Source: an uncultured Pseudomonadales bacterium (lineage in GTDB: Bacteria > Patescibacteriota > Microgenomatia > UBA1400 > MFAQ01). From it: a stretch of 60,648 nt of DNA. The DNA lies in contig CAYGCQ010000005.1 in the NCBI GenBank assembly GCA_964348455.1, positions 1 through 60,648 on the forward strand, in the 5' to 3' direction. The position numbers and the translations under genes are program-made. The notes below the pieces were generated by a model. That model was given only the letters and a program-made list of their open reading frames with translations, did no database searches and was not told the origin of the DNA. Positions 1 to 60,648 of this stretch are shown one piece after another. Position 1 is the stretch's first letter, and every line of letters starts with the position of its first letter.

Positions 1-1218
1 ACTATTTTTGGTCGCTTTTTTCAGAGTGTTCAGAATATTTTTCTAACTATTTTTATCTTATTCAGTACGGCTCAGCTAGCCGAAAGTATTTTTTCTTTTT
101 ACCTCATTTTCTTTATCGTTCTTATATTACATTTCTGTAATCAACAGGTCATTCCTGCGAAGGCAGGAATCCATCAAATAGGTATTAATTTAAATAGATT
201 CCCGATCAAGTCGGGAATGACACGAAAAATAATACTGCAACTAATATTTGCATTACCTCTCTGGCTTACCCTACTCTTCCCCTACTTACAACTTCATTTA
301 AAATACCCCGAAGCTACCCGCCCCATTCGAGATGCAGCCCATTTTTCTCTCGGCTTAGAAGAAATCTTTACCAAGTACCAAAGCTGGACAGTAATAATAT
401 TGTTTTTAGCATCAATACTGGCGAAGGCGATCATCTCTTTTGGCGAGTCTTCGCAGTCCCGAAATGCTTGGTCCCGCGTTTGGCGGGATTTCGGGGCAAG
501 AATACAGATAATCCGCGTTCGCAGGAAACGCGGAATTATCGGTCGCCACCAAAGAGATATCGACGAAAGCCAATTTGAATGGATGCGAAAAACATTTAAA
601 ATCATATTACTCTTCTCCCTAATCATGCCTCTTGGGCCAGTACTAAAAATTTTTGGCACAAATTTGAGAATCTTCGGCTTCCCCATTCCCCTTCCCTATT
701 CACTTTTCTATTATTTATTCCCCGGTTTCACTGGCTTTCGTACTCCAAGTCGTTTTATCGTGCTAGCGTTACTATCCGGTGTTATCTTAATCGGCTACAA
801 CCTAAAACCAATATTTCAAAAACTTACCTCAAGAACAAAATTTGTGTTTATCTTGCTTATCTTTTCCCTCTTGATGTTAGAAGCAGACTTACCTCTTACT
901 GGTTACCCTGTAAACATCAACATGCACCCCTTATACCAAGAGGTAAAAAATCTACCGACTGACGCTGTTATCATTGAACTCCCCATCAAGCTTTGGAACA
1001 TGCCGGACCACGAAATCGAGTCAATTCGATCACTTTACACTCTTTCTCATAATCACCGCCGTTTTGGTGGCTTTTCCGGATTCGCTACCGATAGCTGGAT
1101 AGATCTGACGAATAAAATAAATGCCAACGGTTTAGATCAGGAAAATCTTTCTAAATTAAAAACTCTCGGAGTCACCCACATTATTGAGGACAATCAACTA
1201 ACCCCACTTGAGTTCTAG
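1..1218 (+). CDS. polytopic membrane protein (5' end outside window) carrying an in-frame palindromic-repeat insertion
   Basis: Frame 1 has no stop from nt 1 into tracked ORF 217..1218. Hydrophobic helices lie on both sides. The tracked ATG at 217 sits inside the repeat, which reads VIPAKAGIHQIGINLNRFPIKSGMT. Confidence 0.55.
   Translation, partial: TIFGRFFQSVQNIFLTIFILFSTAQLAESIFSFYLIFFIVLILHFCNQQVIPAKAGIHQIGINLNRFPIKSGMTRKIILQLIFALPLWLTLLFPYLQLHLKYPEATRPIRDAAHFSLGLEEIFTKYQSWTVIILFLASILAKAIISFGESSQSRNAWSRVWRDFGARIQIIRVRRKRGIIGRHQRDIDESQFEWMRKTFKIILLFSLIMPLGPVLKIFGTNLRIFGFPIPLPYSLFYYLFPGFTGFRTPSRFIVLALLSGVILIGYNLKPIFQKLTSRTKFVFILLIFSLLMLEADLPLTGYPVNINMHPLYQEVKNLPTDAVIIELPIKLWNMPDHEIESIRSLYTLSHNHRRFGGFSGFATDSWIDLTNKINANGLDQENLSKLKTLGVTHIIEDNQLTPLEF
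148..221. repeat. MITE-like palindromic element, family A, full copy inside a CDS
   Basis: Terminal inverted repeats gtcattcc / ggaatgac. Two internal hairpins (attcctgc-gaa-ggcaggaat and attcccga-tcaa-gtcgggaat). Related copies at 13845, 29410, 36505 and 41461. Confidence 0.8.
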
Positions 1219-1242
1219 AGTTCTTGCTTCCTTGAGTTCTTT

Positions 1243-1695
1243 TTATTCCTTCTGCCTATCCGTCTCCCCATGTGAACCACCCTTTGCTTTTCTCAATAGA
1301 CTTTGGACAAAACTTTCTTTCTTCTGTTTCTCTTGTGCTCCCTTTTGCTGGTTAACTCTTTCCTCTTGGGCTTTTTCCTGAGCAATCTGCTGATCCTGCT
1401 GCTGCTTTCTCTGTCTGTATTGATCCAGTTCCGATTTTACCTTGTTATACTGCTGAACATCCTTCTGCTTTGCTTCAGCTTTTCTTCTTTCCCTGTCCAT
1501 ATCAGTCGGTTCTTTAGGCTTATCTGTTTGAGGTGTACCAACTCCACTCGGAGCCCCCATGATTTGTTCAATAGTGGTTTGTGCCAAGTCAGTCCCAGTC
1601 TTAGCTACAGACTTCGCAGTGCTTTTTCCAAGCTCAAATAGATTGTCGGCCACTTGCTGGCCAATTCCTCCCATAGGTGCGGGCATTACATTCAT
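1243..1695 (-). CDS. hypothetical K/Q/E-rich charged protein
   Basis: 150-aa ORF with a low-complexity coiled-coil-like C-terminal half. The antisense ORF 1303..1641 is a shadow. Confidence 0.5.
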   Translation of the reverse strand: MNVMPAPMGGIGQQVADNLFELGKSTAKSVAKTGTDLAQTTIEQIMGAPSGVGTPQTDKPKEPTDMDRERRKAEAKQKDVQQYNKVKSELDQYRQRKQQQDQQIAQEKAQEERVNQQKGAQEKQKKESFVQSLLRKAKGGSHGETDRQKE

Positions 1696-1947
1696 TTAAT
1701 CACAAATAGCGCCTTCTTTTATTTGTTAGCTTTTGCCCTGAGGGGTTCTCTAGTTTTTTATCCACTCTTTCCTCTGGCCTCACCATTTTGTCAGCAAATT
1801 CTTTTTTCAAATCAACACCCACTTATTTCTGCTCTTCATTCATGCTACTTCCAACTTTCAGTACTTATTTTTCGCCCTCAATGCAACTTCTTTAAAAACT
1901 ATGCCCTTATTTGACCACAAAAATGAACCAGAGTTTCAAGGGCAAGA

Positions 1948-2556
1948 TTACATCTCTCCCCGACCTTCAAGAGCCCTCGTCAATGTCTGCCCGTCAGCAT
2001 ACTCAATATCAGCCCCAGTAGGAAGTCCTCGACCAATCCTAGTAACTTTGATAGTTTCTCTTAAACCCAGTTCCTTCATTCTTTCTGTGATAAACATTGC
2101 AGTTGCCTCCCCTTCCATATTTGGATTGGTCGCGATAATTAGCTCTATAATCTCTCCTGTTTTTAATCGTGCCATCAGTTGTGGAATGCGCAAGTCATTT
2201 GGACCTATACCAGCCAAAGGGTTTACCGAACCCCCCAATACATGGTAAATACCCTTGTAGCCATCGGCTCGCTCAAATGCCAGTAGATCCAGCGAGGTCT
2301 CCACCACACACACAGTACTTTTATCTCTAGTATGTTCTTGACAAACAGGACAAAACTCTTCTTCACCAACGTTAAAACATAAAGCACACAGTTTAGTATC
2401 TTTCTTCAAGTTTTCCAGCGCCTGGGCAAACTTAGTCAGTTTCTCTTGGGGAACATTCAAAAGGTAATAAGCTAAACGGGCAGCCGACTTCGGACCAATA
2501 CCGGGTAAGGATTCAAACGCATCAATAACTTTCTGAACGGGGCGGATACTTCTCAT
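1948..2556 (-). CDS. recR: recombination protein RecR
   Basis: N-terminal HhH (LPGIGPKSAARLAYYLL), C4 zinc finger (CALC..CPVC), Toprim-like C-terminus, and the classic dnaX-ybaB-recR context. Confidence 0.95.
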   Translation of the reverse strand: MRSIRPVQKVIDAFESLPGIGPKSAARLAYYLLNVPQEKLTKFAQALENLKKDTKLCALCFNVGEEEFCPVCQEHTRDKSTVCVVETSLDLLAFERADGYKGIYHVLGGSVNPLAGIGPNDLRIPQLMARLKTGEIIELIIATNPNMEGEATAMFITERMKELGLRETIKVTRIGRGLPTGADIEYADGQTLTRALEGRGEM

Positions 2557-2569
2557 ATCTTATTAAAAC

Positions 2570-3076
2570 TTACGACTCCTCCTTCTTAGGAACAAAAATA
2601 AGTGAATACAAATCTTCAGGTTCAATTGTTATTGTCGTCTTATTATCAATCATCACTTGTAAAACCGCTTTATTCTCCGGAAGAATTACAAATGGAAATT
2701 CGCCATTTAAATCAGGATAGGCACTTACTCTAGAAACAGTGATTTCTTGTAAACCATCTGAGTTTAGTGGAATATGGCTTAGGTTTTCAAGTCCCTTTTT
2801 ATCTTCATCAACTGCCATGATTTGAACTCGCAGACTGAACCCGTTTTCTTTTCCACCTACCCTATCAAAAACAATCGCATTTAGCTCTTTTTGCCCTGAC
2901 CCTTTTCTTTGCACTCCCTGCCCCATACCATTTGTAAATTCTGTCTCGGATTTTCTAAGTAGATATCCTAAAATTTCGTTCAGCTTATCAACTTCAGACG
3001 CAGGAATATTATCAATTTCTTGACCACCGGTGAGTTCAAGTAATCCAGCATCATCCTCAATTTCTACAGTAGGCAC
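2570..3076 (-). CDS. hypothetical protein inserted between ybaB and recR
   Basis: 168-aa ORF tightly packed in the operon (2-nt gap to ybaB, 13-nt gap to recR). No motif recognised. Confidence 0.6.
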   Translation of the reverse strand: MPTVEIEDDAGLLELTGGQEIDNIPASEVDKLNEILGYLLRKSETEFTNGMGQGVQRKGSGQKELNAIVFDRVGGKENGFSLRVQIMAVDEDKKGLENLSHIPLNSDGLQEITVSRVSAYPDLNGEFPFVILPENKAVLQVMIDNKTTITIEPEDLYSLIFVPKKEES

Positions 3077-3077
3077 C

Positions 3078-3371
3078 CTAAGCTCCTTTCGGCATGTTTC
3101 CTAACACCTTGGAAAGATCTCCCATGGAATCCTTCATTTCTTCAGCAGCATACTTCTGAGCTTTTGTAATAGCTTCGTTAATCACCTTTACCGCCTGATT
3201 CATGTTCTCCCCACTTACGTAAAGTTCTTTAAGCTTTCCGTCACCAGTAACAATAGCCTTCACATCTCCATCCTCAATCTCAGTCTTGTGGCCTGCTATC
3301 TTTCTCTGAAGCAAAGCTAGTTTTGTAAGGGCAGCTCCTTGAGCTCCGAATTGTTTTATTCCGTTAAACAT
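3078..3371 (-). CDS. ybaB: YbaB/EbfC family nucleoid-associated protein
   Basis: 97 aa, typical YbaB length and pattern (..VTGDGKLKELYVS..INEAITKAQ..), directly downstream of dnaX. Confidence 0.85.
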   Translation of the reverse strand: MFNGIKQFGAQGAALTKLALLQRKIAGHKTEIEDGDVKAIVTGDGKLKELYVSGENMNQAVKVINEAITKAQKYAAEEMKDSMGDLSKVLGNMPKGA

Positions 3372-3425
3372 AATATTTTAATCTAACTTGTAACCCCTAA
3401 ATTGTAGCAGAATCCCAAAAATATC

Positions 3426-4967
3426 TTAATTCCCAAATATCTTCTCGGCAGCGTCCATTACTCCTCCTGTAGTAGTCATCACATCTTCCTTCACTTCAGC
3501 AATATTTTCATCTTCAAGTAACGGCTCTGTTCGAATCACTTTATCCGTCAATATGCATCTGAAGGTCATTGGACCCCATACCTTTGCCATTTGCTCTTCG
3601 ATTAACTTTCTTTTAACATCTCTTTCAAGCATATCCAGATGGAATCTGGAGGTCACCGAAATCGTCAAAGACTTTCCTTGCACATCCACAGGAGAAACCA
3701 GTCGGAGCATTCCTGCCAAAGAACCATTGCTTGCCGACATCTTACTTAAGAAATCCACCCAGCCACTTTTAACATTCTCAATACTTACAAATCCTTCTGG
3801 ACCCGACTGAGGAACTATTGTATCCACAACAGGCCCTTCTTCCTTCTTTATCACACTTTCCGTACTAACCTTAATTATGGAATCTTTGCGGATTTCCGGA
3901 TCCGGGGCAGGCGCTTGCACTTTTGGGCGAGACCCTCCTCCGCTATCACCAAGAGCAAGCGACAAGAGAGAAATCTCCAAAGGTAGCATTGGCAAAGGTG
4001 AAATTTTAATTCTATCTGTAGCGGTAATAAGACTATCTATTATTTTTAAATAAATCTCAGGACTTTCACCATTTCTTAATTTATCTTCCATTTCCAACTT
4101 GGCAACTGTCAGTAGCGATGAGCCAAGCAGAGAGGCTTTTACCCCGGTTTTTTCCATCTCATCAAACATTATCGTTATTGCACCCGTATCGGAAGATATG
4201 ACTGCTTTCAACAACTTGGCGACTGAATGTCTCCCCACCACTCCCAAAACCTTTGCAAGTATCTCATCGGTAATCTTAGAACCATAAGTTGAAATTTGCT
4301 CGAGTATTTTATGACCCTCTCGAAAACTTCCGTCGGTTGCTTCAGCAATTTCTCTCAGAAGTTCTTTTTGAATTTCGATCTTCTCCCCCTTTACTGCTTT
4401 CATCAGAGATCCAATCACTTCATCGATAGTTGCTTTTGTAAAATTTACGCGAGCACAGCGGCTGGCAATGGTCTCCGGCACCTTTTGAGACTCCGTAGTA
4501 CAAAGAATAAACAAGGCATGTGCAGGAGGCTCTTCCAGTGTCTTCAAAAGTGCGTTGAATCCTGCGGTTGATACCATGTGAACTTCATCGATAATATAAA
4601 CCTTTTTCGTCAGTTGTACCGGTGATAATCTCACCCTGTCTCTCAACTCCCTAATGTCATCAACCAACCCATTACTGGCCGCATCAATTTCTACCACATC
4701 GACTCCACTCCCTCTACCAATAACCTTACATGCCTCACACTCTCCACAAGGTTCAAAATAATTGTTGGCTATACCTTGATTCTTCTCACAATTAACTATT
4801 TGTGCCAAAATTCTGGCAGTACTTGTTTTCCCTGAACCACGAGGGCCTACAAACAAATACGCATGGGAAATTTTTCCTGAAGATAAAGTCGAAAGTAATA
4901 CATCACGGACCGACGCCAAGTCTAGTTCTGAAATTTTCTTTGGTCGGTATGTTTGGTAAAAACTCAC
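3426..4967 (-). CDS. dnaX: DNA polymerase III subunit gamma/tau
   Basis: Walker A GPRGSGKTS, zinc module CGECEAC, DEVHM box, SRC motif (ASRCARVNF). Confidence 0.95.
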   Translation of the reverse strand: MSFYQTYRPKKISELDLASVRDVLLSTLSSGKISHAYLFVGPRGSGKTSTARILAQIVNCEKNQGIANNYFEPCGECEACKVIGRGSGVDVVEIDAASNGLVDDIRELRDRVRLSPVQLTKKVYIIDEVHMVSTAGFNALLKTLEEPPAHALFILCTTESQKVPETIASRCARVNFTKATIDEVIGSLMKAVKGEKIEIQKELLREIAEATDGSFREGHKILEQISTYGSKITDEILAKVLGVVGRHSVAKLLKAVISSDTGAITIMFDEMEKTGVKASLLGSSLLTVAKLEMEDKLRNGESPEIYLKIIDSLITATDRIKISPLPMLPLEISLLSLALGDSGGGSRPKVQAPAPDPEIRKDSIIKVSTESVIKKEEGPVVDTIVPQSGPEGFVSIENVKSGWVDFLSKMSASNGSLAGMLRLVSPVDVQGKSLTISVTSRFHLDMLERDVKRKLIEEQMAKVWGPMTFRCILTDKVIRTEPLLEDENIAEVKEDVMTTTGGVMDAAEKIFGN

Positions 4968-5161
4968 ATGTACAACTTATGGCTTTTTACGCTCGGTGTC
5001 AACTGCAAAAAACTTACTCATTCCCTATGCTTAGACCGCTACAGCCCATCTTTCTCTCAACCTCGTGCCTAAAAGAAAATAATGCAAAATTAATATAAGT
5101 CAAGCGAAATAAACCCGAATACTAGGTACAAAAATACCCCGGCTATATACCGGGGTAAAAA

Positions 5162-5488
5162 CTAGTGTGTCACAATCATTCTAAAAATCGTGCTCTTATC
5201 ATTCACAATTCTCTCAATCAAAATCATGTCGTTGTCATGATGGGTTACTATGACGGTTTCTTTGTTGACATCCCAAGTAATATTTCTACTTGGTAAAAGA
5301 GGGATTTTCAAAACGCCATTTTTTAATGAAAAACCTCCCTTAATTTTTCTCAGTGACAACCCTCTTGGATCGCTGCTTCTATCACCCTTAAAATATGAAA
5401 CAATTGAAAATTCCTTATCTTTCAAAAAATCAATCAGGTCCTGAGCAACTGTCGCACAATTCTCGGAAGTTACCGTTACATGAGTCAT
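5162..5488 (-). CDS. hypothetical protein
   Basis: 108-aa ORF with a GGAGG-type RBS upstream of the ATG and a terminator hairpin downstream (about 5140-5160). Confidence 0.6.
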   Translation of the reverse strand: MTHVTVTSENCATVAQDLIDFLKDKEFSIVSYFKGDRSSDPRGLSLRKIKGGFSLKNGVLKIPLLPSRNITWDVNKETVIVTHHDNDMILIERIVNDKSTIFRMIVTH

Positions 5489-5558
5489 CTAATCCTCCAT
5501 CTTTAGATAAAAGTACATTTCTATTTTACCCTAAAAACAAAAAGAGTAAAAATATATT

Positions 5559-5942
5559 TTAGTCATGATGAACACCCAAAAGGTGAAGCAAGCCATGGCA
5601 AGCCAAGAACTCAATCTCATCGTCGATCAGTTTATTCCACTGCATCGCCTGTCTCTTTGCTTGGGGATAGCAAACCACAATATCTCCCAAGTTCAAACCT
5701 TCTTCATCTTCAGGCATCTCCGCACCTTCTTCCAGTGGGAATGAGAGGACATCCGTTACTTCATCCCGATTAAAATACTTCTTTTCTAGTTCGCGAATCT
5801 TCCTCTCCCCTACTACACTCAAGGAAATAATTACTTTTCCCTGCAATCCCTGCTCAATAAGAGTTTTCTCTAACCCTGCTCGCACTTGTTTCCGGTTGAA
5901 GCTATATCTACTATCAGCAGAAATATCTAATTTTAGTTTCAT
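5559..5942 (-). CDS. ybeY: endoribonuclease YbeY (rRNA maturation)
   Basis: HGLLHLLGVHHD zinc motif. I start at the internal ATG (MKLKLDIS) because the longer tracked start at 5978 has no RBS and runs to the edge of the 169-nt repeat at 5981. Confidence 0.9.
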   Translation of the reverse strand: MKLKLDISADSRYSFNRKQVRAGLEKTLIEQGLQGKVIISLSVVGERKIRELEKKYFNRDEVTDVLSFPLEEGAEMPEDEEGLNLGDIVVCYPQAKRQAMQWNKLIDDEIEFLACHGLLHLLGVHHD

Positions 5943-5980
5943 TGCCTCTATTCTAACCCATACCACCTCTTGGCACAAAA

Positions 5981-6149
5981 TGACGTCCTCCCCGCACAGA
6001 CTCCGCTTCGCTTCGCATTGTACGGGGTTTCCTGACTGTATTTCATTTCATGCTACCAGCATATCATCGCCTTCGGCGACGACATGCTCATCCCATTCAT
6101 CCCCGCACAAGGTTTGAGTACAAACCCTTGTACGGGGTTTCCTGGGTAC
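5981..6149 (+). repeat. 169-nt structured repeat, family B, copy 1 (2 substitutions versus copies 2 and 3)
   Basis: Near-identical to 25743..25911 and 45997..46165. Contains two similar subterminal hairpins (ccccgcaca..tgtacgggg, each followed by tttcctg) and a central long hairpin with a ttc loop. Confidence 0.9.
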
Positions 6150-6176
6150 AAAAAAGCGGCCGACACTGCGACCGCT
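6150..6176 (-). terminator. intrinsic terminator of the 6184..6636 gene
   Basis: Minus strand reads agcggtcgcagtgtcggccgct followed by TTTTTT. Confidence 0.75.
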
Positions 6177-6183
6177 AAACTTA

Positions 6184-6636
6184 TTACTTAATCGGATAAA
6201 ACCTTTGGAGTTTACTATCGATACCCTCTATCGGGCCTAAAACATTCCATTCATTCATAACATACTTATGCCCAACTTCCGGTGCGGGCCAAGAAGGAGC
6301 TCCGCATCTGGCCAACATGACTAATGACGGATTCTTCTCATTCCTAAACTCATCTACGATGTAGGAATATCCATTTTGGTGTACCACACTTACATTTGTT
6401 CTGGAAACTATCCATATATTTCCCGGTACATTTTCCGGAGTCACAAGGGGTATGGGTGTTACAAGCGAGGTCGGTGTATTTTGTGGAGTAACAAATATTT
6501 GCTGGGGGGGATGATTATTCTGAGTATCAGTCGAACCCCTCCTAGACAGTAAGAACCCCAGCAGAGATACGACCACAACCAACAATATACCTAGACCAAT
6601 CCAAATATGCTTATCTTGAAGAACAAATTTATTCAC
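6184..6636 (-). CDS. hypothetical membrane-anchored protein
   Basis: GTG start 5 nt after AGGAGG, one N-terminal TM helix, Pro/Thr-rich linker. Confidence 0.65.
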   Translation of the reverse strand: MNKFVLQDKHIWIGLGILLVVVVSLLGFLLSRRGSTDTQNNHPPQQIFVTPQNTPTSLVTPIPLVTPENVPGNIWIVSRTNVSVVHQNGYSYIVDEFRNEKNPSLVMLARCGAPSWPAPEVGHKYVMNEWNVLGPIEGIDSKLQRFYPIK

Positions 6637-6736
6637 AGGGCCTCCTATCTATGAAGTTAAAGTGCTAACACCAGTATAGACTCATAAACATAAATTAGTA
6701 TAAAAAAAGACCCACGTTTGTGGGTCTGCCAAATAA

Positions 6737-7009
6737 TTAATCCCTGTAGTTACCCCTGCCCTGGTCAAAAAGAGTCTTGACATGCAGGGCTGCAAAATTG
6801 TTCGGGACTTCAACGTCACAACGGCAAATGGGGCAATACGTCCACACCACTTCAACACCAGCGTCATACTGTCCTCGTGTCTCGATGGTCCTCTTCATTT
6901 CGTCTAAAGACGACACCAAGAGCTGATGTCCATTACCACCACCATTACAAACAAACTTAAATTCCTCGATCTTTGCTTCTTCGGAACCTGACGCAACTAC
7001 TTTTGCCAT
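6737..7009 (-). CDS. hypothetical small protein with a CxxC motif
   Basis: ATG (MAKVV..) preceded by GGAGG. CPICRC motif. The overlapping ORF 6682..6867 is judged spurious. Confidence 0.55.
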   Translation of the reverse strand: MAKVVASGSEEAKIEEFKFVCNGGGNGHQLLVSSLDEMKRTIETRGQYDAGVEVVWTYCPICRCDVEVPNNFAALHVKTLFDQGRGNYRD

Positions 7010-7086
7010 TCTTGCCTCCAAAATTAGGTTAATGTTCTTACTGACTAATTATACCAAATAATATTGAGAATATGACTACCTATAGG

Positions 7087-7521
7087 TTAATTTGGGAATT
7101 TTTGCATAACCACTCGCTGAACCACTCCGCCATCGACTTTACCCTTAAGCTTGCCCATAACAGCTCCCATAAGCCGTCCGCCTGTCAAGCCGGTCTCCTT
7201 AGCCGTCTTATCTACTTCGAGCGCCACATCTTCCTCGTTCATCATGGCTGGCAGATAACCTTCAATTACGCCTAATTCATACTTTTCCTGTTCAACACGC
7301 TCCATCGAGCCAAGTTTCTCGAAAATCTCCACAGAATCACGTCTCTTTTTCGCCTCTTTCATCAAAACCTTTACGACTGCCTCATCCGGCAACTCTCCAT
7401 CTTTGAAGTCCACTTGTGCGTAGGAAAGTTCCGAAGATAGTAACTTTAATGCATCCACAAGCTTGTGATCTCCAGCCTTTTGAGCGGTTACTATATCTGA
7501 CTTAAGTTTTGAATATAACAT
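7087..7521 (-). CDS. yqeY: GatB/YqeY domain protein
   Basis: MLYSKLKSDIVTAQKAGD.. matches the YqeY N-terminus. It follows rpsU, as in many Gram-positive genomes. Start moved to the internal Met. Confidence 0.8.
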   Translation of the reverse strand: MLYSKLKSDIVTAQKAGDHKLVDALKLLSSELSYAQVDFKDGELPDEAVVKVLMKEAKKRRDSVEIFEKLGSMERVEQEKYELGVIEGYLPAMMNEEDVALEVDKTAKETGLTGGRLMGAVMGKLKGKVDGGVVQRVVMQKFPN

Positions 7522-7588
7522 AGCTAAAGTATACCCTAACCAAAAACACACCCATTTCAGATGTGTCTAAGGTGATAATTACCAGCTT

Positions 7589-7813
7589 TTACTTAGTAAT
7601 GCCTGCATTGCGTTTGTTCCGCCTTCGAATACGAGCAGAAGCTTTGCGTAGTTCTGTCATCTTGATATTCTTTACCTTGGAAGGCTTAAGGAACCCAGAC
7701 ATACCAACAGTTCTGACTTTATCAAGCCCCTGATCTTCAAAAGTCAGTTTCTTGAACTCACTAATAAGCTGTTGTGTACTTTGTCCTTGTTTTCTTTTTG
7801 CTACTAGTGCCAC
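7589..7813 (-). CDS. rpsU: 30S ribosomal protein S21
   Basis: 74 aa, very basic, with an ARIRRRNKR tail. rpsU-yqeY synteny. Confidence 0.7.
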   Translation of the reverse strand: MALVAKRKQGQSTQQLISEFKKLTFEDQGLDKVRTVGMSGFLKPSKVKNIKMTELRKASARIRRRNKRNAGITK

Positions 7814-7864
7814 AAAAAATGCACCTCTCTTTCTAATTTTTTACTTGTTTTATTAAATACTTGG

Positions 7865-8212
7865 TTAAGTCGTCCCTCCTGGTTCAGCCTTGGATCCTCC
7901 CAAAATATGAACATGTTCGTGCTCAAAGTGGGCGTACCCCATACCGTTATTTACCAGTTTGTAGGTAGAATTTTCAAGCTGAAGCTCAGAAATCACTCCA
8001 AAAACGACTGGCATCATTTTACCCCAGAACTCCCTACTTTGGCTAGTGGCAACCTCTACTTTTCTAATATGGGCCTTCGGCATCACCAGCACATGAACTT
8101 TAGCCACAGGATATTTATTCTTAATAGCTATGAAGTCATCGTTTTCCCAAACCTTCTCACAAGGCTCCTCCCCAGCCACTATCTTGCAAAACAAACAATT
8201 TTTGTCTTTCAT
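7865..8212 (-). CDS. HIT family nucleotide hydrolase
   Basis: Histidine triad HEHVHILGG, N-terminal CLFCKI zinc motif. Confidence 0.9.
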   Translation of the reverse strand: MKDKNCLFCKIVAGEEPCEKVWENDDFIAIKNKYPVAKVHVLVMPKAHIRKVEVATSQSREFWGKMMPVVFGVISELQLENSTYKLVNNGMGYAHFEHEHVHILGGSKAEPGGTT

Positions 8213-8230
8213 ATATTTATTTTATCTTAG

Positions 8231-9224
8231 TTAAATACAGTACTTCATATCAGACTTTTTCAGCCAAGGACAAACCTCTTGAGGCTTTTTATGGTGATAA
8301 ACAGGATCGATATCGGGGACGAACTCTTTCGAAACAAACGCTCCTGAAGCATCTTTCAATAATTCACCATTTTCCCTAACAACAAGACCTCTACTCACAG
8401 GCGAAAAAAAAGAGTGTGAATCTATCCGCTTATGATCAAAATAAGTAAGTGAATATCTATCCCAGTCTTCCCCGCTGTATCTCAAATAGTCTCTATATCT
8501 CTCGGCTGCCTCGGCAAGAAACTTCTCAGCATCTTCCCCAAGAATGCGAGTAACAGCCTCTCTTACACTCTCAATCCTCTGACCTTCTATAAAAGTCAGA
8601 TTATAACCAGAAAGAGCTCTCAACTTGTTTTCCGCGTATAAAGTCGAATAAACAATTCCAACCACAATATTTACGTCTGGTCTTATTCTCTCCACCACCC
8701 CAAAATCCGTTCTTGTGTAATCAGAGTATGCCCCCTTCACTTTACTCAAATTAATTTCAGCTTGACTCCCAGAACATGTAACATCATCCAAATAAACTAA
8801 GGTTTTTACCTCAGGATGATCTTTTGAAAATTCGACCAGTTTGTCTGGATGGACCAAAGTATAGTTCTTAGGAAGATCATTATGCATTATGTCCAATACC
8901 CACCATAAACTTTTTTCCTCATCATCTGCCACAATGAGCAAACTTCTGATCCCCGACCTCTTTAGAAATTTTTTTTGCCATTTCAATTGATGAATTTTTA
9001 AATTCTTCATGGCTCACTCTGGTAACCCCTTCAGCTAAAGCAGTCACCATCTCTTTTGAAGCACCATGCAAAACAGACAAATCTACCCACTCATTTTTAA
9101 GATTTTCATTAATTACCACCGGCTCAGGAACAAATGGGTATTTGCTTATCTCTTTAAATGTATCGCTTTCCAATCCCCCACCAGAAGAATATTCAGAAAA
9201 ACCCTCTTGATTAAAAGTCTGCAT
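8231..9224 (-). pseudogene. hypothetical protein split by a frameshift in an A8 homopolymer
   Basis: ORFs 8922..9224 and 8231..9010 overlap in different frames. Removing one A from the run at 8969-8976 joins ..SIEMAKK to FLKRSGIRSLLIV... The acidic motif YLDDVTCSGSQ is reminiscent of PRTase-type folds (weak). Confidence 0.6.
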
Positions 9225-9245
9225 AAACGAAAAAATATCGATGCC

Positions 9246-10328
9246 TCATGATCTTATCAAATGAATAACATCTCTCACAGTTATCAGCACCATTAATCCA
9301 ATTAGAAATACCATACCCACAGTATGGACATATCCCTCAATTCTATTTTTGTATTTCTTTCCAATTATTTTCTCTACACCCAAGAAAAACACTCTTCCAC
9401 CATCAAGCGCCGGAAAAGGCATGATGTTTAAGATAGCAAGATTGATAGACAGAATAGCCATAAACTGTAGCACTGCCACCCAACCCACTTTATAAACTTG
9501 CTTGCTCACCTGATAAATGCCAATCGGACCCGACACATCTTTCGGAACTCCTTTACCGGTTAAAATTCCCCAAATCAAAGTCCCCATACTAACTGCAATT
9601 TCTTTCCCCCAAGACCAAGCCTCCTCCATCCCTACTACGACACCGCGAAATGGTCTTTGCCAGACAGGATACATCTTCATTTCAACACTCGAAAGTGCAA
9701 CACCCAAAGCCCCCTCTCCAGCAGGAGGACTTACTCTGGGAGTAAGTTTCACCACTTCAATCGCGCCTGATTTTCCCAACACAGTCAGCTCAATCTCTTT
9801 ACCTTTAAGAGGTTCAACTTTTTCTATAAAGCCATTAACTCCACTAAACTGGATTTCTTGATTATCAAAAGTAATTTTCTGTATCTCACTTTCTATTTTT
9901 ATTCCTGCAGCTTCGGCTGGAGTTCCCTTACCAACATCTACCACCATAACCTTATCGGTCTCTGTCGGAATACCTAGATATGTATACACAACTCCAAAAG
10001 CCAAAACTCCCAGTAAAAAATTCATCGTTACCCCAGCAACAAGTACGCCAGCTCTTTGCCAAATGGGCTTATTAAAAAATGCCTCTGGCGAATTAGCCTG
10101 AGTAGGATCTTCCATATCCTCACCAAAGAGCTTTACAAAACCTCCAATAGGCAGCCAATTTAGACTAAAAAGTGTCCCCTTGTGGGTAAATAATTTTCTT
10201 GCTCTAGGAGGGAGCCCAATTCCGAATTCATCAACTCTCATCTTAAAAAGCTTGGCCATGAGATAGTGACCCAGCTCATGAATAAGAACCAAAATAGAAA
10301 GCATTAAGATAAAAACGACTATTTGCAT
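9246..10328 (-). CDS. rseP: RIP metalloprotease RseP (M50 with PDZ domain)
   Basis: HELGHY zinc motif at the N-terminus, a PDZ-like middle domain, and NLAILNIMPFPALDGG at the C-terminus. Confidence 0.9.
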   Translation of the reverse strand: MQIVVFILMLSILVLIHELGHYLMAKLFKMRVDEFGIGLPPRARKLFTHKGTLFSLNWLPIGGFVKLFGEDMEDPTQANSPEAFFNKPIWQRAGVLVAGVTMNFLLGVLAFGVVYTYLGIPTETDKVMVVDVGKGTPAEAAGIKIESEIQKITFDNQEIQFSGVNGFIEKVEPLKGKEIELTVLGKSGAIEVVKLTPRVSPPAGEGALGVALSSVEMKMYPVWQRPFRGVVVGMEEAWSWGKEIAVSMGTLIWGILTGKGVPKDVSGPIGIYQVSKQVYKVGWVAVLQFMAILSINLAILNIMPFPALDGGRVFFLGVEKIIGKKYKNRIEGYVHTVGMVFLIGLMVLITVRDVIHLIRS

Positions 10329-10414
10329 CGTTTAATCTTACCAAACAAATCAAACTAACAACCAACATGTCTTGAATTCTTGAATACTTGCGTTCTTGAT
10401 TTCTTGAGTTCTTT

Positions 10415-10978
10415 TTAGACCGCCATCACTTCGTCTTCTTTTTTTCGACTCATTTCTTCGATCTTCTCATTGAACTCGCCCGTGATCTTGTCTAAATCTT
10501 CCAAAAGCATATAGATATCGTCCTCAGAAACTTCCTTCATATCCTTTAGAGCATCAATCTTGTCTTTTACATCTTGCCTGGCCTGTCGAAGCATAATTTT
10601 TCCAGACTCGGTCTTCTGTTTCAAAAGTTTCACGAAGTCCAATCTTCTTTCTTGAGTTAGTGAAGGAATAACAATTCTGATTAAATCTCCAGAGACTGCA
10701 CCAGAAAGCTGCAGCTCACTATCACTAATCGCCTTCTCCACAGCACCGAGTAAACTTCTATCAAAAGGCGTCACGATTAACATATTTGTGTCTGGGGCAG
10801 TAATGGTTGCCACTTCCTGAAGCTTCATCCAAGATCCATATGCCGGCACAGAAATTCCTGAAACTAATTCCGGCTTCGCCCTTCCTACACGTACTGTAGA
10901 AAAATCTTCTTCGACCACCTCAATGACCTTTGCAAATTTTTGTCTTAATAATTGAATCAGTTCGTGTTCTAATACCAT
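10415..10978 (-). CDS. frr: ribosome recycling factor
   Basis: 187 aa with typical RRF sequence (..RVGRAKPELV.., ..LTQERR..). Confidence 0.9.
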   Translation of the reverse strand: MVLEHELIQLLRQKFAKVIEVVEEDFSTVRVGRAKPELVSGISVPAYGSWMKLQEVATITAPDTNMLIVTPFDRSLLGAVEKAISDSELQLSGAVSGDLIRIVIPSLTQERRLDFVKLLKQKTESGKIMLRQARQDVKDKIDALKDMKEVSEDDIYMLLEDLDKITGEFNEKIEEMSRKKEDEVMAV

Positions 10979-10995
10979 ATGGATTTATTCTAACA

Positions 10996-11352
10996 TTACT
11001 TACTGTTTTTAAGAGGATCATAATCAGATCTCCTTTCACCTTCAGTCTCGTCCGCACCCAAAGAATTTTCAGCAGAATTTTTGAATGGATTAGGCTTCAA
11101 ATCTTTCGGGTCAACTTTATTAAAAACTCTAATCTCACCTATGTTAGGTAAATCAGAAGTAGCCTCTTTTTGATCTTTTTGTCTGGCAGCTTTTTCTTCA
11201 GCTAGTCTTTGAGTTTCAACATTCACACCAGACTTGAAGGAGTTCATTAATCTTCGCCGATAAGCTTCTTTTTCTGTTTCACCTTCTTTCGGACCATCAA
11301 GATCCAACACTTTTGAATTAAGTACTTTATCTTCTGGTTGTGTCGATTCCAT
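10996..11352 (-). CDS. hypothetical charged protein
   Basis: 118-aa ORF directly upstream of frr. No motif recognised. Confidence 0.5.
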   Translation of the reverse strand: MESTQPEDKVLNSKVLDLDGPKEGETEKEAYRRRLMNSFKSGVNVETQRLAEEKAARQKDQKEATSDLPNIGEIRVFNKVDPKDLKPNPFKNSAENSLGADETEGERRSDYDPLKNSK

Positions 11353-11448
11353 ATCCCTAAATCTACCACAAGTAAAGATACTTAATCCATATTCATATAA
11401 GAACTAAAGAAAATCGGACGGACACGAGGCACAAATCGGCACGAAGAA

Positions 11449-11476
11449 TTGACATCGTGCCTATAAGATATATAAT
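11449..11476 (+). promoter_or_regulatory. sigma70-type promoter for the 11519 gene
   Basis: TTGACA (11449-11454), 16-nt spacer, TATAAT (11471-11476). Confidence 0.65.
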
Positions 11477-11518
11477 CCAACTATAAGATTTCTTTGAAAT
11501 TCTATTTATGAGGAGGAC

Positions 11519-12253
11519 ATGATGAATTTATGCTCCCTAGTCGGGGGATGTTTACAGTTTTACGGACTTCTGTTTGGAGTTCTGATCGTAGTTTTTGCAA
11601 TCTGGCTAAACAAGAACGATCCTTCTGTCGCAAAGATGGTTCTAAGCGTGGCGGTAAGTATAATTCTTACAGCAGTTATCTTTATCATCTCCAATCCAGC
11701 ATATGCCGGGACCGTGATTATCAACTTGCTTATTGGTTTTGGTGCCATGGGCTTGTTGTACTTTAGCAAAGGATCATGGAGCGGCTTCGCTGGAAGTATC
11801 GTGGTCGCTGTTGTGGTCCTGGCAATATACATGGCCTACGCGAATCCAGGCTACGCCTTTTTAATCGGCATTGGCCTGCTTTTAGCCATCGTAGCTATTG
11901 CTATCCTTGGTGTGGTAATCCATGGCATGAATAAAGGTTACACCTACAAAAGGCCAGAAAAAGTCCGAGTATCGCTAATCGACGAAAAAACAGGTAAAAA
12001 ACTAATCGCAAATGGAAGAACAGGCGGTTATATAGGGCCAGGAGAATATGCTGCAGAGAACCAGCCTACTCACTCTGTATATCAGCTTCAGGAGATTGTC
12101 AGGCAAGCTCAGAATCTATTTCCTGACCCCAAAGAGAGAGCGACTTACCTTCTATCTAGCCCTCAATACCCCCAAGTTGAACCATACATCGATAGAGAAA
12201 CAGCCCAGGTCATAAAACTACTTCCTAGAAACGTTCAAGTAAATCGAGAATAG
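11519..12253 (+). CDS. hypothetical polytopic membrane protein
   Basis: AGGAGG RBS, about 5 TM helices, soluble C-terminal tail, terminator downstream. Confidence 0.7.
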   Translation: MMNLCSLVGGCLQFYGLLFGVLIVVFAIWLNKNDPSVAKMVLSVAVSIILTAVIFIISNPAYAGTVIINLLIGFGAMGLLYFSKGSWSGFAGSIVVAVVVLAIYMAYANPGYAFLIGIGLLLAIVAIAILGVVIHGMNKGYTYKRPEKVRVSLIDEKTGKKLIANGRTGGYIGPGEYAAENQPTHSVYQLQEIVRQAQNLFPDPKERATYLLSSPQYPQVEPYIDRETAQVIKLLPRNVQVNRE

Positions 12254-12274
12254 ACGATTTTTCAAAAACAAAAT

Positions 12275-12298
12275 ACCCGCCCTAGCAGCGGGTTTTTT
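12275..12298 (+). terminator. intrinsic terminator
   Basis: cccgcc-ctagca-gcggg hairpin followed by TTTTTT. Confidence 0.75.
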
Positions 12299-12399
12299 AC
12301 TGGGCAAAGCGACATCTACGGCTATACTTTTAACCACAATTGTGTTATTATAGGACGTCGTTTTGCAAATTCACATCTAAATCAAAAAAAGGAGCTCGC

Positions 12400-13236
12400 A
12401 TGTCAGCCAAAAAACCTAGGAAATCTCTGATGAAAATGATGATGGGAATCCCCCCAGAAGAAAACCTCGTCTGGGGCATGATCAGGAAGCAAGGAAATCC
12501 GATACATCAAGTACTCGCCTTTCTGGCATTTCTGTTCGGACTCTGGTTTGCCTACCAAAGCTTCGAAGCTGCTCTTGCATTTGTCGTGGCCATTGTTTTA
12601 CACGAATTTGGCCACTGGTTTATCTTTCAACTAAACGACATCAAGGCAAAGGTGTATCTGCTATTCCCTCTTGGAGCCGTAGCCGCTCCAGTCACAAAAG
12701 AAGAGGATGATCGTTCTGATTTGCTCCCTTGGTGGAATATCGCCTGGATGCTTCTGGCCGGGCCCACAATAAACTTCGTTCAAATGGTAGCAGGCCTAGC
12801 CATGATTCATTTTGGCATTTTCCCTAGCTTTGGGTATGAATTGGTCTTGATTAACGGAATGCTTGGAGCTTTCAACCTCCTCCCGTTGATAAACATGGAC
12901 GGTGGTCAATTCTTCCATGTCATCTATTCCTCACTCAAGGAGGAGTACGATTTCCTTGTCGCCATCGTAGGGTTGCTAATCACCGCTGCCATCGTTGTGA
13001 TTATTTACTTCTCCCCACTTGGACAAGGAGCACTAATTATTCTAGGTATTCCGGCTATGAAGTCAGTCTGGGTGATATTCTTTGGCCTTATGGGTGCCGG
13101 AATCTGGCACAAACAAGGAAAAGATAATCCTCTTCATTCGAAGAGTGGACAGGCCATGACTCCTAAGCAGGCCGTTATTCAGCTTACTTACTATGTTCTT
13201 CTCGTAGCAGGAATCTTGTTCCTGATGACAATCTAA
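12400..13236 (+). CDS. M50-family (site-2 protease-like) membrane metalloprotease
   Basis: HEFGHW zinc motif and NLLPLINMDGG motif. The ATG at 12400 is preceded by AAAGGAG, so the tracked longer start is rejected. Confidence 0.8.
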   Translation: MSAKKPRKSLMKMMMGIPPEENLVWGMIRKQGNPIHQVLAFLAFLFGLWFAYQSFEAALAFVVAIVLHEFGHWFIFQLNDIKAKVYLLFPLGAVAAPVTKEEDDRSDLLPWWNIAWMLLAGPTINFVQMVAGLAMIHFGIFPSFGYELVLINGMLGAFNLLPLINMDGGQFFHVIYSSLKEEYDFLVAIVGLLITAAIVVIIYFSPLGQGALIILGIPAMKSVWVIFFGLMGAGIWHKQGKDNPLHSKSGQAMTPKQAVIQLTYYVLLVAGILFLMTI

Positions 13237-13242
13237 AAGCAA

Positions 13243-13265
13243 ACCCCGCCATCGGCGGGGTTTTT
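13243..13265 (+). terminator. intrinsic terminator
   Basis: ccccgcc-atc-ggcgggg hairpin followed by TTTTT. Confidence 0.8.
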
Positions 13266-13302
13266 AATATAATGAAATATTATTTAGGCCATTTTTAAGC
13301 AC

Positions 13303-13330
13303 AAAAAACCCGGCGTTAACCGGGTTTTTT
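13303..13330. terminator. bidirectional intrinsic terminator (serves tsf on the minus strand)
   Basis: AAAAAA-cccggcgttaaccggg-TTTTTT. Confidence 0.75.
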
Positions 13331-13348
13331 GAATAATAAAATATTTAA

Positions 13349-13819
13349 TTATTTCGTCTCACAACTCTCAGCCACACCCAGCTTGAATCTAGCAAATCTG
13401 GTCACTCGAATATTCTCACCGGTCTTACCGGAAAGATCCTTGACCAATTCATCCATAGTCTTACTACTGTCACGGATGTAATCTTGCTTCATAAGTTCTT
13501 CAACGTCTTTAGGATCCATAGACACAATCTGCAGAGCAATCTCTTTGCAGAGAGTCTCGAAATCAGGAGTCTTAGCTACAAAGTCCGTTTCACACGCCAC
13601 TTCCACCATCGCGGCTGCTGAGCCACCACCGTGGGTGTAACAGTAAACTCGACCACTTCGAACTTCACGGTCAGCTTTACTTTCGGCCTTCTGGATACCC
13701 TTTGCTTTAATTATTTCCATGGCCTTTGCCATATCGCCCTTAGCCTCTTCTAGGGCTTTTTTTGCATCCATAATACCGGCACCGGTATTCTCTCTTAATT
13801 CTTTAATCTTTTCCATCAT
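13349..13819 (-). CDS. tsf: elongation factor Ts (short form)
   Basis: UBA-like N-terminus IKELRENTGAGIMDAKKAL, ETDFVAKT motif, rpsB-tsf synteny. Confidence 0.9.
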   Translation of the reverse strand: MMEKIKELRENTGAGIMDAKKALEEAKGDMAKAMEIIKAKGIQKAESKADREVRSGRVYCYTHGGGSAAAMVEVACETDFVAKTPDFETLCKEIALQIVSMDPKDVEELMKQDYIRDSSKTMDELVKDLSGKTGENIRVTRFARFKLGVAESCETK

Positions 13820-13844
13820 ATTCTTTTAGTCTAATTAATATGTC

Positions 13845-13906
13845 GTCATTCCTGCGAAGGTGGGCTGAAAGTCCTGATCTTCTGAGGGAAATCCATCAAA
13901 TAAATT
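13845..13906. repeat. family A palindromic element, partial/rearranged copy
   Basis: gtcattcctgcgaagg .. aaatccatcaaataaattcc with an internal insertion and no right terminal repeat. Sits between tsf and rpsB. Confidence 0.6.
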
Positions 13907-13908
13907 CC

Positions 13909-14979
13909 TTATTTCGCAACTTCCTTCCTTGCATTAAGCCCATTCTCTATGGCCTGACCCAGGACTCTTACCAAGATTTCCAGTCCTTTAGCGGAGTCAT
14001 CATTCATAGGAATAATGTAGTCAATTGGGTCCGGATTTGCATTTGAGTCTACTAAGCCAATAACTTTAACTTCCCGACTTGAAGCTTCTTTAACGGCTAA
14101 TTTCTCCTTATGAGTATCAAAAACGACCACCACTTCAGGGGCTTCTTTTAGCATAGCAATGCCACCAACAATTCTCTCCAGTTTATTTATTTCTTTATCG
14201 AATAAAAGCTGTTCCTTCTTGGTGTATTTCTTAAGCTGGCCAGATTCTCTTTGGGATTTCAAAGAATTCAACCTATCTAAAGTCAACTTGAGCTGTTTCC
14301 AATTTGTAATCAGTCCACCCATCCAGCGCTGAGTGATAAAAGGAATATTAAGTCTTTTTGCTTCTTCTTCCACCATCTGCCTAACCTGTCTCTTTGTTCC
14401 AACAAGGACAATTCTCTTACCTGCAGCAGCCATCTCAGCTAAATCCTTAGTAGCTTCGGCTATGCCAGCAACGGTCTTTTCTAGATCAAAAATATGAATA
14501 CCATTTCTCGCTCCCCAGAGGTACTTCTTCATCTTAGGATTCCATTTCTTAACCACATGACCATAGTGGGCACCGGCTTCGAATAGTTCTTCGACGGAAG
14601 TTTCAGTTCTTGGATATTCTTTTTTTGGCTCTTCTACTTCTTTGACTTTAGTTTCTACTTTCTCTTCTTTTGTCTCTAAAACTTCACCTTTAACCTCATC
14701 AACTTCAGTCTTTTGAGTTTTTGATTTTTTGATTATTGGAGTTTTTGCCTCTGCAGATTTCTTTACAGGAGTTTTCTTTTCAACAACCTTCTTTTCGGCT
14801 TTAACCTTAGCGGTTTTTACTTCTGGAGTTTTAGCTTCCTGGAGTTCATTTTTAGCAACAGCCTTCTTAGGAGCAGCTTTCTTAACTTCAGCCACCTTCT
14901 TTACAGCTGTCTTCTTAACTACTTTTTTGGTCTCTTTTTCAGTTGCGACCGCAACTTCTTTTTTAGCTTTTGTAGCCAT
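13909..14979 (-). CDS. rpsB: 30S ribosomal protein S2 with a roughly 130-aa Lys/Glu/Val-rich N-terminal extension
   Basis: The S2 core starts near ..LFEAGAHYGH... The N-terminus is a KKxV/KTPV low-complexity tract. Confidence 0.9.
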   Translation of the reverse strand: MATKAKKEVAVATEKETKKVVKKTAVKKVAEVKKAAPKKAVAKNELQEAKTPEVKTAKVKAEKKVVEKKTPVKKSAEAKTPIIKKSKTQKTEVDEVKGEVLETKEEKVETKVKEVEEPKKEYPRTETSVEELFEAGAHYGHVVKKWNPKMKKYLWGARNGIHIFDLEKTVAGIAEATKDLAEMAAAGKRIVLVGTKRQVRQMVEEEAKRLNIPFITQRWMGGLITNWKQLKLTLDRLNSLKSQRESGQLKKYTKKEQLLFDKEINKLERIVGGIAMLKEAPEVVVVFDTHKEKLAVKEASSREVKVIGLVDSNANPDPIDYIIPMNDDSAKGLEILVRVLGQAIENGLNARKEVAK

Positions 14980-15164
14980 ATTTTTTCATCTCTTTTAATC
15001 CTCAGGCACCTTTCAGAGATTCGTGCCGGGACAAATTTCTAATAATTTAACTTCCCTATTCTACCACTCCACGCCCATTCTAGCCACCCACACTTGTTTT
15101 TTAAGCCCTATAATGCTATAATCACACCTAGTTTAAAATTTTAATCTAGCCGAAGGAGGCAGAA

Positions 15165-15281
15165 ATGAAATCAGCACTGATTTTAATTGGAGTCCTAATC
15201 GTTATTTCAATAATTCTGTTGGTCCTGCGTTTCCGGGCCATGTTGTCTGAAAAAGACGAAATCGGACCCAGGCAGTTGTAA
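15165..15281 (+). CDS. 38-aa single-TM peptide (not in ORF track)
   Basis: GAAGGAGG RBS 5 nt before the ATG. Product MKSALILIGVLIVISIILLVLRFRAMLSEKDEIGPRQL. Possible promoter TTGTTT-17-TATAAT (15094-15122). Terminator ctccccctcagggggag+T7 immediately after the stop. Confidence 0.6.
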   Translation: MKSALILIGVLIVISIILLVLRFRAMLSEKDEIGPRQL

Positions 15282-15378
15282 GCTCCCCCTCAGGGGGAGT
15301 TTTTTTGTGCCTCGTCATCGCCAAAAACATTTTACTGTCAACCCGACCGAGAGAAGCGAGTGGAGGGATCTCACTCCA

Positions 15379-16140
15379 TCAAAACTCCGTATCTGCCAGA
15401 TTCTCATACAATGCCACGATAGTCATCGGCCCAACGCCTCCAGGCACGGGAGTGATCAGAGATGCCTTTTCTACGGCATCGGCCGAAATATCTCCCTTAG
15501 GATACCCCAGATCGATACCTACGAAGCCATCTCTTACCATTTCCCCAGTGATAACACCCTCCATGCCTGTACAGCTAATAACGACATCAAAGTCTTTAAG
15601 TTTAGACAGATCATCCCCCTTATCGAACCCTTCTGGATCTATCCCTAGGTCACGCAAACGAGTCATCAAGCGGGCCCCGATTGTTCCCTTGGCCCCTACA
15701 ACCGCCACTCGATCATCCTCACTTATTTTAAAAACCTCTACCACCCTCTCCACAGCTCGAATCACGGCCGGGACGAACCTACTTTTCGGGTTTAAGCCGT
15801 CTACATCCTTACTAGGCTTAATTGAGGACAAAATATGCTCAAGCCCCTTCTTATCCGCTCCGAGCACCGGCAACTGTACCAAAATTCCATCCACAGTTTC
15901 ATCTCTGTTTGCTGCCTTCAGTATATCTAAAAGTTCAGCTTTATCTTTAGCGTAAATTACGGATACCATAGCCCCCAATCTCTCCCCCATTTCATGCTTG
16001 AGTCTGACATAGCTACTCTCATCAGTTCTACCATCGCACTGGAAAATAATCAGACTCTTTCCCAAGAGCCGCTCTGACTCTTCCAAGAAAGTTGCCATTC
16101 TTTCTGCTTCCTTGTTGCCGTCAAATAATACTTTTGCCAT
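15379..16140 (-). CDS. folD: methylenetetrahydrofolate dehydrogenase/cyclohydrolase FolD-like
   Basis: VDGILVQLP, DVDGL and TPVPGGVGPMTI motifs. Shorter than typical FolD. The antisense ORFs 15305..15955 are shadows. Confidence 0.8.
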   Translation of the reverse strand: MAKVLFDGNKEAERMATFLEESERLLGKSLIIFQCDGRTDESSYVRLKHEMGERLGAMVSVIYAKDKAELLDILKAANRDETVDGILVQLPVLGADKKGLEHILSSIKPSKDVDGLNPKSRFVPAVIRAVERVVEVFKISEDDRVAVVGAKGTIGARLMTRLRDLGIDPEGFDKGDDLSKLKDFDVVISCTGMEGVITGEMVRDGFVGIDLGYPKGDISADAVEKASLITPVPGGVGPMTIVALYENLADTEF

Positions 16141-16203
16141 TCTCTAAGTATACCAAGAGCAAAATATCACCCCTACTTGAATGAAACAACTTAGCCCTAT
16201 AGC

Positions 16204-16232
16204 TTGACATATAGCCACAATAATGGTAAAAT
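16204..16232 (+). promoter_or_regulatory. sigma70-type promoter for the 16309 operon
   Basis: TTGACA, 17-nt spacer, TAAAAT. Confidence 0.65.
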
Positions 16233-16308
16233 TCTCAAGATCTTAATCGAGGTGATCCCCTAAGATCACACTTTGAAATTCTATTCGCTTGAAAAGGAGG
16301 TACGTAAA

Positions 16309-17742
16309 GTGACACCACTTCAGATCTTATACGGAACCGTCGTAAGTGGAGTGTGGACAGCACACATAATTGCAGGCATTGTAGCCACAATTGTGCTGGC
16401 AATCTACATTTACGGAAAGTCACGAGGATGTTTACCATCAATTCTCGGTCTCGTGATGCTCGTTGGGCATGTTATCGCTGGCTCCACTCTCAGCAGCTAC
16501 TATGCCGGAGATGCCGTAACCAACGGTGTTGAAGCAGCCAAAAACGAAAACAAAACCTACGTTCAAAAGCTGCATGGCGATTTCACCGGCTACGGAGAGG
16601 ATATCTCCAAATGTTCGGAACCAGTCTACGAGCTACTTGGACACGCAGCCTCAATTGAATCTGGCCGCGAAAAGACTGGATGTTACTATGTACGTCTAGT
16701 TGAGTCCGGTGACGATGATTACTACTGGACACCGATGTTTACGCATGAACGCCGACCTTGGGGATGGTTAAACATCTACAAGGATCAAAAAGTCTATTTC
16801 ACCGATCACAACATTGCCATGAAAGACTGGCAAAGTTACAAAGCAGGAATTTTGGGTATAAATGGCCCAAGCTTTGGTGAAAAGTTCGACTACGAAGACC
16901 CTGCAGCATGGACTGACCTTGTAAACCGACTCGAAAATGGTGAAGTTGTTCATGGGAGTAAAACCAATTATTATTTTAATTATTTGCTTCCGACTGACAC
17001 CATTCTCAAAGATGACTGGTCAAGCAAGTTACCAATGTACGAAGGAAACCTGCCCACCATCAACCCGATTTACGATGTCTACAAATACGACTTCATTCAA
17101 TGGGGTAAAGGTATGGCACTGAACGATGCCACCAAAACCTCCTGGCAACAGCATGGCTCAAACTGGGGCAATAACGCCGGACCAACCCTTGAAGGGAGCA
17201 CTTTGGTGTACTTCGATCTCGCCAGCCAAATTGACGACCCCGACAGCAAAATCAAAGCAAGCAAAGCCGCGCTGATGCAAGACATCTACGGCAAAGAAAG
17301 CTTGCCCAAGAACTTGGTCATTGTCGAGTGTGGAGTCAGTGATGACTACACCATTATCCTTTGGTGTCGCTTCCAGCAAGGTATGTTCGTTGGCAACAAT
17401 GAACTGGCTGGAGAAATTGCAGCAGTGTCAAACATTCCGTTTACACCCGAAAGTTTTTTTGGCAACATTAGTGCCACAAGCACCAAGGTCGAAAACCCAA
17501 CCCCCGATCATCGCTTCGATGTGGTCTACACATACGATCAAAGCGGTGTAATGGGTCTGGTGTTCAGACTATTCAAACGCGTCGAGATGGCCGATTTTGA
17601 CTACCAAGACACGCTGATTAAGCCTACCCCGCAGCAAATGGAGGATATCGCCTCCAATGCCATTGCCAACGCCTGGAAAGGTATCGGCGGCTTCTATCTT
17701 GCCGTTCTCGCAATCCTCGCAAAAGCGAACAAAAAATCATAA
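16309..17742 (+). CDS. hypothetical membrane protein with a large extracytoplasmic domain
   Basis: GTG start 7 nt after AAGGAGG, two N-terminal TM helices and one C-terminal TM helix. Confidence 0.7.
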   Translation: MTPLQILYGTVVSGVWTAHIIAGIVATIVLAIYIYGKSRGCLPSILGLVMLVGHVIAGSTLSSYYAGDAVTNGVEAAKNENKTYVQKLHGDFTGYGEDISKCSEPVYELLGHAASIESGREKTGCYYVRLVESGDDDYYWTPMFTHERRPWGWLNIYKDQKVYFTDHNIAMKDWQSYKAGILGINGPSFGEKFDYEDPAAWTDLVNRLENGEVVHGSKTNYYFNYLLPTDTILKDDWSSKLPMYEGNLPTINPIYDVYKYDFIQWGKGMALNDATKTSWQQHGSNWGNNAGPTLEGSTLVYFDLASQIDDPDSKIKASKAALMQDIYGKESLPKNLVIVECGVSDDYTIILWCRFQQGMFVGNNELAGEIAAVSNIPFTPESFFGNISATSTKVENPTPDHRFDVVYTYDQSGVMGLVFRLFKRVEMADFDYQDTLIKPTPQQMEDIASNAIANAWKGIGGFYLAVLAILAKANKKS

Positions 17743-17762
17743 GTCTCAATAAAGGAGAAAGA

Positions 17763-18611
17763 ATGAAAAAAACAACCCGTCTCATCATGTTACTGTTCGT
17801 AATCGTGTTCACCCTCGCATGTGTGTTGCCCGGCCTCGGCAAGGCACCTGAAGGCTCCAACGTTCCGACCAACATGACCGAGTTCCGCCAGTTCTACAGC
17901 GACTATGTGAAGGCGGAAATCGCTGACAGCGCGTTCTACAAGAGATATGAAGCAAGCTATGCTTCAGGCTACCAAACGATCATCGAACAGAACAAAGTTG
18001 CTCAGAAATGCACTAGCGACTACACCACCTTGGTGCAGGATGCTATGGCAGGTCGTTTTTCGCCAGTTGGTGCTGATGGCTTAACGCCAAGCACTGAAAT
18101 CAATGCTCAAATTGCTATTGACGCCTACGCTCCAACAGAAGGCTATCCGGGAGATCCGGCTATCTGTCAAGGCCTTATGGCGGAACTTTTCAAAAGCATT
18201 GAAAATTGGCGCAAAAACAATGTTGACTTGATCACACAGGTTTATGACCGCACAGCAGTCCGAAAAACCATGTTAAATGATGACATTCTCAAAGATGTCA
18301 CCCTAGACATGATTACCTTCGGATCTGATCTGGCCAAAGCCAATGGTTATGATTATCAAGCCAAGTTCATCTTCCCCACTTACAATCTCGAAGTTCCATC
18401 GCACAGCAAAGAGCTCTGCGACCTGTACACTGACTGGGCGACCGACCCAAACAAGACTGGCTACATCAAGCCTGATGACTGGAATCCAGTCACCAAACTG
18501 TGCACTCTCCGCGGTCTCGCCGCTCAGGAATACATGGACAAAGTCATGATGCCCAGTGAAGTCGGCGCCATGTTCGATACAGGCGAAGAAGTTTCCCCCC
18601 TCAATCAGTAA
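17763..18611 (+). CDS. hypothetical lipoprotein
   Basis: AAAGGAG RBS, signal peptide with a lipobox-like FTLAC, co-directional 20 nt after the previous gene. Confidence 0.7.
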   Translation: MKKTTRLIMLLFVIVFTLACVLPGLGKAPEGSNVPTNMTEFRQFYSDYVKAEIADSAFYKRYEASYASGYQTIIEQNKVAQKCTSDYTTLVQDAMAGRFSPVGADGLTPSTEINAQIAIDAYAPTEGYPGDPAICQGLMAELFKSIENWRKNNVDLITQVYDRTAVRKTMLNDDILKDVTLDMITFGSDLAKANGYDYQAKFIFPTYNLEVPSHSKELCDLYTDWATDPNKTGYIKPDDWNPVTKLCTLRGLAAQEYMDKVMMPSEVGAMFDTGEEVSPLNQ

Positions 18612-18633
18612 GAAGAACAAACAAATACTGCAA

Positions 18634-18663
18634 CCCCGTCAGCATTGCTGACGGGGTTTTTTT
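18634..18663 (+). terminator. intrinsic terminator
   Basis: ccccgtcagc-attg-ctgacgggg hairpin followed by T7. Confidence 0.85.
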
Positions 18664-18788
18664 ATATCCAATTTTCACCCCATAACTTGACTTTTAGGCA
18701 CTAAAGGGTATAATAACCCAACTTTAGAACTTCGGTTCTAACTTAGTTCGTTGAAAAACCATATCTAGAAATTTCAAAGGAGGCTGAA

Positions 18789-20087
18789 ATGCCAACCCGT
18801 AGATTCGTTGACCCAAATAAAGTTGGGCGAACCCGCCCAAAAGGTACAGGTTCGGAATATGCCGGAATGAGAGATCAAGACTGGCGCTGTAGCAGCTGTA
18901 GCAATCCCAAACCAATTAGAGGCAACATCAAAATCTGTCCTAACTGCGGAAACCCAAAAGATCGCACTGAGAAGTACGAAGCCCCTCCCATTGATCGCGC
19001 TTATCTAACCTCAAATGAAATTAAAGATCGAGGTGTAGAAAGAGGCCATGGACAAGATGAAGTCTGCCCCTACTGTCAATCGCACGTGACCACAAAAACA
19101 GAGGTTTGCCCTAACTGCCAAGGAACAATTAAGAATGTATTTCGGGCTGAACGAGTTTGCCCCAACTGCAAAAGGGAGACCAACGACATCGGGTGTGCAG
19201 CTTGCGGTAGTCCAACCGTTAGTAAACTAACCACAGCTTCACCCAAACAGCCCTCAACCCAAAGCGCTACCCATGGGTCGCATGAATCAGGGTCTGTTGT
19301 TAACAAACAGTACCTTGTTTATGCCGGGATTATCGGACTTCTTGCACTCCTCATCTTCGGTCTTATTTCAATCTTCAGGCCACACGACGAGATTGCTTCA
19401 GTGTCATCCAATTCCTGGTCTTGTTCAGTGCCTCTTCAGGAATACCAGTACAACTTTCACAGTGACTGGTCTCTTCCTGCAGATGCAGACCTCATCACCA
19501 GTTACGAAAAGTTCCACTACAACGATAAAGTGGAAGATGGTTACGAAGAAGTCTGCGAAGATAAATGGGAAGTGGTAGGGTTTCACTACGAAGACGTAAC
19601 TAATGAAGTCTGCGTAAGTCAACCTGATGAATATGTAGACACAACCGAATCTTGCGACATAGACGAAAGTGTCTGTACATATGTCGACAATTACAGGTCA
19701 GTTCCTGACGTCTGCTCAGATGTCACCACCAGCGAGAAGGTAAATGACTCCGACTGGGTTACATATTGTTCAGACGTCATGCAATACAAGGACGTTCCTG
19801 TGAACGACATTTATTACGAATACAACATCTGGGAATGGGTTTCTCTAAACCCGCTGTCAACCTCAGGAAACGATAACCTCATTTCCTGCCCAGTTGTCAA
19901 CGTAACTCAGACAGTCAGGCAGTCGGGAAATCCGAATATTGACTGTAATACACAGTTTCAGGTCGGAAAGAAATATTATCCTTACTCACCTGACTGTAGC
20001 TCCCAGTTTCCCGCCTTTTCGCAAGGATCGGAGTGGCTAGTTACCATATCTGGCCCTTCTATCACCGAAGTTAACTACGTTCCATAA
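18789..20087 (+). CDS. multi-zinc-ribbon membrane protein with a Cys-rich extracytoplasmic domain
   Basis: Five CxxC..CxxC pairs in the N-terminal 150 aa, one TM helix (YLVYAGIIGLLALLIFGLISIF), acidic Cys-rich C-terminal domain. Promoter TTGACT-16-TATAAT at 18687-18714. Confidence 0.75.
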   Translation: MPTRRFVDPNKVGRTRPKGTGSEYAGMRDQDWRCSSCSNPKPIRGNIKICPNCGNPKDRTEKYEAPPIDRAYLTSNEIKDRGVERGHGQDEVCPYCQSHVTTKTEVCPNCQGTIKNVFRAERVCPNCKRETNDIGCAACGSPTVSKLTTASPKQPSTQSATHGSHESGSVVNKQYLVYAGIIGLLALLIFGLISIFRPHDEIASVSSNSWSCSVPLQEYQYNFHSDWSLPADADLITSYEKFHYNDKVEDGYEEVCEDKWEVVGFHYEDVTNEVCVSQPDEYVDTTESCDIDESVCTYVDNYRSVPDVCSDVTTSEKVNDSDWVTYCSDVMQYKDVPVNDIYYEYNIWEWVSLNPLSTSGNDNLISCPVVNVTQTVRQSGNPNIDCNTQFQVGKKYYPYSPDCSSQFPAFSQGSEWLVTISGPSITEVNYVP

Positions 20088-20093
20088 CCTTCA

Positions 20094-20121
20094 ACCGGTC
20101 GCCCAGGCGACCGGTTTTTTT
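20094..20121 (+). terminator. intrinsic terminator
   Basis: accggtcgcc-cag-gcgaccggt hairpin followed by T7. Confidence 0.85.
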
Positions 20122-20172
20122 ATATTAAAACGTTAAAAAACCGCCAGTTGGCGGTTTTCTTGTGCTTCAAAT

Positions 20173-20556
20173 CTACTTCTTAAGATCACACGAGACAAAT
20201 CTCATTCGGAACTCTCCCTGCCAATAGGTCAGGTAGTACTTAAGAATCCCTGTTCGGTCGTCGGGCAGTTCCAAAGGAATGTTTACATAGGCCGGAAGGG
20301 TCGTTTGCACATATTCCGGTTCAGGAACTGAAATCGTCGCCTGCTTCATGACTTTGAGAAATCGCTTTCCCAGTTTACAGTCATAGGCAATGTTTTCGAT
20401 CTTCATATTGATAACCAGACCAGTTCCGTAACCATCGGACCATTCAGCTGTTACAGGCTCCGGCTCAGGCACACGATCGACTTTAACAATCGTAAACCAT
20501 CCTAGAAGAGCGACGGCAATCAAAATCACTAGCCAATTTCTTCGGATAAAACTCAT
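20173..20556 (-). CDS. hypothetical membrane-anchored protein
   Basis: 127 aa with an N-terminal TM helix, its own promoter and a terminator (20135-20158). Confidence 0.6.
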   Translation of the reverse strand: MSFIRRNWLVILIAVALLGWFTIVKVDRVPEPEPVTAEWSDGYGTGLVINMKIENIAYDCKLGKRFLKVMKQATISVPEPEYVQTTLPAYVNIPLELPDDRTGILKYYLTYWQGEFRMRFVSCDLKK

Positions 20557-20588
20557 TTTAACTCCTTATGTGCGAGGATAGATGACCT

Positions 20589-20617
20589 ATAATAGCACAA
20601 AACAGCCTCATTGTCAA
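20589..20617 (-). promoter_or_regulatory. sigma70-type promoter for the 20173..20556 gene
   Basis: Minus strand reads TTGACA, 17-nt spacer, TATTAT. Confidence 0.65.
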
Positions 20618-20736
20618 TAATGGGTGAAACCTTCTGAACCTTTTAACCCTGCCCTAAAGACATCAACTATTTCGGAATTATAAAAGACAGACTATCATAC
20701 TCTATAGGTCACCTACGGGCATTCTAGTGCCCCAGA

Positions 20737-21321
20737 TTAGGCGGAAATAATCCCCATTATGTTCACATGCACAGCCTCAATGCTCTCATTCGCATTCACT
20801 ACCCCCCACCCCATCTCCCTAGCCAGGCTCAGATGAACCTCCCGGCTTCTCTCCCAAACTTCCTGACCGGCTGCTTCGTGACGGTGACCCTTTTCGAGAC
20901 ATCCCCCCCCGAACCTTTCCCCATCCAGAAGTATCTCAAAATCAGGTTTCAGCAGTCCCCTATTAAATTCGTCCAGCAGTTCCCTATCTACCCCTTTAGT
21001 CAGCCCCCAAGCTAGACCTGTCCCCACATAATCCTCAGCAATTACATCACCAAAACTTAACATTTCCGTAAGCGTCGACTCAAACTCTCTTCTATTTTCG
21101 GCATACAAACACTGAAGGTCTACGTCCGACATCTCCAGTCGATTTCCATTTTCATCCGGCCTTAGAACTCGGTTAATTATCTCCCCCGTCGGTGAATCAT
21201 AAATTGGGTATTTTATTCTGGCATAAGAGGTACCCGCTTCGATGTAAGTTTGCTCCAGTAACTCTAACTGCTTTGATTTTCCTAAATTATTAGATCCGTA
21301 TAAAACTATAAATCTGCCCAT
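20737..21321 (-). CDS. P-loop nucleoside/nucleotide kinase, thymidylate kinase-like
   Basis: N-terminal FIVLYGSNNLGKS P-loop and size typical of the dTMP/dNK kinase fold. Exact specificity not determinable. Confidence 0.55.
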   Translation of the reverse strand: MGRFIVLYGSNNLGKSKQLELLEQTYIEAGTSYARIKYPIYDSPTGEIINRVLRPDENGNRLEMSDVDLQCLYAENRREFESTLTEMLSFGDVIAEDYVGTGLAWGLTKGVDRELLDEFNRGLLKPDFEILLDGERFGGGCLEKGHRHEAAGQEVWERSREVHLSLAREMGWGVVNANESIEAVHVNIMGIISA

Positions 21322-21327
21322 TTATTT

Positions 21328-21534
21328 TTAAATCTTTTTCGATAATTCTAGCTGACTAATAATATCCTGAGGCAGCTCCGCTTCCATATCTCCTACATAC
21401 CTTCTGTACTCTTGAAGTACTTCTTCATAGGACATACTTACTACCTCAACCTTTTTTGATGGTATACATTTATCGCCCACTTCGCCCTCACCGCCCACAT
21501 ACCATTTGTGAAATTTGTTGTCGTATTTTTCCAT
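21328..21534 (-). CDS. hypothetical small protein
   Basis: 68-aa ORF, 6-nt gap to the downstream kinase gene. Confidence 0.45.
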   Translation of the reverse strand: MEKYDNKFHKWYVGGEGEVGDKCIPSKKVEVVSMSYEEVLQEYRRYVGDMEAELPQDIISQLELSKKI

Positions 21535-21585
21535 ATCGTATTTACCTTATTCCATATTTTTCTAACTGTCTACCCCATCTTTTTA

Positions 21586-22863
21586 TTAAAAAGACCAGCC
21601 CAAAAGCGTTGCAATCATCATCACTGAAGAAACTCCCATAAAAACAAAAGTAATCCACGCAATGATAGCATTCGATTTTGATGTCTTATGTATCCCTACG
21701 ATACGACTATCGCCCGCAAGTTTAATAATGATAAAAATCAAAGGCACAGCCAATACGCCATTAACGACAGCAGCATAAAACAAAGCCTGCATCGCGTTTA
21801 TTTTCAATAAATTTAACAGTAGGCCAACTAAAGTCGCCAAAGCTATAAATATATAAAATCCCTTAGCCTTAGTAAATTTTTTCGACAAACCCATCTCCAT
21901 CCCCACAGCGTCTGCCAAAGCATAACCAGTAGAACCGGCCATCACAGGAATTGACTGGAGTCCAATACCAATAATTCCGACAGAAAAAAGTAAATACGCC
22001 AAGTCACCAGCTAAAGGCCTAAGCGCCATAGCTGCTTGCTGCGGAGTATCAATCGTAAAAATTCCATTCTTATGCAACGTCGCTGCGGCAGTCAGAACGA
22101 TAAAAAAAGTCATCGTATTTGAAAATATCATCCCAATCTTCGTATCGAATCCAAGTGCTTTAATCTCAGCTTTTGTTACTACGGGCTTTATATCAAAATC
22201 TGCAATCTTCCCCTCAGAAATCTCTTCTTCAACCTCTTCGGAAGCTTGCCAAAAAAACAAAAATGGAGATATCGTAGTTCCCACAAAACCGACCAAAGTC
22301 ATAAGGTAAGCCATGTTTAATTCGATATGAGGAATCAAAGTATAGAAAGCAATCTCCTTCCAATCCTGTTGGACCATAAAAGCCGTTGCCACATAGACGA
22401 GTAGCGACAAACCCAACCACTTCAAAACCTGAGAGTACTTCTTGTAGGGAATCAGAATTTCCAAGAAAATAATTACAAAAGACACTACAAATAACCAAAA
22501 ATAATAATTTAACCCCATCAGCATCTTCAGGGACTCTGCCATAATGCCAAGGTCAGCACCGATATTAATTATGTTAGAAATAGCCAGCAAAACCACAGCA
22601 AACCACATTAAACTTTTTGAGTGGTACTTTTTCAGGACACTCGCCAGTCCCCGCCCTGTCGTAAGACCCACTCTGCCACACATTTCTTGAATTGCGATCA
22701 TCGCCGGTAACAAGAAAAGGGACATCCAGTTCATCTTGTAACCATACTTAGCCCCGGCGATAGAATATGTCGCGACGCCACTTGGATCATCATCGGCAGC
22801 ACCGGTCACAAAACCAGGTCCAATTTTCCGGATAAAACCATACATTCTATTCCAAACAGCCAT
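21586..22863 (-). CDS. mntH: Nramp-family divalent metal transporter
   Basis: GPGFVTGAADDDPSGVATYS signature and about 11 TM helices. Confidence 0.85.
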   Translation of the reverse strand: MAVWNRMYGFIRKIGPGFVTGAADDDPSGVATYSIAGAKYGYKMNWMSLFLLPAMIAIQEMCGRVGLTTGRGLASVLKKYHSKSLMWFAVVLLAISNIINIGADLGIMAESLKMLMGLNYYFWLFVVSFVIIFLEILIPYKKYSQVLKWLGLSLLVYVATAFMVQQDWKEIAFYTLIPHIELNMAYLMTLVGFVGTTISPFLFFWQASEEVEEEISEGKIADFDIKPVVTKAEIKALGFDTKIGMIFSNTMTFFIVLTAAATLHKNGIFTIDTPQQAAMALRPLAGDLAYLLFSVGIIGIGLQSIPVMAGSTGYALADAVGMEMGLSKKFTKAKGFYIFIALATLVGLLLNLLKINAMQALFYAAVVNGVLAVPLIFIIIKLAGDSRIVGIHKTSKSNAIIAWITFVFMGVSSVMMIATLLGWSF

Positions 22864-22997
22864 AACTAATTATGATACATATTTTAAGATAAAGGACACT
22901 ATCTTTAAATTTGGGATATCTAAAAAAAATAATTACAAGGTACCTCTAAGTCAGACAGTATTTAACAAATATGCCCCGTCTGTGACGGGGCATAATA

Positions 22998-23519
22998 CTA
23001 CATTGTATTTTCGTTTTCCAGATTTCCAAGTTCTAAAGTCGCTGGACCCGTATCAGCAAGAAGCTGACCGGTCGAAAGGATTTTCTGCATAAGTTCAACT
23101 TGTATCCAGTTTTTCTCCCAAGCTCCACGCAAAAAACGAACAAAGTAGGCGTCTGAAGATCCAACGTGCCTAGACTCTTCCAGTGCTTCGCTCAAAAGTA
23201 TCCAAGGTGTCTTGTTTAGCTGATACAGACCTGGCTGCACCATGTATACAACTCCAAACATAACCTGAAGAGGATTTTGCCAAGGATGTTTGATTCCGAA
23301 TCCTTGTACGAATTCCTTACCACTACCCTTTGGATATATGAAGCTCACTTCGAGTCCACCGTCAACCACAGCAACACCGCCAACATATGATCGACGATCG
23401 TCCGTTACACGATAGTACTGGTCATTCTCAATCTCAGCTTTAAAGCCAACAGGCAAAACTTCGGCGTTGAGGCGCGACTCGCTTACTTGACCAACGAAGG
23501 GGTAAAAAATCCTTAACAT
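22998..23519 (-). CDS. hypothetical protein
   Basis: 173-aa ORF with no motif recognised. Confidence 0.55.
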   Translation of the reverse strand: MLRIFYPFVGQVSESRLNAEVLPVGFKAEIENDQYYRVTDDRRSYVGGVAVVDGGLEVSFIYPKGSGKEFVQGFGIKHPWQNPLQVMFGVVYMVQPGLYQLNKTPWILLSEALEESRHVGSSDAYFVRFLRGAWEKNWIQVELMQKILSTGQLLADTGPATLELGNLENENTM

Positions 23520-23592
23520 GATACCTCCACAAAATAGATTTAACGAACTTAGAACCTTACTATTTTACACCTTATAACAAATAAAACATAGC

Positions 23593-25641
23593 CTAATCTT
23601 CCTCAGACTCCAATTCAGCTTCAGAATTTTTAGCCTCCTCTGCGGTCTGAGGTTTCTTCCAGCTTGCCCAAGTACAGTTCGGATAATCTTCACAGCCATA
23701 AAAATCCCGGTTGGTCCTTGTCTTCTTCATCACGACTCTTTTCCCGCATTTTTCACAAACCACATCCTCGACATACACAATATATGGGGCCTTGTGGGCA
23801 CAGTCTGGATATCGATTACAGCTAAGGAACTTACCGAACTTACCGTCCCGGATAACCACTTCACCCTCTTTACACAGAGGACACTTCTCTCCAGTACTTT
23901 CTGTTGGAACTCCTACACGAATACTGTCCTTGTCCACTTTAAGAAGTTTTCTCGAAAAGTCGCCCCAGAATTTACTTAGCATTTCCATCCACTTCACTTT
24001 ACCGGAAGCAATACTATCCAAAGAATCTTCCATCTTAGCCGTAAACTCATACTCCATCTCTCTTGGAAAGTTCTCTATCAAGAAATCAACCACAGCATTA
24101 CCTATAGATGTCGAATAAAATCTCTTTTCTTTTTGCTCAACATACCTTCGATCCAAAATTGTCGAGATAATTGCAGCGTAAGTTGAAGGCCTCCCAATCC
24201 CCTTCTTTTCCAGCTCTTTAATCAGTGAAGCATCATTAAATCTAGCCGGTGGTTGAGTAAATTTTTGAAGAGGTTCAACCTTTTTTTTATTTAATTTATC
24301 ACCTACCTTAACCTCAGGTAGCGCCACAGGTTCATCCTTTCCTTTTGCAAACAACTTTTTCCAACCGTCGAACTTCACCACAATGCCATTTGCGCTAAGT
24401 TCACAGTTTCCAGCTTTTACGACCACTTTTGTATCATCAAAAACAGCTTCCGCCATCTGACAGGCTACCGTTCTTCGCCAGATAAGTGAATACAATTTCT
24501 TTTCATCCATTACCATTTCTTGACCCGTAAATTTCTCCGGAGTAACATCAATATTGGTCGGTCGAACAGCTTCATGAGCCTCTTGCGCCACTACTTTACC
24601 TGCCGCCTTGTACATTCTGGGAGCAGCCGGTAAATACTCCTTTCCGTAAGTCTCACCAATAAATTTCCTCACAGACTCAATCGAGGTTGGAGCCAAGTTA
24701 AACGAATCGGTACGGTGATAAGTGATGTTACCCAGCTCGTAAAGCTTCTGAGCAATGTTCATGGTTCTCTTAGCTGACCACCCCAAAACATTTGCGGCTG
24801 CTTGCTGGAGAGTAGAGGTTTTGAATGGTGCATGAGGCTGAGTCTTTCTTGCCTTTTTTATGATATCTTCCACCACATAATCCGATGTTTCAAGAACTTT
24901 CAGTATTTCTTTTGCTTCATCTCCCGAATGAATTTCAGCCTTTTTCGCTTTAAATTTGGCCAATTCGACCCAGAATTCATCACCACTTTCAGGCTTAACC
25001 AAAACTCGAATCTGCCAGTACTCTACCGGAACAAATTTTTCTATTTCTCTTTCTCTTTCGACAATTAATCTAACCGCCACGCTCTGAACGCGACCAGCTG
25101 ACAGACCTCTTCGAACTTTCTTCCACAGAATTGGAGATAGTTTGTAACCTACTAAACGATCAAGGAATCTTCTGGCTTGCTGAGAGTTCACCATGTTCAT
25201 GTCAATCTCTCGGGGGTTGTCCATGGCTTCCAAAATAGCTTCTTTGGTTATCGAGTTATATGACACACGCTTAAAAATTGGCTGCTTTTTCTTCCCTTTC
25301 AGGGCATCCTTCAGAATTTCCTCTACATGCCAAGCTATTGCTTCTCCTTCACGGTCAGGATCTGAAGCCAAGATTATCTCATCTGCTCTTGCAGCTTCCA
25401 CCTTGAGTCTTTTCACAGTGTCCTCTTTGCGATCCATGATTGCATAAGTCGGAATAAATTCAAACTGATCCGTCTTGAGTTCTTGATTTTTTGAGTTCTT
25501 GATTTCTTTGATCTCTATTCCAATCTTGCTCTTTGGCAAGTCACGAACATGACCCATACTCGCCAGGATCTCAAAATCACCTCCCAAATACTTTGAAAGG
25601 CTTTTTGTCTTCGTTGGTGACTCTACTATTACAAGTTTCAC
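23593..25641 (-). CDS. topA: DNA topoisomerase I
   Basis: Toprim N-terminus (MKLVIVESPTKTK.., DPDREGEAI), active-site region ITYHRTDS, C-terminal CxxC zinc ribbons. Confidence 0.95.
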   Translation of the reverse strand: MKLVIVESPTKTKSLSKYLGGDFEILASMGHVRDLPKSKIGIEIKEIKNSKNQELKTDQFEFIPTYAIMDRKEDTVKRLKVEAARADEIILASDPDREGEAIAWHVEEILKDALKGKKKQPIFKRVSYNSITKEAILEAMDNPREIDMNMVNSQQARRFLDRLVGYKLSPILWKKVRRGLSAGRVQSVAVRLIVEREREIEKFVPVEYWQIRVLVKPESGDEFWVELAKFKAKKAEIHSGDEAKEILKVLETSDYVVEDIIKKARKTQPHAPFKTSTLQQAAANVLGWSAKRTMNIAQKLYELGNITYHRTDSFNLAPTSIESVRKFIGETYGKEYLPAAPRMYKAAGKVVAQEAHEAVRPTNIDVTPEKFTGQEMVMDEKKLYSLIWRRTVACQMAEAVFDDTKVVVKAGNCELSANGIVVKFDGWKKLFAKGKDEPVALPEVKVGDKLNKKKVEPLQKFTQPPARFNDASLIKELEKKGIGRPSTYAAIISTILDRRYVEQKEKRFYSTSIGNAVVDFLIENFPREMEYEFTAKMEDSLDSIASGKVKWMEMLSKFWGDFSRKLLKVDKDSIRVGVPTESTGEKCPLCKEGEVVIRDGKFGKFLSCNRYPDCAHKAPYIVYVEDVVCEKCGKRVVMKKTRTNRDFYGCEDYPNCTWASWKKPQTAEEAKNSEAELESEED

Positions 25642-25742
25642 TTTATAAAATATACACGTTCAAACGGCGTAATGCACCAAACAGGTACAAATTTACGAGC
25701 GTCCGACCTGGAATTGTACTACATCCTTATTTAACCAAGAAA

Positions 25743-25911
25743 TGACGTCCTCCCCGCACAGACTCCGCTTCGCTCCGCATTGTACGGGGTTTCCTGACTG
25801 TATTTCATTTCATGCTACCAGCATATCATCGCCTTCGGCGACGACATGCTCTTCCCATTCATCCCCGCACAAGGTTTGAGTACAAACCCTTGTACGGGGT
25901 TTCCTGGGTAC
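25743..25911 (+). repeat. 169-nt structured repeat, family B, copy 2
   Basis: Identical to copy 3 and 2 mismatches from copy 1. Lies between the terminator of ncRNA-1 and the topA upstream region. Confidence 0.9.
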
Positions 25912-26546
25912 AAAAAACCCGCCTCATAGAGACGGGTTCGTATAGTTAAAAACAGCTGGGGCGGAAGACATTTCCAGAGGGTTTATCCTGAAGAGTTAAT
26001 TCTCCAGAACTTTATTTCCCGTAACTGGAGCATATTACCCGTTTGCCCATGAGAATTGGCCTTATGCTGGCCGACCTCCGTATAAGGAGGCGGTCCCTGC
26101 CACGCAGGGTCCTTTCGCTGTTTAATGAATGGCTTCTAGTATTGCAACACCCTCGACTAGAAACCAAACCAATCTACGTAGGATCCGTCGTGTTGCCGAC
26201 ATTCATATGTAGATGCCGCTTTAGCGGTTGAGAAAAAGCATCATCGTTCCCGGCGCGGCGGGCGGCAGGATGATCAGAGCCGACGATCGGGTCGGCCAAA
26301 GCCCATGTATGGGAAACGACTGGCTTTACTAGGATATCTACATCACTCTCCAGCTTCAAAGGCCGTAGTAGCCTCCACCGAAAAGTCCTAGTGGGGATAT
26401 TCTCATACCCCGTCTAACACTAAGTGAGCTCAGCGCCTGGTTAAACGCGGCTGACGGGGGGTTAATGCCCGGTGCTGGCGCTGCTCGAACTAGGTACAAA
26501 CATATACCCACTTCGAGCAGCGAACTCGCAAAATTTAAGGTTCAAT
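25912..26546 (-). ncRNA. large structured RNA 1 (about 635 nt), unassigned family
   Basis: Bounded by a consensus-like promoter (26553-26581) and the terminator aacccgtctc-tat-gaggcgggtt+T6 (25912-25938). G+C-rich with many long helices and no credible ORF. Confidence 0.7.
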
Positions 26547-26552
26547 GGACAT

Positions 26553-26581
26553 ATATTACACCAAAAAATGTTATTTGTCAA
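26553..26581 (-). promoter_or_regulatory. promoter of large RNA 1
   Basis: Minus strand reads TTGACA, 17-nt spacer, TAATAT. Confidence 0.75.
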
Positions 26582-26642
26582 GTATATAGGCCTTCAAGGA
26601 CTGTCCTCGTAGGCAAAAGATAATACAGTCATAAATTGCCTC

Positions 26643-27234
26643 AAAAAAGGAAAAGGCTCGTACATTTTGTACGAGCCTTTAGTAGACTGTGCTCAGGAGA
26701 ATGAGCAAAAAAATGAAAAATATGATAAATCTCATTCTCCTGATTTCAATATCCCCAATCTTGGGGGTAAATAGTAAAAGGCTGGTGAGGCCAGCGCGAC
26801 CCCTTGACAGACAGGATGTCGACCGGGGGTCAAATTAGCGACGGGTACATGTGGCGCAAACATAGTCCACCTCGCCCCGCACTTGCTTATAATTCCCTTT
26901 TACAGGAACCCTGCTTTCGCAGGCCTCACCTCGAGCATTGGCGAAATTCAAAATGATAGGAGGCGCTTCCCGTAGGAGCGGAGCCTGGTTCATTTCTATT
27001 CGCCGGTTTATGCCGATCAGCGCGCGCCGTGGGAGCCATCATGCCCCCCAGCAAAGACCATCCGCGGTCAGGTGCGCCGTCTCCGTATAGGGAGGCGCGG
27101 GTGCGGAGCCTTGTTGCCGATCGCCACAAAATATAAGCCTTAACCTGTATTTTGTGGCGATCGGAAAACTATTTACTATTTTATTCAAAGATCAATCTCG
27201 CCTGTGGTGAGTATCACCGAACCATTCGAGAATA
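26643..27234 (-). ncRNA. large structured RNA 2 (about 590 nt), unassigned family
   Basis: Promoter at 27240-27268 and terminator ggctcgtaca-aaa-tgtacgagcc followed by a T-rich tract (26643-26680). Begins with the 52-nt module shared with RNA 3. Very G+C-rich core. Confidence 0.7.
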
Positions 27235-27239
27235 TGGCC

Positions 27240-27268
27240 ATTCTATCACCACTTTTGACATTTGTCAA
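27240..27268 (-). promoter_or_regulatory. promoter of large RNA 2
   Basis: Minus strand reads TTGACA, 17-nt spacer, TAGAAT. Confidence 0.75.
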
Positions 27269-27303
27269 GTACTATAAGACTATTCACAAGCTCATAAACC
27301 AAG

Positions 27304-27803
27304 AAAAATCCGCCTCAGTTGAGACGGATTTAATTTAAAGAAAATGCCGCTCCGGGATCGTTGCCCGGAGACGGCAGAAATGTGGGAGATGAATTCCATG
27401 CACTTGCGCGAGTGCATGAGCTAATAAAATCATCTCCTCATCAGGTCGGCTTTAGACGCTAGAGCTTAGCATCTTGATCATCGCCTTCCCATATCCGAAC
27501 TCGCCAGCCCGGAGTAATTTCACCTTCACTCTATCATCTAGGAAACAAAGCTCAAAGTGGCTATGCCCGCAGATAGAGACCTATTAGGTGAGCGTGTCAT
27601 GGCGGGATTAACCCGCAACTGAGTTGCGTCGGCTCAGTCAAACTGTTGCCGGAGCCCAAGGCTACCGGCCAAAGAGAGCGGCCACTATGATCTCGGCCGT
27701 TCAGCTTTCCTTCAATTATAAAGAGAAGCTGAACGACCGAGTTACTAATTGATTCAAAGATCAATCTCGCCTGTGGTGAGTATCACCGAACCATTCGAGA
27801 ATA
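27304..27803 (-). ncRNA. large structured RNA 3 (about 500 nt), unassigned family, paralogue of RNA 2 at the 5' end
   Basis: Promoter at 27809-27837 and terminator atccgtctc-aact-gaggcggat+TTTTT (27304-27329). Same 52-nt 5' module as RNA 2. Confidence 0.7.
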
Positions 27804-27808
27804 CGTAT

Positions 27809-27837
27809 ATAATACCCCATAACACAGAATTTGTCAA
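27809..27837 (-). promoter_or_regulatory. promoter of large RNA 3
   Basis: Minus strand reads TTGACA, 17-nt spacer, TATTAT. Confidence 0.75.
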
Positions 27838-27852
27838 GACCTAGTTTTAGCC

Positions 27853-29385
27853 TTACTTCAACAAGTACGGCAATATCTCGCCTGCTACAGGAGCAGCCAC
27901 TGCACTCCCCTGTCCTCCCTGCTCTATAAGCACTGTTATCACAATCCACTCCTTCACATCAGCTCCCTTCGGCACCACCACTGTCATCCAGGCATTGGGT
28001 AAAGTATCCTTTGCTCCAACCTGGGCCGTTCCGGTTTTACAGTATATTTTTCCTGCATACCCAAACAAAGGAAAAGCAGTCCCACCCGGACTACAAGCTC
28101 CAGCCATACCCTCAAGCACGGTCGCAACATTCTTAGGATTAAACTTCTGATCACCACAAGACACACTCCCTACAATCATCGGATCACAGCTTAAACCACT
28201 CACCGCTTCCGAGGTCATTCGATTTATCTGAATAGGAGTAGTCATAAGGTCCCCTTGACCAATTGAAAGATGATACGTATTACCCAAGAACCACCTCTCC
28301 CCCAAGGTCTTCTCTCTCCAGTAAGGTGTCGGCACAAATCCATCTGACTCACCAGGTAAATCAATCCCGGTCTTTTCGCCCAACCCAAATCTTTTTGTCC
28401 AGGATATCAGTGAATCTGCCCCCAAAGCTTCACCAATTTTATAAAAGAAAATATCGTTACTCCTAGACAAAGCACTTACAACATTAACCATTCCCTCTGT
28501 TCTGCTATATTGATCAAAATACCAGTTACCAAAGCGATACTCCCCTATCTTCAACTCTCCCGTATCTTGAATCTCCGTATTTTTATTAATTTTCCCCTCT
28601 TCCAATGCACCCATCGCAGGAACCAACTTATAAACCGACCCCGGCGCAAAATCTCCAGAAATAGCCCGGTTAAAAAGGGGCTTGCCATTTTCATCAATTA
28701 ACAAACTTTCAATATCTTTGTAGTCTCCACCAAAATCACTTCGCTTACCATTAGCGATAAATAAATTTGGGTCAAAGGAAGGTACACTGGCCAATGCCAA
28801 TACTTCACCATTTACTTTCGCAACTACAATAGCTCCACTTTTGCCTTCCTCCAAGTATTTACTTTTAAGTGCCATGTATGCTTCTTTCTGAAGTTCTAAA
28901 TCAATGTTCGTTTTCAAATTTTTACCAGGTACAGACTCCGTCTGAGTAATTATTTTCCTGGTCTTACCATCAGCAGTTTCCTGAACAACAGCTTCGCCCG
29001 GAAAGCCTACTAAATCATTTTGGTAACTCTTTTCTAAGCCCGCTTTCCCAAGTGTCATGATCGGATTACATCGGGAACAATCTTTTAAATCTTTTTCATT
29101 TGGTTTACCCAGATAACCGACTATAGGTGAAATTGTTTCACCACCCGGGTAAAACCGAATCGTCCTACCCAGATAATCGATGTTCATGGCTAAAGGCTTA
29201 CCATATCTATCGGTAATCACGCCACGAATAGGATCTAACTTTTCTTTCCTAATCATGTTGCCCTGAGCCAAATCCCCAAAATGATCCCCCATGACAGTAG
29301 TCAAGAAAAAAACCCTGGAAAAAACCATGGCCATTACGAGGACCAAGATCATCTTCGACCATGTGTACATTTCACCTTTCCTCAT
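27853..29385 (-). CDS. mrdA: penicillin-binding protein 2 (elongation transpeptidase)
   Basis: Transpeptidase motifs SVYK (SxxK), SRSN (SxN) and KTGTA (KTG). mre gene neighbourhood. Confidence 0.85.
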   Translation of the reverse strand: MRKGEMYTWSKMILVLVMAMVFSRVFFLTTVMGDHFGDLAQGNMIRKEKLDPIRGVITDRYGKPLAMNIDYLGRTIRFYPGGETISPIVGYLGKPNEKDLKDCSRCNPIMTLGKAGLEKSYQNDLVGFPGEAVVQETADGKTRKIITQTESVPGKNLKTNIDLELQKEAYMALKSKYLEEGKSGAIVVAKVNGEVLALASVPSFDPNLFIANGKRSDFGGDYKDIESLLIDENGKPLFNRAISGDFAPGSVYKLVPAMGALEEGKINKNTEIQDTGELKIGEYRFGNWYFDQYSRTEGMVNVVSALSRSNDIFFYKIGEALGADSLISWTKRFGLGEKTGIDLPGESDGFVPTPYWREKTLGERWFLGNTYHLSIGQGDLMTTPIQINRMTSEAVSGLSCDPMIVGSVSCGDQKFNPKNVATVLEGMAGACSPGGTAFPLFGYAGKIYCKTGTAQVGAKDTLPNAWMTVVVPKGADVKEWIVITVLIEQGGQGSAVAAPVAGEILPYLLK

Positions 29386-29409
29386 TTTTTCTTCATTCAG
29401 CTTTCACTA

Positions 29410-29494
29410 GTCATTCCTGGCTTGACCAGGAATCCATCAAATAAACACTACATTCAGTACTTACTGAATGGATCCCTGCCTTCGCAGGGATGAC
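29410..29494. repeat. family A MITE-like palindromic element, full intergenic copy
   Basis: gtcattcctgg .. cagggatgac terminal inverted repeats plus an internal palindrome cattcagtacttactgaatg. Confidence 0.8.
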
Positions 29495-29512
29495 AAGATG
29501 TGACACTGATAC

Positions 29513-29935
29513 TTAATAATTTAGTTTAATTGTTTCAGATTTTTCGAACCATCTTTCCGCTACACTCCATGACAGGATAACACCAAGAAACTCCCACCAA
29601 CTCCAGTTTAATCCAAACACTTTATCAAAAACAAAGTTGGCTAAAAGTGAAATGACCAGCATCACCCAACCGGTTTCCTTTCTCGAACTAAAAACGAAAG
29701 ACAATCCACCCGTTACAATCACCAAGAACAAAGCCGGAGGCCCTACAGGTATTCTGTAAATAGACGCTATCAGTAAACCAATTACAAAAGAAAGCCAGTA
29801 AATCCACCTCAGATCCAAAAGTATTAACAAAAACGGCCAGAAAATTCCAAGGCCCAAAACTCCCTCTCCGACAATCACAGAAACCAGTACTGCAACAACA
29901 GCTTTTATGATATTTTTCGATTGTTTATCAATCAT
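29513..29935 (-). CDS. small polytopic membrane protein, possible MreD
   Basis: 140 aa with 4-5 TM helices, positioned directly upstream of mrdA. Assignment by context only. Confidence 0.4.
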   Translation of the reverse strand: MIDKQSKNIIKAVVAVLVSVIVGEGVLGLGIFWPFLLILLDLRWIYWLSFVIGLLIASIYRIPVGPPALFLVIVTGGLSFVFSSRKETGWVMLVISLLANFVFDKVFGLNWSWWEFLGVILSWSVAERWFEKSETIKLNY

Positions 29936-30055
29936 AATAAGTAATATACAATCGTGATTATAAGAGGAAGCGCAGTCCGAAAGGACGAGAAAGCGACACC
30001 ATGTAGTGGATAGTGCCCTTGTGGTACTCTAATAATCTTTGATTGTCGGTCTAAC

Positions 30056-30826
30056 ATGAATACTTCAATAAAAATAAATCTAATTCTTCTTCCCTTACTG
30101 CTCTCGATTCTATTGTCTACGGCAGGAAAACTCAAGGCGGGAAAAAATATAGATAAATTATTTAATATTTTCTTCGCTCCTATTACCATTCCGGCTTCAC
30201 AGGCGCGCCTAATCGTCGAAAATAAATTTACCGAGATAAAAAATATTTCCGGACTCGAGAAGCTAAGTCACGATCAAAAAAATCAGATCGCTTCTTTGCT
30301 ATCGGAAAATGAGTATCTCAAACAAACTCTGCTGGATAAAAAGATTACCGAAAATCTGAAGAACTCTTTCAAAGAAATCATTCCTGTCCGATTATCCGGT
30401 TCTTCAGGAAAATTTATAGTCTCCTCGACGGCCTCGCTTGAAAATGTCAAACCAGGTCAACCACTCGTATCAGGCAACGTCTTACTCGGAACTGTTCTGG
30501 AAGTAAAAGGAACTGCCATTACCATCACCCCACTCGAGAGTGAAAAATCTCCATCGTTTCCTATCCGTACAGCTTCCGGTCAAAAAGGTTTTTATCACTA
30601 TGAAAGCAATCAGCCACTCATCAGTGACATTCCCAGTCAAAACCCAATTGTACTAGGTGACTTTATCTTTACCGAGCCGGGAGAGCTGTTTCCGGGTAAT
30701 CTTATAATCGGAAAAATTACTCGACTACTTACTATCAGTCAAGAGCCTCTCCAAAAAGCTGAGATTACTCTCTACGACTCACTAAATGGCAATCCCGACA
30801 ATCTCGCCATCATCACCTCCCCCTAG
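30056..30826 (+). CDS. mreC: rod shape-determining protein MreC-like
   Basis: N-terminal TM helix, coiled-coil segment (..ASLLSENEYLKQTL..), then beta-rich domain with G..V.G.VL.GTV..V-type strands. On the opposite strand to mreB/mrdA. Confidence 0.6.
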   Translation: MNTSIKINLILLPLLLSILLSTAGKLKAGKNIDKLFNIFFAPITIPASQARLIVENKFTEIKNISGLEKLSHDQKNQIASLLSENEYLKQTLLDKKITENLKNSFKEIIPVRLSGSSGKFIVSSTASLENVKPGQPLVSGNVLLGTVLEVKGTAITITPLESEKSPSFPIRTASGQKGFYHYESNQPLISDIPSQNPIVLGDFIFTEPGELFPGNLIIGKITRLLTISQEPLQKAEITLYDSLNGNPDNLAIITSP

Positions 30827-30882
30827 TTTTTCGCAAAAAAATCCCCCTCGAAAATTCGAGAGGGACAGCAATGATTTCAGAA

Positions 30883-31245
30883 CTATTGACCGAGCGGAGT
30901 CGCCTTCAAAATATTCCGGCTTTGTGATAACAAACCGAAGCGGAACCAGTTCACTTTGAAGTGATAGGTAGCTCCTTCATCGAGTGCGAAATAGTTCCGT
31001 GAATTGAACTTAAGAAACCATAAACTGTCAGCGTTATCAAACGTTTCATTTTCGCCAGTCTCCAGGTTCTTCACAACCACCATCGTGTCGTGGTTGAACT
31101 CGGGGACGTATCTGACCAATTGACCATCAAATTCTGTGACAGTCGCATAGTTGATAACTGGGTTAGCTATCACCAAAATCACGATAACAGCTAGGATTAT
31201 AAAGTACAAATTTTCAGCCAAAAAATTCAACAAACGGTATCCCAA
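30883..31245 (-). CDS. hypothetical membrane-anchored protein
   Basis: 120-aa ORF with an N-terminal TM helix, between mreB and mreC. Confidence 0.55.
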   Translation of the reverse strand: MGYRLLNFLAENLYFIILAVIVILVIANPVINYATVTEFDGQLVRYVPEFNHDTMVVVKNLETGENETFDNADSLWFLKFNSRNYFALDEGATYHFKVNWFRFGLLSQSRNILKATPLGQ

Positions 31246-31315
31246 GAAGCACCTCTTTCTAGATTGGATTAAAGTACATCATTATTATACCTTATAACAG
31301 CAAATATGACAAAAA

Positions 31316-32380
31316 CTACCTCAGTCCACCCACCACTTTTACTTTTCCTAGGAGCTTATCACTCTCCAACACCTTGGCACAGCCTCGAACTACCGCTTCG
31401 AGAGGTGTATCCGTCACCCACACCGGCATACCTATCTGTTCACTAATTAGTTTATCTATCCCTCGTATGAGCGAACCTCCGCCGGCCATGACCATTCCTT
31501 TTTCCAGAATATCAGCCACCAAATCAGGAGGCGTCTCCTCAATTATCAACGCAATTTCGCCCAATATCTGATTCACGATCGGCATCAAAGACTCACGAAT
31601 CTCAACACTATCCAACTTCAACGACTTCGGCAGACCGTCTTCCAAGCTACGACCTCGAACCACGATCTGCAACGGATTTCCTTCTTTTTCCCTTTTCATC
31701 GGATAAGCAGATCCTACTGCAATCTTTACCTCTTCGGCTGTACTTTCACCCAACAAAAGGTTGTACTTTAATCGAACAAAATTTTGTATCGATTCCGTCA
31801 ATTCATCCCCTGCCACCCGCAAACTTCGATTCAGGACTAAACCTCCTAAAGAGATAACACCTATCTCACTTGTCCCTCCCCCAATGTCACAGATTAGCTG
31901 ACCTTCAGCTTTCTCTACCGGCAGACCACTCCCAATCGCGGCTGCCATAGGCTCCTCAACAAGGAACACGGCTCTAGCTCCTGCCTCCAAAGCAGCTTCT
32001 TGCACAGCCCTTCTCTCTACCTCAGTCACACCACTTGGAATGCCGATAGCCACTCTCGGTCTGGGAATTTTGAAGCCAAGACCTTTGTATAGCTCATGGA
32101 CTTCCACAATATAGTGCTTCAGCATAGCCTCGGCAGCATCAAAATCGGCGATTACACCATCTCTTAGGGGTCTCACTACCTCGATATTGGCCGGATTCTT
32201 TCCAAGCATTTTCTTTGCCTCATCCCCCATCGCCAGGATCACTTTTGTCTTCATATTCCTCGCAACCACCGAAGGCTGTCGAATAACAACCCCTTTGCCT
32301 CGAACATGTACCACTACGTTAGCCGTGCCTAGATCTATGCCTACATCGAGCGTCGCGAGCCTCCAAAGTTTTTCAAACAT
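31316..32380 (-). CDS. mreB: rod shape-determining protein MreB
   Basis: Actin-fold motifs DLGTANV, ICDIGGGTSE and MAGGGSL. Confidence 0.95.
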   Translation of the reverse strand: MFEKLWRLATLDVGIDLGTANVVVHVRGKGVVIRQPSVVARNMKTKVILAMGDEAKKMLGKNPANIEVVRPLRDGVIADFDAAEAMLKHYIVEVHELYKGLGFKIPRPRVAIGIPSGVTEVERRAVQEAALEAGARAVFLVEEPMAAAIGSGLPVEKAEGQLICDIGGGTSEIGVISLGGLVLNRSLRVAGDELTESIQNFVRLKYNLLLGESTAEEVKIAVGSAYPMKREKEGNPLQIVVRGRSLEDGLPKSLKLDSVEIRESLMPIVNQILGEIALIIEETPPDLVADILEKGMVMAGGGSLIRGIDKLISEQIGMPVWVTDTPLEAVVRGCAKVLESDKLLGKVKVVGGLR

Positions 32381-32451
32381 GATAATTTAAAGTAGTCATA
32401 ATGCCCCTAAATAATATCAAAGTATAACGACTTATGCGAGACACAAAAGCC

Positions 32452-32480
32452 TTGACAATATAAATTCATTTTCGTATAAT
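32452..32480 (+). promoter_or_regulatory. perfect consensus sigma70 promoter for tRNA-Thr
   Basis: TTGACA (32452-57), 17-nt spacer, TATAAT (32475-80), 18 nt upstream of the tRNA 5' end. Confidence 0.85.
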
Positions 32481-32498
32481 CACCAAGTAATTTAAAAC

Positions 32499-32570
32499 GC
32501 GTCCATAGCTCAGTGGCAGAGCACTCGCTTTGTAAGTGAGTTGTCAGGGGTTCGATTCCCTTTGGACGCT
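32499..32570 (+). tRNA. tRNA-Thr (anticodon UGU), CCA not encoded
   Basis: Manual cloverleaf: acceptor GCGTCCA/TGGACGC, D arm GCTC..GAGC, anticodon stem CTCGC/GTGAG with loop TTTGTAA, T arm AGGGG-TTCGATT-CCCTT. Confidence 0.85.
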
Positions 32571-32663
32571 CTCCCCGTTCAGTCAGCGCTGTTGACCCTT
32601 CCTCAAATATCAGGAATGTGGAGACAACTATTGCTTGCTGAACGGGTTTATTTCCAATACATA

Positions 32664-32691
32664 ATCCTCCGATATCTTCGGAGGATTTTTT
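32664..32691 (+). terminator. intrinsic terminator ending the tRNA-Thr transcript
   Basis: atcctccg-atatct-tcggaggat hairpin followed by T6. Confidence 0.8.
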
Positions 32692-32784
32692 ATGACCAAA
32701 AAAGATGTTTTGTGCTATCATCGAGCAAGTTAAATGACTTGAAACAGTTAGCTCGCTGAAAATATTTCCAAGGAGGTCGTGTAA

Positions 32785-33231
32785 ATGTCGACAAAACACC
32801 AAGAATCTCCCGGCGTACTTGCAGCCCTATACCAACTAGCCCAAAATAAAACTCTCAAAGCTCGTGGTAAAAAATCCGATTTTCGCAGCTCGGGAAGTAT
32901 TCAACTCTGGGCAAATGTTACTCGGCCTCTAAGCTCTATCGCTATTGTTTATACAGCGGGAACCAAAATTGTATTCGGAGTACTCCAAGCCCCACTTGAA
33001 GATGTAGGCCCCGAAAACGCAATTGCAGAAGGAATGACAGATTTAGGAAACAGTTTTTATGCCGACCCAGCGAAATCAATTTGGGCCGCCGCCTATATCC
33101 TCGCCAAGGACCTGGGAAAAGCCTACGACCCAACCAATACATTTACTCTCGAAGAGGGATTGGCGGCCTGGAAGTTCAAACAGGCTCAGTACAAGTACTA
33201 CACACCTCTTCTGGAGATTCAGCTTCCATAA
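32785..33231 (+). CDS. hypothetical protein
   Basis: 148-aa ORF with AAGGAGG 8 nt upstream of the ATG. Confidence 0.65.
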   Translation: MSTKHQESPGVLAALYQLAQNKTLKARGKKSDFRSSGSIQLWANVTRPLSSIAIVYTAGTKIVFGVLQAPLEDVGPENAIAEGMTDLGNSFYADPAKSIWAAAYILAKDLGKAYDPTNTFTLEEGLAAWKFKQAQYKYYTPLLEIQLP

Positions 33232-33300
33232 CTCACCAACCAGCCTCGCTTTAAATTGCGAGGCTTTTATTTTGGCGAGATTGCATAGTACAATTCACTC

Positions 33301-35289
33301 ATGCCGAGTGTGGAGCAGACAAATGATTATGAATCGCTAGAAAGAGCGCGAATAACTCAAGAAATAATTGATGATTCTTTTCCTACGACAATAAAAGACA
33401 AAATAATCAAAGAAAAACTAAGCAACACTATAATCGTCAAATCAATTGATGGCATTCTTGATGCAAAAATTGAGCTTACACCCAAAAACTTTCTGGGCAA
33501 AGGCCTATCAGGACTAGTGATGATTGGGAAAACAGAAAAGGGTCCAACTGCCTTCAAAATGTTTACTTCAAAAGATTCGGTCAGCAATGACTCCACGCAA
33601 ACAGAATACGACTCGGAAGTGGATATATTAAAAGGATTGGACCATCCAAACCTCGCATCCTTCTACGGAACAGCAGACGTTGAACTTACAAAAAGCTCTG
33701 TAATCAAAGTGATAGCAAGGGAATTAATTCCCATAGAATTTCGACGACTAAAGCTCAATGAAGCAGTCCAGATGTCCGAAGAAATTGCCAGTGTTCTTGA
33801 TTACATTAACGAGAAAAAAGGTGCAATTCTACCAGACTTAACTCCGGAAGGTATTCGTCAGAGAACTAACGGCTCCTGGGTCCTACTAGATGTCGGTCAT
33901 TCGGCAAAACCAAGTGAAGATCAGTCAAGAATAATTCAAATTGACGATATATATACCGCCCCTGAAGTTAAATTTGCAAAAGACGAAGATAGAAACAAGG
34001 CTGCCACTCCAGCCTCCGAGGTATTTAGCCTGGCACTGATTGTCTGGAAAGGCTTATCTGGGTCAGACTATGACCGTATTAACCCGGAGCAGATCTTTGA
34101 TGAAAAAATAGGTGAGTTCTCTCCACTTATTATCGATGTTCTCAAAAAAGCAACTTCTCGTGAGCCAGGCGATAGATATCAAACACCAACTGAATTTGCC
34201 GAAGCCCTAAGAAATGCAACAGCTGAACTAACAGCACCAGAACAGAAAGCAGAAGATCCCATTAGAGATCCTCGAGAATCTGGCGAATCTATCATCAGCC
34301 CAAAACTTAAAGATTTCTCCGGGAAATCTGTAGAAGAAGTTAGGAAGAGGGTAAAAAATATTTTGCCATATGTTATAGATATGACAGTTTTCCATGACCT
34401 CTCACCAACAGATGAAAGGAAAGGGCTAATCCCAACAGGCTCCATTGCTGAAATAGACACACTAGAACACAAGGATTGGTTGAAATTGCTAGGAGGCTCA
34501 GACATGGGATGTGGTATAGAGTTTGCAGCTCTCGAATCAACTATCAACATCGAAGATGCTCAAAATAAGTTAGATCAAATTAGCGACAAAGTCTCCAGTG
34601 GAGAACTGTCTCTTGGTGGAGGAAATCATTTTATCGATATCATGGAAGATTCCAACGGCAAATACTACGTCGCCATCCATACCGGTGCCCCTCGAGATGA
34701 ACAAGAAGAACTCAACCAAATCGTCGAACAAGCAAAGGAAGATGGGAATTGGGAAGAAGCTACAATAAAATACTTAGCAAAATATGATGAAATTATTAAG
34801 TCAGCAAATGATAACAGAGAAAAAATTCTCGCCGCAATTACTGAGGTTTATGGCAAATGTGACACGCTGTACCATGAACCACACAACACTATAGATATAA
34901 ATAAAGAAAAAAATACAGTCACTATTTATAAAGGAGCTGTCCACGTTACAGACACCAGAAAAAAACAGTTCATGCCAAGTTCCATGAACGAAGGTGCAGT
35001 CTTTTTTATACCTGGCCCAACCGTAGGCGAAAAAACACATTTTGGGGTTCCCCATGGCACAGGCAAGGCTCGATCAACCGGCGAACAAAGAGCGGATCCA
35101 AACCTTGATATTCATCCAAATATTATGCTTCCCACTTCAGCTGGTGGGGTAGTTTCAAGAGGTGTAGCTGAAGGTGCTTACAACACTTATGCCAAAGCCG
35201 AAGAAATCATGCTGAACTGTGGTATTGCAAGATATGAATCTGAAGAAGATATAGAAATATTCAAAACTGTTGCTCACATTAGAAGGTAA
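33301..35289 (+). CDS. fusion protein: N-terminal protein kinase-like domain plus C-terminal RtcB-like RNA ligase domain
   Basis: Kinase-like: GKGLSGLV (G-loop), AFKMF (Lys), ILPDLTPEGI (HRDLKPEN-like, Asp kept), LLDVGHS (DFG-like), TAPE. RtcB-like: GSDMGCGIEF, GGGNHFIDI, AIHTGAPRD, HNTI and VPHGTGKAR (HGAGR-like). Confidence 0.7.
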   Translation: MPSVEQTNDYESLERARITQEIIDDSFPTTIKDKIIKEKLSNTIIVKSIDGILDAKIELTPKNFLGKGLSGLVMIGKTEKGPTAFKMFTSKDSVSNDSTQTEYDSEVDILKGLDHPNLASFYGTADVELTKSSVIKVIARELIPIEFRRLKLNEAVQMSEEIASVLDYINEKKGAILPDLTPEGIRQRTNGSWVLLDVGHSAKPSEDQSRIIQIDDIYTAPEVKFAKDEDRNKAATPASEVFSLALIVWKGLSGSDYDRINPEQIFDEKIGEFSPLIIDVLKKATSREPGDRYQTPTEFAEALRNATAELTAPEQKAEDPIRDPRESGESIISPKLKDFSGKSVEEVRKRVKNILPYVIDMTVFHDLSPTDERKGLIPTGSIAEIDTLEHKDWLKLLGGSDMGCGIEFAALESTINIEDAQNKLDQISDKVSSGELSLGGGNHFIDIMEDSNGKYYVAIHTGAPRDEQEELNQIVEQAKEDGNWEEATIKYLAKYDEIIKSANDNREKILAAITEVYGKCDTLYHEPHNTIDINKEKNTVTIYKGAVHVTDTRKKQFMPSSMNEGAVFFIPGPTVGEKTHFGVPHGTGKARSTGEQRADPNLDIHPNIMLPTSAGGVVSRGVAEGAYNTYAKAEEIMLNCGIARYESEEDIEIFKTVAHIRR

Positions 35290-35312
35290 GGTTTCTCTGC
35301 TAAACTATACCC

Positions 35313-37358
35313 ATGTCGTCTGCGTCCAAAAGAACCAAAATAATTCAAGAGACTATTCAAAAACCCGCCACTTTTATTCAGTACTGTTTCTACGCCCTTT
35401 TCTTCATCACCCCACTTCTCCTCTGGCCTTTTACTTCCGAAGTTTTCGAATTCAACAAAATGATGTTTGTCTATGCAATGACCATCATCATAGCTGCCGG
35501 CTGGGCAGTCCGCTCGATCCAGCAGAAAAAATTCGAAATCGCCCGAACACCGCTTGACTTTCCCCTACTAATTTTTCTTTCCTCTCAAGTTATCTCTACA
35601 GTTATATCTATTGATAGACATACCAGTCTCTGGGGCTACTACTCTCGCTTTCACGGCGGTTTAGTTTCCACTTTCTGTTACGTAATCCTTTTTTACGCTC
35701 TAGTCACCCACTTTTCCGGACAAGGTAAAGCAATTCGCAATCTGATAAAAACTATTCTGGTTACCGCAGCTATTACCTCTTTTTATGCCATCTTGGAAAA
35801 AATGGGTGTCGACAAGCACATCTGGGTCCAAGATGTGCAGAACCGTGTCTTCTCTACCCTCGGTCAACCAAACTGGCTCTCGGCATATCTCATTGCCCTT
35901 CTTCCCATCTCCCTCTTTGCAGCAGTTAACACCAAGAGTATTAACTCCAGATTTGCCCACATTGCTCTGGCTACACTTTATCTACTGGCCATCTTCTTCA
36001 CGAAGTCTCAATCCGGCATAGGCGCAACAGCTATCGTTCTGCTCCTCTTCACCATAATAATAGCTGTCCAGAAGAAACAATCAAAAATCCTTATCGGCCT
36101 TGCAGTACTTATTGCATCTCTTGTGATAATTAAAAGCAGTGCAGTCAAACAAACACTCACCTCACTTAATAAGATTAACCCCTTCTTCTCAAACAGTCTG
36201 ACTATAGTTACAGAAGAAAACAAAACACGTATCGGAGGATCAGACTCCATGGCAATTCGTCGAATAGTCTGGGGCGGTGCTCTCGAGCTAGGCAAAAAAT
36301 ACCCCTTCTTCGGAACTGGAGTTGAAACCTTTGGCTACACATATTACTGGGTCCGTCCGGCAGTACACAACCTTACATCTGAGTCAGACTTCCTCTACAA
36401 CAAAGCCCACAATGAGTACCTAAACTTCCTAGCCAACACCGGTTTTATCGGTCTCTTCGCCTACCTCTTTCTAATCATTTCCATACTTCGGATATTCACA
36501 CCTCGTCATTCCCGACCTGATCAGGAATCTATACAAGTAAATTCCGCTGAACTTTCCACCCCTCTCCTCCTAGGCTTCATCAGCATTCTGATTACCAATT
36601 ATTTTGGTTTTTCGGTTGTCAATGTCGCCCTTTTCTTCTTCCTATTTCCGGCAATCTATCTATCTGCAATCAACCAATCGGGAACTTCTGTTCGAAAAAT
36701 TAATGTAAATGATGTCGTCGGTATCGGAGTAATCTTTCTTATGGCCACATGGCTTGTGTTCGGAATTAGAAAAATGTGGTTAGCTGACCTGGCTTTTACC
36801 GCCGGTAGAAGTAATCTTTCAGAAGATTTAAAAGCCATACAACTTAACCCCAGAGAACCTTTGTACTACGCCCAACTCGGAAACGTTCAATCTTTGGTCG
36901 CCGTTCAAATTATTGCTCCTCAGATCCAAGAAATGACGGCTACTACTCCGGCAGAACTTAGAGACAAAGGTAATGCCTATCTCAAACAATACACAAATGA
37001 TTCAATAAACAATATTTCCAAAGCAGTGCAGATGAATAAATACAACTTAAATTTACTAAAAATAAAAGCTCGCACAGAACTGACTCTTGGCTCATTGGAC
37101 CCTAAATATAATCGCGATGCTATAAATACACTCCTAAAGATAACAGAGCTCTCCCCAACAGAAGCTACCAACTACTATAACATTGGGGTCCTCTACACAA
37201 ACCTCGCTCAGACCGCATTAGAAACAAAAGCTCCTGGAGGTGGTTCAGAGTCTAGGTCAGAGCTAGAGTCTGCCAAACTAGCCTTTCAGAAAGCTATAGA
37301 TCTCAAACCAGACTACGAGGCAGCCAAAGACAAACTTAAGCTGTTGGAAAATAATTAA
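35313..37358 (+). CDS. O-antigen ligase-like (Wzy_C) polytopic membrane protein with C-terminal TPR repeats
   Basis: About 12 TM helices, the NKAHNEYLNFLANTGFIGL motif typical of O-antigen ligase/Wzy_C, TPR-like C-terminus. Contains an in-frame family A half-element (RHSRPDQESIQ). Confidence 0.75.
   Translation: MSSASKRTKIIQETIQKPATFIQYCFYALFFITPLLLWPFTSEVFEFNKMMFVYAMTIIIAAGWAVRSIQQKKFEIARTPLDFPLLIFLSSQVISTVISIDRHTSLWGYYSRFHGGLVSTFCYVILFYALVTHFSGQGKAIRNLIKTILVTAAITSFYAILEKMGVDKHIWVQDVQNRVFSTLGQPNWLSAYLIALLPISLFAAVNTKSINSRFAHIALATLYLLAIFFTKSQSGIGATAIVLLLFTIIIAVQKKQSKILIGLAVLIASLVIIKSSAVKQTLTSLNKINPFFSNSLTIVTEENKTRIGGSDSMAIRRIVWGGALELGKKYPFFGTGVETFGYTYYWVRPAVHNLTSESDFLYNKAHNEYLNFLANTGFIGLFAYLFLIISILRIFTPRHSRPDQESIQVNSAELSTPLLLGFISILITNYFGFSVVNVALFFFLFPAIYLSAINQSGTSVRKINVNDVVGIGVIFLMATWLVFGIRKMWLADLAFTAGRSNLSEDLKAIQLNPREPLYYAQLGNVQSLVAVQIIAPQIQEMTATTPAELRDKGNAYLKQYTNDSINNISKAVQMNKYNLNLLKIKARTELTLGSLDPKYNRDAINTLLKITELSPTEATNYYNIGVLYTNLAQTALETKAPGGGSESRSELESAKLAFQKAIDLKPDYEAAKDKLKLLENN
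36505..36545. repeat. family A palindromic element, half copy inside a CDS
   Basis: gtcattcccgacctgatcaggaatc followed by tatacaagtaaattcc (compare catcaaataaattcc at 13890). Confidence 0.6.
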
Positions 37359-37924
37359 CTTTTTTCTGACATTCCAGACTTCCAAATTTTCTCTGCTTCG
37401 TCCGGACCATATGAAGAATTAAGTAGCGACTTTACTGTCTGAGGCATCCCATCAAAAATACTCCTTGCTTTGCAATGCCTCACCAGAACAGTCAACAAAC
37501 CTAGTTGTAATCTCTCCAGTACCCCTGCGGCTTCGGGGTCTGTCTCATCTAGATCAAGAAAGTCAACATTAGTCCCGCTAGAACAATTTGTTTGAGCATC
37601 GATATGAGTCACAAAAATAGCCTCATCTGACCCATCCTCTTGAACCAAATTAAATGTAACTGTTTCAATTGGATTGTGGACGGCTTTGTTTCCAAAAAAC
37701 TCCACCAAATAACTTCGATCACACTTAATATAATAAATAGTATCAAAAAATCTCTGGATATAAAAATACTCAATTACTAACTGTCCATCCTTTTCTTTGT
37801 GGGTTGTAGCTATCTTAATCTGGTTCTGGGTCTCAGGTAAGACATATTCATAGTAGACACCTATGGCATCCGTCACCTCGAACAATACCTCATTTAGAGG
37901 GGTTTCCATTTCATGTCTCGACAT
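37355..37924 (-). CDS. hypothetical protein
   Basis: 189-aa ORF, convergent with and overlapping the previous gene's stop by 4 nt. Confidence 0.6.
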   Translation of the reverse strand: MSRHEMETPLNEVLFEVTDAIGVYYEYVLPETQNQIKIATTHKEKDGQLVIEYFYIQRFFDTIYYIKCDRSYLVEFFGNKAVHNPIETVTFNLVQEDGSDEAIFVTHIDAQTNCSSGTNVDFLDLDETDPEAAGVLERLQLGLLTVLVRHCKARSIFDGMPQTVKSLLNSSYGPDEAEKIWKSGMSEKS

Positions 37925-38050
37925 AGAATATTATATCAACATCATAATAAAACAATGCCGACCAACTGAGGCAAAAAGTAAGTGCCCACCAAAACAACAT
38001 CCACGGGCTACAAAAAAAGACCCGCCACTAGGACGGGCCATCAACGCTAT

Positions 38051-38392
38051 CTACTTATTGGCAAGAAAATTTTTTCTCCCAATATGTAGCATATAAACCA
38101 TCGCCATAACGGGGATTAAAGTTGTGAGCGCAGTCAAAATACTCACGCTAAAAAAGTAAATTAAAACCGCCCCCATAACTGCATCAAACATTAGAGACCA
38201 CGGAAGTAGAATCCACAACGGAGCGTCAAACCTCCCTAGCCTGACAACATCGGATATTACATCAGGCAAAAGGGCAATAAACAAAGTTGCCACAATCCAA
38301 AAAATAGGAAACTCGAAAAAACTTGAAACTGCGTATACAACGCCTAACTTTACAATTACCAGTATATTGTAAATCCACCAACTTTTCTTCAT
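38051..38392 (-). CDS. hypothetical small polytopic membrane protein
   Basis: ATG (MKKSWWIY..) 8 nt after GGAGG. The tracked longer start is rejected. 3-4 TM helices. Confidence 0.6.
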   Translation of the reverse strand: MKKSWWIYNILVIVKLGVVYAVSSFFEFPIFWIVATLFIALLPDVISDVVRLGRFDAPLWILLPWSLMFDAVMGAVLIYFFSVSILTALTTLIPVMAMVYMLHIGRKNFLANK

Positions 38393-38527
38393 ATATAAAC
38401 CTCCAACCAGTCTGTGATGTAAGTGTTCTTGCTGGAATATTGTAACACATAACACTATAAGTCTTTAGAGTATGGTAAAATCAATATATTCATTGTCCTC
38501 GCGAACGCGGGGAAATATACAAATAAT

Positions 38528-39064
38528 ATGCAAATCTTAATTACTCACGACCCATTCCTCCGCCGAGTGGCTAAACCTGTCTCAAAACTGGACAAAAAGC
38601 TCCAAAAGCAGATTGATGAAATGATATCTACCCTTAAAGCTTCCAAAGACCCTGAGGGTATAGGTCTGGCCGCCACTCAAGTAGGCATAGATCGGCGCCT
38701 ATTCATCGTAATCCTAAGTGGTAAGCCAGAAGTCTTCATAAACCCCGTAATCACCAAGAGCTCTGAAGCCATGTTCTCCACTGTCCACCCCAAGAAAAAG
38801 GATCGCTGGCTAGAAGGTTGCTTGTCTCTTCCCGGTATCTGGGGTGTCGTCGACAGACCTTACTCTATCGAAATTGACTACCTTACACCCGAAAATGGTG
38901 AACTAAAACCCCGTCACCGCAAATTTGAAGACGCCGAATCTGCCTATGTTCAGCACGAAAACGATCACTTGGACGGGATTCTTTTTACCGACCACATTCT
39001 CAAGCAAGGTGGACAGATACTAAGGGAAACCAAAGACGGCTTCACTCCCATCGACAAAATCTAA
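38528..39064 (+). CDS. def: peptide deformylase
   Basis: The three PDF motifs GIGLAATQVG, EGCLSLPG and QHENDHLDG. Confidence 0.95.
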   Translation: MQILITHDPFLRRVAKPVSKLDKKLQKQIDEMISTLKASKDPEGIGLAATQVGIDRRLFIVILSGKPEVFINPVITKSSEAMFSTVHPKKKDRWLEGCLSLPGIWGVVDRPYSIEIDYLTPENGELKPRHRKFEDAESAYVQHENDHLDGILFTDHILKQGGQILRETKDGFTPIDKI

Positions 39065-39105
39065 ATCCAAAAAAGGCCCCAACTTTCTCGTTGGAGCCAT
39101 GCTCT

Positions 39106-39582
39106 CTACTCGGATGAAACCAAGCAGCTATCAGGATACAATGGAGCCGAAAATTTCAAAAACTCGATTTCCTTAGGACAAGGGTCATCTCTCGACACCA
39201 CAATTACTTCAAAGCAACTCATCACGTCCACTACCCCAGGACAATAGATTCCCTTCGCATAAGCCTTTTGAGCCTGTAGGCTCTTCAGACTCGATTCATA
39301 TCTGACTCCGTCTACTAAGATTTCTTCCACCAGATATGAGTGCAGCCCCGGAGTGATTAAGCCCACGCATTTTTCCGGTGAAGCACAGAGCACTTGTTCT
39401 GTGTGGAAACCTTTTTCAATTAGATGAATCTTATAGGAGTTGCGGGGTTCTCCCGGCACCGCGTATCGATTTCTAACTTCCCTGGCCTGAGTAAACATGG
39501 TCACAATGATTATTAGCACTAGTACCGGAAGTCCAGCTACCATTAGTATTTCAAGCCAGTATTGCTTAATTTTCTCAATCAT
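39106..39582 (-). CDS. hypothetical membrane-anchored protein
   Basis: ATG (MIEKIKQYW..) after GGAGG, N-terminal TM helix, Cys-rich ectodomain. Confidence 0.6.
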   Translation of the reverse strand: MIEKIKQYWLEILMVAGLPVLVLIIIVTMFTQAREVRNRYAVPGEPRNSYKIHLIEKGFHTEQVLCASPEKCVGLITPGLHSYLVEEILVDGVRYESSLKSLQAQKAYAKGIYCPGVVDVMSCFEVIVVSRDDPCPKEIEFLKFSAPLYPDSCLVSSE

Positions 39583-39670
39583 ATAGCCTCCATTTAAACG
39601 TTCAGATAGCATATTTTACACCTGACATGCAAAATATTAGAAATATTCAATGTAAAATATAAAATATAAA

Positions 39671-40543
39671 ATGAAAAATCTTATCTATTTTGGCTCCCCG
39701 GACTTTTCCGCTCGGATACTGGAAACTATTATTAAATCCAAATTAGTTAATGTCGTCGGCGTGGTAACTACACCTGACAAACCTATAGGCCGTAAACAAA
39801 TTCTCACACCTTCACCCGTCTCTGAAATGGCTGGTAAGTACGACTTCCCAATCTACAAGCCTGAAAAACTCGAAGGAGGTAATCTGGCTCACATCAAACT
39901 TCTTAAGCCAGACATCTTCCTAGTGGTCTCTTTTGGCAAAATAGTTCCTAAGATCTGGCTCGAGACCCCAGACATAGGCACCTTCAACATTCATTTTTCT
40001 TTACTTCCCAAGTATCGGGGAGCACTTTGTATCTCCGAAGCCATAAAGAATCAGGACCAAGAGACAGGTGTTACCCTAATGGAAATGGACGAAAAAATGG
40101 ACCACGGCAACATCATTGCCCAAATAAAAGTTGGAATTGACACAAATGACGATGTCGCTAAATTGACCACAAAACTTACTCGGGCTGCAGAAAAAATATT
40201 GATAGATAAAATACCCGAAATCTGTGCCCAGAACTACACCTCTACTTCCCAAGACGAATCCCTGGTAACTTTTACTTCAAGCCATAAATCAATTTCTCAC
40301 GTTTCTGCCCTAGTCCCCGCCGTGAAAATTTTTAAAGCCCTAAAAGGAGTCGATGCTAACACTGTTCACGCGTTAATCAGATCTCTAAATCCAGAACCTG
40401 GTGCTTGGACACATATAGGAGGGATAGACATAAAAATTTTAAAGACATACCTAGTCGACCACAAGCTAGTTATAGATACTGTCCAGATACCAGGTAAAAA
40501 CCCAACATCATGGAAACAGTTCCTTTCCGGCCACAAAATTTAA
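39671..40543 (+). CDS. fmt: methionyl-tRNA formyltransferase
   Basis: Formyltransferase motifs (..NIHFSLLPKYRGA..), def-fmt neighbourhood. Confidence 0.9.
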   Translation: MKNLIYFGSPDFSARILETIIKSKLVNVVGVVTTPDKPIGRKQILTPSPVSEMAGKYDFPIYKPEKLEGGNLAHIKLLKPDIFLVVSFGKIVPKIWLETPDIGTFNIHFSLLPKYRGALCISEAIKNQDQETGVTLMEMDEKMDHGNIIAQIKVGIDTNDDVAKLTTKLTRAAEKILIDKIPEICAQNYTSTSQDESLVTFTSSHKSISHVSALVPAVKIFKALKGVDANTVHALIRSLNPEPGAWTHIGGIDIKILKTYLVDHKLVIDTVQIPGKNPTSWKQFLSGHKI

Positions 40544-41226
40544 CGATTCAAGAAAATCATATCTGCCAAATTGTAGTACCTCTTCGGATCACTACTCAAA
40601 AGCACACTAGACTCGATATCAATCTTATTACTAAGGTAAACCGGCATTAAAGATCTTTTTTTGCCAATACACTCACCGACCGAAATAGTAAACTCATCCC
40701 CACTCTTGATCACCCTGTAAGCTAAGACCATTGAGGCTATGGCAACTTCCCCATTAATCCCCTTGCCAAAGTCATCAACGTCAAAATTCTGTTCAAAAAA
40801 AACCTCACCATCAGAGGTTTGCTGAACTTTGAATTTCTTATACTTAGGCGAGAACATCAAAAAGAGCTCTTCACCATTACTATCTAAATAATCAATCAAG
40901 CCAAAGATATCTCTACCGCCGTTTACCATTCCACCGATATCTCTTTCGTCCACATTTTTAAGAAGAGCACTAACCTCCAGCATCACAATCGAAAGATTAC
41001 CTTCATCGGTGTAGGTGCAAACAACCCCTTTATCAACAAAATTAGCTATGATTTCAGCCTGATCGTTCATCACACAGTGAAATTCCCCAAATCGACTATC
41101 GACGACTACACCCCCACCTTCAGTATTGGAGACATAAGAACCACCCGAAAAATCTATATCAATGAATTTCTTGAAGAACTCGCCTCCCTTAGGCATTAGT
41201 TGCAACTGATTGAGCCGCTCGCTCAC
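40540..41226 (-). CDS. hypothetical protein
   Basis: 228-aa ORF downstream of rpmB. The start is uncertain (Met1 at 41226 or Met11 at 41196). Confidence 0.55.
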   Translation of the reverse strand: MSERLNQLQLMPKGGEFFKKFIDIDFSGGSYVSNTEGGGVVVDSRFGEFHCVMNDQAEIIANFVDKGVVCTYTDEGNLSIVMLEVSALLKNVDERDIGGMVNGGRDIFGLIDYLDSNGEELFLMFSPKYKKFKVQQTSDGEVFFEQNFDVDDFGKGINGEVAIASMVLAYRVIKSGDEFTISVGECIGKKRSLMPVYLSNKIDIESSVLLSSDPKRYYNLADMIFLNR

Positions 41227-41413
41227 CTACTCTAAGTGACCTCTTACAGGTTGTGCAAACCTTAATCTTGACTCTCTGTGCATCAATCACTAAGTGGTGA
41301 GTATGTAGATTTGGTCTGCGGATGCGTTTAGTTTTCCGTTTCGAGAAACTAACCTTTTGGGCATTTTGAACACCTTTGCCACACATCACACAACCATATT
41401 TTTCTTTTTCCAT
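41189..41413 (-). CDS. rpmB: 50S ribosomal protein L28
   Basis: C.MCGKG..N..VS.S.RKTKR...PNLH..H core typical of L28. Confidence 0.8.
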   Translation of the reverse strand: MEKEKYGCVMCGKGVQNAQKVSFSKRKTKRIRRPNLHTHHLVIDAQRVKIKVCTTCKRSLRVGERAAQSVATNA

Positions 41414-41460
41414 GAGTGAAATTTTATCACATCGGAGCCTATTTTGCCTCCATACCTTCT

Positions 41461-41545
41461 GTCATTCCTGGCTTGAACAGGAATCCATTAAACCAGTACC
41501 GAATTTTGAAGTTATTTCATGGATTTCAGCCTTCGCAGGAATGAC
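41461..41545. repeat. family A MITE-like palindromic element, full intergenic copy
   Basis: gtcattcctgg .. gcaggaatgac terminal inverted repeats. Same 85-bp length and layout as 29410..29494. Confidence 0.8.
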
Positions 41546-41574
41546 ACTATTAATCGATTATAATAGAATAAACC

Positions 41575-42198
41575 ATGCTTCTTATCATCTTCATCCTAAA
41601 CGTAATTTATCTGGTCCTAGCCATCAGTATTCATGAGTTCGCTCACGCCCTAACTGCAGACCGATTAGGAGACCCTACAGCAAGGGTTGCTGGCAGACTC
41701 ACCCTAAACCCTTTTGTTCATATTGATCCTGTTGGCACTATTATCCTTCCACTTAGTCTCTTACTCATTTCAGGAGGCTCATTTGCCTATGGCTGGGGAA
41801 AACCAACCCCTTTCGACCCCTACAACCTCAAAAACCCAAGACGCGACTCGGCCATCATCTCCATCGCCGGACCTATCAGCAACCTTCTCTTGGCGACTCT
41901 AGTAGCTATCATCATTCGCTTCACTCCTTTTGTCTTTTCTGTATTTTTAACCCCCTTGATCCTTATTAACATTGGACTTGCTGTCTTCAACCTAATCCCC
42001 GTTGGCCCACTCGATGGCCAAAAAATCATCTTTGGTATTCTTCCAAGAGATCTTGCTTATGAATTTCAGGCCGTTATGAATCGTTATGGAATGCTGATTC
42101 TCCTTTTCCTAATCTTCCCCTTTTTCGGCGGTGAAGCTCCTATCATGTCCATCATCACACCCCCTATCCGCTTCCTGGCCGGAATCCTTATTCCCTAA
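41575..42198 (+). CDS. M50-family (site-2 protease-like) membrane metalloprotease
   Basis: HEFAHA zinc motif and FNLIPVGPLDG motif. Confidence 0.85.
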   Translation: MLLIIFILNVIYLVLAISIHEFAHALTADRLGDPTARVAGRLTLNPFVHIDPVGTIILPLSLLLISGGSFAYGWGKPTPFDPYNLKNPRRDSAIISIAGPISNLLLATLVAIIIRFTPFVFSVFLTPLILINIGLAVFNLIPVGPLDGQKIIFGILPRDLAYEFQAVMNRYGMLILLFLIFPFFGGEAPIMSIITPPIRFLAGILIP

Positions 42199-42824
42199 AG
42201 GCTCCTTCTTCTAGAAATAAAGCTAAACACACCAACTACCAAGAGCAAGACACCAAAGCCTAGCAAGGCAATTTTAAAGATAGTAGAGAGTGCACTCCCA
42301 AGCCCTGATTCACCAGGTTCCTGAACCATAGCCTGAGTTGGTAAAACCACATTATTCTTCGTTACAGCCGTAGGTGTAGGAGTCGGAGTTACAATGGGAG
42401 CAGAAGCGATACCGGCACCAAAGTTTATAGGCTCAACAAATCCAGTCAAAAGCACGTCTTCCGAAGGTGTATTTCCATACCCGTCGGTTTCTACAGTAAT
42501 GAAAATCCTAACAAACTTGATATCGGTAATCGAGGATAACTTACCATTCATTATTTCTCCAAGTCTCTTTTGTTTTCCACCGTCATCTTCAACCCAGGCT
42601 ACATACCTATTTTTCTCCGGTGACAAAGCGATTTTAAGCTCACGACAAGTCATAAGAATTTTGTACGTTCCGTCAATGAATACCGAGGCAGTATAACAAG
42701 ATCCTGAAGTACCGGTTCCCCTAAGGTTTATTACACCCTCATTAGCTGAAGCCGATTTAGGAGAAAAGAGAACCACACCAAATAAAACCGCAGAGATTAT
42801 GCCAGAAAATATTGTCTTTTTCAT
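42195..42824 (-). CDS. hypothetical secreted protein with a C-terminal TM anchor
   Basis: Signal peptide from MKKTIFSGIISAV.., Thr/Pro linker, C-terminal TM helix plus RRRS. Confidence 0.6.
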   Translation of the reverse strand: MKKTIFSGIISAVLFGVVLFSPKSASANEGVINLRGTGTSGSCYTASVFIDGTYKILMTCRELKIALSPEKNRYVAWVEDDGGKQKRLGEIMNGKLSSITDIKFVRIFITVETDGYGNTPSEDVLLTGFVEPINFGAGIASAPIVTPTPTPTAVTKNNVVLPTQAMVQEPGESGLGSALSTIFKIALLGFGVLLLVVGVFSFISRRRSL

Positions 42825-42901
42825 ACTATATAGATGATACAACAAATTCAATCCATGAAAAAGACGGGTCTCAACTCGGAATTGTCTAGCATTTTTGAGT
42901 A

Positions 42902-44494
42902 TTAGAGTTTTTTGACCACATACTCCCCTTCCAATTCATACCCAAGCTTCTTGTAGTACTCTCTCGTGCCTATCGCAGAGATTACAGCCATCTTTCCGTA
43001 GCCACGCTCTTTAGCAATTTGTTCTGCCTTCACCAGAAGTCTTTTACCCAATCCCCTATGCTGGCTTTCCTCCCCTTTACCATCATTGCGAAATTCAGTA
43101 CTCTGAACTGAAGCAATCCCCGACTCGGAGATTGCCGCGTCGATTTTGGCTCCTCGCAATGACGAAATTTCCTTCACCTGCCCATAGGTATGAACCTCTC
43201 GAATAATAGCCGCCCCTTCAAGTTCTGGAAACAGCATCTTTTCACCCTTTTCGGGCAACCTCAACCGCAACATCGAAAACAGACTGTCTACACTCTCAAA
43301 TGATAGAAATAGTTCTTTCCCGCCCAATGTTTCTCTCTCATCAATTATCAATTTTACATCCGCATCGTAGATACCGGCTCTCACTTCACGACACCTTATG
43401 CAAAGACATTTTTTACCTTCCTTTTTTAGTTCTTGCTGCAATATTTGTCTCAAATTAGTCCTCAGAGTTCCGGAGCTCACCCACTTCTTACTAATATCTC
43501 TCACAAGCCTATCTATTCGACACCATCTAGGAGTTAAGGCCTTTACCTCTTTCAAAACTCTTTTAAGGTCTTCATCTTCATAGCTTACATACTCCCCTCT
43601 TTCCCACATCTTATGTAGTTCTGTGGTCGGGATTACCATGGCCGGGTAAACCTTCAGATAGTCCGGTTCAAATCTGGGGTCACTAAACATAATCTTTGCC
43701 ATCTCGATATCTTTTTCCGGTGTGCTTCCGGGCAAGTTTGGCATAAAGTGATAACAAATCTTTACTCCTGCGTTCCTACACATCCTAGTAGCTTCTGCTA
43801 CCTCACCTAGGCTATGTCCCCTATTAATTTTTTTCAGAACTTCTTCATCAAACGCCTGAACCCCTAATTGAACTTTTGTCACTCCCATTTTTCTCCATAG
43901 AATTATTTCTTGCTCTGTCACCCAGTCAGGCCTCGTTTCTACCGAAATTCCAACAACTCTTCTCTTCCCGGCCTCATTAAATTTTTGCGCTTCTTCCAAA
44001 GTTTGAGCGACAAACCCATTTACCCCATCAAACATGCCCTTAAAAAATTCTAGTTTGTAATCATCCGGATAAGCCGAAAAAGTTCCGCCAATAACAATCA
44101 AATCAATTTTGTCGGTAATGTGGCCCGTTTCCTCCATCTGCTTTATTCTCATCTCTACTTGCAAATAAGGATCAAAGTTGAGTTTCTTGGCTCTCTGTGC
44201 CGCCGGTTCGTCTGACAAATAGGACTTCGGCATGCCTTCTTCAAGTGGACAATAAACACAGTTACCTGGACAGTAGTGAGGCTTCATCATAACCGCAAAC
44301 GGTGCCACGCCGGACTCAGTCCTGACACTGCGTGTTCTATAAAGTTCTTTTATTTCATTATCATATATATAGGGCCAAATCTCGGAGTTTTTCGGCATTC
44401 TTCCCAGAACTTTCGCCCATGCACGTCGATACTCCTCCAAATTTTCAGGAGTAACTTTTTCCGCGTCTCTTCGTACTAATTCTTCGATTGACAT
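42902..44494 (-). CDS. elp3: Elp3-type radical SAM/GNAT tRNA-modification enzyme
   Basis: Radical SAM CPGNCVYC cluster motif in the N-terminal third. C-terminal GNAT with HRGLGKRLL acetyl-CoA motif. Overall Elp3 length and order. Confidence 0.75.
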   Translation of the reverse strand: MSIEELVRRDAEKVTPENLEEYRRAWAKVLGRMPKNSEIWPYIYDNEIKELYRTRSVRTESGVAPFAVMMKPHYCPGNCVYCPLEEGMPKSYLSDEPAAQRAKKLNFDPYLQVEMRIKQMEETGHITDKIDLIVIGGTFSAYPDDYKLEFFKGMFDGVNGFVAQTLEEAQKFNEAGKRRVVGISVETRPDWVTEQEIILWRKMGVTKVQLGVQAFDEEVLKKINRGHSLGEVAEATRMCRNAGVKICYHFMPNLPGSTPEKDIEMAKIMFSDPRFEPDYLKVYPAMVIPTTELHKMWERGEYVSYEDEDLKRVLKEVKALTPRWCRIDRLVRDISKKWVSSGTLRTNLRQILQQELKKEGKKCLCIRCREVRAGIYDADVKLIIDERETLGGKELFLSFESVDSLFSMLRLRLPEKGEKMLFPELEGAAIIREVHTYGQVKEISSLRGAKIDAAISESGIASVQSTEFRNDGKGEESQHRGLGKRLLVKAEQIAKERGYGKMAVISAIGTREYYKKLGYELEGEYVVKKL

Positions 44495-44577
44495 CCTCTA
44501 TATTGTACTCGAGAAGGACTCCGAACCCATAATGATGATAAAATACTCCAAATCTTACTTTAACAAAGGAGCTTCAA

Positions 44578-45126
44578 ATGCATAACATTTACGAAGAGTA
44601 CATTGAACCATTATTAGGTTTAGTCGTTTTTGTTCTCATCATTTTAGCAATTGGCTTTGTGTGCAATGGGATTATGAAATTATCTTTTGCAGATCTAGTA
44701 CCAACCTCTCAATTTTATGACAATGTCGGAATTTCCGGATCTCACAACTTCGCTGTCTTGGATAGTACGGGGTCAGAGGTAAATGGCGACATACATGGCC
44801 AAACTGCTTTCTTTCTTTTTGTCGGTGCCGGATCGATTGACGGTCAGTTCCATCAAGGTGATGTAGTCCAAATTAAGTGGGTCACACCGGATGGCTTAAC
44901 TCAGATCGCTTCAGTTCCATATTCAATGATTAAGTGGGACTACGATAGTGCCTATACTTCACCGTATTTTGAGTTCAATTTTTCTCAAGCACACCTGAAC
45001 CAAATGATCTCAAACACGACAGAGTTGATAAATTACAACACTGTCTTCCCCAACGCAGATGCCATTACTATTCATTGCACCTACGATCAGTACTACCAGG
45101 ACATAGAGTCCAAAATTGCTAAGTAA
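44578..45126 (+). CDS. hypothetical membrane-anchored protein
   Basis: AAGGAG RBS, N-terminal TM helix, terminator at about 45136-45168. Confidence 0.6.
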   Translation: MHNIYEEYIEPLLGLVVFVLIILAIGFVCNGIMKLSFADLVPTSQFYDNVGISGSHNFAVLDSTGSEVNGDIHGQTAFFLFVGAGSIDGQFHQGDVVQIKWVTPDGLTQIASVPYSMIKWDYDSAYTSPYFEFNFSQAHLNQMISNTTELINYNTVFPNADAITIHCTYDQYYQDIESKIAK

Positions 45127-45231
45127 CAGTACTCTCTCCACCGGCCGCCAACGCGGCCGGTTTTTTATGAATTATATATCTCTGTATAATGCAGAGTGGA
45201 ATTAACGCACTTTAAACCACTTTGGAGGCTT

Positions 45232-45939
45232 ATGCACTACAAGAGAGTCCTATTAAAATTAACAGGTGAACTTTTTGGCTCCAAGGGTAAAACCGGCATA
45301 GATTTCATAAGAGTCCAGCGAGTCGCCAACTACTTAAAACACCTACAAAAGAGCCACGAGGTAGAACTGGCCATAGTAATTGGAGGAGGTAACCTATTTC
45401 GAGGTCGCAATGTGAACGATACAAGCTTTGAACGCGCCCAAGCAGACAGTATCGGCATGTTGGCTACCATCATGAACGGTTTGGCTCTCCAAGGAGAACT
45501 GACATCTCTAGGTATAGAATCTCGAGTACTATCAGCTCTCCATGTAAATCAAGCCTGTGAGCCATATATCAGACGTAAGGCCATGGCCCACCTAGATAGA
45601 GGTATCATCACGATATTGGTTGGAGGTTCAGGACGGCCTTTCTTCTCCACAGACACCATCGCTGCTCTTCTGGCAGCCGAACTGAACTGCGACATTTTAC
45701 TAAAAGGCAGTACTGTCGACGGAGTTTACACCTCGGACCCTCACAAAGATCCTTTAGCTGTCAAGTATCGAGAGCTAGGCTATCAAGAAGCACTCGAAAA
45801 GGGCTTAATGGTAATGGACAGAACAGCTTTTGCTGTCTGCCAAGAGCAAAAAATCCCGATTATTGTCTTCAAAGTTGATGAGCTCGAGAACATCGACCGA
45901 ATTCTCCGAGGGGAAGCTGTTGGAACTCTGATTAAATAA
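45232..45939 (+). CDS. pyrH: UMP kinase
   Basis: KRVLLKLTGE N-terminus, IVIGGGNLFRG, and an ATG preceded by GGAGG. The tracked GTG start at 45196 is rejected. Confidence 0.9.
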   Translation: MHYKRVLLKLTGELFGSKGKTGIDFIRVQRVANYLKHLQKSHEVELAIVIGGGNLFRGRNVNDTSFERAQADSIGMLATIMNGLALQGELTSLGIESRVLSALHVNQACEPYIRRKAMAHLDRGIITILVGGSGRPFFSTDTIAALLAAELNCDILLKGSTVDGVYTSDPHKDPLAVKYRELGYQEALEKGLMVMDRTAFAVCQEQKIPIIVFKVDELENIDRILRGEAVGTLIK

Positions 45940-45946
45940 GAAAAAA

Positions 45947-45969
45947 CCCCGCCACCTGGCGGGTTTTTT
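45947..45969 (+). terminator. intrinsic terminator of pyrH
   Basis: cccgcc-acct-ggcggg hairpin followed by T6. Confidence 0.8.
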
Positions 45970-45996
45970 ATTCAGTTATAAGTCCCAACTGTAAAA

Positions 45997-46165
45997 TGAC
46001 GTCCTCCCCGCACAGACTCCGCTTCGCTCCGCATTGTACGGGGTTTCCTGACTGTATTTCATTTCATGCTACCAGCATATCATCGCCTTCGGCGACGACA
46101 TGCTCTTCCCATTCATCCCCGCACAAGGTTTGAGTACAAACCCTTGTACGGGGTTTCCTGGGTAC
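45997..46165 (+). repeat. 169-nt structured repeat, family B, copy 3
   Basis: Identical to copy 2. Sits between the convergent terminators of pyrH and the 46187 gene. Confidence 0.9.
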
Positions 46166-46186
46166 AAAAAAGACCCCTATCGGGGT

Positions 46187-46540
46187 CTATGTGCTCAGAG
46201 CGAATTCCAAGGCAGATAAGAAATCTTTTAAACTAATCTCAAAAGAGAAATCTGGATTATCGCCTTCTAACGGCTCAATTACAACCAGATTTTCACTATT
46301 CTCCCCCAACTTATGACCCCAAAATCTTAGTTTACCTTCGACCACATTCCCACTTTTTCTTTCACAAATACCAATAAGCTTGACCCTCATCGATGTTGCA
46401 TCGATATTAAACCATGATTTTTCAGTAAGGTAAGGAAACTTAATCTCTAGTCCCCCTTTAGATACCGTGACGTATCCTCCCACCCAATCCACCATCCAAA
46501 CCCGATTAGGATCACCTTTACCTCTTTTTTTGGATTTCAT
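46187..46540 (-). CDS. hypothetical small protein, paralogue of 46549..46890
   Basis: Start at MKSKKRGK... Shares the layout of the upstream gene: M.SKK N-terminus and a ..V(V/I)I.P....(D/E)F.FEI.. C-terminus. Confidence 0.55.
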   Translation of the reverse strand: MKSKKRGKGDPNRVWMVDWVGGYVTVSKGGLEIKFPYLTEKSWFNIDATSMRVKLIGICERKSGNVVEGKLRFWGHKLGENSENLVVIEPLEGDNPDFSFEISLKDFLSALEFALST

Positions 46541-46548
46541 CTTTCGCC

Positions 46549-46890
46549 TTATCCAAAAAAATAGTAGAGTTCTTCCATGAGAAGTCGCCAATGGACTTCT
46601 ATTTCAAACTGGAACTCCTCTGTAACGGAAGCCGGTGTAATGACAATCAGCTTACGCCCATCTTCGAATGTCTTGCTTTGAAATTCCAGCTGTCCGATTT
46701 TCGTAATTGGAAAGTCACAACCCTTTCTTATCAGGTAGTGCAACTCCATGATACTTACCAGATAAACCATCTTTCGGCTACGAGCCAAACAAATATTAAT
46801 ACCAACCATCGATACCTCGAGATGTCCTGTATTCGCTCTGACCATTGGGACTTTCCTGGTTTCATTTACAACTTTTATTTTTTTTGAAGC
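46549..46890 (-). CDS. hypothetical small protein, paralogue of 46187..46540
   Basis: ATG (MASKKIKVV..) preceded by GGAGG, 8-nt gap to the downstream paralogue. Confidence 0.55.
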   Translation of the reverse strand, partial: ASKKIKVVNETRKVPMVRANTGHLEVSMVGINICLARSRKMVYLVSIMELHYLIRKGCDFPITKIGQLEFQSKTFEDGRKLIVITPASVTEEFQFEIEVHWRLLMEELYYFFG

Positions 46891-46986
46891 CATGCGAACC
46901 TCCATATTTTGAATAAAAGTGCTTTTCACCTATTTTACAGAATTGTCCTATAAAACTCAAGTATTCAAGAAGTGTAAAATAGCCTC

Positions 46987-47640
46987 ATGCCCACACGAAC
47001 AGCACCAACCTCTCCTGTTAAAGATACTTACAACGATATCGGGGTCAACTTCGCAGCCTCCAGAGGCTATATCTGGCCGGACATGAAGCCATTCCTTGCT
47101 GAAGTCTCTGAAAACTCAACCGTTCTTGATGTGGGTTGCGGAAATGGTCGCCTCCTCCTTGGTTTGCCTAACAATGTGAAATATACCGGCATCGACTTCT
47201 CTACCATTCTGCTCGAAAAAGCAGTAGAAAAACACCCCAATGCGCATTTTTTAGAAGCCGACATTACCAAGCCGGATATTTGGAAACAGCTACCAAAATT
47301 TGATTACATATTCTGTATCGCCGTCATCCACCACTTAGACAACCGACGAGATCAACTATTTGTACTCAAACAAATTAAGTCTCATTTAAACCCTAGCGGC
47401 AAATGCCTCATTACAGCCTGGAATCTCTGGCAACCAAAACTTCGTAAACACCACATCAGTCTTCCAAGCTTGAAATTAAAATCAAAAACAAGAAACTTGA
47501 AGCATTTATACATCCCCTTTCAAGGAAAACCACGGCTTCATTTCGCCCACACCAAACCGTACCTGGAAAACCTACTAAGTGAGGCAGGGCTTAATCTGAT
47601 CGTTGACAAGTCTTCCAGAAACTACCTCATACACTCATAA
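46987..47640 (+). CDS. class I SAM-dependent methyltransferase
   Basis: Motif I VLDVGCGNGRL, motif II-like FLEADI, post-I acidic residue. Confidence 0.8.
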   Translation: MPTRTAPTSPVKDTYNDIGVNFAASRGYIWPDMKPFLAEVSENSTVLDVGCGNGRLLLGLPNNVKYTGIDFSTILLEKAVEKHPNAHFLEADITKPDIWKQLPKFDYIFCIAVIHHLDNRRDQLFVLKQIKSHLNPSGKCLITAWNLWQPKLRKHHISLPSLKLKSKTRNLKHLYIPFQGKPRLHFAHTKPYLENLLSEAGLNLIVDKSSRNYLIHS

Positions 47641-47693
47641 AACTCATAATGGTATAATTTTGGTATAATAACCCATCCTTGATAGGAGGAAAA

Positions 47694-47984
47694 ATGGCTT
47701 GGTTACAACCATGGGATAGGCCTTTAAAAATTGAAGACCACCGCCCAATACGCTGGCAAGTGATAACGGGTGAGTGGGGACCCATGTACGCAGGAGGACA
47801 ACTTTCGGCTACCGGCTTCGGGAATGTCGGTAGAAACATCGGCTACGATGTGTACCTCTCTCAAGTTGACCTAAAATACATGGATTTTGAGGCAAGGCTT
47901 TATGCCCGAACACTGCTTAAAATGATTGCCAGATATCCCAATAGAATCCGAGTTAACTACTGCAATGAAGATCTTTGGCGATAA
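47694..47984 (+). CDS. hypothetical small protein
   Basis: ATG 5 nt after AGGAGG, with tandem TATAAT-like boxes upstream. Confidence 0.55.
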   Translation: MAWLQPWDRPLKIEDHRPIRWQVITGEWGPMYAGGQLSATGFGNVGRNIGYDVYLSQVDLKYMDFEARLYARTLLKMIARYPNRIRVNYCNEDLWR

Positions 47985-48016
47985 TAAATGACACACCCCA
48001 GACCGAGGAGAATAAA

Positions 48017-48514
48017 ATGACCGAAAAACATTGGACTGATATTTGCGAACGATTTGATGGCCAAGAGGTTAGTTTTTTAGTCGCCATCGACTGGTTACTG
48101 ACAGACAGAGACCTACCAACTGAACTTTATGAAAACTACATTGAAGCATTGGTAAAACAAAATACTATTGAATCAGGACTGACTGAGGAAGAAATTAATC
48201 GTATTCTTATCAAGATTATAGAATGCGCAACTGATTCTGAGGACCTGTCAAAAATGAAATTTCTGATCGCTAACAATGTAGAAGAATTAGAAAAAGCAAT
48301 TCGATCAGGGCAGATGGTACTTGTCAGAATGAAGGATGATCATATTGTGGGTGTTAAATCATCTTCAAATCGCTTGGATCTCATTGGATTTTCGGATCTA
48401 GTTCCTGAAGGAGCAGTAATCTGCACTCAAATCTTTGATCTTTTACTTCCTCCAAAAAGTGAAGATCCGGGCACCTCTTACAACATGATCCTAATCGAAA
48501 CTGATCCAACATAA
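48017..48514 (+). CDS. hypothetical acidic protein
   Basis: ATG after GAGGAG, 165 aa, no motif recognised. Confidence 0.55.
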   Translation: MTEKHWTDICERFDGQEVSFLVAIDWLLTDRDLPTELYENYIEALVKQNTIESGLTEEEINRILIKIIECATDSEDLSKMKFLIANNVEELEKAIRSGQMVLVRMKDDHIVGVKSSSNRLDLIGFSDLVPEGAVICTQIFDLLLPPKSEDPGTSYNMILIETDPT

Positions 48515-48534
48515 GATCATCTGGGAGGTTAAGA

Positions 48535-49170
48535 ATGGGTTTCCCTGTTAGTTTTGAATATTCGTGTTATCCGCTCAAATTTCCGAGGGCATGTGTTGCA
48601 TGCGGGAGATCTGCCGAGCAAGCTCTCTTCGTCAACAAATCCTTATCAAATAACACCCAAATTTGCCCATCTTGCGAAACTGTTCAGCCAAAGGGAGGAG
48701 CCGCAATCCTATTTCCCGGCACCAGTCTGTTTGTCGGGAACGTTTCTGTCGCGCTAGTCGGAAGATGGGCTGTCGCTGCTCCCCTGAATAACCCGGATGG
48801 ATATTTCCAATTCAGTATCGGACTCGTTGATGGTCCCATAGAGGTAGTCGACTTGAGAGATGAAACCATCATAATTTACCGAAAAGTCTTCGTTGGTGAA
48901 AAGCCAACCCACTTCTTTACTGGAATTTTCAGCATGCCCGCCTTTCTGGATCTCAGAAAAGACAACAGTCGGTATTTTCTAATCCTCCACCCTACCAATA
49001 CCAATCAAGTCATTGACCACTCACTTTGGCTGGGAGTACGGTGGCCGGACAGTCCCTTTGACTGGCCATCTTCCGATTTCGTCCACAAACATATTCATCG
49101 TGGTATTAAGATTAGAGACGATGGTGGACGTCTGCAACCGGTATCGCTGGGATTCGCACTATTTAAATAA
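48535..49170 (+). CDS. hypothetical protein with an N-terminal zinc ribbon
   Basis: GGGAGG RBS, CVACG..CPSC pair, terminator at 49174-49203. Confidence 0.6.
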   Translation: MGFPVSFEYSCYPLKFPRACVACGRSAEQALFVNKSLSNNTQICPSCETVQPKGGAAILFPGTSLFVGNVSVALVGRWAVAAPLNNPDGYFQFSIGLVDGPIEVVDLRDETIIIYRKVFVGEKPTHFFTGIFSMPAFLDLRKDNSRYFLILHPTNTNQVIDHSLWLGVRWPDSPFDWPSSDFVHKHIHRGIKIRDDGGRLQPVSLGFALFK

Positions 49171-49254
49171 CGAAAAAAGACCTCGCATGAGGTCTTTATT
49201 TTTTACCATAAACAAGTTGACACCACTATACTTATTTGCAATACTAAATTCACC

Positions 49255-50403
49255 ATGCCAAACGACGACCTCGGTCAATTTCCCACTCCTACCGCAAACT
49301 CCTCCTCATCGAATCAACCTGGCGATTCACAAAATGATTCTAAGTTGGAAGAGATAAGCCTTCCCCCTGCACCTACTGTAGATGAAGCTCCTTCTTTCGA
49401 AGAAACACCTGATGAAATCCCTTCGTTATTATCACCTGAATCTCAACCCAACATAACACCCAGTTTAGCTCCTGACTCAGGCCCAACCTTCACTACAGAC
49501 AATACTCCACCCCCAGACAACTTCGATACTCAAGCCACAGTAACACCACCCTCAATCTACCAGACTCAAGCCCCAACAGAAACACTAGCAGCCGAAGTAC
49601 CTGCATATATAGCTCCTAAAGGCGGATCAGCTTTCGGATCACTCATCACTATTGTTCTATTGCTAATTGCCGGAATTGCCATAGCCGGAGTTGTTTTTCT
49701 CATGTCTCAATCCAGTCAACTCAAGCAACAGTTGGCCGAAATAACCCAGACACTAAACAACCAAAACACTACCGTTACTCCAACCCCCACATCGTCAATC
49801 ATAGAATTCACAACTCCAACCCCTACGCCGGAAGCGACAGACAGTGCTCTCCCTACCTTGGTGATAAGCCCATCAGTTTCCATTACACCGGGGCTTTCAG
49901 TCACTCCTTCGACCAACTCGATCCTACCTCTTGCAGATGCTTCAAAAGCTCTCAAGGTAGCCATCAATCATCTTCCAAACGCTCAATTAATTCTAATAAA
50001 AACTGAAAATGCTTCAAACCCAACAAGTGGGTCGACGAAATATTTCTTCCGTCAAGACCTGACAACCAAAAAATATTTTTACGTCCTAATTTCTGGTCAG
50101 AATGATCCGGAAGTTGTTGATAACGCAATTTATGTTTCTCCAGACAACAACATTCCTTCGCTAAATGACATGGTCTTAGGAAGTACACTTGGCATGGATC
50201 TTGACCAAGCAATTGCGACAGGAAACAATCTCTGCACCAGCGGTCTCTGTGAGAAAGCCACAATCAAAGCTCAATACATAAAATCAGGACAAGTAAGTAT
50301 TTGGCAACTCGCCTACGATCCTGAAGGTGAATCTGCTGAGACACTCATAATACAGATAAATGCGGTGACTAAAGAAGTCATTTACAAATCCGCAGGATTC
50401 TAA
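49255..50403 (+). CDS. hypothetical Pro/Thr/Ser-rich membrane-anchored protein
   Basis: Low-complexity N-terminal region, one TM helix (LITIVLLLIAGIAIAGVVFLM), globular C-terminal domain. Confidence 0.6.
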   Translation: MPNDDLGQFPTPTANSSSSNQPGDSQNDSKLEEISLPPAPTVDEAPSFEETPDEIPSLLSPESQPNITPSLAPDSGPTFTTDNTPPPDNFDTQATVTPPSIYQTQAPTETLAAEVPAYIAPKGGSAFGSLITIVLLLIAGIAIAGVVFLMSQSSQLKQQLAEITQTLNNQNTTVTPTPTSSIIEFTTPTPTPEATDSALPTLVISPSVSITPGLSVTPSTNSILPLADASKALKVAINHLPNAQLILIKTENASNPTSGSTKYFFRQDLTTKKYFYVLISGQNDPEVVDNAIYVSPDNNIPSLNDMVLGSTLGMDLDQAIATGNNLCTSGLCEKATIKAQYIKSGQVSIWQLAYDPEGESAETLIIQINAVTKEVIYKSAGF

Positions 50404-50464
50404 GACATTAGACACAGTGAGGCACAGTAATTCGTCGATCTAAGTCGAATATAAAGTGTGACTC

Positions 50465-50749
50465 TCAGTTTACTTCGTCAACATACAGTGTTGTTCCGCT
50501 GAACTCTCCAACTACTGTAACCTCAGTACCGACATACTTACTCAGGTCTACCTTGCGGCTCGTAATCTCGATAAGTCTTCCGTTTGATGTAATTGAGTAC
50601 TTGTCACCGGCACCAGTAACACTACCAGTAAATGACTGTGTGGGACTTTCTGTCGTCATATCTGCAGGTTGGGCCACTAGATTGCATCCTCCCAAAAAAA
50701 TACTGCTAACTAATATTCCTCCTATCGCAAGACCTTGTATTCTTTTCAT
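50465..50749 (-). CDS. small lipoprotein
   Basis: MKRIQGLAIGGILVSSIFLGGC signal peptide with lipobox. The tracked longer start is rejected. Confidence 0.6.
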   Translation of the reverse strand: MKRIQGLAIGGILVSSIFLGGCNLVAQPADMTTESPTQSFTGSVTGAGDKYSITSNGRLIEITSRKVDLSKYVGTEVTVVGEFSGTTLYVDEVN

Positions 50750-50810
50750 ATATTTATCATAGCAAAGACCACTCTTTATTGGTAAAATATACAAGTTCGT
50801 GGAGGTTCAT

Positions 50811-50883
50811 GCCGTCATAGCTCAGCTGGCAGAGCGCGTTCTTGGTAAGAACGAGGTGTTGGGTTCGACTCCCAATGACGGCT
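50811..50883 (+). tRNA. tRNA-Thr (anticodon GGU), CCA not encoded
   Basis: Acceptor GCCGTCA/TGACGGC, anticodon stem CGTTC/GAACG with loop TTGGTAA, T arm TTGGG-TTCGACT-CCCAA. Confidence 0.9.
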
Positions 50884-51027
50884 CATTAGGCAGTCCAGTT
50901 CCCTTGTGGAACGGGACCGACTAATCAGTAACATTGAGGTCGAATGCCACAGGCGCGACTGGCGCCGAGGCGCGGTCAGAGGCAACTCAGCAGAGTTGAC
51001 CGAAGACCGACCCCCAATGACGGCTCA
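50884..51027 (+). other. G+C-rich structured insert ending in a second copy of the tRNA-Thr 3' end
   Basis: 19-nt direct repeat gac(t/c)cccaatgacggctca at 50867-50885 and 51009-51027. The intervening 123 nt contains hairpins gttcc-cttgt-ggaac, ggcgc-gactg-gcgcc and caactc-agca-gagttg. Confidence 0.6.
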
Positions 51028-51047
51028 CTGATACAATTAATCAAAAT

Positions 51048-51130
51048 GCCGAGGTGGTAGAGTGGTCAAATACTCGGGTCTGTAAAACCCGCGGCGCAAG
51101 CCTACACAGGTTCGAACCCTGTCCTCGGCA
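51048..51130 (+). tRNA. tRNA-Tyr (anticodon GUA) with long variable arm, CCA not encoded
   Basis: Acceptor GCCGAGG/CCTCGGC, anticodon stem CGGGT/ACCCG with loop CTGTAAA, long variable arm, T arm ACAGG-TTCGAAC-CCTGT. Confidence 0.9.
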
Positions 51131-51138
51131 CTAAATAA

Positions 51139-51170
51139 ATATCCTCCCCTTGCGGGAGGATATTTTATTT
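51139..51170 (+). terminator. intrinsic terminator after the tRNA-Thr/tRNA-Tyr pair
   Basis: atatcctccc-cttgc-gggaggatat hairpin followed by TTTATTTT. Confidence 0.75.
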
Positions 51171-51308
51171 TGAAATTAGACAGGGTTCGAACTGCCGGAG
51201 CCAAACCCGTAACGATATCAAACAAACTTATGCCTATCGTCTAAATCAGATACAGCCTTACAGAGTTATAATACAAAATACACCTTAAAATAATGAAAGT
51301 GAGGAATC

Positions 51309-51563
51309 ATGTTTCTCCCCAACACAATCTTGATAATTTTGGGTATCTCCGGACTAATCAATCACCAATACTCAAAAAAGTCAGGTAGGCCGATTTTTTC
51401 AGAATTTTATACGATCATGTCAGCATCACATCTTGGCAGCGCACTTCTATACTTTTATGTTGCCAGCGGAATCGCCACTTCCGCAGTTCCCCTTTTTGCG
51501 GCGCTATGGTGTCTTTTAGCAAGTTGGGGATTTGCCGAGATTGAAAAAAAATCTAAGTTTTAG
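51309..51563 (+). CDS. hypothetical small membrane protein
   Basis: 84 aa with 3 TM helices and a GAGGAA RBS. Confidence 0.55.
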   Translation: MFLPNTILIILGISGLINHQYSKKSGRPIFSEFYTIMSASHLGSALLYFYVASGIATSAVPLFAALWCLLASWGFAEIEKKSKF

Positions 51564-51660
51564 GAGGTGATCCATAGAACCTTGTCTAGCCGCCTCAAGA
51601 ACATTTGATTACCCCGCCTAGTGCGGGGTTTTTTACTGACTTATGGGGTAAAATATAACT

Positions 51661-53568
51661 ATGGAAACCGGTGCCCCAAGATTTACAGAACCACCTACGG
51701 AGTGGCTAAAAAACCCAGAACGCATTCATCCACTTGACGAACTAGATCCCAACAGCCCCCTTTTTGCTGAAATCAGAGTTCAACTCCACAAAGAGACACT
51801 GGAACGAGTTAAACAAAGACTTGGAACAGAAGATATATCTCTAGAACTGAAGTTCTTCCCCAACGACGTTTTGGCTAACGAGGTATTTGTCCGCAGAACT
51901 AAAGAAAAAAATGGAGACACTTATAGTGTAGTTGGTGGCATAGGACTAACAGAATCTGACATTCCCGGTATTGATCACACTCCAAATACAATCTACGCAC
52001 ACCCAAAAAATCTGGAAAGACTCGTAGAAGCAAAACCTGAAGAAAGACAAAAAATTTTCCGAGACGAAATCATCGCCGGTGCCGAATATGTCGTAATTAT
52101 CGGGCATGGATGGGGTGGAAAAGGAAAAAATTTTGAACGCTATGCCATGGAAATTCTAAATGGAAAGATTGAAGGAGTTGAAGCGCTTGACAAGCATGGA
52201 AACAAGATTACTCTAACCAAAGATGATCTATCAAAAACCATAGTCATCAATCTAGATGTCATGGGAAGCAATAACAGCATGGACACTGATAACGCTCATC
52301 TCTACACCGAGGACAAGATTATCTCTCAGTGGTGGGAAGCAGTAGATAGAATAGGATTTCAGGTTGAGAATATTAAAACTGACAGTCTTCTAAAGCATTC
52401 CAAAGAATGGGGAGACATGCAGCATCAAGATCTTAAAGATCTTCACACCGCCCTCAAAGTAAATCGCTATCTGCCAAAATCTGAAGAGCACAAACTACTT
52501 AATCTTCTTCAATATATTCAACTTGCCCAGTCTCTTGAAAATGGAACCTGGTGGCAAGAAAGCATAGCTATACTAATGGGTCATTCCATGGGGGGCAACA
52601 AAACTCTAGACTCAGCTGTATCCGACAATCTAATTGACTCACCGAAGGTGGTGGAGTATCGGAAAAAATGGCGTGAACAAGCTGAAAAAAAAGTACTAGA
52701 CTGGAGTAACGGAATCAAACTCATGAGATATGCTTATGCATCTCAAATCAACAATCAAAGCATCAAAGATTTTTATATCGAACTCGTAAACCTTGTCAAG
52801 TCACAAAAAAAACAAAATCGTTTTGTATCCGACTCAACCCTAGACAACACACCATACTGCATGAACGTCTCATTGACTCCCGCAATCGTTGGAGACAAGA
52901 ATAACACCCAACGAATAAAAGAAGGTTATTCGTGGTTATTTGGAGGTTTGCAAAAAGGCCAGGAAACAGTAAAGCAAGCCATCAGATCCGTAAAACTTCA
53001 CACTGAGGGTAGCCTGGTTAGCAAATTACTGATTAAAGCCCCAAACGCTCTAGAAAGGCTCAAGCAAAAGAAACTAAGAAAAATTGTGATTCAGATCGCT
53101 GAACTCACACCTTTAGTTAGGAACAAACTCGTGAACCACATAGGCAAAGATGCTCTTTGGGGAGATGAAATAGTTGCGGGAACTGCAGACGAAGTAAGAA
53201 CCAATGGTATAGCGATGAGTCAAGACTCCTTAAACCTAGAGCGTATGACTCCCCCATTTCAGTCGATTGAATCTGTCAGTCCGGAAGAGTGGGAAAAATT
53301 TTATAAAAACGTGGCAATATACATCTCTGGGGAAGATAAAACAGTTGGAGCCAACATCATTCGACAACTTGCAAAAAAATGGGGACTCCTTGACTCTCGA
53401 AAAGCTTATCAAGGAGGCATCGTCAAAGAGTCTCCGGCAAGCAATCATCACTTTAACCAACAAGGTGTAAACATGCTTATGCCGGACTTGAGAGGTTTTA
53501 TTTCTAGGAATAAGATGTTGAGATATCAGCAAATCTACGATGCATTCCTAATTGCAAAGCACGGCTAA
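51661..53568 (+). CDS. large hypothetical protein with an alpha/beta-hydrolase-type nucleophile elbow
   Basis: 635-aa ORF. GHSMGG (GxSxG) about 300 aa in, preceded by IIGHGWGG. Confidence 0.6.
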   Translation: METGAPRFTEPPTEWLKNPERIHPLDELDPNSPLFAEIRVQLHKETLERVKQRLGTEDISLELKFFPNDVLANEVFVRRTKEKNGDTYSVVGGIGLTESDIPGIDHTPNTIYAHPKNLERLVEAKPEERQKIFRDEIIAGAEYVVIIGHGWGGKGKNFERYAMEILNGKIEGVEALDKHGNKITLTKDDLSKTIVINLDVMGSNNSMDTDNAHLYTEDKIISQWWEAVDRIGFQVENIKTDSLLKHSKEWGDMQHQDLKDLHTALKVNRYLPKSEEHKLLNLLQYIQLAQSLENGTWWQESIAILMGHSMGGNKTLDSAVSDNLIDSPKVVEYRKKWREQAEKKVLDWSNGIKLMRYAYASQINNQSIKDFYIELVNLVKSQKKQNRFVSDSTLDNTPYCMNVSLTPAIVGDKNNTQRIKEGYSWLFGGLQKGQETVKQAIRSVKLHTEGSLVSKLLIKAPNALERLKQKKLRKIVIQIAELTPLVRNKLVNHIGKDALWGDEIVAGTADEVRTNGIAMSQDSLNLERMTPPFQSIESVSPEEWEKFYKNVAIYISGEDKTVGANIIRQLAKKWGLLDSRKAYQGGIVKESPASNHHFNQQGVNMLMPDLRGFISRNKMLRYQQIYDAFLIAKHG

Positions 53569-53637
53569 ACACCAGACTGTCGTATACTTACGGCTATAAT
53601 AATAGAAACGCATCTTAAAAATTAGAAGGAGGACCTC

Positions 53638-54081
53638 GTGGCTAAGCAAGTCTCATTTAAATACCAAGCAGGTCACTGTCTAGAATGTGACATTGTCATC
53701 GACAATAATCAAATCTTCTGCTCTAAACACCGTCAACCAAAACCAATTAACACACCTCGCACAGCCAATAAAAATAAGCCTGGGAAAAAAATCCGACAAG
53801 TTGCCGAGAAAATAACCAAAATTACCGAAATGGACGAAGGTCAAGTTGGTTTTGTTGAAGAATACGCCTTATTCGAGGACAAAGGGTTGCTATTTATCTT
53901 GGGCTCAGTATCCATTAGTAATCGAAGAGACAGATATAAAACTGTTAAGATCCGTTTTTGGAAAAAATACTACGAAATAGATAGAAACACAATAGATCTA
54001 ATGGATATCTTCATTGGGGTACCTGACATGGAAGGAAAATTTACCTTCTTTAATGCCAAACTCGTTCAAGACTTTCATTAA
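53638..54081 (+). CDS. hypothetical protein with an N-terminal Cys/His pair motif
   Basis: GTG start after GGAGGA, CLEC..CSKH motif, terminator at 54088-54118. Confidence 0.55.
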   Translation: MAKQVSFKYQAGHCLECDIVIDNNQIFCSKHRQPKPINTPRTANKNKPGKKIRQVAEKITKITEMDEGQVGFVEEYALFEDKGLLFILGSVSISNRRDRYKTVKIRFWKKYYEIDRNTIDLMDIFIGVPDMEGKFTFFNAKLVQDFH

Positions 54082-54138
54082 ACCCATTTTCCCCGAGAAT
54101 CCGCTCGGGGATTTTTTTGTACACCCGGTTAGACAAAA

Positions 54139-54547
54139 TTAAATATTCTTCAGATATATATTTTTTCTCCAAATTCTCCCATTACCATAATTTAAATTTT
54201 TATAGTTCGAACTAAGTGAATGACAATTCGGACAAATAACTCGAAGATTTTCTTCGCAATTATCCTCAGAATCACCGTTTAAATGATCAATTTCGAGAGG
54301 GACCCTTCCAGTTACAATGTTTACCTGGTTCCATCCACACAAACTACATTTTGATCCAAATTTTTGTATTAAATAATGTTTAAGATAACCGGAAATATTT
54401 TTAGCAGATATACCTACTGAACCGCTAACTGACTCAGATTTCCATTTGTTAATGAAAGTTTTATATTCAAAATCTCTTTGGCATTGATTTGTGCAATACT
54501 TGAAAGCATACTTTTTTTATTAAGCTTCCACAATTTTTACATTCCAT
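54139..54547 (-). pseudogene. HNH endonuclease disrupted by a frameshift in an A7 run
   Basis: C-terminal ORF carries the HNH core (EIDHLNGDSEDNCEENLRVICPNCHS). The upstream frame reads MECKNCGSLIKK. from the ATG at 54547. One extra A in the run at 54512-54518 would fuse it to KYAFKYCTNQCQRDFEYKTFINKWKSES... Confidence 0.8.
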
Positions 54548-54548
54548 T

Positions 54549-54624
54549 TGGAGCCGGGAGCGGGAATCGAACCCACGACATCATGTTTACAAAACATGCG
54601 CTCTACCAACTGAGCTATCCCGGC
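54549..54624 (-). tRNA. tRNA-Thr (anticodon UGU), CCA encoded
   Basis: Reverse complement GCCGGGATAGCTCAGTTGGTAGAGCGCATGTTTTGTAAACATGATGTCGTGGGTTCGATTCCCGCTCCCGGCTCCA folds as a cloverleaf. It is the only tRNA here with a genomic CCA. Confidence 0.85.
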
Positions 54625-54847
54625 GTAAACCTATTTTACCTTACCTACACGCCTACTGTCTTACCAAATCCCTTACGCAGGCACGGAATCTACTTAGACC
54701 ACACATCCTCACAACTTGTAAAACTTATCATTTCCCTTTAGTCTGAAAGTCTTTTAGAGTGTCTGACAGGCATTAAACAAAAGTCCTCACTTGTGGAGGA
54801 TTTTCGTTTTGATTCAAAAATCCCGGGCATGAGCCCGGGAACTAATT

Positions 54848-55777
54848 CTATCCAAACCAAACATCAGAGTCGACATGGAGATTGTTTAAATTCCAATTTC
54901 CAGTTACTTCTAAAACCATTGACCTTGCGTGATCAACAGTACAACGCATAGACTGTATACCTGTTCTGCGCCAGTCAGACTCATCCCCTAACAACGTAAA
55001 ACTCTCAGAACCGCGACAAAATGTAATCATAACTCGACCGGCAGTGCAAAAAACCCTCAACTCTGTCGAACCAAACATGCCGCTCATTCCAGATAATTTT
55101 GAGTTCTCAATATGTTTCCACAGCGCTTCACCAACCAAAGACTTGAAAGTCTCTCTCAGTAAACTGATTTCTTCAACAGCCCTTTTAGCTTCATAGTTAA
55201 ACTGCGTCGCCTTAGCAATCGACGATAGATCATCAATTCTGACATTGCTGGCTAGGTTAGATTCAAGTCTTAAAGCTTTAAACCCCTGCTTCGGTTCTTT
55301 GAAAATATAAGCAGCATAATCATAATGTGAAAATGCACCAACATAGGTTGAAAGTCCTTTTTTGTAGAACTCATCAACATAGTGCCACCAGGTATAAACC
55401 ATCACCACTACCAGGTATTTAACCGGTTGAGAATGTTTTTCAACCAGTAGGTCTTTAAGAAAACTATGTGGAGTTTCATAATCCCATGAAATAATACCCA
55501 ACAACTCCCCATTCCCGGCAACCGCATACGCAGTAGGACTTACATGACCAACGAATTTATTATCGTCACTGGAAATGTAATGGGGGTCCAAACAAAACCT
55601 GGGTTTTATGAATAGAGTCTCTGAATCTGCAACCTGAACTTTTACAGAGCTAACTCTGCAAGTCTCGAGATCTGTGTTTATGACCTTTGGCAGAAAAGGA
55701 AACTCTTTTACGAACTGATCAATCCGCTTTTGATTTAATGTGCTCAATGTATATCCTCCTATGGCTTCCAGCCACAA
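54848..55777 (-). CDS. hypothetical protein
   Basis: 309-aa ORF. An AGGAGG followed by TTG at about 55747 may be the true start. Terminator at about 54820-54845. Confidence 0.6.
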   Translation of the reverse strand: MWLEAIGGYTLSTLNQKRIDQFVKEFPFLPKVINTDLETCRVSSVKVQVADSETLFIKPRFCLDPHYISSDDNKFVGHVSPTAYAVAGNGELLGIISWDYETPHSFLKDLLVEKHSQPVKYLVVVMVYTWWHYVDEFYKKGLSTYVGAFSHYDYAAYIFKEPKQGFKALRLESNLASNVRIDDLSSIAKATQFNYEAKRAVEEISLLRETFKSLVGEALWKHIENSKLSGMSGMFGSTELRVFCTAGRVMITFCRGSESFTLLGDESDWRRTGIQSMRCTVDHARSMVLEVTGNWNLNNLHVDSDVWFG

Positions 55778-55918
55778 ATATGAATTTCCAGCTTCCCGCT
55801 GGATAAAGGACGAGCCCTAAGGCCCCACAATTATACCTCACAACCTTAGCTGACGGAGTAAGCTCTTATGCAAAAAATTGCCCCTTACTAAAGGGGCAAA
55901 ACTAAAAAAATCCGTTTT

Positions 55919-56428
55919 CTACCTGATTGACTCATTCAAGATCTGGCCAAGGGCAATGTTCACAGCCTGAGTTAGAATCTCTTCTCGACGTATACCGGTC
56001 AAAGTGTAGTGAGGATCAGCATCATTCCCACCAAGTCTCTCAGCCACAATCATGCCTACCGTTGTAGTTTCGAAACCACGCCTTTGGGCCTCAAGAACAT
56101 ACAGAGAAGGAAAAACCACCCCTGCAGACTTGGCAATATATCGTATGCCGCTCTTGTTAGCCACTATGACCATAGCGAAGTCCATCCATGTAGGCCCAAC
56201 CTCTTCAATGCCATTTTCCATAGCCACATAATAATCATAGTCAGGCACTACACTGATCTGGTTCATACGGTTGACAGCCCCTCTAAGGGCTTCCTCGATC
56301 CCCACGGGTTGCTCATTTACCATTGAACGTGACCCTCGACCAAACACTTTTGGGGAAACACCACCAACAAAGGCGCTTTTAACCGCATTTAACTTTATCT
56401 GGCTGTTCGAAGCTACCAAAATCTTCAT
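55919..56428 (-). CDS. inosine/xanthosine triphosphatase, YjjX-like NTPase
   Basis: N-terminal MKILVASNSQIKLNAV, S.VNEQPVG and AMENGI segments parallel the YjjX family pattern. Confidence 0.6.
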   Translation of the reverse strand: MKILVASNSQIKLNAVKSAFVGGVSPKVFGRGSRSMVNEQPVGIEEALRGAVNRMNQISVVPDYDYYVAMENGIEEVGPTWMDFAMVIVANKSGIRYIAKSAGVVFPSLYVLEAQRRGFETTTVGMIVAERLGGNDADPHYTLTGIRREEILTQAVNIALGQILNESIR

Positions 56429-56580
56429 CTTGCCTCCTCATAAGTTCATGTGCTTTCAATCATGGATTATACCTCACAATAAAGAAAAAGAGGCATAACA
56501 ATTACATCTAAGAATAATTTATGTAATATCTAATACACATCTATATTGATTTTTGTAAGAAATAGTACTAGACTTACTTT

Positions 56581-57408
56581 GTGTTAAAAGTAAGATATAT
56601 TACCGTACTAAGAGCTCTACTCAGTTTTCTTGTAGTAATCTTTATATTTCCTTCAAAAATCTACGCAGCTGAACTCAATGTGCAAACAGACGTTATAAAC
56701 GACAATGGAGGCAACTGGAATCCCTCCGACTTCACCACTTTTGTAAAACTTAGAGGTTCGGATATTACGGGAAGCCCTACCGTCGGGAAAGCAGCGCCTG
56801 GAGAAACGTTTACTGTAAATCCAGGCCAATACAATGTCAGCGTAGCTCCGTACGAAAAATACACATCCTCATACAGTGGAGACTGTGATTCAGACGGAAA
56901 CGTTACCCTTGCAGATCAAGAAACAAAAACCTGTCTTATAACCAACAATGACTCTGCTCCAGGTATTTATGTTGTCACCGAAGTCATTAATGACAATGGT
57001 GGCATAGCCAACACCTCCGACTTTACAGTTCATATTAAATACAGCGGTGCAGAAGTTTCGGGTAGTCCATCCCCAAGCTCAGGCATTCCGGGAGTTTACT
57101 TTAGCAGCTTGAGACCGGGAACCTACCTAGTTTCCCAAGACTCAAACCCCTCCTACACCACCAGCTTCAGCGGTGACTGCGACATAGTCGGTAGCATCAC
57201 ATTGTCTTTAGGAAACAAAACATGTATCATCACCAACGATGACACCGTTAGCCCTGTACCACTTCTCCCAGAAGCCGGTAGTACTCAAAAAGCCAACCAG
57301 CGAATCTGTGTTAGTAGTAATACTCTGTCCTGGGTTTTAGGAATAATATTCTCATCATCCACAGTATTCTATCTCTACAAAAAAAATGTCTTTAAGAAAT
57401 GGTTTTGA
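56581..57408 (+). CDS. secreted two-repeat surface protein with an LPEAG sorting signal
   Basis: Signal peptide, two roughly 95-aa internal repeats (VINDNGG..SDFT..SGDCD..KTC.ITN.D), LPEAG at 57265-57279 followed by a TM helix and a basic tail. Confidence 0.75.
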   Translation: MLKVRYITVLRALLSFLVVIFIFPSKIYAAELNVQTDVINDNGGNWNPSDFTTFVKLRGSDITGSPTVGKAAPGETFTVNPGQYNVSVAPYEKYTSSYSGDCDSDGNVTLADQETKTCLITNNDSAPGIYVVTEVINDNGGIANTSDFTVHIKYSGAEVSGSPSPSSGIPGVYFSSLRPGTYLVSQDSNPSYTTSFSGDCDIVGSITLSLGNKTCIITNDDTVSPVPLLPEAGSTQKANQRICVSSNTLSWVLGIIFSSSTVFYLYKKNVFKKWF

Positions 57409-57422
57409 TAAGATAGTTTTGC

Positions 57423-58295
57423 ATGGATACTAAAAATATAGTAAGAGCAACTCTAATCCTTGGCTTATTCAGTGGAGCAGCTCTTCTTAGCTGGTACCAG
57501 TTCTTCTCACCCATATCGAATCCAACAAATCTAACTTCAGCAGTCAACACTAGCTCCTCGACCGGTTGGAAGTTTCCCGTATACCAATTTATTCCCTCTG
57601 GTCAGGTTACAGATTCCAATGCCTACTCAGAACTTCGAAAAGAAATGGAACCGAAAGGACTACCTGTTCGAATAAGGATTCCTGTGATTGGTGTAGATGC
57701 CGCTATCGAAGATGCTTACATAACACCTGACGGAAGGATGGACATCCCTGCCGGCTCAAACAACGTAGCTTGGTTTGCTCTGGGTCCTCGTCCTGGACAA
57801 ATAGGCAGTGCTGTCATTGGCGGTCACTATGGTATTGATAACGGTGTTCCAAAGGTTTTTTATAGACTAAACAACCTTGAAGTGGGCGATCTTATTACGG
57901 TAGTTGATGATCAGAGAAAAAACATTTCTTTTGAAGTCCAATCTATAAAGGTTTATGAACGAAATGCCGATGCCACTTCAGTTTTTATTTCCAACGACGG
58001 TCAATCTCACCTAAACTTAGTTACTTGTGACGGTATCTGGAATAGAGTTAACGACTCTTACCCAAACCGACGAGTTATTTTTGCAGACAGAATCTCAACT
58101 CTAGAATCAAACGATATCAGCCAAATCAATCCAACCGTTACCATCAGACCTAGCCTGCCGGAAGCAGGAGTATCAGACACTTTCCTTTCCACGACTTTAA
58201 AGGATTTATCTCAAAAGCCCCCAGTAACTTTACTTTTCTCCTTTATAGTTTTTTTAATTTTAGGCATTCTTGCAAAAATAATATTTCGTAAGTAA
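57423..58295 (+). CDS. sortase-family transpeptidase
   Basis: N-terminal TM helix, His region VIGGHYG, catalytic LVTCDG, Arg region NRRVIFA. Also carries LPEAG (58155-58169) plus a C-terminal TM helix. Confidence 0.8.
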   Translation: MDTKNIVRATLILGLFSGAALLSWYQFFSPISNPTNLTSAVNTSSSTGWKFPVYQFIPSGQVTDSNAYSELRKEMEPKGLPVRIRIPVIGVDAAIEDAYITPDGRMDIPAGSNNVAWFALGPRPGQIGSAVIGGHYGIDNGVPKVFYRLNNLEVGDLITVVDDQRKNISFEVQSIKVYERNADATSVFISNDGQSHLNLVTCDGIWNRVNDSYPNRRVIFADRISTLESNDISQINPTVTIRPSLPEAGVSDTFLSTTLKDLSQKPPVTLLFSFIVFLILGILAKIIFRK

Positions 58296-58340
58296 TCAGG
58301 TCTCAATTCCTTGCGCTCTTTGTTCGTGGTATATTGAGTT

Positions 58341-59099
58341 GTGGCCTCCGAGAACACAGCACCAGTTGCATCTTTAAACACCCCTTCTGGGACGTCGGCT
58401 GTTGATGATGCAATCGCGAAGTACCTGCCCTACCTCCAAGAGATTCAAAAAAAGTTGTTTATACTACTGATCGTTATTCTTGCTTCTGGTGTATTTGGTT
58501 TTATCTTTTATCAAAAAATTCTGACATTTGTCATGCATATTTTTAACCTAAAAGGTATCACCATTGTTCTTTCCTCACCTTACCAATTTATCGATCTTGC
58601 CATAAATACAGGCATAGCAACCGGAGTAATTATTGCCTTTCCCCTATTTGTATACTATCTCATGGGTTTTCTAAAACCGGCACTTGCTCGAGAAGAATAC
58701 AAACTTTTTTCTAGACTCGTTCCTCTGTCCATAATTTTATTCATTATTGGATTTGCTTTTGGAGGCTGGGTTATGCAGTTTATCATCAATCTTTACTCAC
58801 AAACAGCCATAGACTTTAATGTCACAAACATCTGGGACATTAGTCGCTTCTTTTCTCAAACCATTCTAATGGGGGTTTGCTTAGGTTTATTATTCGAAAT
58901 TCCGGTCGTCATCACTCTTCTAATAAAACTCAATATAGTCAAAAAGAAAACCATAACCAAGCATCGCCGCATAATTTACATGTCGATTGTCATCTTGGCT
59001 GCCCTAATGCCTCCCGCAGATGTTATATCCTTAGCCATTCTAACCTCAGTTCCCCTTTTCTTGTTTGAGATTGCTCTTCTATTAAATAAATCTATATAA
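58341..59099 (+). CDS. tatC: twin-arginine translocase subunit TatC
   Basis: Six-TM TatC layout with the conserved PAL..E.. segment after TM2 (FLKPALAREE) and a C-terminal ..PPD..S-type motif (MPPADVIS). Confidence 0.85.
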   Translation: MASENTAPVASLNTPSGTSAVDDAIAKYLPYLQEIQKKLFILLIVILASGVFGFIFYQKILTFVMHIFNLKGITIVLSSPYQFIDLAINTGIATGVIIAFPLFVYYLMGFLKPALAREEYKLFSRLVPLSIILFIIGFAFGGWVMQFIINLYSQTAIDFNVTNIWDISRFFSQTILMGVCLGLLFEIPVVITLLIKLNIVKKKTITKHRRIIYMSIVILAALMPPADVISLAILTSVPLFLFEIALLLNKSI

Positions 59100-59106
59100 T
59101 CTAAAT

Positions 59107-59349
59107 ATGTTCAGCAACATTGGATCAGGAGAAGTCATTATCGTAGTACTTGTTCTAATATTTCTATTCGGTGGAAAAAAACTCCCCGAACTAGCCAGAG
59201 GCTTAGGAGAATCAAGTCGCGATCTAAAGAAAATTAAAAAAGAACTCGAAGGTACCATCTCAGATATTAAAAGTGATGAAAAATCAGGAGACAAAATAGT
59301 AACTCCGGAAGACTCAGAAACGAAGGGGGGTGAAACCAGTAATGCCTAA
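59107..59349 (+). CDS. tatA: TatA/E family protein, copy 1
   Basis: MFSNIGSGEVIIVVLVLIFLFGGKKLPELARGLGES: canonical TM helix, FGxxKLP hinge and amphipathic helix. Confidence 0.85.
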   Translation: MFSNIGSGEVIIVVLVLIFLFGGKKLPELARGLGESSRDLKKIKKELEGTISDIKSDEKSGDKIVTPEDSETKGGETSNA

Positions 59350-59485
59350 TATAGGAGTAAATGAAATAATAATAATCGCCATCGTCATTATCGTACTCTT
59401 CGGAAGCAAGGCCATTCCAAATTTTATCAGAGGAATTGCCAAAGCCATAAAAGAGTTTCGCCAAGCGTCTAAAGGAGACAAGTGA
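59342..59485 (+). CDS. tatA: TatA/E family protein, copy 2 (47 aa, not in ORF track)
   Basis: MPNIGVNEIIIIAIVIIVLFGSKAIPNFIRGIAKAIKEFRQASKGDK. Its ATG overlaps the stop of copy 1. Confidence 0.7.
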   Translation: MPNIGVNEIIIIAIVIIVLFGSKAIPNFIRGIAKAIKEFRQASKGDK

Positions 59486-59519
59486 TATCATAGTTATTAA
59501 TTATTCACACTAAAAAAAT

Positions 59520-59684
59520 ATGTTTAAAAATATTGGATGGCCGGAAGTATTAGTCATCGTCGTCGTCTTAGTGCTTTTATTTGGAGGCAAGATTCTTCCT
59601 AAACTAGGTAAGAATCTTGGTGAATCCGGAAAAGAAATGAAGGATGCCACAAAAGAACTAAAGGACGCCGTCACAGAAAAATAA
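59520..59684 (+). CDS. tatA: TatA/E family protein, copy 3 (54 aa, not in ORF track)
   Basis: MFKNIGWPEVLVIVVVLVLLFGGKILPKLGKNLGESGKEMKDA... A terminator follows at about 59690-59715. Confidence 0.8.
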   Translation: MFKNIGWPEVLVIVVVLVLLFGGKILPKLGKNLGESGKEMKDATKELKDAVTEK

Positions 59685-59744
59685 ATACACAAACCCCGCA
59701 TTAGCGGGGTTTAGTGTATTAATAAAATGAAAGGAAATATATAA

Positions 59745-59915
59745 ATGTTTGGCAATCTAAGCTCAACAGATCTACTGGTAGTTGGACTGGTGCTGTTTCT
59801 GCTCTTTGGTGGAAAGAAGCTACCGGAAATGACCAGAGGCTTAATTGAATCTATCAAGCAGTTTCGAGATGAATTTAATGCGGGGGCTGCTGACCCGGAA
59901 GACAAAAAAAAATAA
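59745..59915 (+). CDS. tatA: TatA/E family protein, copy 4 (56 aa, not in ORF track)
   Basis: MFGNLSSTDLLVVGLVLFLLFGGKKLPEMTRGLIESIKQFRDEF... AAAGGAAA lies upstream. Confidence 0.8.
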   Translation: MFGNLSSTDLLVVGLVLFLLFGGKKLPEMTRGLIESIKQFRDEFNAGAADPEDKKK

Positions 59916-60083
59916 TTTATCTGGCCCACAATTAATCCCCTTTCATTATCAGAGAAGGTTTAGTATTTTACCCAACTCAGTTTCAAGCATGGAATTAATG
60001 GACTTACAGATCCAAAATCGTCTAAAATTATAGAAGCTGAACCTTCAGGAGGTTGTAAACTTTGGTAAGATAAGTAATCACAC

Positions 60084-60509
60084 ATGCCCAACAAAATTTA
60101 TAATGTAAAGCAGGCAGCTAAAATACTCGGCCTGTCTACCAACACTACCTATAAGTACCTTAATGAGGGTCGAATAAAGGCCGCTAGAGGTCACGTGAGA
60201 GGAACCTTCATCATCACCTCCCAATCACTGGAAAATTTTCTTGGTGCCAAGATCCCTGAAGACGCTCTAAAAGATGATGAAACCATAGGAAATGCCACCA
60301 TAAGAGATGGTGAGGCAATCATTCAGGTCCACTCCCCCACCTTAGCCACCAAAGCTACTCGACTACTTATCACATTATCCCTCCTGATAATTATTGCCGA
60401 TATCGTTTTTACTAAAGACTTTTCCCCAATATCCCAAATCGCCAGAATTATCCTAATTGCCATCCTTCTTCTGATCTCCTATCAGTTCGGAGGTTTTGTA
60501 AAAAAATGA
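60084..60509 (+). CDS. excisionase/MerR-type HTH protein with C-terminal TM helices
   Basis: YNVKQAAKILGLSTNTTYKYLNEGRIKA helix-turn-helix, then two hydrophobic helices. Confidence 0.65.
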   Translation: MPNKIYNVKQAAKILGLSTNTTYKYLNEGRIKAARGHVRGTFIITSQSLENFLGAKIPEDALKDDETIGNATIRDGEAIIQVHSPTLATKATRLLITLSLLIIIADIVFTKDFSPISQIARIILIAILLLISYQFGGFVKK

Positions 60510-60516
60510 AATACTC

Positions 60517-60648
60517 ATGAGAAAATCTCAGCTGCAGCTAATTGACAGCGGACTTTTCCTTTATGGAAGTTTAGTGACATTTTTTCTTGTAATTTCTGCC
60601 TTTTTTAATCTCAGTGGACCGGGAAACATCATCATCTTGATACTATTC
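60517..60648 (+). CDS. hypothetical membrane protein, 3' end outside window
   Basis: ATG 8 nt after the previous stop. Open and hydrophobic to the window end. Confidence 0.35.
   Translation, partial: MRKSQLQLIDSGLFLYGSLVTFFLVISAFFNLSGPGNIIILILF

Follow-up and report, generated by a model that had tools for sequence, protein, structure and literature searches.

Three candidate RNA units between mrdA and topA

We analyzed a 60,648-nt stretch of DNA, hereafter the window, whose host clade is Candidatus Collierbacteria (CPR/Patescibacteria). Among the neighboring genes mreBC, mrdA, topA, and Nramp, the minus-strand genes mrdA (PBP2; 27853-29385) and topA (23593-25641) flank a candidate RNA region at 25908-27837 on the same strand, which bears out the position between these two genes given by an earlier, sequence-only reading of this DNA. 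Its other impressions of the region also held. The longest ORF in 25642-27852 on either strand, opening with a TTG start, spans 67 aa, in agreement with the claim that no credible ORF is present; neither an RT/maturase nor cas genes were found nearby, as expected from the claim that no RT, Cas, or other partner gene adjoins; and the G+C content, said to be raised, is 0.46-0.58 across the units, dropping to 0.38-0.42 at their AU-rich boundaries, versus 0.38-0.44 in most flanking coding sequence.

The region is made up of three minus-strand units, each running from a promoter through a predicted structured RNA to a terminator: unit A (27298-27837, U1 position, ~505-nt RNA), unit B (26643-27268, the U2 orthologue, ~592 nt), and unit C (25910-26581, U3 position, ~637 nt). 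The three near-consensus sigma-70 promoters that the sequence-only reading had called were recovered at the same coordinates: TTGACA-17-TATTAT for unit A (27837-27809, 11/12; the distance from the -10 element puts the start near 27802), TTGACA-17-TAGAAT with an upstream TG and the class-2 spacer AAAGTGGTGATAGAAT for unit B (27268-27240, 11/12), and TTGACA-17-TAATAT for unit C (26581-26553, 10/12). The class-1 spacer GTGTTATGGGGTATTAT of the unit A promoter is common to the first unit of five related loci (L001, L080, L004, L060, and L007). Exact TTGACA-N16-18-TANNNT sites number ten in the 60-kb window against 1.95 expected; three of these are the promoters of units A-C, and another lies 19 nt 5' of a tRNA-Thr gene.

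The hairpin and U-tract terminators proposed earlier were likewise found at the end of each unit. A terminator scan tool returned those of unit A (27331-27306 plus U-tract) and unit B (26680-26652 plus U-tract), and a separate scan together with reading of the sequence identified that of unit C, AACCCGTCTCTATGAGGCGGGTT plus a T-run (25938-25910; AACCCGUCUCUAUGAGGCGGGUU plus U-tract). In L003, L004, L050, and L060, the U3 units end in terminators orthologous to that of unit C. A conserved spacer element, CCUACGAGGACAGUCCUUGAAGG (26591-26613, minus strand), is located 3' of the unit B terminator and 5' of the unit C promoter; L004, L060, and L002 carry related sequence at the corresponding position.

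The T-tract of the unit C terminator doubles as the first bases of a separate 178-nt repeat. This repeat, which has three copies in the window, as a MITE/REP-type dispersed repeat would, gave no match in a scan of viral sequences.

Predicted structure of the units

Each unit is predicted to fold into a multi-branched structure with roughly 165-205 base pairs, and in all three the sense (minus) strand folds better than the plus strand. Compared with dinucleotide shuffles, none of which equalled the native sequence, the minimum free energies gave z-scores of -6.6 for unit A (504 nt), -8.7 for unit B (592 nt), and -5.2 for unit C (640 nt); for unit B, the MFE structure is near the centroid.

Unit A begins with a predicted 5' hairpin (27765-27800) in which UCUCG...CGAGA encloses GGUGA-UAC-UCACC. 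The stem carries a GAAA cap in L001, L080, and L081 (UCUC-GAAA-GAGA), and L008 has a covarying version of the hairpin. Downstream lie a boxA-like element, GAUCUUUGAAU (27752-27762), recognized by both a de novo leader motif and a regex match and, at 14.4 bits, one of the three highest-scoring of the window's 121k 11-mers, and a 22-bp hairpin, P2 (27692-27741, inverted repeat I2). The 3' end (27298-27376) comprises a GC hairpin with a U-run (27376-27345) followed by the terminator and its U-tract.

Unit B shares the boxA-like element GAUCUUUGAAU (27183-27193, de novo leader motif and regex), and its P2 hairpin measures 21 bp (27114-27167; inverted repeat I1, 20 nt at 95%). The segment 3' of the boxA-like element, GUAAAUAGU (27168-27176), pairs with ACUAUUUAC (26767-26775) to form a closing helix, P1, which appears as inverted repeat I4 and in both the MFE and centroid structures. 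The P1 duplex has an energy of -13.0 kcal/mol, 4% of shuffles form a duplex at least as stable, and the homologous helix in five relatives carries G-C/A-U covariation. A helix of this leader-trailer type is supported in unit B and its orthologues and is not above chance in units A and C. The transcript would end in a conserved 3' module (26641-26773) consisting of two hairpins and the terminator, namely a CCCCC/GGGG hairpin (26767-26753) and a long hairpin formed by CAGGAGAAUGAG and CUCAUUCUCCUG (26742-26694), in which both strands are changed relative to the relatives. Separately, the 5' leader of unit B (27173-27234), detected as direct repeat D1 and by BLAST, is 97% identical to that of unit A (27742-27803); this shared 62-nt leader was absent from the sequence-only reading.

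In unit C, the boxA-like element GAACCUUAAAU (26533-26543, de novo leader motif and regex; 12.0 bits) is among the top six 11-mers in the window, and P2 spans 18 bp by our own count (26479-26522, inverted repeat I3). An internal domain (26122-26256) is common to the third unit of L004/L045/L046 (BLAST, 67% identity over 136 nt), and the aligned hairpins are changed on both strands. Because the body of unit A has no alignable orthologue among the relatives and unit C has only this one shared domain, the structures of these two units are mainly thermodynamic predictions. Pairing between full-length units, computed with duplexfold, gave energies like those of shuffles in an incomplete run.

The units recur in relatives and show compensatory base-pair changes

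Homologues occur in related genomes at the same site. In about a dozen relatives with PBP2 57-87% identical, the mrdA-topA gap holds one to five units, each with its own promoter and terminator and ranging from 150 to 700 nt. Such promoter-to-terminator units were found in L001-L004, L045/46, L050, L060, L008, L019, L080, L081, and L088, the last with five, and L006, L007, and L056 have one mini-unit each. The tandem triple array described by the sequence-only reading is present in the window as three units, but it is not a fixed triple across the relatives. Gene callers put spurious ORFs into these mrdA-topA RNA regions, and assemblies often break there.

All three units of the window display the features of the family: the promoter, a 5' end near UAUUCUCGAA (U1/U2) or GAACUUUGA (U3), the boxA-like element, the ~22-bp hairpin, and the terminator. 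P2 hairpins of 18-25 bp occur in 22 of 28 units. The best-conserved part is the 5' ~10 nt, which is common to U1 and U2 in several species. Such conservation could point to trans base-pairing regulators or sponges, which would bind mRNAs through their single-stranded 5' end UAUUCUCGAA or loops, or else sequester an RNA-binding protein, and 5' seeds are indeed common in bacterial sRNAs. We consider this explanation unlikely, as RNAs of 500-700 nt with roughly 165-205 predicted base pairs are far beyond known sRNAs, the conserved 5' end itself lies within a stem-loop, and the remaining sequence of the 60-kb window offers no notable complementarity to the units. GGA motifs are neither enriched nor exposed in loops, making a CsrA-type sponge unlikely in particular.

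Unit B is orthologous to units of L002, L003, L004, L050, and L060 on the basis of alignment A1 and covariance model R1, which was built from five relatives with the window left out and recovered unit B with 53.4 bits (E 1.6e-9), in support of its 3' module (26641-26773). A five-species U2 alignment contained 149 pairs, with 86% of cells paired versus 35-49% when partners were slid. Compensatory changes were seen at 48 pairs, both sides having changed, versus 11-20 in the slid controls, and none of 500 shuffles reached 48; the covariation that the sequence-only reading had named as a check is present in this alignment. Four-fold sites between genomes are saturated at 27-42% identity. The product of identity and coverage is still 70-80% for orthologous units, compared with 32-44% when sequences are shuffled. 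L060 and L050 are closer to each other, and here the values stand at 75% (four-fold sites), 85% (U2), and 96% (U3). The units evolve more slowly than synonymous sites.

These measurements bear on whether the region could be selfish or decaying material, that is, stacked MITE/REP-like hairpin elements or gene remnants in a recombination hotspot with no organismal function. Unit number, size, and content vary between species, domains come and go, a genuine 178-nt repeat adjoins unit C, and several assemblies end directly after mrdA, each in line with such an origin. However, neither the rest of the 60-kb window nor the flanks of related loci carry another copy of a unit body, the units evolve more slowly than synonymous sites, their helices are maintained by compensatory changes, and their promoters, leaders, and terminators are conserved. 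Moreover, a blastx comparison with proteins that distant relatives encode in this gap gave no similarity and hence no trace of decayed genes. We therefore rate this origin as quite improbable.

The same comparisons leave very little room for the units encoding small proteins, which we regard as the least credible account of the region. Short ORFs of 41-67 aa do exist, including a 43-aa ATG ORF (26863-26732) with GAGGUGG upstream, yet no frame is kept between orthologues, and tblastx matches are short fragments scattered over all frames. Indel lengths in orthologous units are not multiples of three (58/77/67 modulo 3). The 43-aa ORF passes through the CCCCC hairpin and the conserved closing helix, two elements in which indels of 1-2 nt separate the orthologues.

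Comparison with known RNA families

The sequence-only reading had concluded that the units fit no known family, and a search of the window and its relatives with Rfam 15 agrees: apart from tRNAs, nothing matched at the gathering score, and the remaining sub-threshold matches were at chance level or terminator-like. It had also looked, without success, for the hallmarks of RNase P RNA, tmRNA, SRP RNA, and group II introns, all of which are likewise absent by covariance model. RNase P RNA (A/B) gave no match at the gathering score or at E<=10 in 25600-28000, none in 11 relatives, and the gaps of L088 and L004 were without a match at E<=1. ARAGORN found only four tRNAs in the window and no tmRNA, and there was no Rfam tmRNA match. 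SRP and 6S RNA had no match at E<=10, and the units are multi-branched and 500-640 nt long. Group I and group II introns and small ribozymes had no covariance-model match, and no RT/maturase lies nearby. OLE, ROOL, GOLLD, raiA, and HEARO had no match at E<=10 in the window and none at the gathering score in relatives; the likeness to OLE, ROOL, and GOLLD drawn earlier holds for size and not for family membership.

Might the units still be a highly divergent RNase P RNA, tmRNA, SRP RNA, or 6S RNA missed by Rfam in CPR? CPR sequences are often divergent, and the strong promoters are of the stable-RNA type. Yet none of those models matches even at E<=10, nor in the 11 relatives, the units are too large, and their copy number ranges from one to five. 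For genomes sharing 86% PBP2 identity, the unit bodies could not be aligned with each other, which sets them apart from universally conserved RNAs. We judge this explanation very unlikely.

Other candidates were also considered. For a CRISPR or TIGR-type array, Tandem Repeats Finder gave only a 9-nt A/T-rich triplet, and a single CRISPR-DR match scored 19 bits against a threshold of 39, at chance level. Phage and plasmid collections yielded no blastn match. A scan of viral contigs for the promoter and 5'-end pattern returned 21 matches, which we attribute to chance because none extends past the promoter. A literature search on structured RNAs of CPR, Collierbacteria, or Microgenomates found nothing relevant.

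A boxA-like element in the leaders

An unsupervised motif search in 30 unit leaders returned GWWCUUUNAAU, which about one third of the leaders match weakly. As a regex, the motif had 13 matches in 2.2 kb of leaders, none in 14 kb of bodies, and 0.17 in shuffled leaders, counts to be read with the regex having been taken from the same leaders and AU-rich leaders favoring such motifs. The motif lies <=75 nt 3' of all three unit promoters and follows none of the seven other consensus promoters in the window. A published boxA, GTTCTTTAAAA (PMC7862264), fits the consensus GYTCTTTAANA (PMC5725501). Scored under the leader matrix, GTTCTTTAAAA, which is a published boxA and not that of the host's rRNA leader, ranks within the top 0.007% of the window's 11-mers; none of the loci compared holds an rRNA gene from which a boxA of the same clade could be taken. 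From its sequence resemblance and position, we call the element a putative boxA.

In rRNA operons, boxB, boxA, and boxC lie 3' of the promoter. The rRNA itself is enclosed by a helix of leader and trailer, and tethering through boxA has been proposed to aid formation of this helix (PMC10250234, PMC4807359). Antitermination complexes are also able to override terminators (PMC10250234), which lends weight to a different account of the locus: one long precursor or UTR, in which boxA-driven read-through of the terminators continues into topA and the segments are processing, stability, or supercoiling-related elements of a topA leader, like a multi-promoter rRNA operon. Units A, B, and C share one strand with topA, with short spacers between them, the promoter-like site of topA itself is weak (9/12), and mrdA-topA synteny is kept across the clade. 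Against this, every unit in all relatives has a near-consensus promoter and a strong terminator, topA is retained by relatives that lack the cluster and have a gap of 270-480 nt, and a TACAAT conserved in the window and L001 lies just 5' of topA. In addition, rrn-type complexes chiefly counter Rho and not intrinsic terminators. We consider read-through into topA a rather improbable explanation.

Discussion

We favor, with a fair margin of doubt, the interpretation that the units are independent stable-RNA genes forming a new lineage-specific family, probably synthesized with the aid of Nus factors and acting in trans. So far, the family is seen in one Candidatus Collierbacteria subclade only, always in the mrdA-topA gap. 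At the sequence level, where transcription signals, conservation, covariation, and the absence of coding potential are all evident, every test agrees with the earlier proposal of three independently promoted and terminated structured RNAs. The promoter and terminator signals suggest that the transcripts would be discrete and abundant.

We propose the following sequence of events for a unit of this kind. The near-consensus sigma-70 promoter would direct strong transcription of an RNA that begins with a short 5' stem-loop. The boxA-like element (GAUCUUUGAAU in units A and B, GAACCUUAAAU in unit C) may then recruit NusB/NusE and other Nus factors, by analogy with rRNA operons and some CRISPR arrays. 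These factors would render the polymerase processive on a long untranslated RNA and keep the leader near it while the body folds. Next would come the near-perfect ~22-bp hairpin, of a length suitable for RNase III or another protein specific for double strands, possibly for processing, and then the GC-rich multi-helix body. The body would be closed, in unit B and its orthologues, by pairing of the post-boxA sequence with the sequence preceding the 3' hairpins. The 3' hairpins and intrinsic terminator would end the transcript and protect its 3' end.

As for function, our best guess is that the RNAs serve as trans-acting folded scaffolds, in RNPs or RNA-only assemblies, as may other orphan large RNAs. 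We do not think that they are antisense regulators or cis leaders. The variation in unit number (one to five) and size (150 to 700 nt) argues against a single essential function, and we found neither a partner protein nor a target to which the RNAs could be linked. A bolder proposal, which we put forward as a long shot, is that they constitute a new class of rRNA-like stable RNAs, made by a Nus-modified polymerase, bracketed by a leader-trailer helix, trimmed by RNase III at the 22-bp hairpin, and assembled, alone or together, into a large particle, either RNA-only or an RNP, whose role would be specific to this CPR lineage and maybe catalytic or host-interacting.

Large, intricately folded bacterial RNAs without known function are rare, and OLE, ROOL, GOLLD, and raiA have led to unexpected biology, including protein-free RNA nanocages. 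CPR/Patescibacteria are a huge and barely characterized group with tiny genomes, in which ~2 kb of non-coding RNA is costly. The new aspects of the present family are its CPR origin, its variable tandem cluster of paralogues, and its rRNA-operon-like leaders. If Nus factors act on these leaders, a further set of cellular RNAs would come under the antitermination and chaperone machinery known from ribosomal RNA.

Three known systems invite comparison. BoxA in the leader of some CRISPR arrays raises full-length expression, according to Stringer et al. as cited in PMC7862264, and the units likewise have a boxA-like element in the leader of a long untranslated transcript; they differ in lacking repeats, spacers, and cas genes, the predicted product being a folded RNA. 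Likeness to rRNA precursors extends to the strong stable-RNA promoter, to a 5' hairpin in the boxB position followed by a boxA-like element near the published consensus (PMC5725501), to the leader-trailer helix around the whole body in unit B and its orthologues (PMC10250234), and to a ~22-bp duplex that suits RNase III. Unlike rRNA precursors, however, the units resemble 5S, 16S, or 23S rRNA neither in sequence nor by covariance model, their bodies are only 0.4-0.6 kb and fast-evolving, each has its own intrinsic terminator, and their long duplex is a local hairpin rather than a leader-trailer helix.

With ROOL, GOLLD, OLE, and raiA, the units share the 500-800-nt size class, a dense conserved secondary structure, and a G+C content above that of the genome, and with ROOL and GOLLD also the lack of an obligatory adjoining protein gene. 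ROOL, GOLLD, and OLE fold into protein-free multimers (PMC12286853). The units belong to a different host phylum, and the Rfam models of those RNAs do not match them. They are much less conserved in sequence, have a putative boxA-type leader, and form a tandem cluster of one to five paralogues at one syntenic site.

Three structured transcription units between mrdA and topA

We found that the minus strand of the mrdA–topA gap carries, at 25908-27837, three predicted transcription units, A, B and C, which are separate, conserved, structured and non-coding. A sequence-only reading had assigned each a near-consensus promoter and a hairpin plus U-tract terminator, and both sets were recovered. A promoter scan placed TTGACA-17-TATTAT (unit A, 27837-27809), TTGACA-17-TAGAAT (unit B, 27268-27240) and TTGACA-17-TAATAT (unit C, 26581-26553), all on the minus strand, among the best sigma-70-type sites in the region. 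Strong minus-strand terminators of unit A (27331-27306) and unit B (26680-26652) came from a terminator scan, and that of unit C, AACCCGUCUCUAUGAGGCGGGUU followed by a U-tract (25938-25910, minus strand), from reading the sequence and a separate scan. Exact TTGACA-N16-18-TANNNT sites numbered 10 in the 60-kb window versus 1.95 expected; three are the unit promoters and one lies 19 nt upstream of a tRNA-Thr gene, so the organism uses promoters of this type for stable RNA.

The same reading had described a G+C-rich, helix-packed region with no credible ORF and no adjacent partner protein gene, a description that held throughout. Across both strands of the 2.2-kb gap, the longest ORF is 67 aa. 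G+C is 0.46-0.58 across the units, dipping to 0.38-0.42 at their AU-rich boundaries, versus mostly 0.38-0.44 in the flanking coding sequence. Against dinucleotide shuffles, units A (504 nt), B (592 nt) and C (640 nt) had fold z-scores of -6.6, -8.7 and -5.2, respectively, and the sense strand folded better than the antisense for all three predicted transcripts. The gap is flanked by PBP2/mrdA, with mreC and mreB beyond it, and by topA, followed by a 173-aa ORF without a Pfam match, Nramp and tmk; no partner gene adjoins the units.

The units, which had been thought to fit no known family, match no described RNA family. At the gathering score, Rfam 15 returned four tRNAs and nothing else from the whole window, and tRNAs only from eleven related loci. 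At E<=10 the unit region gave sub-threshold matches only, either around terminator hairpins or to miRNA/snoRNA models, and permissive scans of two related gaps yielded nothing consistent. ARAGORN detected no tmRNA in the window. Divergent housekeeping RNAs are effectively excluded. Phage and plasmid records showed no similarity to the units, and the region contains no short-period repeats.

Elsewhere in the window, two tRNA-Thr(UGU) genes lie 22 kb apart or less, at 32499-32571 (plus strand, the one preceded by the consensus promoter) and 54549-54624 (minus strand), and tRNA-Thr(GGU) and tRNA-Tyr at 50811-51131. A 662-aa protein (33301-35289, plus strand) combines a protein kinase domain at its N-terminus with a weak C-terminal hit to the RNA ligase RtcB that stays below threshold (E 5e-5, 23 bits versus a cut-off of 27), a pairing that would be unusual, if real.

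The gap in related genomes

Relatives of the PBP2 protein identified the source organism as a member of Candidatus Collierbacteria (CPR/Patescibacteria). The mrdA–topA adjacency is retained down to ~38-40% PBP2 identity, and the gap contents depend on relatedness: in distant relatives the gap is short or holds protein genes, and non-coding units occur in a subclade with PBP2 at least 57% identical to that of the window. Each unit in this subclade has its own TTGACA-17-TAnnnT promoter and hairpin/U-tract terminator. Among the related loci (L handles), L007 and L056 hold one 230-nt unit each, L003 one full unit and one short, L001 two, L004, L046 and L060 three each, and L088 five. Two promoter classes are kept across species, spacers included: GTGTTATGGGGTATwAT at the first and third positions and GAAAGTGGTGATAnAnT at the second. 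If antitermination overrides the terminators, the cluster could possibly form a single read-through precursor or a topA leader; against this, every species has separate promoters and terminators, and some relatives keep topA without the cluster.

Automatic gene calls in these gaps were inconsistent ORFs without a Pfam match. Those in L086/L087 (6516-8032) and L088 (6573-10885) disagree with one another: one record has a plus-strand call of 110 aa where an identical locus has a minus-strand call of 172 aa. Since promoter-to-terminator RNA units occupy these gaps, the called proteins are probably spurious database entries. In L019 (1455-1850), the promoter of the first unit leads into AGAGGAGCC-N5-AUG and a ~99-aa ORF, so the gap can also host a small protein gene. 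Metagenome contigs of six loci (L005, L048, L049, L052, L082 and L083) end 60-270 nt after mrdA, where the RNA cluster begins, and the near-identical leaders and promoters in the cluster may break assemblies.

Selection on the units as RNA

Between these genomes, PBP2 shares only 27-42% identity at four-fold degenerate sites, a level that amounts to saturation, even at 86% protein identity. Orthologous units nevertheless align at 70-80% identity times coverage, versus 32-44% for shuffled controls, and in a closer pair (L060/L050) four-fold sites are 75%, second units 85% and third units 96% identical. Owing to this synonymous-site saturation, the window units share only the promoter and first 45-60 nt with their nearest relatives (L001, L080 and L081). 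Constraint on the unit bodies is mainly structural. Aligning the second unit across five species gave a consensus fold of 149 pairs, with 86% of cells paired versus 35-49% when partners were slid one to three columns, and both-side changes in 48 pairs versus 11-20 in the slid controls; none of 500 column shuffles reached the observed values. In the first unit, 29 of 84 pairs were compensatory. Selfish repeats are unlikely given this covariation, the slower-than-neutral change and the single-copy synteny.

A covariance model of the second-unit 3′ module, built from five relatives with the window left out (R1), matched the window at 26773-26641 (53.4 bits, E 1.6e-9), and a 12-bp hairpin is rewritten on both strands, from GACUCCGUGAGA/UCUCACGGAGUC in relatives to CAGGAGAAUGAG/CUCAUUCUCCUG in the window. 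Unit B is therefore orthologous to the relatives' second unit. Unit C and the third unit of L004 have a common terminator and 135-nt internal domain; the body of unit A has no alignable counterpart in relatives. We detected no coding signal (indel lengths modulo 3, 58/77/67), tblastx fragments were short and spread over all frames, and blastx gave no sign of a degraded gene. Small proteins can effectively be ruled out. These sequence comparisons indicate that the units are under selection as RNA.

Weaker R1 matches (30-34 bits) fell in the mrdA 3′ UTR/terminator and at the 3′ ends of first units (L050:6545-6658, L002:7545-7656, L004:7533-7660, L080:5323-5428 and L081:2028-2105), in the common order AUAUUAC, long hairpin, terminator; they may reflect a reused 3′ module or generic hairpin-terminator similarity. 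Between the second-unit terminator and third-unit -35 (26613-26591, minus strand), a small hairpin-forming CCUACGAGGACAGUCCUUGAAGG is conserved at the same place in L004, L060 and L002; it could bind a regulator or form a second 3′ structure.

Three nearly identical minus-strand copies of a 178-nt element lie in the window (~25917-25740, ~6155-5978 and ~46171-45994), one standing between unit C and topA. The copies start inside an intrinsic-terminator U-tract (TTTTTTGTACC|CAGGAAACCCCGTACAAGGG...), end in ...GGAGGACGTCATTT and contain two hairpins with an identical stem (CCCCGUACA/UGUGCGGGG) 110 nt apart (fold z -6.7). In L050, a stretch 81% similar to the element directly follows the mrdA terminator. 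The element has no match in Rfam or viral contigs and resembles a small mobile element targeting terminators.

Leaders with a boxA-like motif

Folding the first 150 nt of ~30 units revealed one order in all leaders: a 5′ stem-loop, an AU-rich stretch, a near-perfect hairpin and a GC-rich body. The 5′ stem-loop is UCUC-GAAA-GAGA in L001, L080 and L081 and is enlarged by an inserted hairpin in units A and B, whose leaders are 97% identical over 62 nt. The near-perfect hairpin spans 18-25 bp in 22 of 28 units (median ~22 bp). An unsupervised motif search in the leaders returned GWWCUUUNAAU, located on the minus strand at 27762-27752 (unit A) and 27193-27183 (unit B), both GAUCUUUGAAU, and at 26543-26533 (unit C, GAACCUUAAAU). 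The motif is specific to leaders, with 13 matches across 2.2 kb of leaders (shuffled leaders would give 0.17) and none across 14 kb of bodies, and it follows all three unit promoters and none of the seven other consensus promoters in the window. Its sequence is very close to that of boxA, which NusB/NusE bind and whose consensus is GYTCTTTAANA (PMC5725501); under the leader matrix, the boxA published upstream of a Legionella CRISPR array (GTTCTTTAAAA; PMC7862264) ranks in the top 0.007% of window 11-mers and the E. coli rrn core in the top 0.2%. Unit B and its orthologues have a closing helix, in which bases immediately 3′ of the motif pair with bases immediately 5′ of the 3′ hairpins. It surrounds the entire body (27176-27168 paired with 26775-26767 in the window), and its relatives' form, AAUAURCAUU/AAUGYAUAUU, includes one G-C to A-U covariation.

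Proposed function and comparison with known systems

We propose that the units would be strongly and constitutively transcribed, with Nus factors loaded at the boxA-like site, which would keep transcription of a long untranslated RNA from ending early and help the RNA to fold. RNase III may trim at the ~22-bp hairpin, and the 5′ stem-loop and terminator hairpin would protect the RNA ends. We found no target complementarity in the 60-kb window, no sponge signature and no detectable inter-unit pairing, and the size and structure of the units make sRNA-like regulators unlikely. By analogy with other orphan large RNAs, we weakly favour the reading that the mature RNAs are folded trans-acting scaffolds, as RNPs or RNA-only (PMC12286853). 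The cluster is variable, with one to five units of 150-700 nt and domains gained and lost, and this pattern speaks for a quickly adapting, accessory role and against a core one.

Unit B appears to have the layout of rRNA precursors, in which a structured RNA is bracketed by a leader-trailer helix and preceded by a promoter, a hairpin and boxA. In rRNA precursors, boxA-bound Nus factors are thought to tether the leader to the polymerase until the trailer has emerged (PMC10250234, PMC4807359). The unit bodies, however, are not rRNA, and the likeness is one of layout and motif only. Rfam 15 and the searchable literature yielded no description of these predicted RNAs, and their range so far is narrow, a single Collierbacteria subclade. 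Orphan large structured bacterial RNAs are an already known kind; new here are the RNA family itself, its variable tandem paralogue cluster and its boxA-type leaders.

Follow-up and report, generated by a model that had tools for sequence, protein, structure and literature searches.

Two large RNAs encoded side by side in an uncultured bacterium begin with the same 52 nucleotides, although their promoters and bodies are otherwise unrelated. What is this shared 5' end, and how did it come to be identical in the two genes? The DNA analysed (the window) is a stretch of 60,648 nucleotides. Its host is a member of Candidatus Collierbacteria (Microgenomates, Patescibacteria; CPR), as are the TopA relatives of the window organism (W), and the RNA genes are flanked by mrdA and topA. 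We find that two genes, each with its own promoter and each for a predicted large structured non-coding RNA, share the 52-mer as their transcribed leader. The best explanation that we can offer, at even odds in our judgement, is a leader of rRNA style, composed of a hairpin and a boxA-like motif, that was made identical in both genes by gene conversion from RNA 2 to RNA 3.

The RNA genes and their shared leader

The features of the three neighbouring transcription units, all on the minus strand, are as follows.

27809-27837, minus: RNA 3 promoter, TTGACA-17-TATTAT, 11/12 consensus matches, orthologous to L006 8694-8722
27752-27803, minus: RNA 3 leader, the 52-nt module, putative gene-conversion recipient
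27765-27800, minus: RNA 3 5' hairpin in the boxB position, UCUCG/CGAGA, UG/CA and inner GGUGA-UAC-UCACC (27775-27787)
27753-27763, minus: RNA 3 boxA-like element UGAUCUUUGAA, 11 contiguous nt equal to the B. subtilis rrn boxA
27692-27741, minus: RNA 3 long hairpin P1, 16 + 6 bp, from the fold
27301-27375, minus: RNA 3 tandem terminator hairpins with U tracts (27337-27375 and 27301-27331)
27240-27268, minus: RNA 2 promoter, TTGACA-17-TAGAAT with extended TG, orthologous to the L006b, L021 and L001 promoters
27183-27234, minus: RNA 2 leader, the 52-nt module, putative gene-conversion donor
27196-27231, minus: RNA 2 5' hairpin, with inner hairpin 27206-27218, from the fold
27184-27194, minus: RNA 2 boxA-like element UGAUCUUUGAA, matching the B. 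subtilis rrn boxA
27172-27181, minus: RNA 2 leader strand AAAUAGUAAA of a leader-trailer helix, formerly described as a linker (MFE fold, RNAduplex)
27117-27164, minus: RNA 2 long hairpin P1, 17 + 4 bp, from the fold; orthologous P1 hairpins covary
26769-26778, minus: RNA 2 trailer strand UUUACUAUUU, pairing with 27172-27181
26643-26768, minus: RNA 2 3' region, with an ACCCCC..GGGG hairpin (26753-26768), a long hairpin (26694-26742) and the terminator (26643-26680)
25911-26581, minus: RNA 1 unit, with promoter 26553-26581, P1 hairpin 26480-26521 and terminator 25911-25936
26533-26544, minus: RNA 1 boxA-like element UGAACCUUAAAU, directly at the 5' end and without a 5' hairpin

The promoters are near consensus and end 6 nt upstream of each copy of the 52-mer. 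With a near-consensus -10 box at this distance, the expected start is an A, the second base of the 52-mer (27802 for RNA 3, 27233 for RNA 2), and we infer that transcription begins there, in agreement with an earlier note on this DNA that had placed the module at the predicted 5' end of both RNAs. In the predicted transcript the hairpin occupies nt 4-39 and the boxA-like motif nt 41-51. The promoter stretch of RNA 3 is nearly identical to that of L006a, a unit of a relative, and the differences are confined to the spacer. The orthologues of RNA 1 in L022, L003 and L004 begin with AGAACUUUGA.

The window contains the 52-mer (TATTCTCGAATGGTTCGGTGATACTCACCACAGGCGAGATTGATCTTTGAAT) exactly twice, at 27183-27234 and 27752-27803, both on the minus strand and, as had been reported, 100 percent identical; none of 100 shuffled controls contained a match to it, even at 3 mismatches. 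In the source metagenome the unitig of the 52-mer has a depth of 41 as against ~16 for its flanks, and three runs contained only the two known flanking contexts, both of them in sample S1 (two runs), with one junction recurring in a run of a second sample, S2. Depth and contexts together point to two copies in the source metagenome and not to a dispersed repeat, with the proviso that contigs show presence, not absence. An exact search of the genome contig collection with a 27-mer of the module gave no matches, a search of viral contigs with the module pattern gave a single chance match inside a coding region, and the relatives' loci (~390 kb) contained no copies of the 52-mer away from the orthologous RNA 2 start. 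The Logan contigs do loop or break at the 52-mer, as they might if it were a dispersed mobile repeat, the alternative that the earlier note had held to be fatal to its reading, or an assembly artefact. We regard either origin as scarcely credible, given that the window holds only two copies, that the three runs hold only two flanking contexts and that the relatives carry the module only in the orthologous place. A mobile hairpin repeat (REP/MITE-like, or of the kind of the Ssn-associated Collierbacteria repeats) would require many scattered copies.

Folding of both RNAs, a check that the earlier note had proposed, gave the nested module helices and a stable P1 in each. RNAfold nests UCUCG/CGAGA, UG/CA and GGUGA-UAC-UCACC in the module at -12.5 kcal/mol, a free energy that is unremarkable on its own (z = -1.4; 20 of 200 shuffles fold equally well). 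These helices had been described before, together with an outer AUUC..GAAU closure that did not survive: it is absent from the minimum-energy and centroid folds of the module, is lost in the orthologues and would bury the boxA-like stretch. Both the MFE and the centroid fold leave this stretch unpaired, for the module alone as for the 5' region of RNA 2; in a 116-nt fold of RNA 3, a weak 5-bp hairpin, UUGAU/AUCAA, encloses its CUUUGA.

The linkers that follow the module, CAAUUAGUAA(C) and AAAAUAGUAA(A), are identical at 8 of 10 positions. In RNA 2 the linker is predicted to form one strand of a 10-bp leader-trailer helix (27172-27181 with 26769-26778) that starts directly behind boxA. The helix was recovered with different sequence in the RNA 2 orthologues (RNAalifold; 100 pairs, 23 compensatory); with the RNA 2 of W included, the interior of the whole-RNA alignment is unreliable. 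RNAduplex gave no convincing leader-trailer partner for the linker of RNA 3.

Leader plus long hairpin is very stable in both RNAs (z = -6.4 and -6.6), and the RNAs as a whole are strongly structured (z = -6.6 and -9.2). Compensatory changes affect 9 of the 23 pairs of P1 in seven sequences (RNA 2 orthologues and neighbouring units), which bears out the covarying long hairpin that had been proposed behind the module. The two long hairpins had been thought unrelated in sequence; both are real, but their bases share the reading C-G-G/A-U-C-G. Past the long hairpin RNA 2 and RNA 3 diverge, as had been noted, to the point of having no detectable similarity (local alignment z = -0.4).

A Collierbacteria leader and the origin of the identity

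Judged from the comparison of sequences, the module is a lineage-specific enlargement of a leader that is generic in the Collierbacteria and consists of a small 5' hairpin, UCUC-loop-GAGA, followed by the single-stranded boxA-like motif G-W-W-C-U-U-U-N-A-A. At least 15 Collierbacteria units behind consensus promoters upstream of topA open with (U)AUUCUC-loop-GAGA or with covarying stems (UUCUA/UAGAA, AUCCU/AGGAU, ACUC/GAGU), and the gap between hairpin and motif in these leaders is 0-3 nt. The outer stem of the 52-mer, UCUCG/CGAGA, is the stem of most of them. Between its arms a 26-nt insert, which forms a second small hairpin, replaces the GAAA-type loop of the relatives, and the boxA-like UGAUCUUUGAA lies unpaired two nucleotides past the hairpin. 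Six simple leaders, all from other species, were the only input to a covariance model that matches both 52-mers of the window along its entire length (E = 0.014 and 0.019 in 450 kb), the match to the RNA 3 copy spanning 27749-27803. The short leaders were aligned by the covariance model (MAFFT left the stems out of register), and in this alignment the leader stem is 91% paired, with compensatory changes at 2 of 4 pairs.

The strict motif is present in 20 of 84 first-60-nt stretches behind consensus promoters, compared with a background of 1.2%, and in 0/84 antisense and 1/84 upstream stretches; the contrast between sense and antisense marks it as a strand-specific element of the transcript. 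Of 46 units that lack an ORF, 13 have the motif, and so do 7 of 38 mRNA leaders; the mRNAs concerned code for small membrane or orphan proteins and for no translation functions. Since the motif is not specific to the non-coding RNAs, a more general leader role is possible. The generic leader is likewise found at the head of RNA 1-type and other RNA genes and of some mRNAs, so the handle is not peculiar to RNA 2 and RNA 3, as the earlier note had supposed. A search of metagenome contigs for the promoter-plus-hairpin pattern gave 87 matches, almost all of them unrelated operator-like palindromes; genuine leaders of Collierbacteria were confined to L047, L055, L084, L095 and L097, none of which was beside rRNA.

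In the TopA tree W is the sister of L006 (support 98/95), the closest sampled relative. Both orthologous promoters are nearly unchanged in L006, and each is followed by a different simple leader. The enlarged module is found on the RNA 2 orthologues of L021 and L001 at 85-87% identity; its first 31 nt are the same in L021 as in W and differ by one change in L001, and the orthologous modules tolerate 7-8 changes in all. The bodies of orthologous RNAs are unalignable at 83% TopA identity, so that a module ~85% identical in such orthologues is indeed a functional unit distinct from the RNA bodies. With 7-8 changes in the orthologues and two other leaders in L006, the perfect conservation is no evidence of constraint. 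From these two simple leaders, and from the enlarged module on RNA 2 in L021 and L001, the perfect identity of the 52-mers appears best explained by a recent gene conversion. RNA 2 would be the donor, because its orthologues in L021 and L001 carry the enlarged module, and the leader of RNA 3 would have been overwritten recently over a tract that begins at the transcription start and ends shortly behind boxA.

A tandem duplication of the whole gene is ruled out by the unrelated promoters and bodies of RNA 2 and RNA 3, as had been argued before. The pattern resembles the concerted evolution of paralogous RNA genes, for example of rRNA leaders and spacers, in that a short tract with sharp borders and unrelated flanks is identical within a genome while the orthologues differ. 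Here, however, the tract is only ~52-62 nt and links genes with otherwise unrelated promoters and bodies.

Likeness to rRNA leaders and possible function

The window motif UUGAUCUUUGAAU, short and A/U-rich, has 11 contiguous bases in common with the B. subtilis rrn boxA AUGAUCUUUGAAA; the boxA-like motifs of the relatives read GUUCUUUUAAU, GUUCUUUAAC and GAACUUUAAA. B. subtilis rrn transcripts open with a small hairpin followed directly by AUGAUCUUUGAAA, which is bound by BsNusB (PMC13753749), and boxA is UGCUCUUUAACA in E. coli, with the gamma-proteobacterial consensus GYTCTTTAANA (PMC5725501). The window leaders share with the rrn leader, especially that of B. subtilis, a strong promoter, a 5'-terminal small hairpin and, directly behind it, an unpaired boxA. 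The order of hairpin and boxA is also that of rrn nut-like sites, in which boxB comes first and the essential part is boxA (PMC8632103). Behind the leader there follows, as in rRNA operons, a long untranslated structured RNA, which in RNA 2, though not convincingly in RNA 3, is closed by a predicted leader-trailer helix comparable to those of rRNA (PMC10250234). In contrast to the rrn leader, the window leader heads RNAs of 500-650 nt that are of another kind than rRNA, its hairpin has a conserved 26-nt insert, and the Collierbacteria motif is also found on some mRNA leaders. The insert is conserved in sequence (31/31 nt between W and L021), which plain boxB-like dispensability leaves unexplained. 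No boxC was recognised in the leader.

The anti-termination complex of rRNA operons consists of NusA, NusB, NusE and NusG plus S4 and SuhB. We infer binding of Nus factors and a role in anti-termination for the window leader as well, and a NusB/S10-loading leader that serves anti-termination and co-transcriptional folding is its most likely function, if at slightly under even confidence. The nascent boxA would be bound by NusB-S10, as in rRNA operons, and NusB-S10 with NusG and NusA would render RNA polymerase resistant to pausing and termination and would aid RNA folding. The complex would tether the 5' leader at the RNA exit channel, which would allow a long untranslated RNA that folds strongly to be completed; in RNA 2, tethering could help the leader strand behind boxA to pair with the trailer strand ~400 nt later. 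The RNA body would start with the long hairpin as its first helix, which may double as an RNase III site. In T7 the RNase III hairpin comes after boxA.

Outside rRNA operons, too, boxA acts (E. coli suhB 5' UTR, CRISPR arrays, lambda/T7 early regions), there helping RNA polymerase to resist premature termination (PMC5725501; cited in PMC13753749). In those cases, as here, boxA comes early in an untranslated or poorly translated transcript, but they are gamma-proteobacterial or phage and based on experiment, whereas the present case comes from the CPR and is based on sequence and position. Neither the window nor the relatives' loci contain an rRNA gene, and conserved rRNA signatures were not found in L001-L037. 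With E. coli sequences as tblastn queries, NusB, NusG, Rho and RNase III had no match in the window or in ~390 kb of Collierbacteria loci, a result of little weight, as these are small parts of the genomes.

The leader could instead be a handle for RNA stability or processing, an unlikely explanation in our view, in which the 5' hairpin blocks 5'-end-dependent decay (RNase J/RppH type) without Nus factors, and the unpaired, A/U-rich CUUUGAA stretch and/or the long hairpin is cut (by an RNase Y/E-like enzyme or RNase III), freeing the mature RNA. In almost every leader the predicted start and the beginning of the hairpin are 3-4 nt apart, the perfect 17-22 bp hairpins just downstream are plausible RNase III substrates, and the presence of the motif on both mRNAs and RNA genes would suit a general signal in RNA metabolism. 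A pure stabiliser, however, has no need of a conserved single-stranded motif, let alone one that matches 11 contiguous nt of the B. subtilis boxA in the same hairpin-then-boxA order, and RNA 1-type leaders carry the motif without a 5' hairpin. Such a handle is compatible with anti-termination, and both roles could coexist. The earlier note had favoured a recognition handle, and a dedicated protein or RNA partner binding the enlarged hairpin AAUGGUUCGGUGAUACUCACCAC might tag molecules of the RNA 2 and RNA 3 types to be assembled, localised or jointly regulated, with selection keeping the copies alike. The sequence of the insert, kept at 31 of 31 nt in L021 and with 1 change in L001 beside unalignable bodies, would agree with this, as would the patchy occurrence of the insert on the TopA tree (W, L021, L001), which is that of an optional add-on module. 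We nevertheless think such a handle quite unlikely: the orthologous RNAs of L006, L004, L022 and L003 lack the insert, one inner-stem pair is broken in the L001 copy, the neighbouring genes are mrdA and topA and include no candidate partner, the source metagenome has only two copies, and conversion accounts for the identity without selection.

Two further readings do without either a Nus complex or an RNA handle. One is an element at the level of DNA, an operator or promoter-proximal (initial transcribed) sequence that sets promoter strength or regulation and involves no RNA signal. The leader does always stand directly behind very strong promoters, and the ATTCTCG..GAGAAT palindromes behind promoters of unrelated bacteria resemble operators. 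The strand specificity of the motif (20 sense, 0 antisense), its varying distance from the start (~+3 to +45, according to the intervening hairpin) and the covariation of arms that tolerate loops of 3 to 26 nt nevertheless make this very improbable, as they fit RNA pairing and not a protein site of fixed spacing. The other is an epsilon-type translational enhancer or ribosome contact, in which the motif pairs with 16S rRNA. The motif is similar to UUAACUUUA in the T7 gene 10 enhancer, and in mRNA leaders it is followed by strong Shine-Dalgarno sites. The first 160 nt of RNA 2 and RNA 3, however, contain neither a Shine-Dalgarno site nor a start codon, stop codons follow the motif directly, and the short ORFs inside these RNAs match no Pfam family, so that this reading is extremely improbable.

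If the anti-termination reading is correct, Nus/boxA control of rRNA style would reach a lineage of the candidate phyla radiation and would cover, beyond rRNA, abundant-looking and uncharacterised large RNAs. The combination of consensus promoter, 5' hairpin, G-W-W-CUUU-N-AA and long hairpin would offer a signature for such RNA genes in the CPR. As a tentative and on balance doubtful extension, we propose that the RNA genes in the mrdA-topA interval of the Collierbacteria form a new class, produced and matured in the manner of miniature rRNA operons. Each gene would combine a consensus promoter and a hairpin-and-boxA leader with a leader-trailer helix and a structured body that evolves fast. 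Gene conversion would swap the leaders as cassettes between genes, and the 26-nt insert would provide an added site for a specific factor, perhaps a ribosomal protein or some other anti-termination component, that couples the output of several RNAs. The two genes would provide a case of leader swapping between otherwise unrelated RNA genes by gene conversion, and a caution that the perfect identity of a short element within one genome may reflect recent homogenisation and not strict functional constraint.

Relation to known RNAs

The comparison with Rfam riboswitch and leader models that had been suggested for the module gave no match to it or to the RNAs, even at an E of 10 or less. At the gathering threshold the whole window yielded four tRNAs only; at an E of 10 or less nothing credible was found in 25500-28000, and there were zero matches in 27165-27240. 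Seven relatives' loci gave no Rfam matches. Among the other identities considered, a preQ1-like or other small riboswitch had no Rfam match, a tRNA T-arm mimic was unmatched, a small ORF in the leader (AUG GUU CGG UGA) had no Shine-Dalgarno site, and a sigma-dependent pause element was inconsistent between the two copies.

RNA 2 and RNA 3 have in common with the large "ornate" RNAs (OLE, GOLLD, ROOL, raiA, HEARO) their size of 0.5-0.65 kb, strong predicted structure with covarying helices, and a stand-alone promoter and terminator. They differ from them in matching no Rfam covariance model, in the fast evolution of bodies that cannot be aligned between orthologues at 83% TopA identity, and in the tandem arrangement of several unrelated bodies behind interchangeable leaders. 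A k-mer search for a core common to all RNA bodies recovered only the terminators and a 3' motif of the RNA 2 family. This motif, UUACCCCCA..UGGGGA(A/U)AUUGA, is kept in L001, L003, L021 and L022 and takes the form UUAUCCCCA in L004.

The repeated leader and its locus

The mrdA-topA interval of the window has no credible ORF and holds three promoter-to-terminator units, all on the minus strand.

Features of the mrdA-topA region
27853-29385, mrdA (PBP2)
27837-27809, minus strand, near-consensus RNA 3 promoter, TTGACA-17-TATTAT
RNA 3 unit, minus strand, ~500 nt, fold z = -6.6
27268-27240, minus strand, near-consensus RNA 2 promoter, TTGACA-17-TAGAAT
RNA 2 unit, minus strand, ~590 nt, fold z = -9.2
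RNA 1 unit, minus strand, ~640 nt
23593-25641, topA

An earlier note had described an identical 52-nt module at the predicted 5' ends of RNA 2 and RNA 3. The window carries this 52-mer exactly twice (minus strand, 27183-27234 and 27752-27803), and tolerating three mismatches brings up no third copy. Both copies lie behind a near-consensus promoter, starting 6 nt after its -10 hexamer. The module folds into nested helices as proposed (UCUCG/CGAGA, UG/CA, GGUGA-UAC-UCACC); its AUUC..GAAU closure was unsupported. Taken by itself, the fold is not unusually stable (-12.5 kcal/mol, z = -1.4). The long hairpins behind both modules are real (27692-27741 in RNA 3, 27117-27164 in RNA 2), and the two RNAs share nothing past them (z = -0.4), as the note had claimed.

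In Logan contigs of the source metagenome, compared against the RNA 2 copy, the 52-mer is its own unitig, with a depth of 41 versus ~16 for its flanks and only the two known left and two known right contexts. The 23-nt core of the module's loop insert has no copy in the window outside the two modules, and in ~390 kb of relatives' loci it turns up only at the orthologous site. The two flank contexts and the lack of insert-core copies elsewhere in these sequences speak against a dispersed repeat.

The 52-nt direct repeats (27183-27803, minus strand) are 569 nt apart, and recombination between them would remove the RNA 3 body and the RNA 2 promoter. In X2, a low-coverage run, one contig does join the RNA 2 promoter, by way of the module, to the hairpin of RNA 3; it is probably an assembly-graph loop, the alternative being a real rearranged variant. 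A 169-nt structured repeat (25743-25911) adjoins the RNA 1 terminator, and its 3' 63 nt match positions 74-134 of locus L008 with 86% identity.

A common Collierbacteria leader and the probable history of its enlarged form

A TopA search returned 22 Candidatus Collierbacteria loci (66-83% identity), and the TopA tree places the window as sister to L006 (support 98/95). Many of these loci are MAGs titled "uncultured Pseudomonadales", yet lie inside the Collierbacteria clade. The third-party records L001, L005, L007, L011-L014, L016, L019 and L020, titled "uncultured Pseudomonadales bacterium", fall firmly within it, and their organism labels look wrong. Nearly all relatives have one to five ORF-less consensus-promoter units upstream of topA, and an Rfam scan of seven relatives' loci gave no match for them. 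Several Collierbacteria also have, directly 3' of mrdA, a conserved ~110-nt small RNA (AUAGGCUYAGUGAGACUU...CUCUGAGCC plus terminator), without an Rfam match in L001 and L022; in the window RNA 3 occupies this position.

The ~110-nt small RNA in relatives
L001, 8976-9080
L022, 8069-8170
L047, about 4730
L095, about 6630

Side-by-side comparison of the relatives' units revealed a common 5' leader, (U)AUUCUC-loop-GAGA, with covarying stem versions (UUCUA/UAGAA, UCUCA/UGAGA, AUCCU/AGGAU, ACUC/GAGU) and mostly GAAA-like loops. A boxA-like motif, G-W-W-C-U-U-U-N-A-A, follows the leader hairpin after 0-3 nt; RNA 1-type genes open directly with the motif (UUGAACCUUAAAU in the window, AGAACUUUGA in L003, L004 and L022). 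The window 52-mer is this leader with 26 nt (AAUGGUUCGGUGAUACUCACCACAGG) replacing the loop. A covariance model trained on six simple leaders of other species only recovered the two window copies, each as a full-length match (E = 0.014 and 0.019), and these were its only window hits in a 450-kb search. The 4-bp leader stem is 91% paired in the model-fitted alignment and has compensatory changes at two of its four pairs, which is modest support. Very probably, then, the module is the generic leader in enlarged form. It is not the private handle of two RNAs that had been suggested, since the same leader type (hairpin plus motif) heads many Collierbacteria units and some mRNAs carry the motif.

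The motif is a transcript signal, both enriched and strand-specific. Counted in its strict form, it occurs in 20 of 84 first-60-nt stretches behind consensus promoters versus 1.2% of background 60-nt stretches, in none of the 84 in antisense, and in the 60 nt upstream of one promoter of 84. Its distance from the start varies from ~+3 to +45. Units without an ORF carry it in 13 of 46 cases and mRNA leaders in 7 of 38, the mRNAs coding for small membrane or orphan proteins; the motif thus extends beyond RNA genes, which weakens any claim of dedication to large RNAs. Two window mRNA leaders behind consensus promoters, at 11492-11506 (+) and 16271-16285 (+), share an identical 15-mer, CUUUGAAAUUCUAUU, that includes the CUUUGAA core of the module motif and at 16204 is placed after a 5' hairpin; it was found in none of the fetched loci.

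The RNA 3 promoter matches that of L006a, one of two promoter-leader units of L006, almost base-for-base, and the RNA 2 promoter is of a type common to L006b, L021 and L001. In L006 these orthologous promoters drive two different simple leaders. RNA 2 orthologues carry the enlarged leader with 87% (L021, first 31 nt identical) and 85% (L001) identity to the window's, so variation between species is tolerated; the reading of perfect conservation as constraint is thus not borne out. The window copies agree at all 52 positions; this identity sets in sharply at the start site and breaks off as sharply behind boxA, and the linkers match at a further 8 of 10. Gene conversion is the likely source of this identity, the simplest history being that, once the L006 lineage had split off, RNA 2 passed its leader to RNA 3. 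The insert is patchily distributed (window, L021 and L001, each in a different TopA subclade), so it has either been lost repeatedly or been exchanged between lineages. The group of L021, L022, L003 and L004 has three leader forms even though L021 and L022 have very similar bodies, which makes the leader a modular part of these genes that changes fast.

The frame of RNA 2

The RNA 2 linker between module and long hairpin, AAAUAGUAAA (27172-27181), is perfectly complementary to UUUACUAUUU (26769-26778), a trailer strand just before a conserved ACCCCC..GGGG hairpin. In orthologues different sequences form the same helix (AAUAUGCAU/AUGCAUAUU in L021, AAUAUACAUU/AAUGUAUAUU in L022 and L004), and RNAalifold independently predicted it from four orthologues; the prediction also included the long hairpin (P1), one more long-range helix and a number of inner helices. 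Compensatory changes affect 23 of the 100 predicted pairs. Considered alone, P1 has compensatory changes at 9 of its 23 pairs and a GNRA loop, and is indeed the covarying hairpin of the earlier description. The leader-trailer helix mirrors those of rRNA precursors (PMC10250234). No convincing pairing partner was found for the RNA 3 linker.

Sequence conservation between window RNA 2 and its orthologues is limited to the 5' leader and a 3' motif, UAUUACCCCCA..UGGGGAAAUUGA, behind which come a long hairpin and the terminator.

The RNA 2 3' motif
Window, 26753-26768, minus strand
L001, about 9660
L003, about 848
L021, about 9589
L022, about 9197

Likeness to rRNA leaders and possible roles

According to a 2026 study, transcripts of B. 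subtilis rrn operons start with a small hairpin followed immediately by a conserved boxA-like sequence, AUGAUCUUUGAAA (UGCUCUUUAACA in E. coli), which BsNusB binds directly (PMC13753749). The window's UUGAUCUUUGAAU stands in exactly the same hairpin-then-boxA arrangement, with 11 contiguous bases identical. Relatives' versions (GUUCUUUUAAU, GUUCUUUAAC, GAACUUUAAA) are close to the gamma-proteobacterial boxA consensus, GYUCUUUAANA (PMC5725501). The nut-like sites of rrn operons have boxB ahead of boxA; only boxA is described as essential, and the leader, once bound, is held beside the RNA exit channel (PMC8632103). There is no rRNA gene in the window or in loci L001-L037. The module itself varies on an element type that is already known. 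The RNA genes behind it appear undescribed, and a literature search found no account of such RNAs or leaders in Patescibacteria.

A true boxA would load NusB-S10, which might in turn make the transcription of long untranslated RNAs processive and assist their folding. That the motif works in this way, through Nus factors, is possible, at somewhat below an even chance. Its rivals would make the leader a handle for stability or processing, the insert a handle for a specific protein, or the conserved leader sequence an element acting at the DNA level. An epsilon-like ribosome contact fails for the large RNAs because RNA 2 and RNA 3 have neither a Shine-Dalgarno site nor an ORF.

The same layout was seen outside the CPR, in phage or rumen/gut contigs where a consensus promoter is followed by the hairpin AUUCUCGUAUGAGAAU; next come GAGUUCUUUUGCC and, before an ORF, a hairpin resembling a terminator. 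Roughly twelve metagenome contigs, most of them from the human gut, encode a near-identical ~95-nt promoter-to-terminator small RNA beginning (C/U)AUUCUCGAAAGAGAUGUUACCGCGAUGCGG.

Related elements in other contigs
Hairpin-then-boxA-like layout outside the CPR: L038 (5430-5560), L039, L048, L105, L120
~95-nt gut small RNA: L044, L049, L056, L062, L063, L085, L090, L094, L100, L101, L109

Follow-up and report, generated by a model that had tools for sequence, protein, structure and literature searches.

The open reading frame (ORF) at positions 33301..35289 of the window, i.e., the whole 60,648-nt stretch of DNA from an uncultured Pseudomonadales bacterium that was analyzed here, is a true fusion of a kinase with a compact RtcB-like module. 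The ORF lies on the plus strand, as do the features of this locus given below with coordinates; it starts with ATG, contains no internal stops and, with the stop codon inside the given range, encodes 662 aa. An N-terminal extension (aa 1–61; 33301..33483), conserved in part across the related kinases, precedes an ePK-type kinase domain (aa 62–~304; 33484..34212) delineated by a Pfam Pkinase match and residue alignment. It is followed by an acidic linker (aa 305–331; 34213..34293), disordered in the AlphaFold2 model and carrying seven D/E vs. three K/R over aa 305–329, and by a complete compact RtcB-like module (aa 332–662; 34294..35286) recognized by profile, structure model and Foldseek. Pfam, alignments and Foldseek thus bear out the sequence-only reading of this locus as a single ORF that joins an ePK-type kinase to a compact RtcB-like region with ordered catalytic landmarks.

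That reading had raised the concern that two genes might be joined by error. Split kinase and RtcB-like genes with a gap of only 1–9 nt do occur in closely related lineages, as expected if a sequencing or assembly error had merged two adjacent genes, yet we find this explanation scarcely credible. The fusion is not a join error because a second, independent homologue from a different sample (P0002, 671 aa, identical at 40% of positions across 96% of the length) is fused likewise, with a linker that can be aligned to that of the window protein. The window linker itself spans ~25 in-frame, stop-free codons; where the genes are split, its counterparts are the tail that ends the kinase and the tail that begins the RtcB-like protein.

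The kinase–RtcB architecture appears to be undescribed, as the sequence-only reading had supposed. When 1.84 billion cluster representatives were scanned exhaustively with HMMER, no other kinase fusions appeared among the 150 best RtcB-like matches, the eight family members looked up were absent from NCBI and UniRef, none being named, and a literature search, whose coverage did not extend to the Burroughs and Aravind RNA-repair survey, found no kinase–RtcB fusion or operon. Scans of metagenome contigs with the fusion alignment and with an alignment of the upstream protein (X, see below) detected no relatives of either. In GTDB, all matches were canonical RtcBs with 22–35% identity (54% over one 41-residue segment) and the kinase half was left unmatched, and the IMG/VR scans likewise returned canonical RtcBs but no X or cassette relatives. 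Curated databases thus give no view of the family, and InterPro-style surveys would miss it.

The RtcB landmarks proposed for the C-terminal half were verified against the sequence at their coordinates: GSDMGCGIEF corresponds to aa 399–408 (34495–34524), GGGNHFIDI starts at 34615, and position 35053 marks the His585 codon. Pfam searches, which had been suggested for both halves, placed Pkinase above its cut-off and RtcB (PF01139) just below, the whole protein scoring 23.0 bits (E = 5e-5) and the C-terminal half alone 25.8 bits (E = 8e-6) vs. a gathering cut-off of 27. The close relatives P0009 and P0010 exceed this cut-off with 49 and 47 bits, respectively, and a profile of the 31-sequence RtcB-like family finds solved RtcBs with E-values between 2.7e-30 and 2.5e-29; a two-sequence profile of the RtcB half did not find RtcB in the PDB. 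The structure prediction that had been advised modelled aa 321–662 confidently as an RtcB fold (AlphaFold2, pLDDT 91.0, pTM 0.90). In a Foldseek search of the PDB with this model the best 14 matches were all RtcBs (E 3.7e-14 to 1.5e-8, prob 1.00, TMq 0.58–0.70), the first match after them having E = 0.058. The full-length fusion, modelled with AlphaFold2 from a two-sequence alignment, reached a pLDDT of only 32.7 and was unusable. The module also matches stand-alone proteins of ~350 aa from end to end (P0008, 524 bits; P0009, 342 bits). These end-to-end matches, the family profile, the model and the Foldseek results identify it as a complete RtcB, so that profile and model evidence firmly supports RtcB homology despite the sub-threshold Pfam score. 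The presence of an RtcB region was therefore correctly recognized, but not its size of roughly 300 aa, since the module measures ~331–342 aa and is complete.

The alignment of the family to P. horikoshii RtcB (PhRtcB) reveals a clear pattern of conservation around the active site. F444 and Y627, both invariant, align to PhRtcB F204 and Y451, and D446 occupies the Glu206 position, which is Asp in 25 of 31 members; we take these three PhRtcB residues to belong, with Asn202, to the GMP/5'-OH pocket, F204 and Y451 lying in the guanine pocket. H585 of the HGTGK motif aligns to His404 of HGxGR, the GMP-linked residue, and is invariant in 31/31 members, while directly after the guanylyl-histidine motif HGxG the window has a Lys and 29/31 members have an Arg. 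Equally invariant (31/31) are D401, C404, H443, H460 and H528, aligned to PhRtcB D95, C98, H203, H234 and H329, the ligands of the two Mn2+ sites (PMC10630183). N442, also invariant, aligns to Asn202, a residue in contact with the 5'-OH (PMC8051266). Further contacts of PhRtcB to the 5'-OH strand are made by Arg190, Gln194 and Arg238 (PMC8051266). The Arg190 position is taken by K430 in the window and is variable across the family; the Arg238 position is P464, with R465 adjoining, and holds Arg in only 8/31 members. Since these 5'-OH-strand residues are poorly conserved, the module may have a substrate other than canonical RNA ends or may bind it in another way. D366, R506, N529 and K544 were tabulated as further residues of the module.

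In the N-terminal half, Pfam Pkinase (PF00069) matches aa 62–281 with 44.8 bits (E = 1.3e-11; gathering cut-off 31.7). The kinase motifs recognized earlier from the sequence alone are upheld by residue-level alignment to solved kinases: the G-loop G66-x-G68, the β3 Lys K86 and TAPE lie where first placed, D179 in ILPDLTPEGI aligns to the catalytic loop HRDLKPEN, and D197 in LLDVG aligns to DFG. The αC Glu (E106) and DRYQ (subdomain XI DRY) are further kinase residues of the window protein. K86 is invariant in 5/5 cassette kinase sequences, and all four sequences that reach E106 and D179 retain both; the DFG position is acidic in 4/4, reading D197-V-G in the window and Glu in the other three full-length lineages. 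The His-Arg of HRD is missing from all members (LPD in the window, otherwise VAD, IVD or PID), and the Mg2+-binding Asn of the catalytic loop, present in P0002, L083 and L173, is Gly184 in the window. Because of this Gly and the general loss of His-Arg, the window kinase may be weak or a pseudokinase. Identity among the cassette lineages is 28–33% for the kinase vs. 39–69% for the RtcB-like ligase, which points to a kinase that evolves much faster than the ligase. The best named matches of the kinase are defense kinases, namely PADLOC PD-T4-6 (54.5 bits), mad6 and MkoA, together with NCBIfam MADS6 (E = 4.7e-10), and all PADLOC matches of the fusion protein fall inside the kinase region (up to aa 331). 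The NCBIfam scores are 38.6 bits vs. a cut-off of 460 for MADS6 and 18 vs. 990 for PglW; membership in a defense system, as a candidate assignment from the PADLOC kinase matches, was rejected in favor of generic kinase similarity.

Judging from related loci, the fusion represents one version of a rare cassette. The kinase-bearing lineages sampled number about five, and each comes from short metagenome contigs. The kinase and the RtcB-like module are fused in the window and in L001, the contig of a second fused gene, and are encoded as separate genes in two related lineages on three contigs, with a gap of 1 nt (L083/L084) or 3 nt (L173). In L082, a C-terminal kinase fragment stops 9 nt ahead of the RtcB-like start. 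These split gene pairs (L083/L084, L173) had been overlooked in the sequence-only reading. As the two components are fused in some loci and nearly abutting in others, a Rosetta-stone argument points to a functional kinase–ligase linkage. Compact RtcB-like genes without a kinase, but with a neighboring X-domain gene, are found in L086, L087 and L172. Identity between the window and L173 is 69% for the RtcB-like module, 35% for X and 28% for the kinase, and between the window and L083 it is 39% for the RtcB-like module and 52% for X; the flanking Wzy gene is 71–79% identical between loci.

The neighbors of the fusion in the window are housekeeping genes (MreB, MreC, PBP2, Wzy, Def and Fmt), and no gene for RtcA, RtcR, PrfH or a ribonuclease was found among the ORFs scanned within 27.8–41.2 kb. 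Two candidate assignments in other loci were discarded. A 310-aa protein downstream of the RtcB-like gene of L168 was considered as a divergent kinase, but hhalign gave a probability of 0.5% and there were no Pfam or PDB matches; L086_336 and L085_213, read by eye as methyltransferase-like, found no profile support. The latter two proteins are homologous to each other (E = 1.6e-21).

Directly upstream of the fusion lies the stand-alone form of an X-domain protein of 148 aa (32785..33231), preceded at 8 nt by an AAGGAGG Shine–Dalgarno sequence. The label of an orphan initially given to this ORF is refuted, as X accompanies compact RtcB-like genes across loci. An X-domain is found directly upstream in all kinase-containing loci with enough flank, forming a three-gene arrangement in which kinase and ligase are fused or separate, and none occurs in 2.5 Mb surrounding ~160 canonical RtcB genes; this distribution points to X as a conserved component of the cassette. 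Seven X-domains gave no Pfam match at E ≤ 10, a profile search of the PDB with X gave no relevant match, and word-indexed homology searches with X returned only P0158 and P0159. Gly37-Ser38 is invariant in X, with Ser38 as its sole invariant hydroxyl residue. The window protein consists of a soluble X-domain only. Long forms in other loci comprise a signal or lipoprotein signal, an ectodomain, a transmembrane (TM) helix and the X-domain as a cytoplasmic tail, the ectodomain in L083 being of the NBR1-type Ig kind (Pfam 9.5e-15). Because relatives carry X as the cytoplasmic tail of such membrane proteins, X is most likely a sensor or adaptor, a role suggested by topology and adjacency only.

The remaining part of the earlier context description, a strongly promoted tRNA-Thr upstream, holds fully. 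A sigma-70 promoter, TTGACA-17-TATAAT (32452..32480), matches the consensus at 12/12 positions and drives tRNA-Thr(UGU) (32499..32571; CCA not encoded) together with a trailing small RNA. This conserved, structured RNA of ~75 nt folds into a rod-like hairpin (32572..32650; MFE −31.5, z −4.6), starts right after the tRNA and matches no Rfam family; the unit is closed by a terminator-like hairpin with a T-run (32663..32687). The same ~75-nt RNA also follows a tRNA-Arg pair adjoining the fused gene of L001, although its link to the cassette is uncertain. After the X gene, an intrinsic-terminator hairpin of 8 bp with a U-run (33242..33265) occupies a position conserved in five loci. A −10-like box (TACAAT) in the form of ATAGTACAAT (33285..33294) lies exactly 6 nt ahead of the fusion ATG; ATAGTACAAT is identical in four other cassette loci and is replaced by CTAGTACAAT in L171. 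The box suggests that the kinase gene has its own promoter and a leaderless mRNA. With the terminator and the promoter-like box lying between them, X and the kinase gene do not form a single operon in the strict sense.

We tentatively favor, as the best explanation of these observations, a ligase that depends on GTP, joins 3'-phosphate to 5'-OH ends and is under the control of its kinase and X partner. The C-terminal module would be a catalytically competent GTP- and Mn2+-dependent enzyme of the RtcB type, in which His585 becomes guanylylated, GMP is moved onto a 3'-phosphate end, and this end is sealed to a 5'-OH. The Ser/Thr-kinase-type domain, covalently attached here and presumably translationally coupled elsewhere, would act as a regulatory partner rather than an end-healing enzyme, turning ligase activity on or off either through phosphorylation of the ligase or X or through nucleotide-dependent association. 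X would be the third component, an envelope-side cue passing through the X sensor or adaptor to the kinase–ligase. The earlier suggestion that the kinase could regulate repair is plausible in view of known RtcB phosphorylation: in humans, c-Abl adds phosphate to RTCB and PTP1B removes it, and a substrate trapped with a phosphatase was an archaeal RtcB (PMC10630183, PMC5007285). Structural modelling predicted that phosphorylation of human Tyr475 blocks GTP binding (PMC10630183, PMC8899846). By numbering offset (+24 from Ph), Tyr475 corresponds to Y627 of the window protein. A more elaborate chain, which we regard as quite unlikely to hold as a whole, would lead from an envelope or extracellular cue through a membrane X protein and a Ser/Thr kinase fused or coupled to a minimal RtcB to controlled covalent joining. 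Its target would perhaps be the small RNA by both fused genes or a kinase-installed phospho-ester on X, making the cassette a bacterial functional counterpart of IRE1–RtcB or a case of new RtcB chemistry on a phosphoprotein.

One alternative to a kinase-gated ligase is a dead or weak pseudokinase, serving as a nucleotide-binding or dimerization scaffold for the ligase with no phosphotransfer. RNase L and IRE1 set an example, their (pseudo)kinase domains serving fused RNase domains, and the universal loss of the HRD His-Arg, the Gly in place of the catalytic-loop Asn in the window, the Glu in place of the DFG Asp in the other three lineages and the faster divergence of the kinase all fit this idea. 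We nevertheless consider it unlikely, given that, wherever sequence is available, K86, E106 and D179 as well as an acid at the DFG position are kept despite ~30% overall identity, as selection on catalysis predicts. Another proposal, and a rather improbable one, would have the kinase phosphorylate a protein hydroxyl, with X as the obvious candidate, after which the RtcB-like module would activate the phospho-ester with GMP and join it to a hydroxyl, yielding a protein–RNA or other phosphodiester conjugate. It would account for the constant company of a protein kinase, a ligase that requires phosphate and a small protein that is conserved. The invariant Gly37-Ser38 of X also speaks for it, as do the R190/R238 contacts, which are not conserved in the compact family next to invariant metal, GMP and histidine chemistry. 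However, it is pure inference, and no RtcB with activity on a phospho-protein is known to us. The pairing of X with kinase-less compact RtcB-like genes also speaks against it, since the phosphate there would need another source, and invariance of the 5'-OH-contacting Asn442 is what a nucleic-acid nucleophile predicts.

A conflict module of the defense or toxin–antidote kind, with the kinase as effector or sensor and the RtcB-like ligase repairing self- or enemy-made RNA cuts, is in our judgment distinctly improbable. The defense kinases among the best named matches agree with it, as do the fast divergence of X and the kinase and the incongruent similarities of the modules next to a flanking Wzy gene that is well conserved. 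RtcB2-PrfH, an anti-colicin repair module (PMC9223846, PMC9304027), would be a precedent. Yet the kinase scores no better than generic Pkinase similarity and far under the family cut-offs (as for MADS6, above), neither X nor the RtcB-like P0009 has PADLOC matches, the neighborhood is made up of housekeeping genes rather than a defense island, no nuclease partner was seen among the neighbors, and the IMG/VR scans gave no relatives. As for the polynucleotide kinase-like end-healing partner offered earlier as an alternative, in which the kinase heals RNA ends for the ligase, only the analogy with the Trl1 and Pnkp kinase–ligase fusions speaks for it, and it is very improbable. The kinases of Trl1 and Pnkp are P-loop enzymes feeding 5'-phosphate-dependent ATP ligases, while the domain here is of the ePK type with protein-kinase landmarks (APE, subdomain XI DRY), and we know of no ePK-fold polynucleotide kinase. 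The idea also conflicts with the chemistry of RtcB, whose substrates are a 5'-OH end and an end with either a 3'-phosphate or a 2',3'-cyclic phosphate (PMC8051266), because 5'-phosphorylation destroys the 5'-OH substrate.

Beyond the Rtc operon and RtcB2-PrfH, the substrates and control of bacterial RtcBs are largely open. Here, evolution has repeatedly tied a minimal RtcB, catalytically complete as judged from its residues, to a kinase and to a domain borne on membrane receptors in relatives, which makes the cassette a concrete case of possible post-translational or signal control of bacterial RNA sealing. The compact module of ~330 aa marks a conserved fold core smaller than that of solved RtcBs, which is of use to enzymologists and in engineering. 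Should the kinase instead supply a phosphate that is activated by the RtcB module, RtcB chemistry would extend beyond nucleic-acid ends.

Compared with canonical RtcBs (P. horikoshii PH1602, E. coli RtcB and human RTCB), the window module shares the fold, the ligands of the two metals, the guanylyl-histidine and the residues aligned to Asn202 and F204/E206/Y451. It differs in being ~130–150 residues smaller (~331 aa vs. 481 in Pho), lacking roughly Pho 128–190 and a segment after His234, and in having Ser in place of His67. Moreover, it is fused or coupled to a kinase, paired with X and below the Pfam cut-off, and its 5'-OH-strand arginines are poorly conserved. The nearest named subfamilies are RtcB2-PrfH and the NCBIfam compact RtcBs (PRK09588 and TIGR03073 release_rtcB), which are also short (profiles of 356–379 positions). 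The NCBIfam compact models score 25–63 bits vs. cut-offs of 272–407 (TIGR03073 also 23–26 vs. 271.8), and since these scores are far below the cut-offs, the window protein lies outside the named compact families. No prfH or release-factor homologue was found among the scanned window neighbors (MreB, X, Wzy and others), nor was the RtcR-RtcA-RtcB arrangement of the Rtc operon, the ORFs within 27.8–41.2 kb having other identities or none. The likeness to RtcB2-PrfH is that of an RtcB paralogue with a dedicated partner protein (PMC9304027), the partners here being the kinase and X.

X itself, at ~148 aa and consistently beside an RtcB-type gene, recalls archease, an RtcB activator of ~140–150 aa often encoded next to RtcB. 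It differs in lacking sequence similarity, with no match of seven X-domains to archease PF01951 (Pfam at E ≤ 10) and none of X to solved archeases (PDB profiles, likewise up to E = 10), and in also forming the tail of membrane proteins. Fungal and plant Trl1 and bacterial Pnkp-Hen1 likewise unite a kinase with a ligase for RNA repair, whether in a single polypeptide or in an operon, but do so with P-loop 5'-kinases that serve ATP-dependent 5'-P ligases; their logic is not transferable, because the window protein pairs an ePK-type kinase with a ligase that needs a 5'-OH. With PD-T4-6, MADS Mad6 and BREX PglW the likeness is confined to the generic kinase domain, the other components of those systems being absent here. 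The metazoan IRE1–RTCB pathway under c-Abl/PTP1B control brings together a TM sensor, a kinase and RtcB in one cut-and-seal pathway tuned by phosphorylation (PMC10630183, PMC8899846). The IRE1 kinase is fused to an RNase, whereas the window kinase is fused to the ligase and no RNase was found in the cassette; the resemblance is one of functional analogy only, with no homology of the systems implied.

A single ORF on the + strand (33301-35289) encodes a 662-aa protein, as the sequence-only reading had proposed, and both halves of the suggested fusion of a kinase-like to an RtcB-like domain find matches in Pfam. The protein-kinase domain was detected at aa 62-281 (E=1.3e-11; 44.8 bits against a cut-off of 31.7), which supports the kinase half. 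RtcB was matched at aa 420-595, over profile positions 129-359 of 426 (E=5e-5), and the C-terminal half searched alone scored 25.8 bits, slightly below the 27-bit cut-off. NCBIfam concurs, the kinase half resembling MADS6 and PglW kinases and the C-terminal half PRK09588 and release_rtcB, at scores far under the family cut-offs. A search of 5.8 billion proteins returned one full-length homologue, the 671-aa P0002 encoded on contig L001, with 40% identity over 96% of the length (33% in the kinase and 52% in the RtcB-like region), the same architecture and a linker alignable in part. Because P0002 stems from a sequencing run unrelated to that of the window and is fused alike, an assembly join is very unlikely as the origin of the fusion; the prospect of two genes joined by error is not borne out, and artefact is the least probable of all the explanations weighed here.

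The RtcB-like halves were then used as query for an exhaustive HMMER search of 1.84 billion cluster representatives, which gave 239 matches at E<=1e-3, 16 of them at E<=1e-30. The top matches are stand-alone proteins of ~350 aa that cover the query profile over its whole length (P0008, 524 bits; P0009, 342; P0010, 253), which points to aa ~321-662 of the window protein being a whole compact RtcB-like protein rather than a fragment. Several stand-alone compact relatives pass the Pfam RtcB threshold, and the profile of a 31-sequence family alignment (A4) recovered the solved RtcBs of T. thermophilus (E=2.7e-30), P. horikoshii (~2e-29) and human (9e-17). An AlphaFold2 model of aa 321-662 built with A4 (pLDDT 91.0, pTM 0.90, disorder confined to residues 321-331) also favors the RtcB assignment: the best 14 Foldseek matches in the PDB are all RtcB (E 3.7e-14 to 1.5e-8, probability 1.00, TMq 0.58-0.70), and rank 15 follows at E=0.058. 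Compared with P. horikoshii RtcB (PhRtcB), the module is without roughly residues 128-190 and a segment after His234.

Residues were mapped from the family-profile alignment, which pairs PhRtcB D65 with window D366, D95 and C98 with D401 and C404, N202-H203-F204 with N442-H443-F444, E206 with D446, H234 with H460, H329 with H528, H404 with H585 and Y451 with Y627; the nucleotide coordinates earlier assigned to the RtcB motifs were correct. In RtcB, one Mn2+ is bound by Cys98/His234/His329 and the other by Asp95/Cys98/His203, His404 bears the GMP (PMC10630183), and Asn202 contacts the 5'-OH nucleophile (PMC8051266). Since the counterparts of the metal ligands, the GMP-histidine and Asn202 are invariant in all 31 family members, the module has very probably kept the chemistry for guanylylating the histidine and activating the phosphate. 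The residues with which PhRtcB grips the 5'-OH strand (Arg190, Gln194, Arg238) are poorly conserved, with Arg at the Arg238 position in only 8/31 members and Pro464-Arg465 in the window; together with the absent segments, this suggests that substrate binding may differ from that of canonical RtcB.

In several relatives the two halves are separate genes. The stand-alone P0009 was found on two independent contigs, L083 (JGI) and L084 (ENA), where a 298-aa Pkinase gene directly precedes it, with 1 nt from stop to start; this kinase is homologous to the kinase half of the window protein (29% identity, E=6e-25). The nearest relatives of the RtcB-like module, P0008 and P0160 (69-71% identity), are likewise split from the kinase, which ends 9 nt before the RtcB-like start on L082; on L173, the stop of a 316-aa kinase lies 3 nt before the RtcB-like ATG. 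Such a split/fused pair is a classical Rosetta-stone relationship, by which the kinase and the RtcB-like protein would be expected to cooperate. The fusions in the window and L001 would have arisen by stop-codon loss, the window linker being the counterpart of the C-terminal tail of the split kinase plus the N-terminal tail of the split RtcB-like protein. No further kinase fusion occurred among the best 150 RtcB-like matches of the HMMER search, and the remaining fusions, with guanylate kinase, LRR or inteins, are confined to canonical RtcBs. P0137 joins a guanylate kinase to canonical RtcB, which fits local GTP supply, and P0132 carries a BspA-type LRR; six RtcBs (P0028, P0041, P0042, P0051, P0056, P0087) have an N-terminal extension of ~100-240 aa with no domain named.

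The 148-aa ORF at 32785-33231 (+), here termed X, had been regarded as an orphan; homologues in fact lie immediately 5' of the kinase at every kinase-bearing locus with enough flank. It matches the C-terminal domain of the protein directly upstream in L001 (343 aa; 37% identity, E=4e-32), L083/L084 (499/508 aa; 52%, E=2e-50) and L173 (360 aa; 35%, E=2e-18), and a stand-alone 148-aa protein in L171 (76%). The X-domain also adjoins more distant, kinase-less compact RtcB-like genes (L086, L087, L172). As a control, X-domain and kinase profiles were run against all ORFs of 173 DNA records (2.57 Mb), including ~160 canonical RtcB neighborhoods from GTDB genomes and IMG/VR: X-domain matches were confined to compact RtcB-like loci, outside which the kinase profile gave two weak generic matches only. 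Because X accompanies kinase-less loci and is absent from canonical neighborhoods, the core association appears to be X with compact RtcB, and the kinase an addition in one clade. An exception is the P0013 locus (L168 2617-3857, L169 1231-2471), without an X-domain within its 4.1-kb contig, where two conserved ORFs of no assigned function (101 aa and 310 aa) come after the compact RtcB-like gene, next to an alanyl-tRNA synthetase, judged by eye from its N-terminal sequence. Directly 3' of the kinase-less RtcB-like genes of L085 (2100-2738) and L086 (1268-2278) lies another conserved protein (31% identity, E=1.6e-21), with no Pfam or PDB match; a methyltransferase identity, assigned by eye, is unsupported.

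No relatives of X were detectable in Pfam, NCBIfam, PADLOC or the PDB, and it shares no sequence similarity with Archease. In the long forms, a signal peptide or lipoprotein signal is followed by an ectodomain (in L083 an NBR1-type Ig domain; Pfam 9.5e-15), a single hydrophobic helix (clear in L173 and L084, marginal in L001) and the X-domain, an order that would place X in the cytoplasm. In the window and L171, X is a soluble domain only.

Between X, which has a canonical AAGGAGG ribosome-binding site upstream, and the kinase gene, a strong GC-rich hairpin, a U-run and a box are present at five loci (window 33242-33294, L171 460-532, L001 1212-1295, L083 4271-4355, L173 1735-1817); folding z-scores, computed for four of them, ranged from -4.3 to -6.5. 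The hairpin is followed by an identical ATAGTACAAT in the window, L001, L083 and L173, and by CTAGTACAAT in L171; TACAAT and the ATG are exactly 6 nt apart. The signal is much better conserved than the bordering proteins, just 30-50% identical. Judging by the spacing, the simplest reading is an X terminator, then a -10 box from which a separate promoter would yield a leaderless kinase(-RtcB) mRNA.

Upstream of the cassette, the strongly promoted tRNA-Thr described earlier was recovered: tRNA-Thr(UGU) at 32499-32571 (+) has a perfect TTGACA-17-TATAAT promoter (32452-32480) and is clearly distinct from the second tRNA-Thr(UGU) at 54549-54624 (-), the acceptor stems being GCGTCCA and GCCGGGA. Directly after the cassette-side tRNA gene, a conserved structured ~75-nt RNA (32572-32650, +) precedes its own terminator (32663-32687). 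The fused gene of L001 is also flanked by tRNA genes, and a copy of this RNA (3505-3581, 80% identity) follows the tRNA-Arg(UCG)/tRNA-Arg(GCG) pair just downstream. The two copies share a rod-like hairpin fold (MFE -31.5 and -32.4 kcal/mol, z -4.6 and -3.6), with an apical stem that differs in sequence and keeps its pairing. There was no match in Rfam and no additional copy in the window or the other, short cassette contigs.

The three modules disagree in how similar they are between loci: the window shares 69% (RtcB-like), 35% (X) and 28% (kinase) identity with L173, and 39%, 52% and 29% with L083. The gene downstream of the cassette in L083 (6315-6497) and L084 (4862-5242) is the same Wzy_C+TPR gene as in the window (35313-37358). 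Because its N-terminal 61-127 aa are 71-79% identical, against 29-52% for the cassette genes, these contigs appear to cover the corresponding chromosomal locus of a related organism, with the cassette as a far more divergent, hypervariable insert. Over this small sample and short flank, the pattern suggests fast evolution or module exchange inside the cassette, known from a handful of short metagenomic contigs. All eight family members looked up came from raw metagenome assemblies, none being named or present in NCBI or UniRef. Scans of 185,579 GTDB species representatives for LGGGNHFI, a motif common to the window protein and P0002, returned canonical RtcBs only, as did IMG/VR scans. Envelope genes adjoin compact RtcB-like genes in L172 (2-1087, MurG-like by eye) and L085 (2-988, LD-carboxypeptidase), and also the fusion (PBP2/MreC/MreB at 27853-32380, plus Wzy); in small genomes, this recurrence could be due to chance.

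Residue-level alignment to solved kinases, including CIPK24 (4d28), equates 'ILPDLTPEG' with HRDLKPEN, 'LLDVG' with DFG and TAPE with APE, in agreement with the motif placements made by eye. Five cassette kinases were compared (window, P0002/L001, L083, L173 and the N-terminal fragment in L171). All of them share the G-loop glycines and the beta3 Lys (K86). The alphaC Glu (E106) and catalytic Asp (D179) recur in each of the four that extend over these positions, and the DFG position is acidic in the four full-length kinases (Asp in the window, Glu in the other three). The His-Arg of HRD is missing from all, and the catalytic-loop Asn is kept in three lineages and replaced by Gly184 in the window. 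Retention of key residues despite ~30% overall identity points to selection for nucleotide binding and probably for catalysis; kinase activity is putative, especially that of the window protein.

The best-supported reading, held tentatively at a little under an even chance, is a GTP-dependent ligase gated by its attached kinase and X: the RtcB-like module would join 3'-phosphate to 5'-OH ends, kinase and X would control this activity, and in relatives X would tie the system to the membrane and the cell exterior. It is rather unlikely that the kinase domain serves as a scaffolding pseudokinase, like those of RNase L and IRE1. Somewhat less probable still, the phosphate that the RtcB module activates could be one placed by the kinase on X or a different protein. 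A module for conflict or repair is doubtful; the window is an ordinary chromosome segment, with PBP2, MreC and MreB upstream and Wzy_C+TPR, peptide deformylase and formyltransferase downstream, and is not obviously a mobile or defense island. Polynucleotide kinase-like end-healing, the idea of the sequence-only reading, is highly improbable, being at odds with the requirement of RtcB for a 5'-OH.

RtcB and ePK kinases are each already well known. New here are their covalent or operonic coupling, a clade of minimal RtcBs, and a dedicated X-domain partner of which some variants are receptor-like; none was found in the literature searched, in line with the earlier remark that no kinase-RtcB fusion had been described. 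The cassette should surprise RNA-repair specialists and is suggestive on mechanism. Precedents for phospho-regulation exist: human RTCB is a target of c-Abl and PTP1B, and a tyrosine phosphatase trapped an archaeal RtcB as its substrate (PMC10630183, PMC5007285). Phosphorylation of human Tyr475 is predicted by modeling to block GTP binding (PMC10630183), and by numbering offset from the PhRtcB alignment this residue appears to correspond to the invariant Y627 of the window protein.
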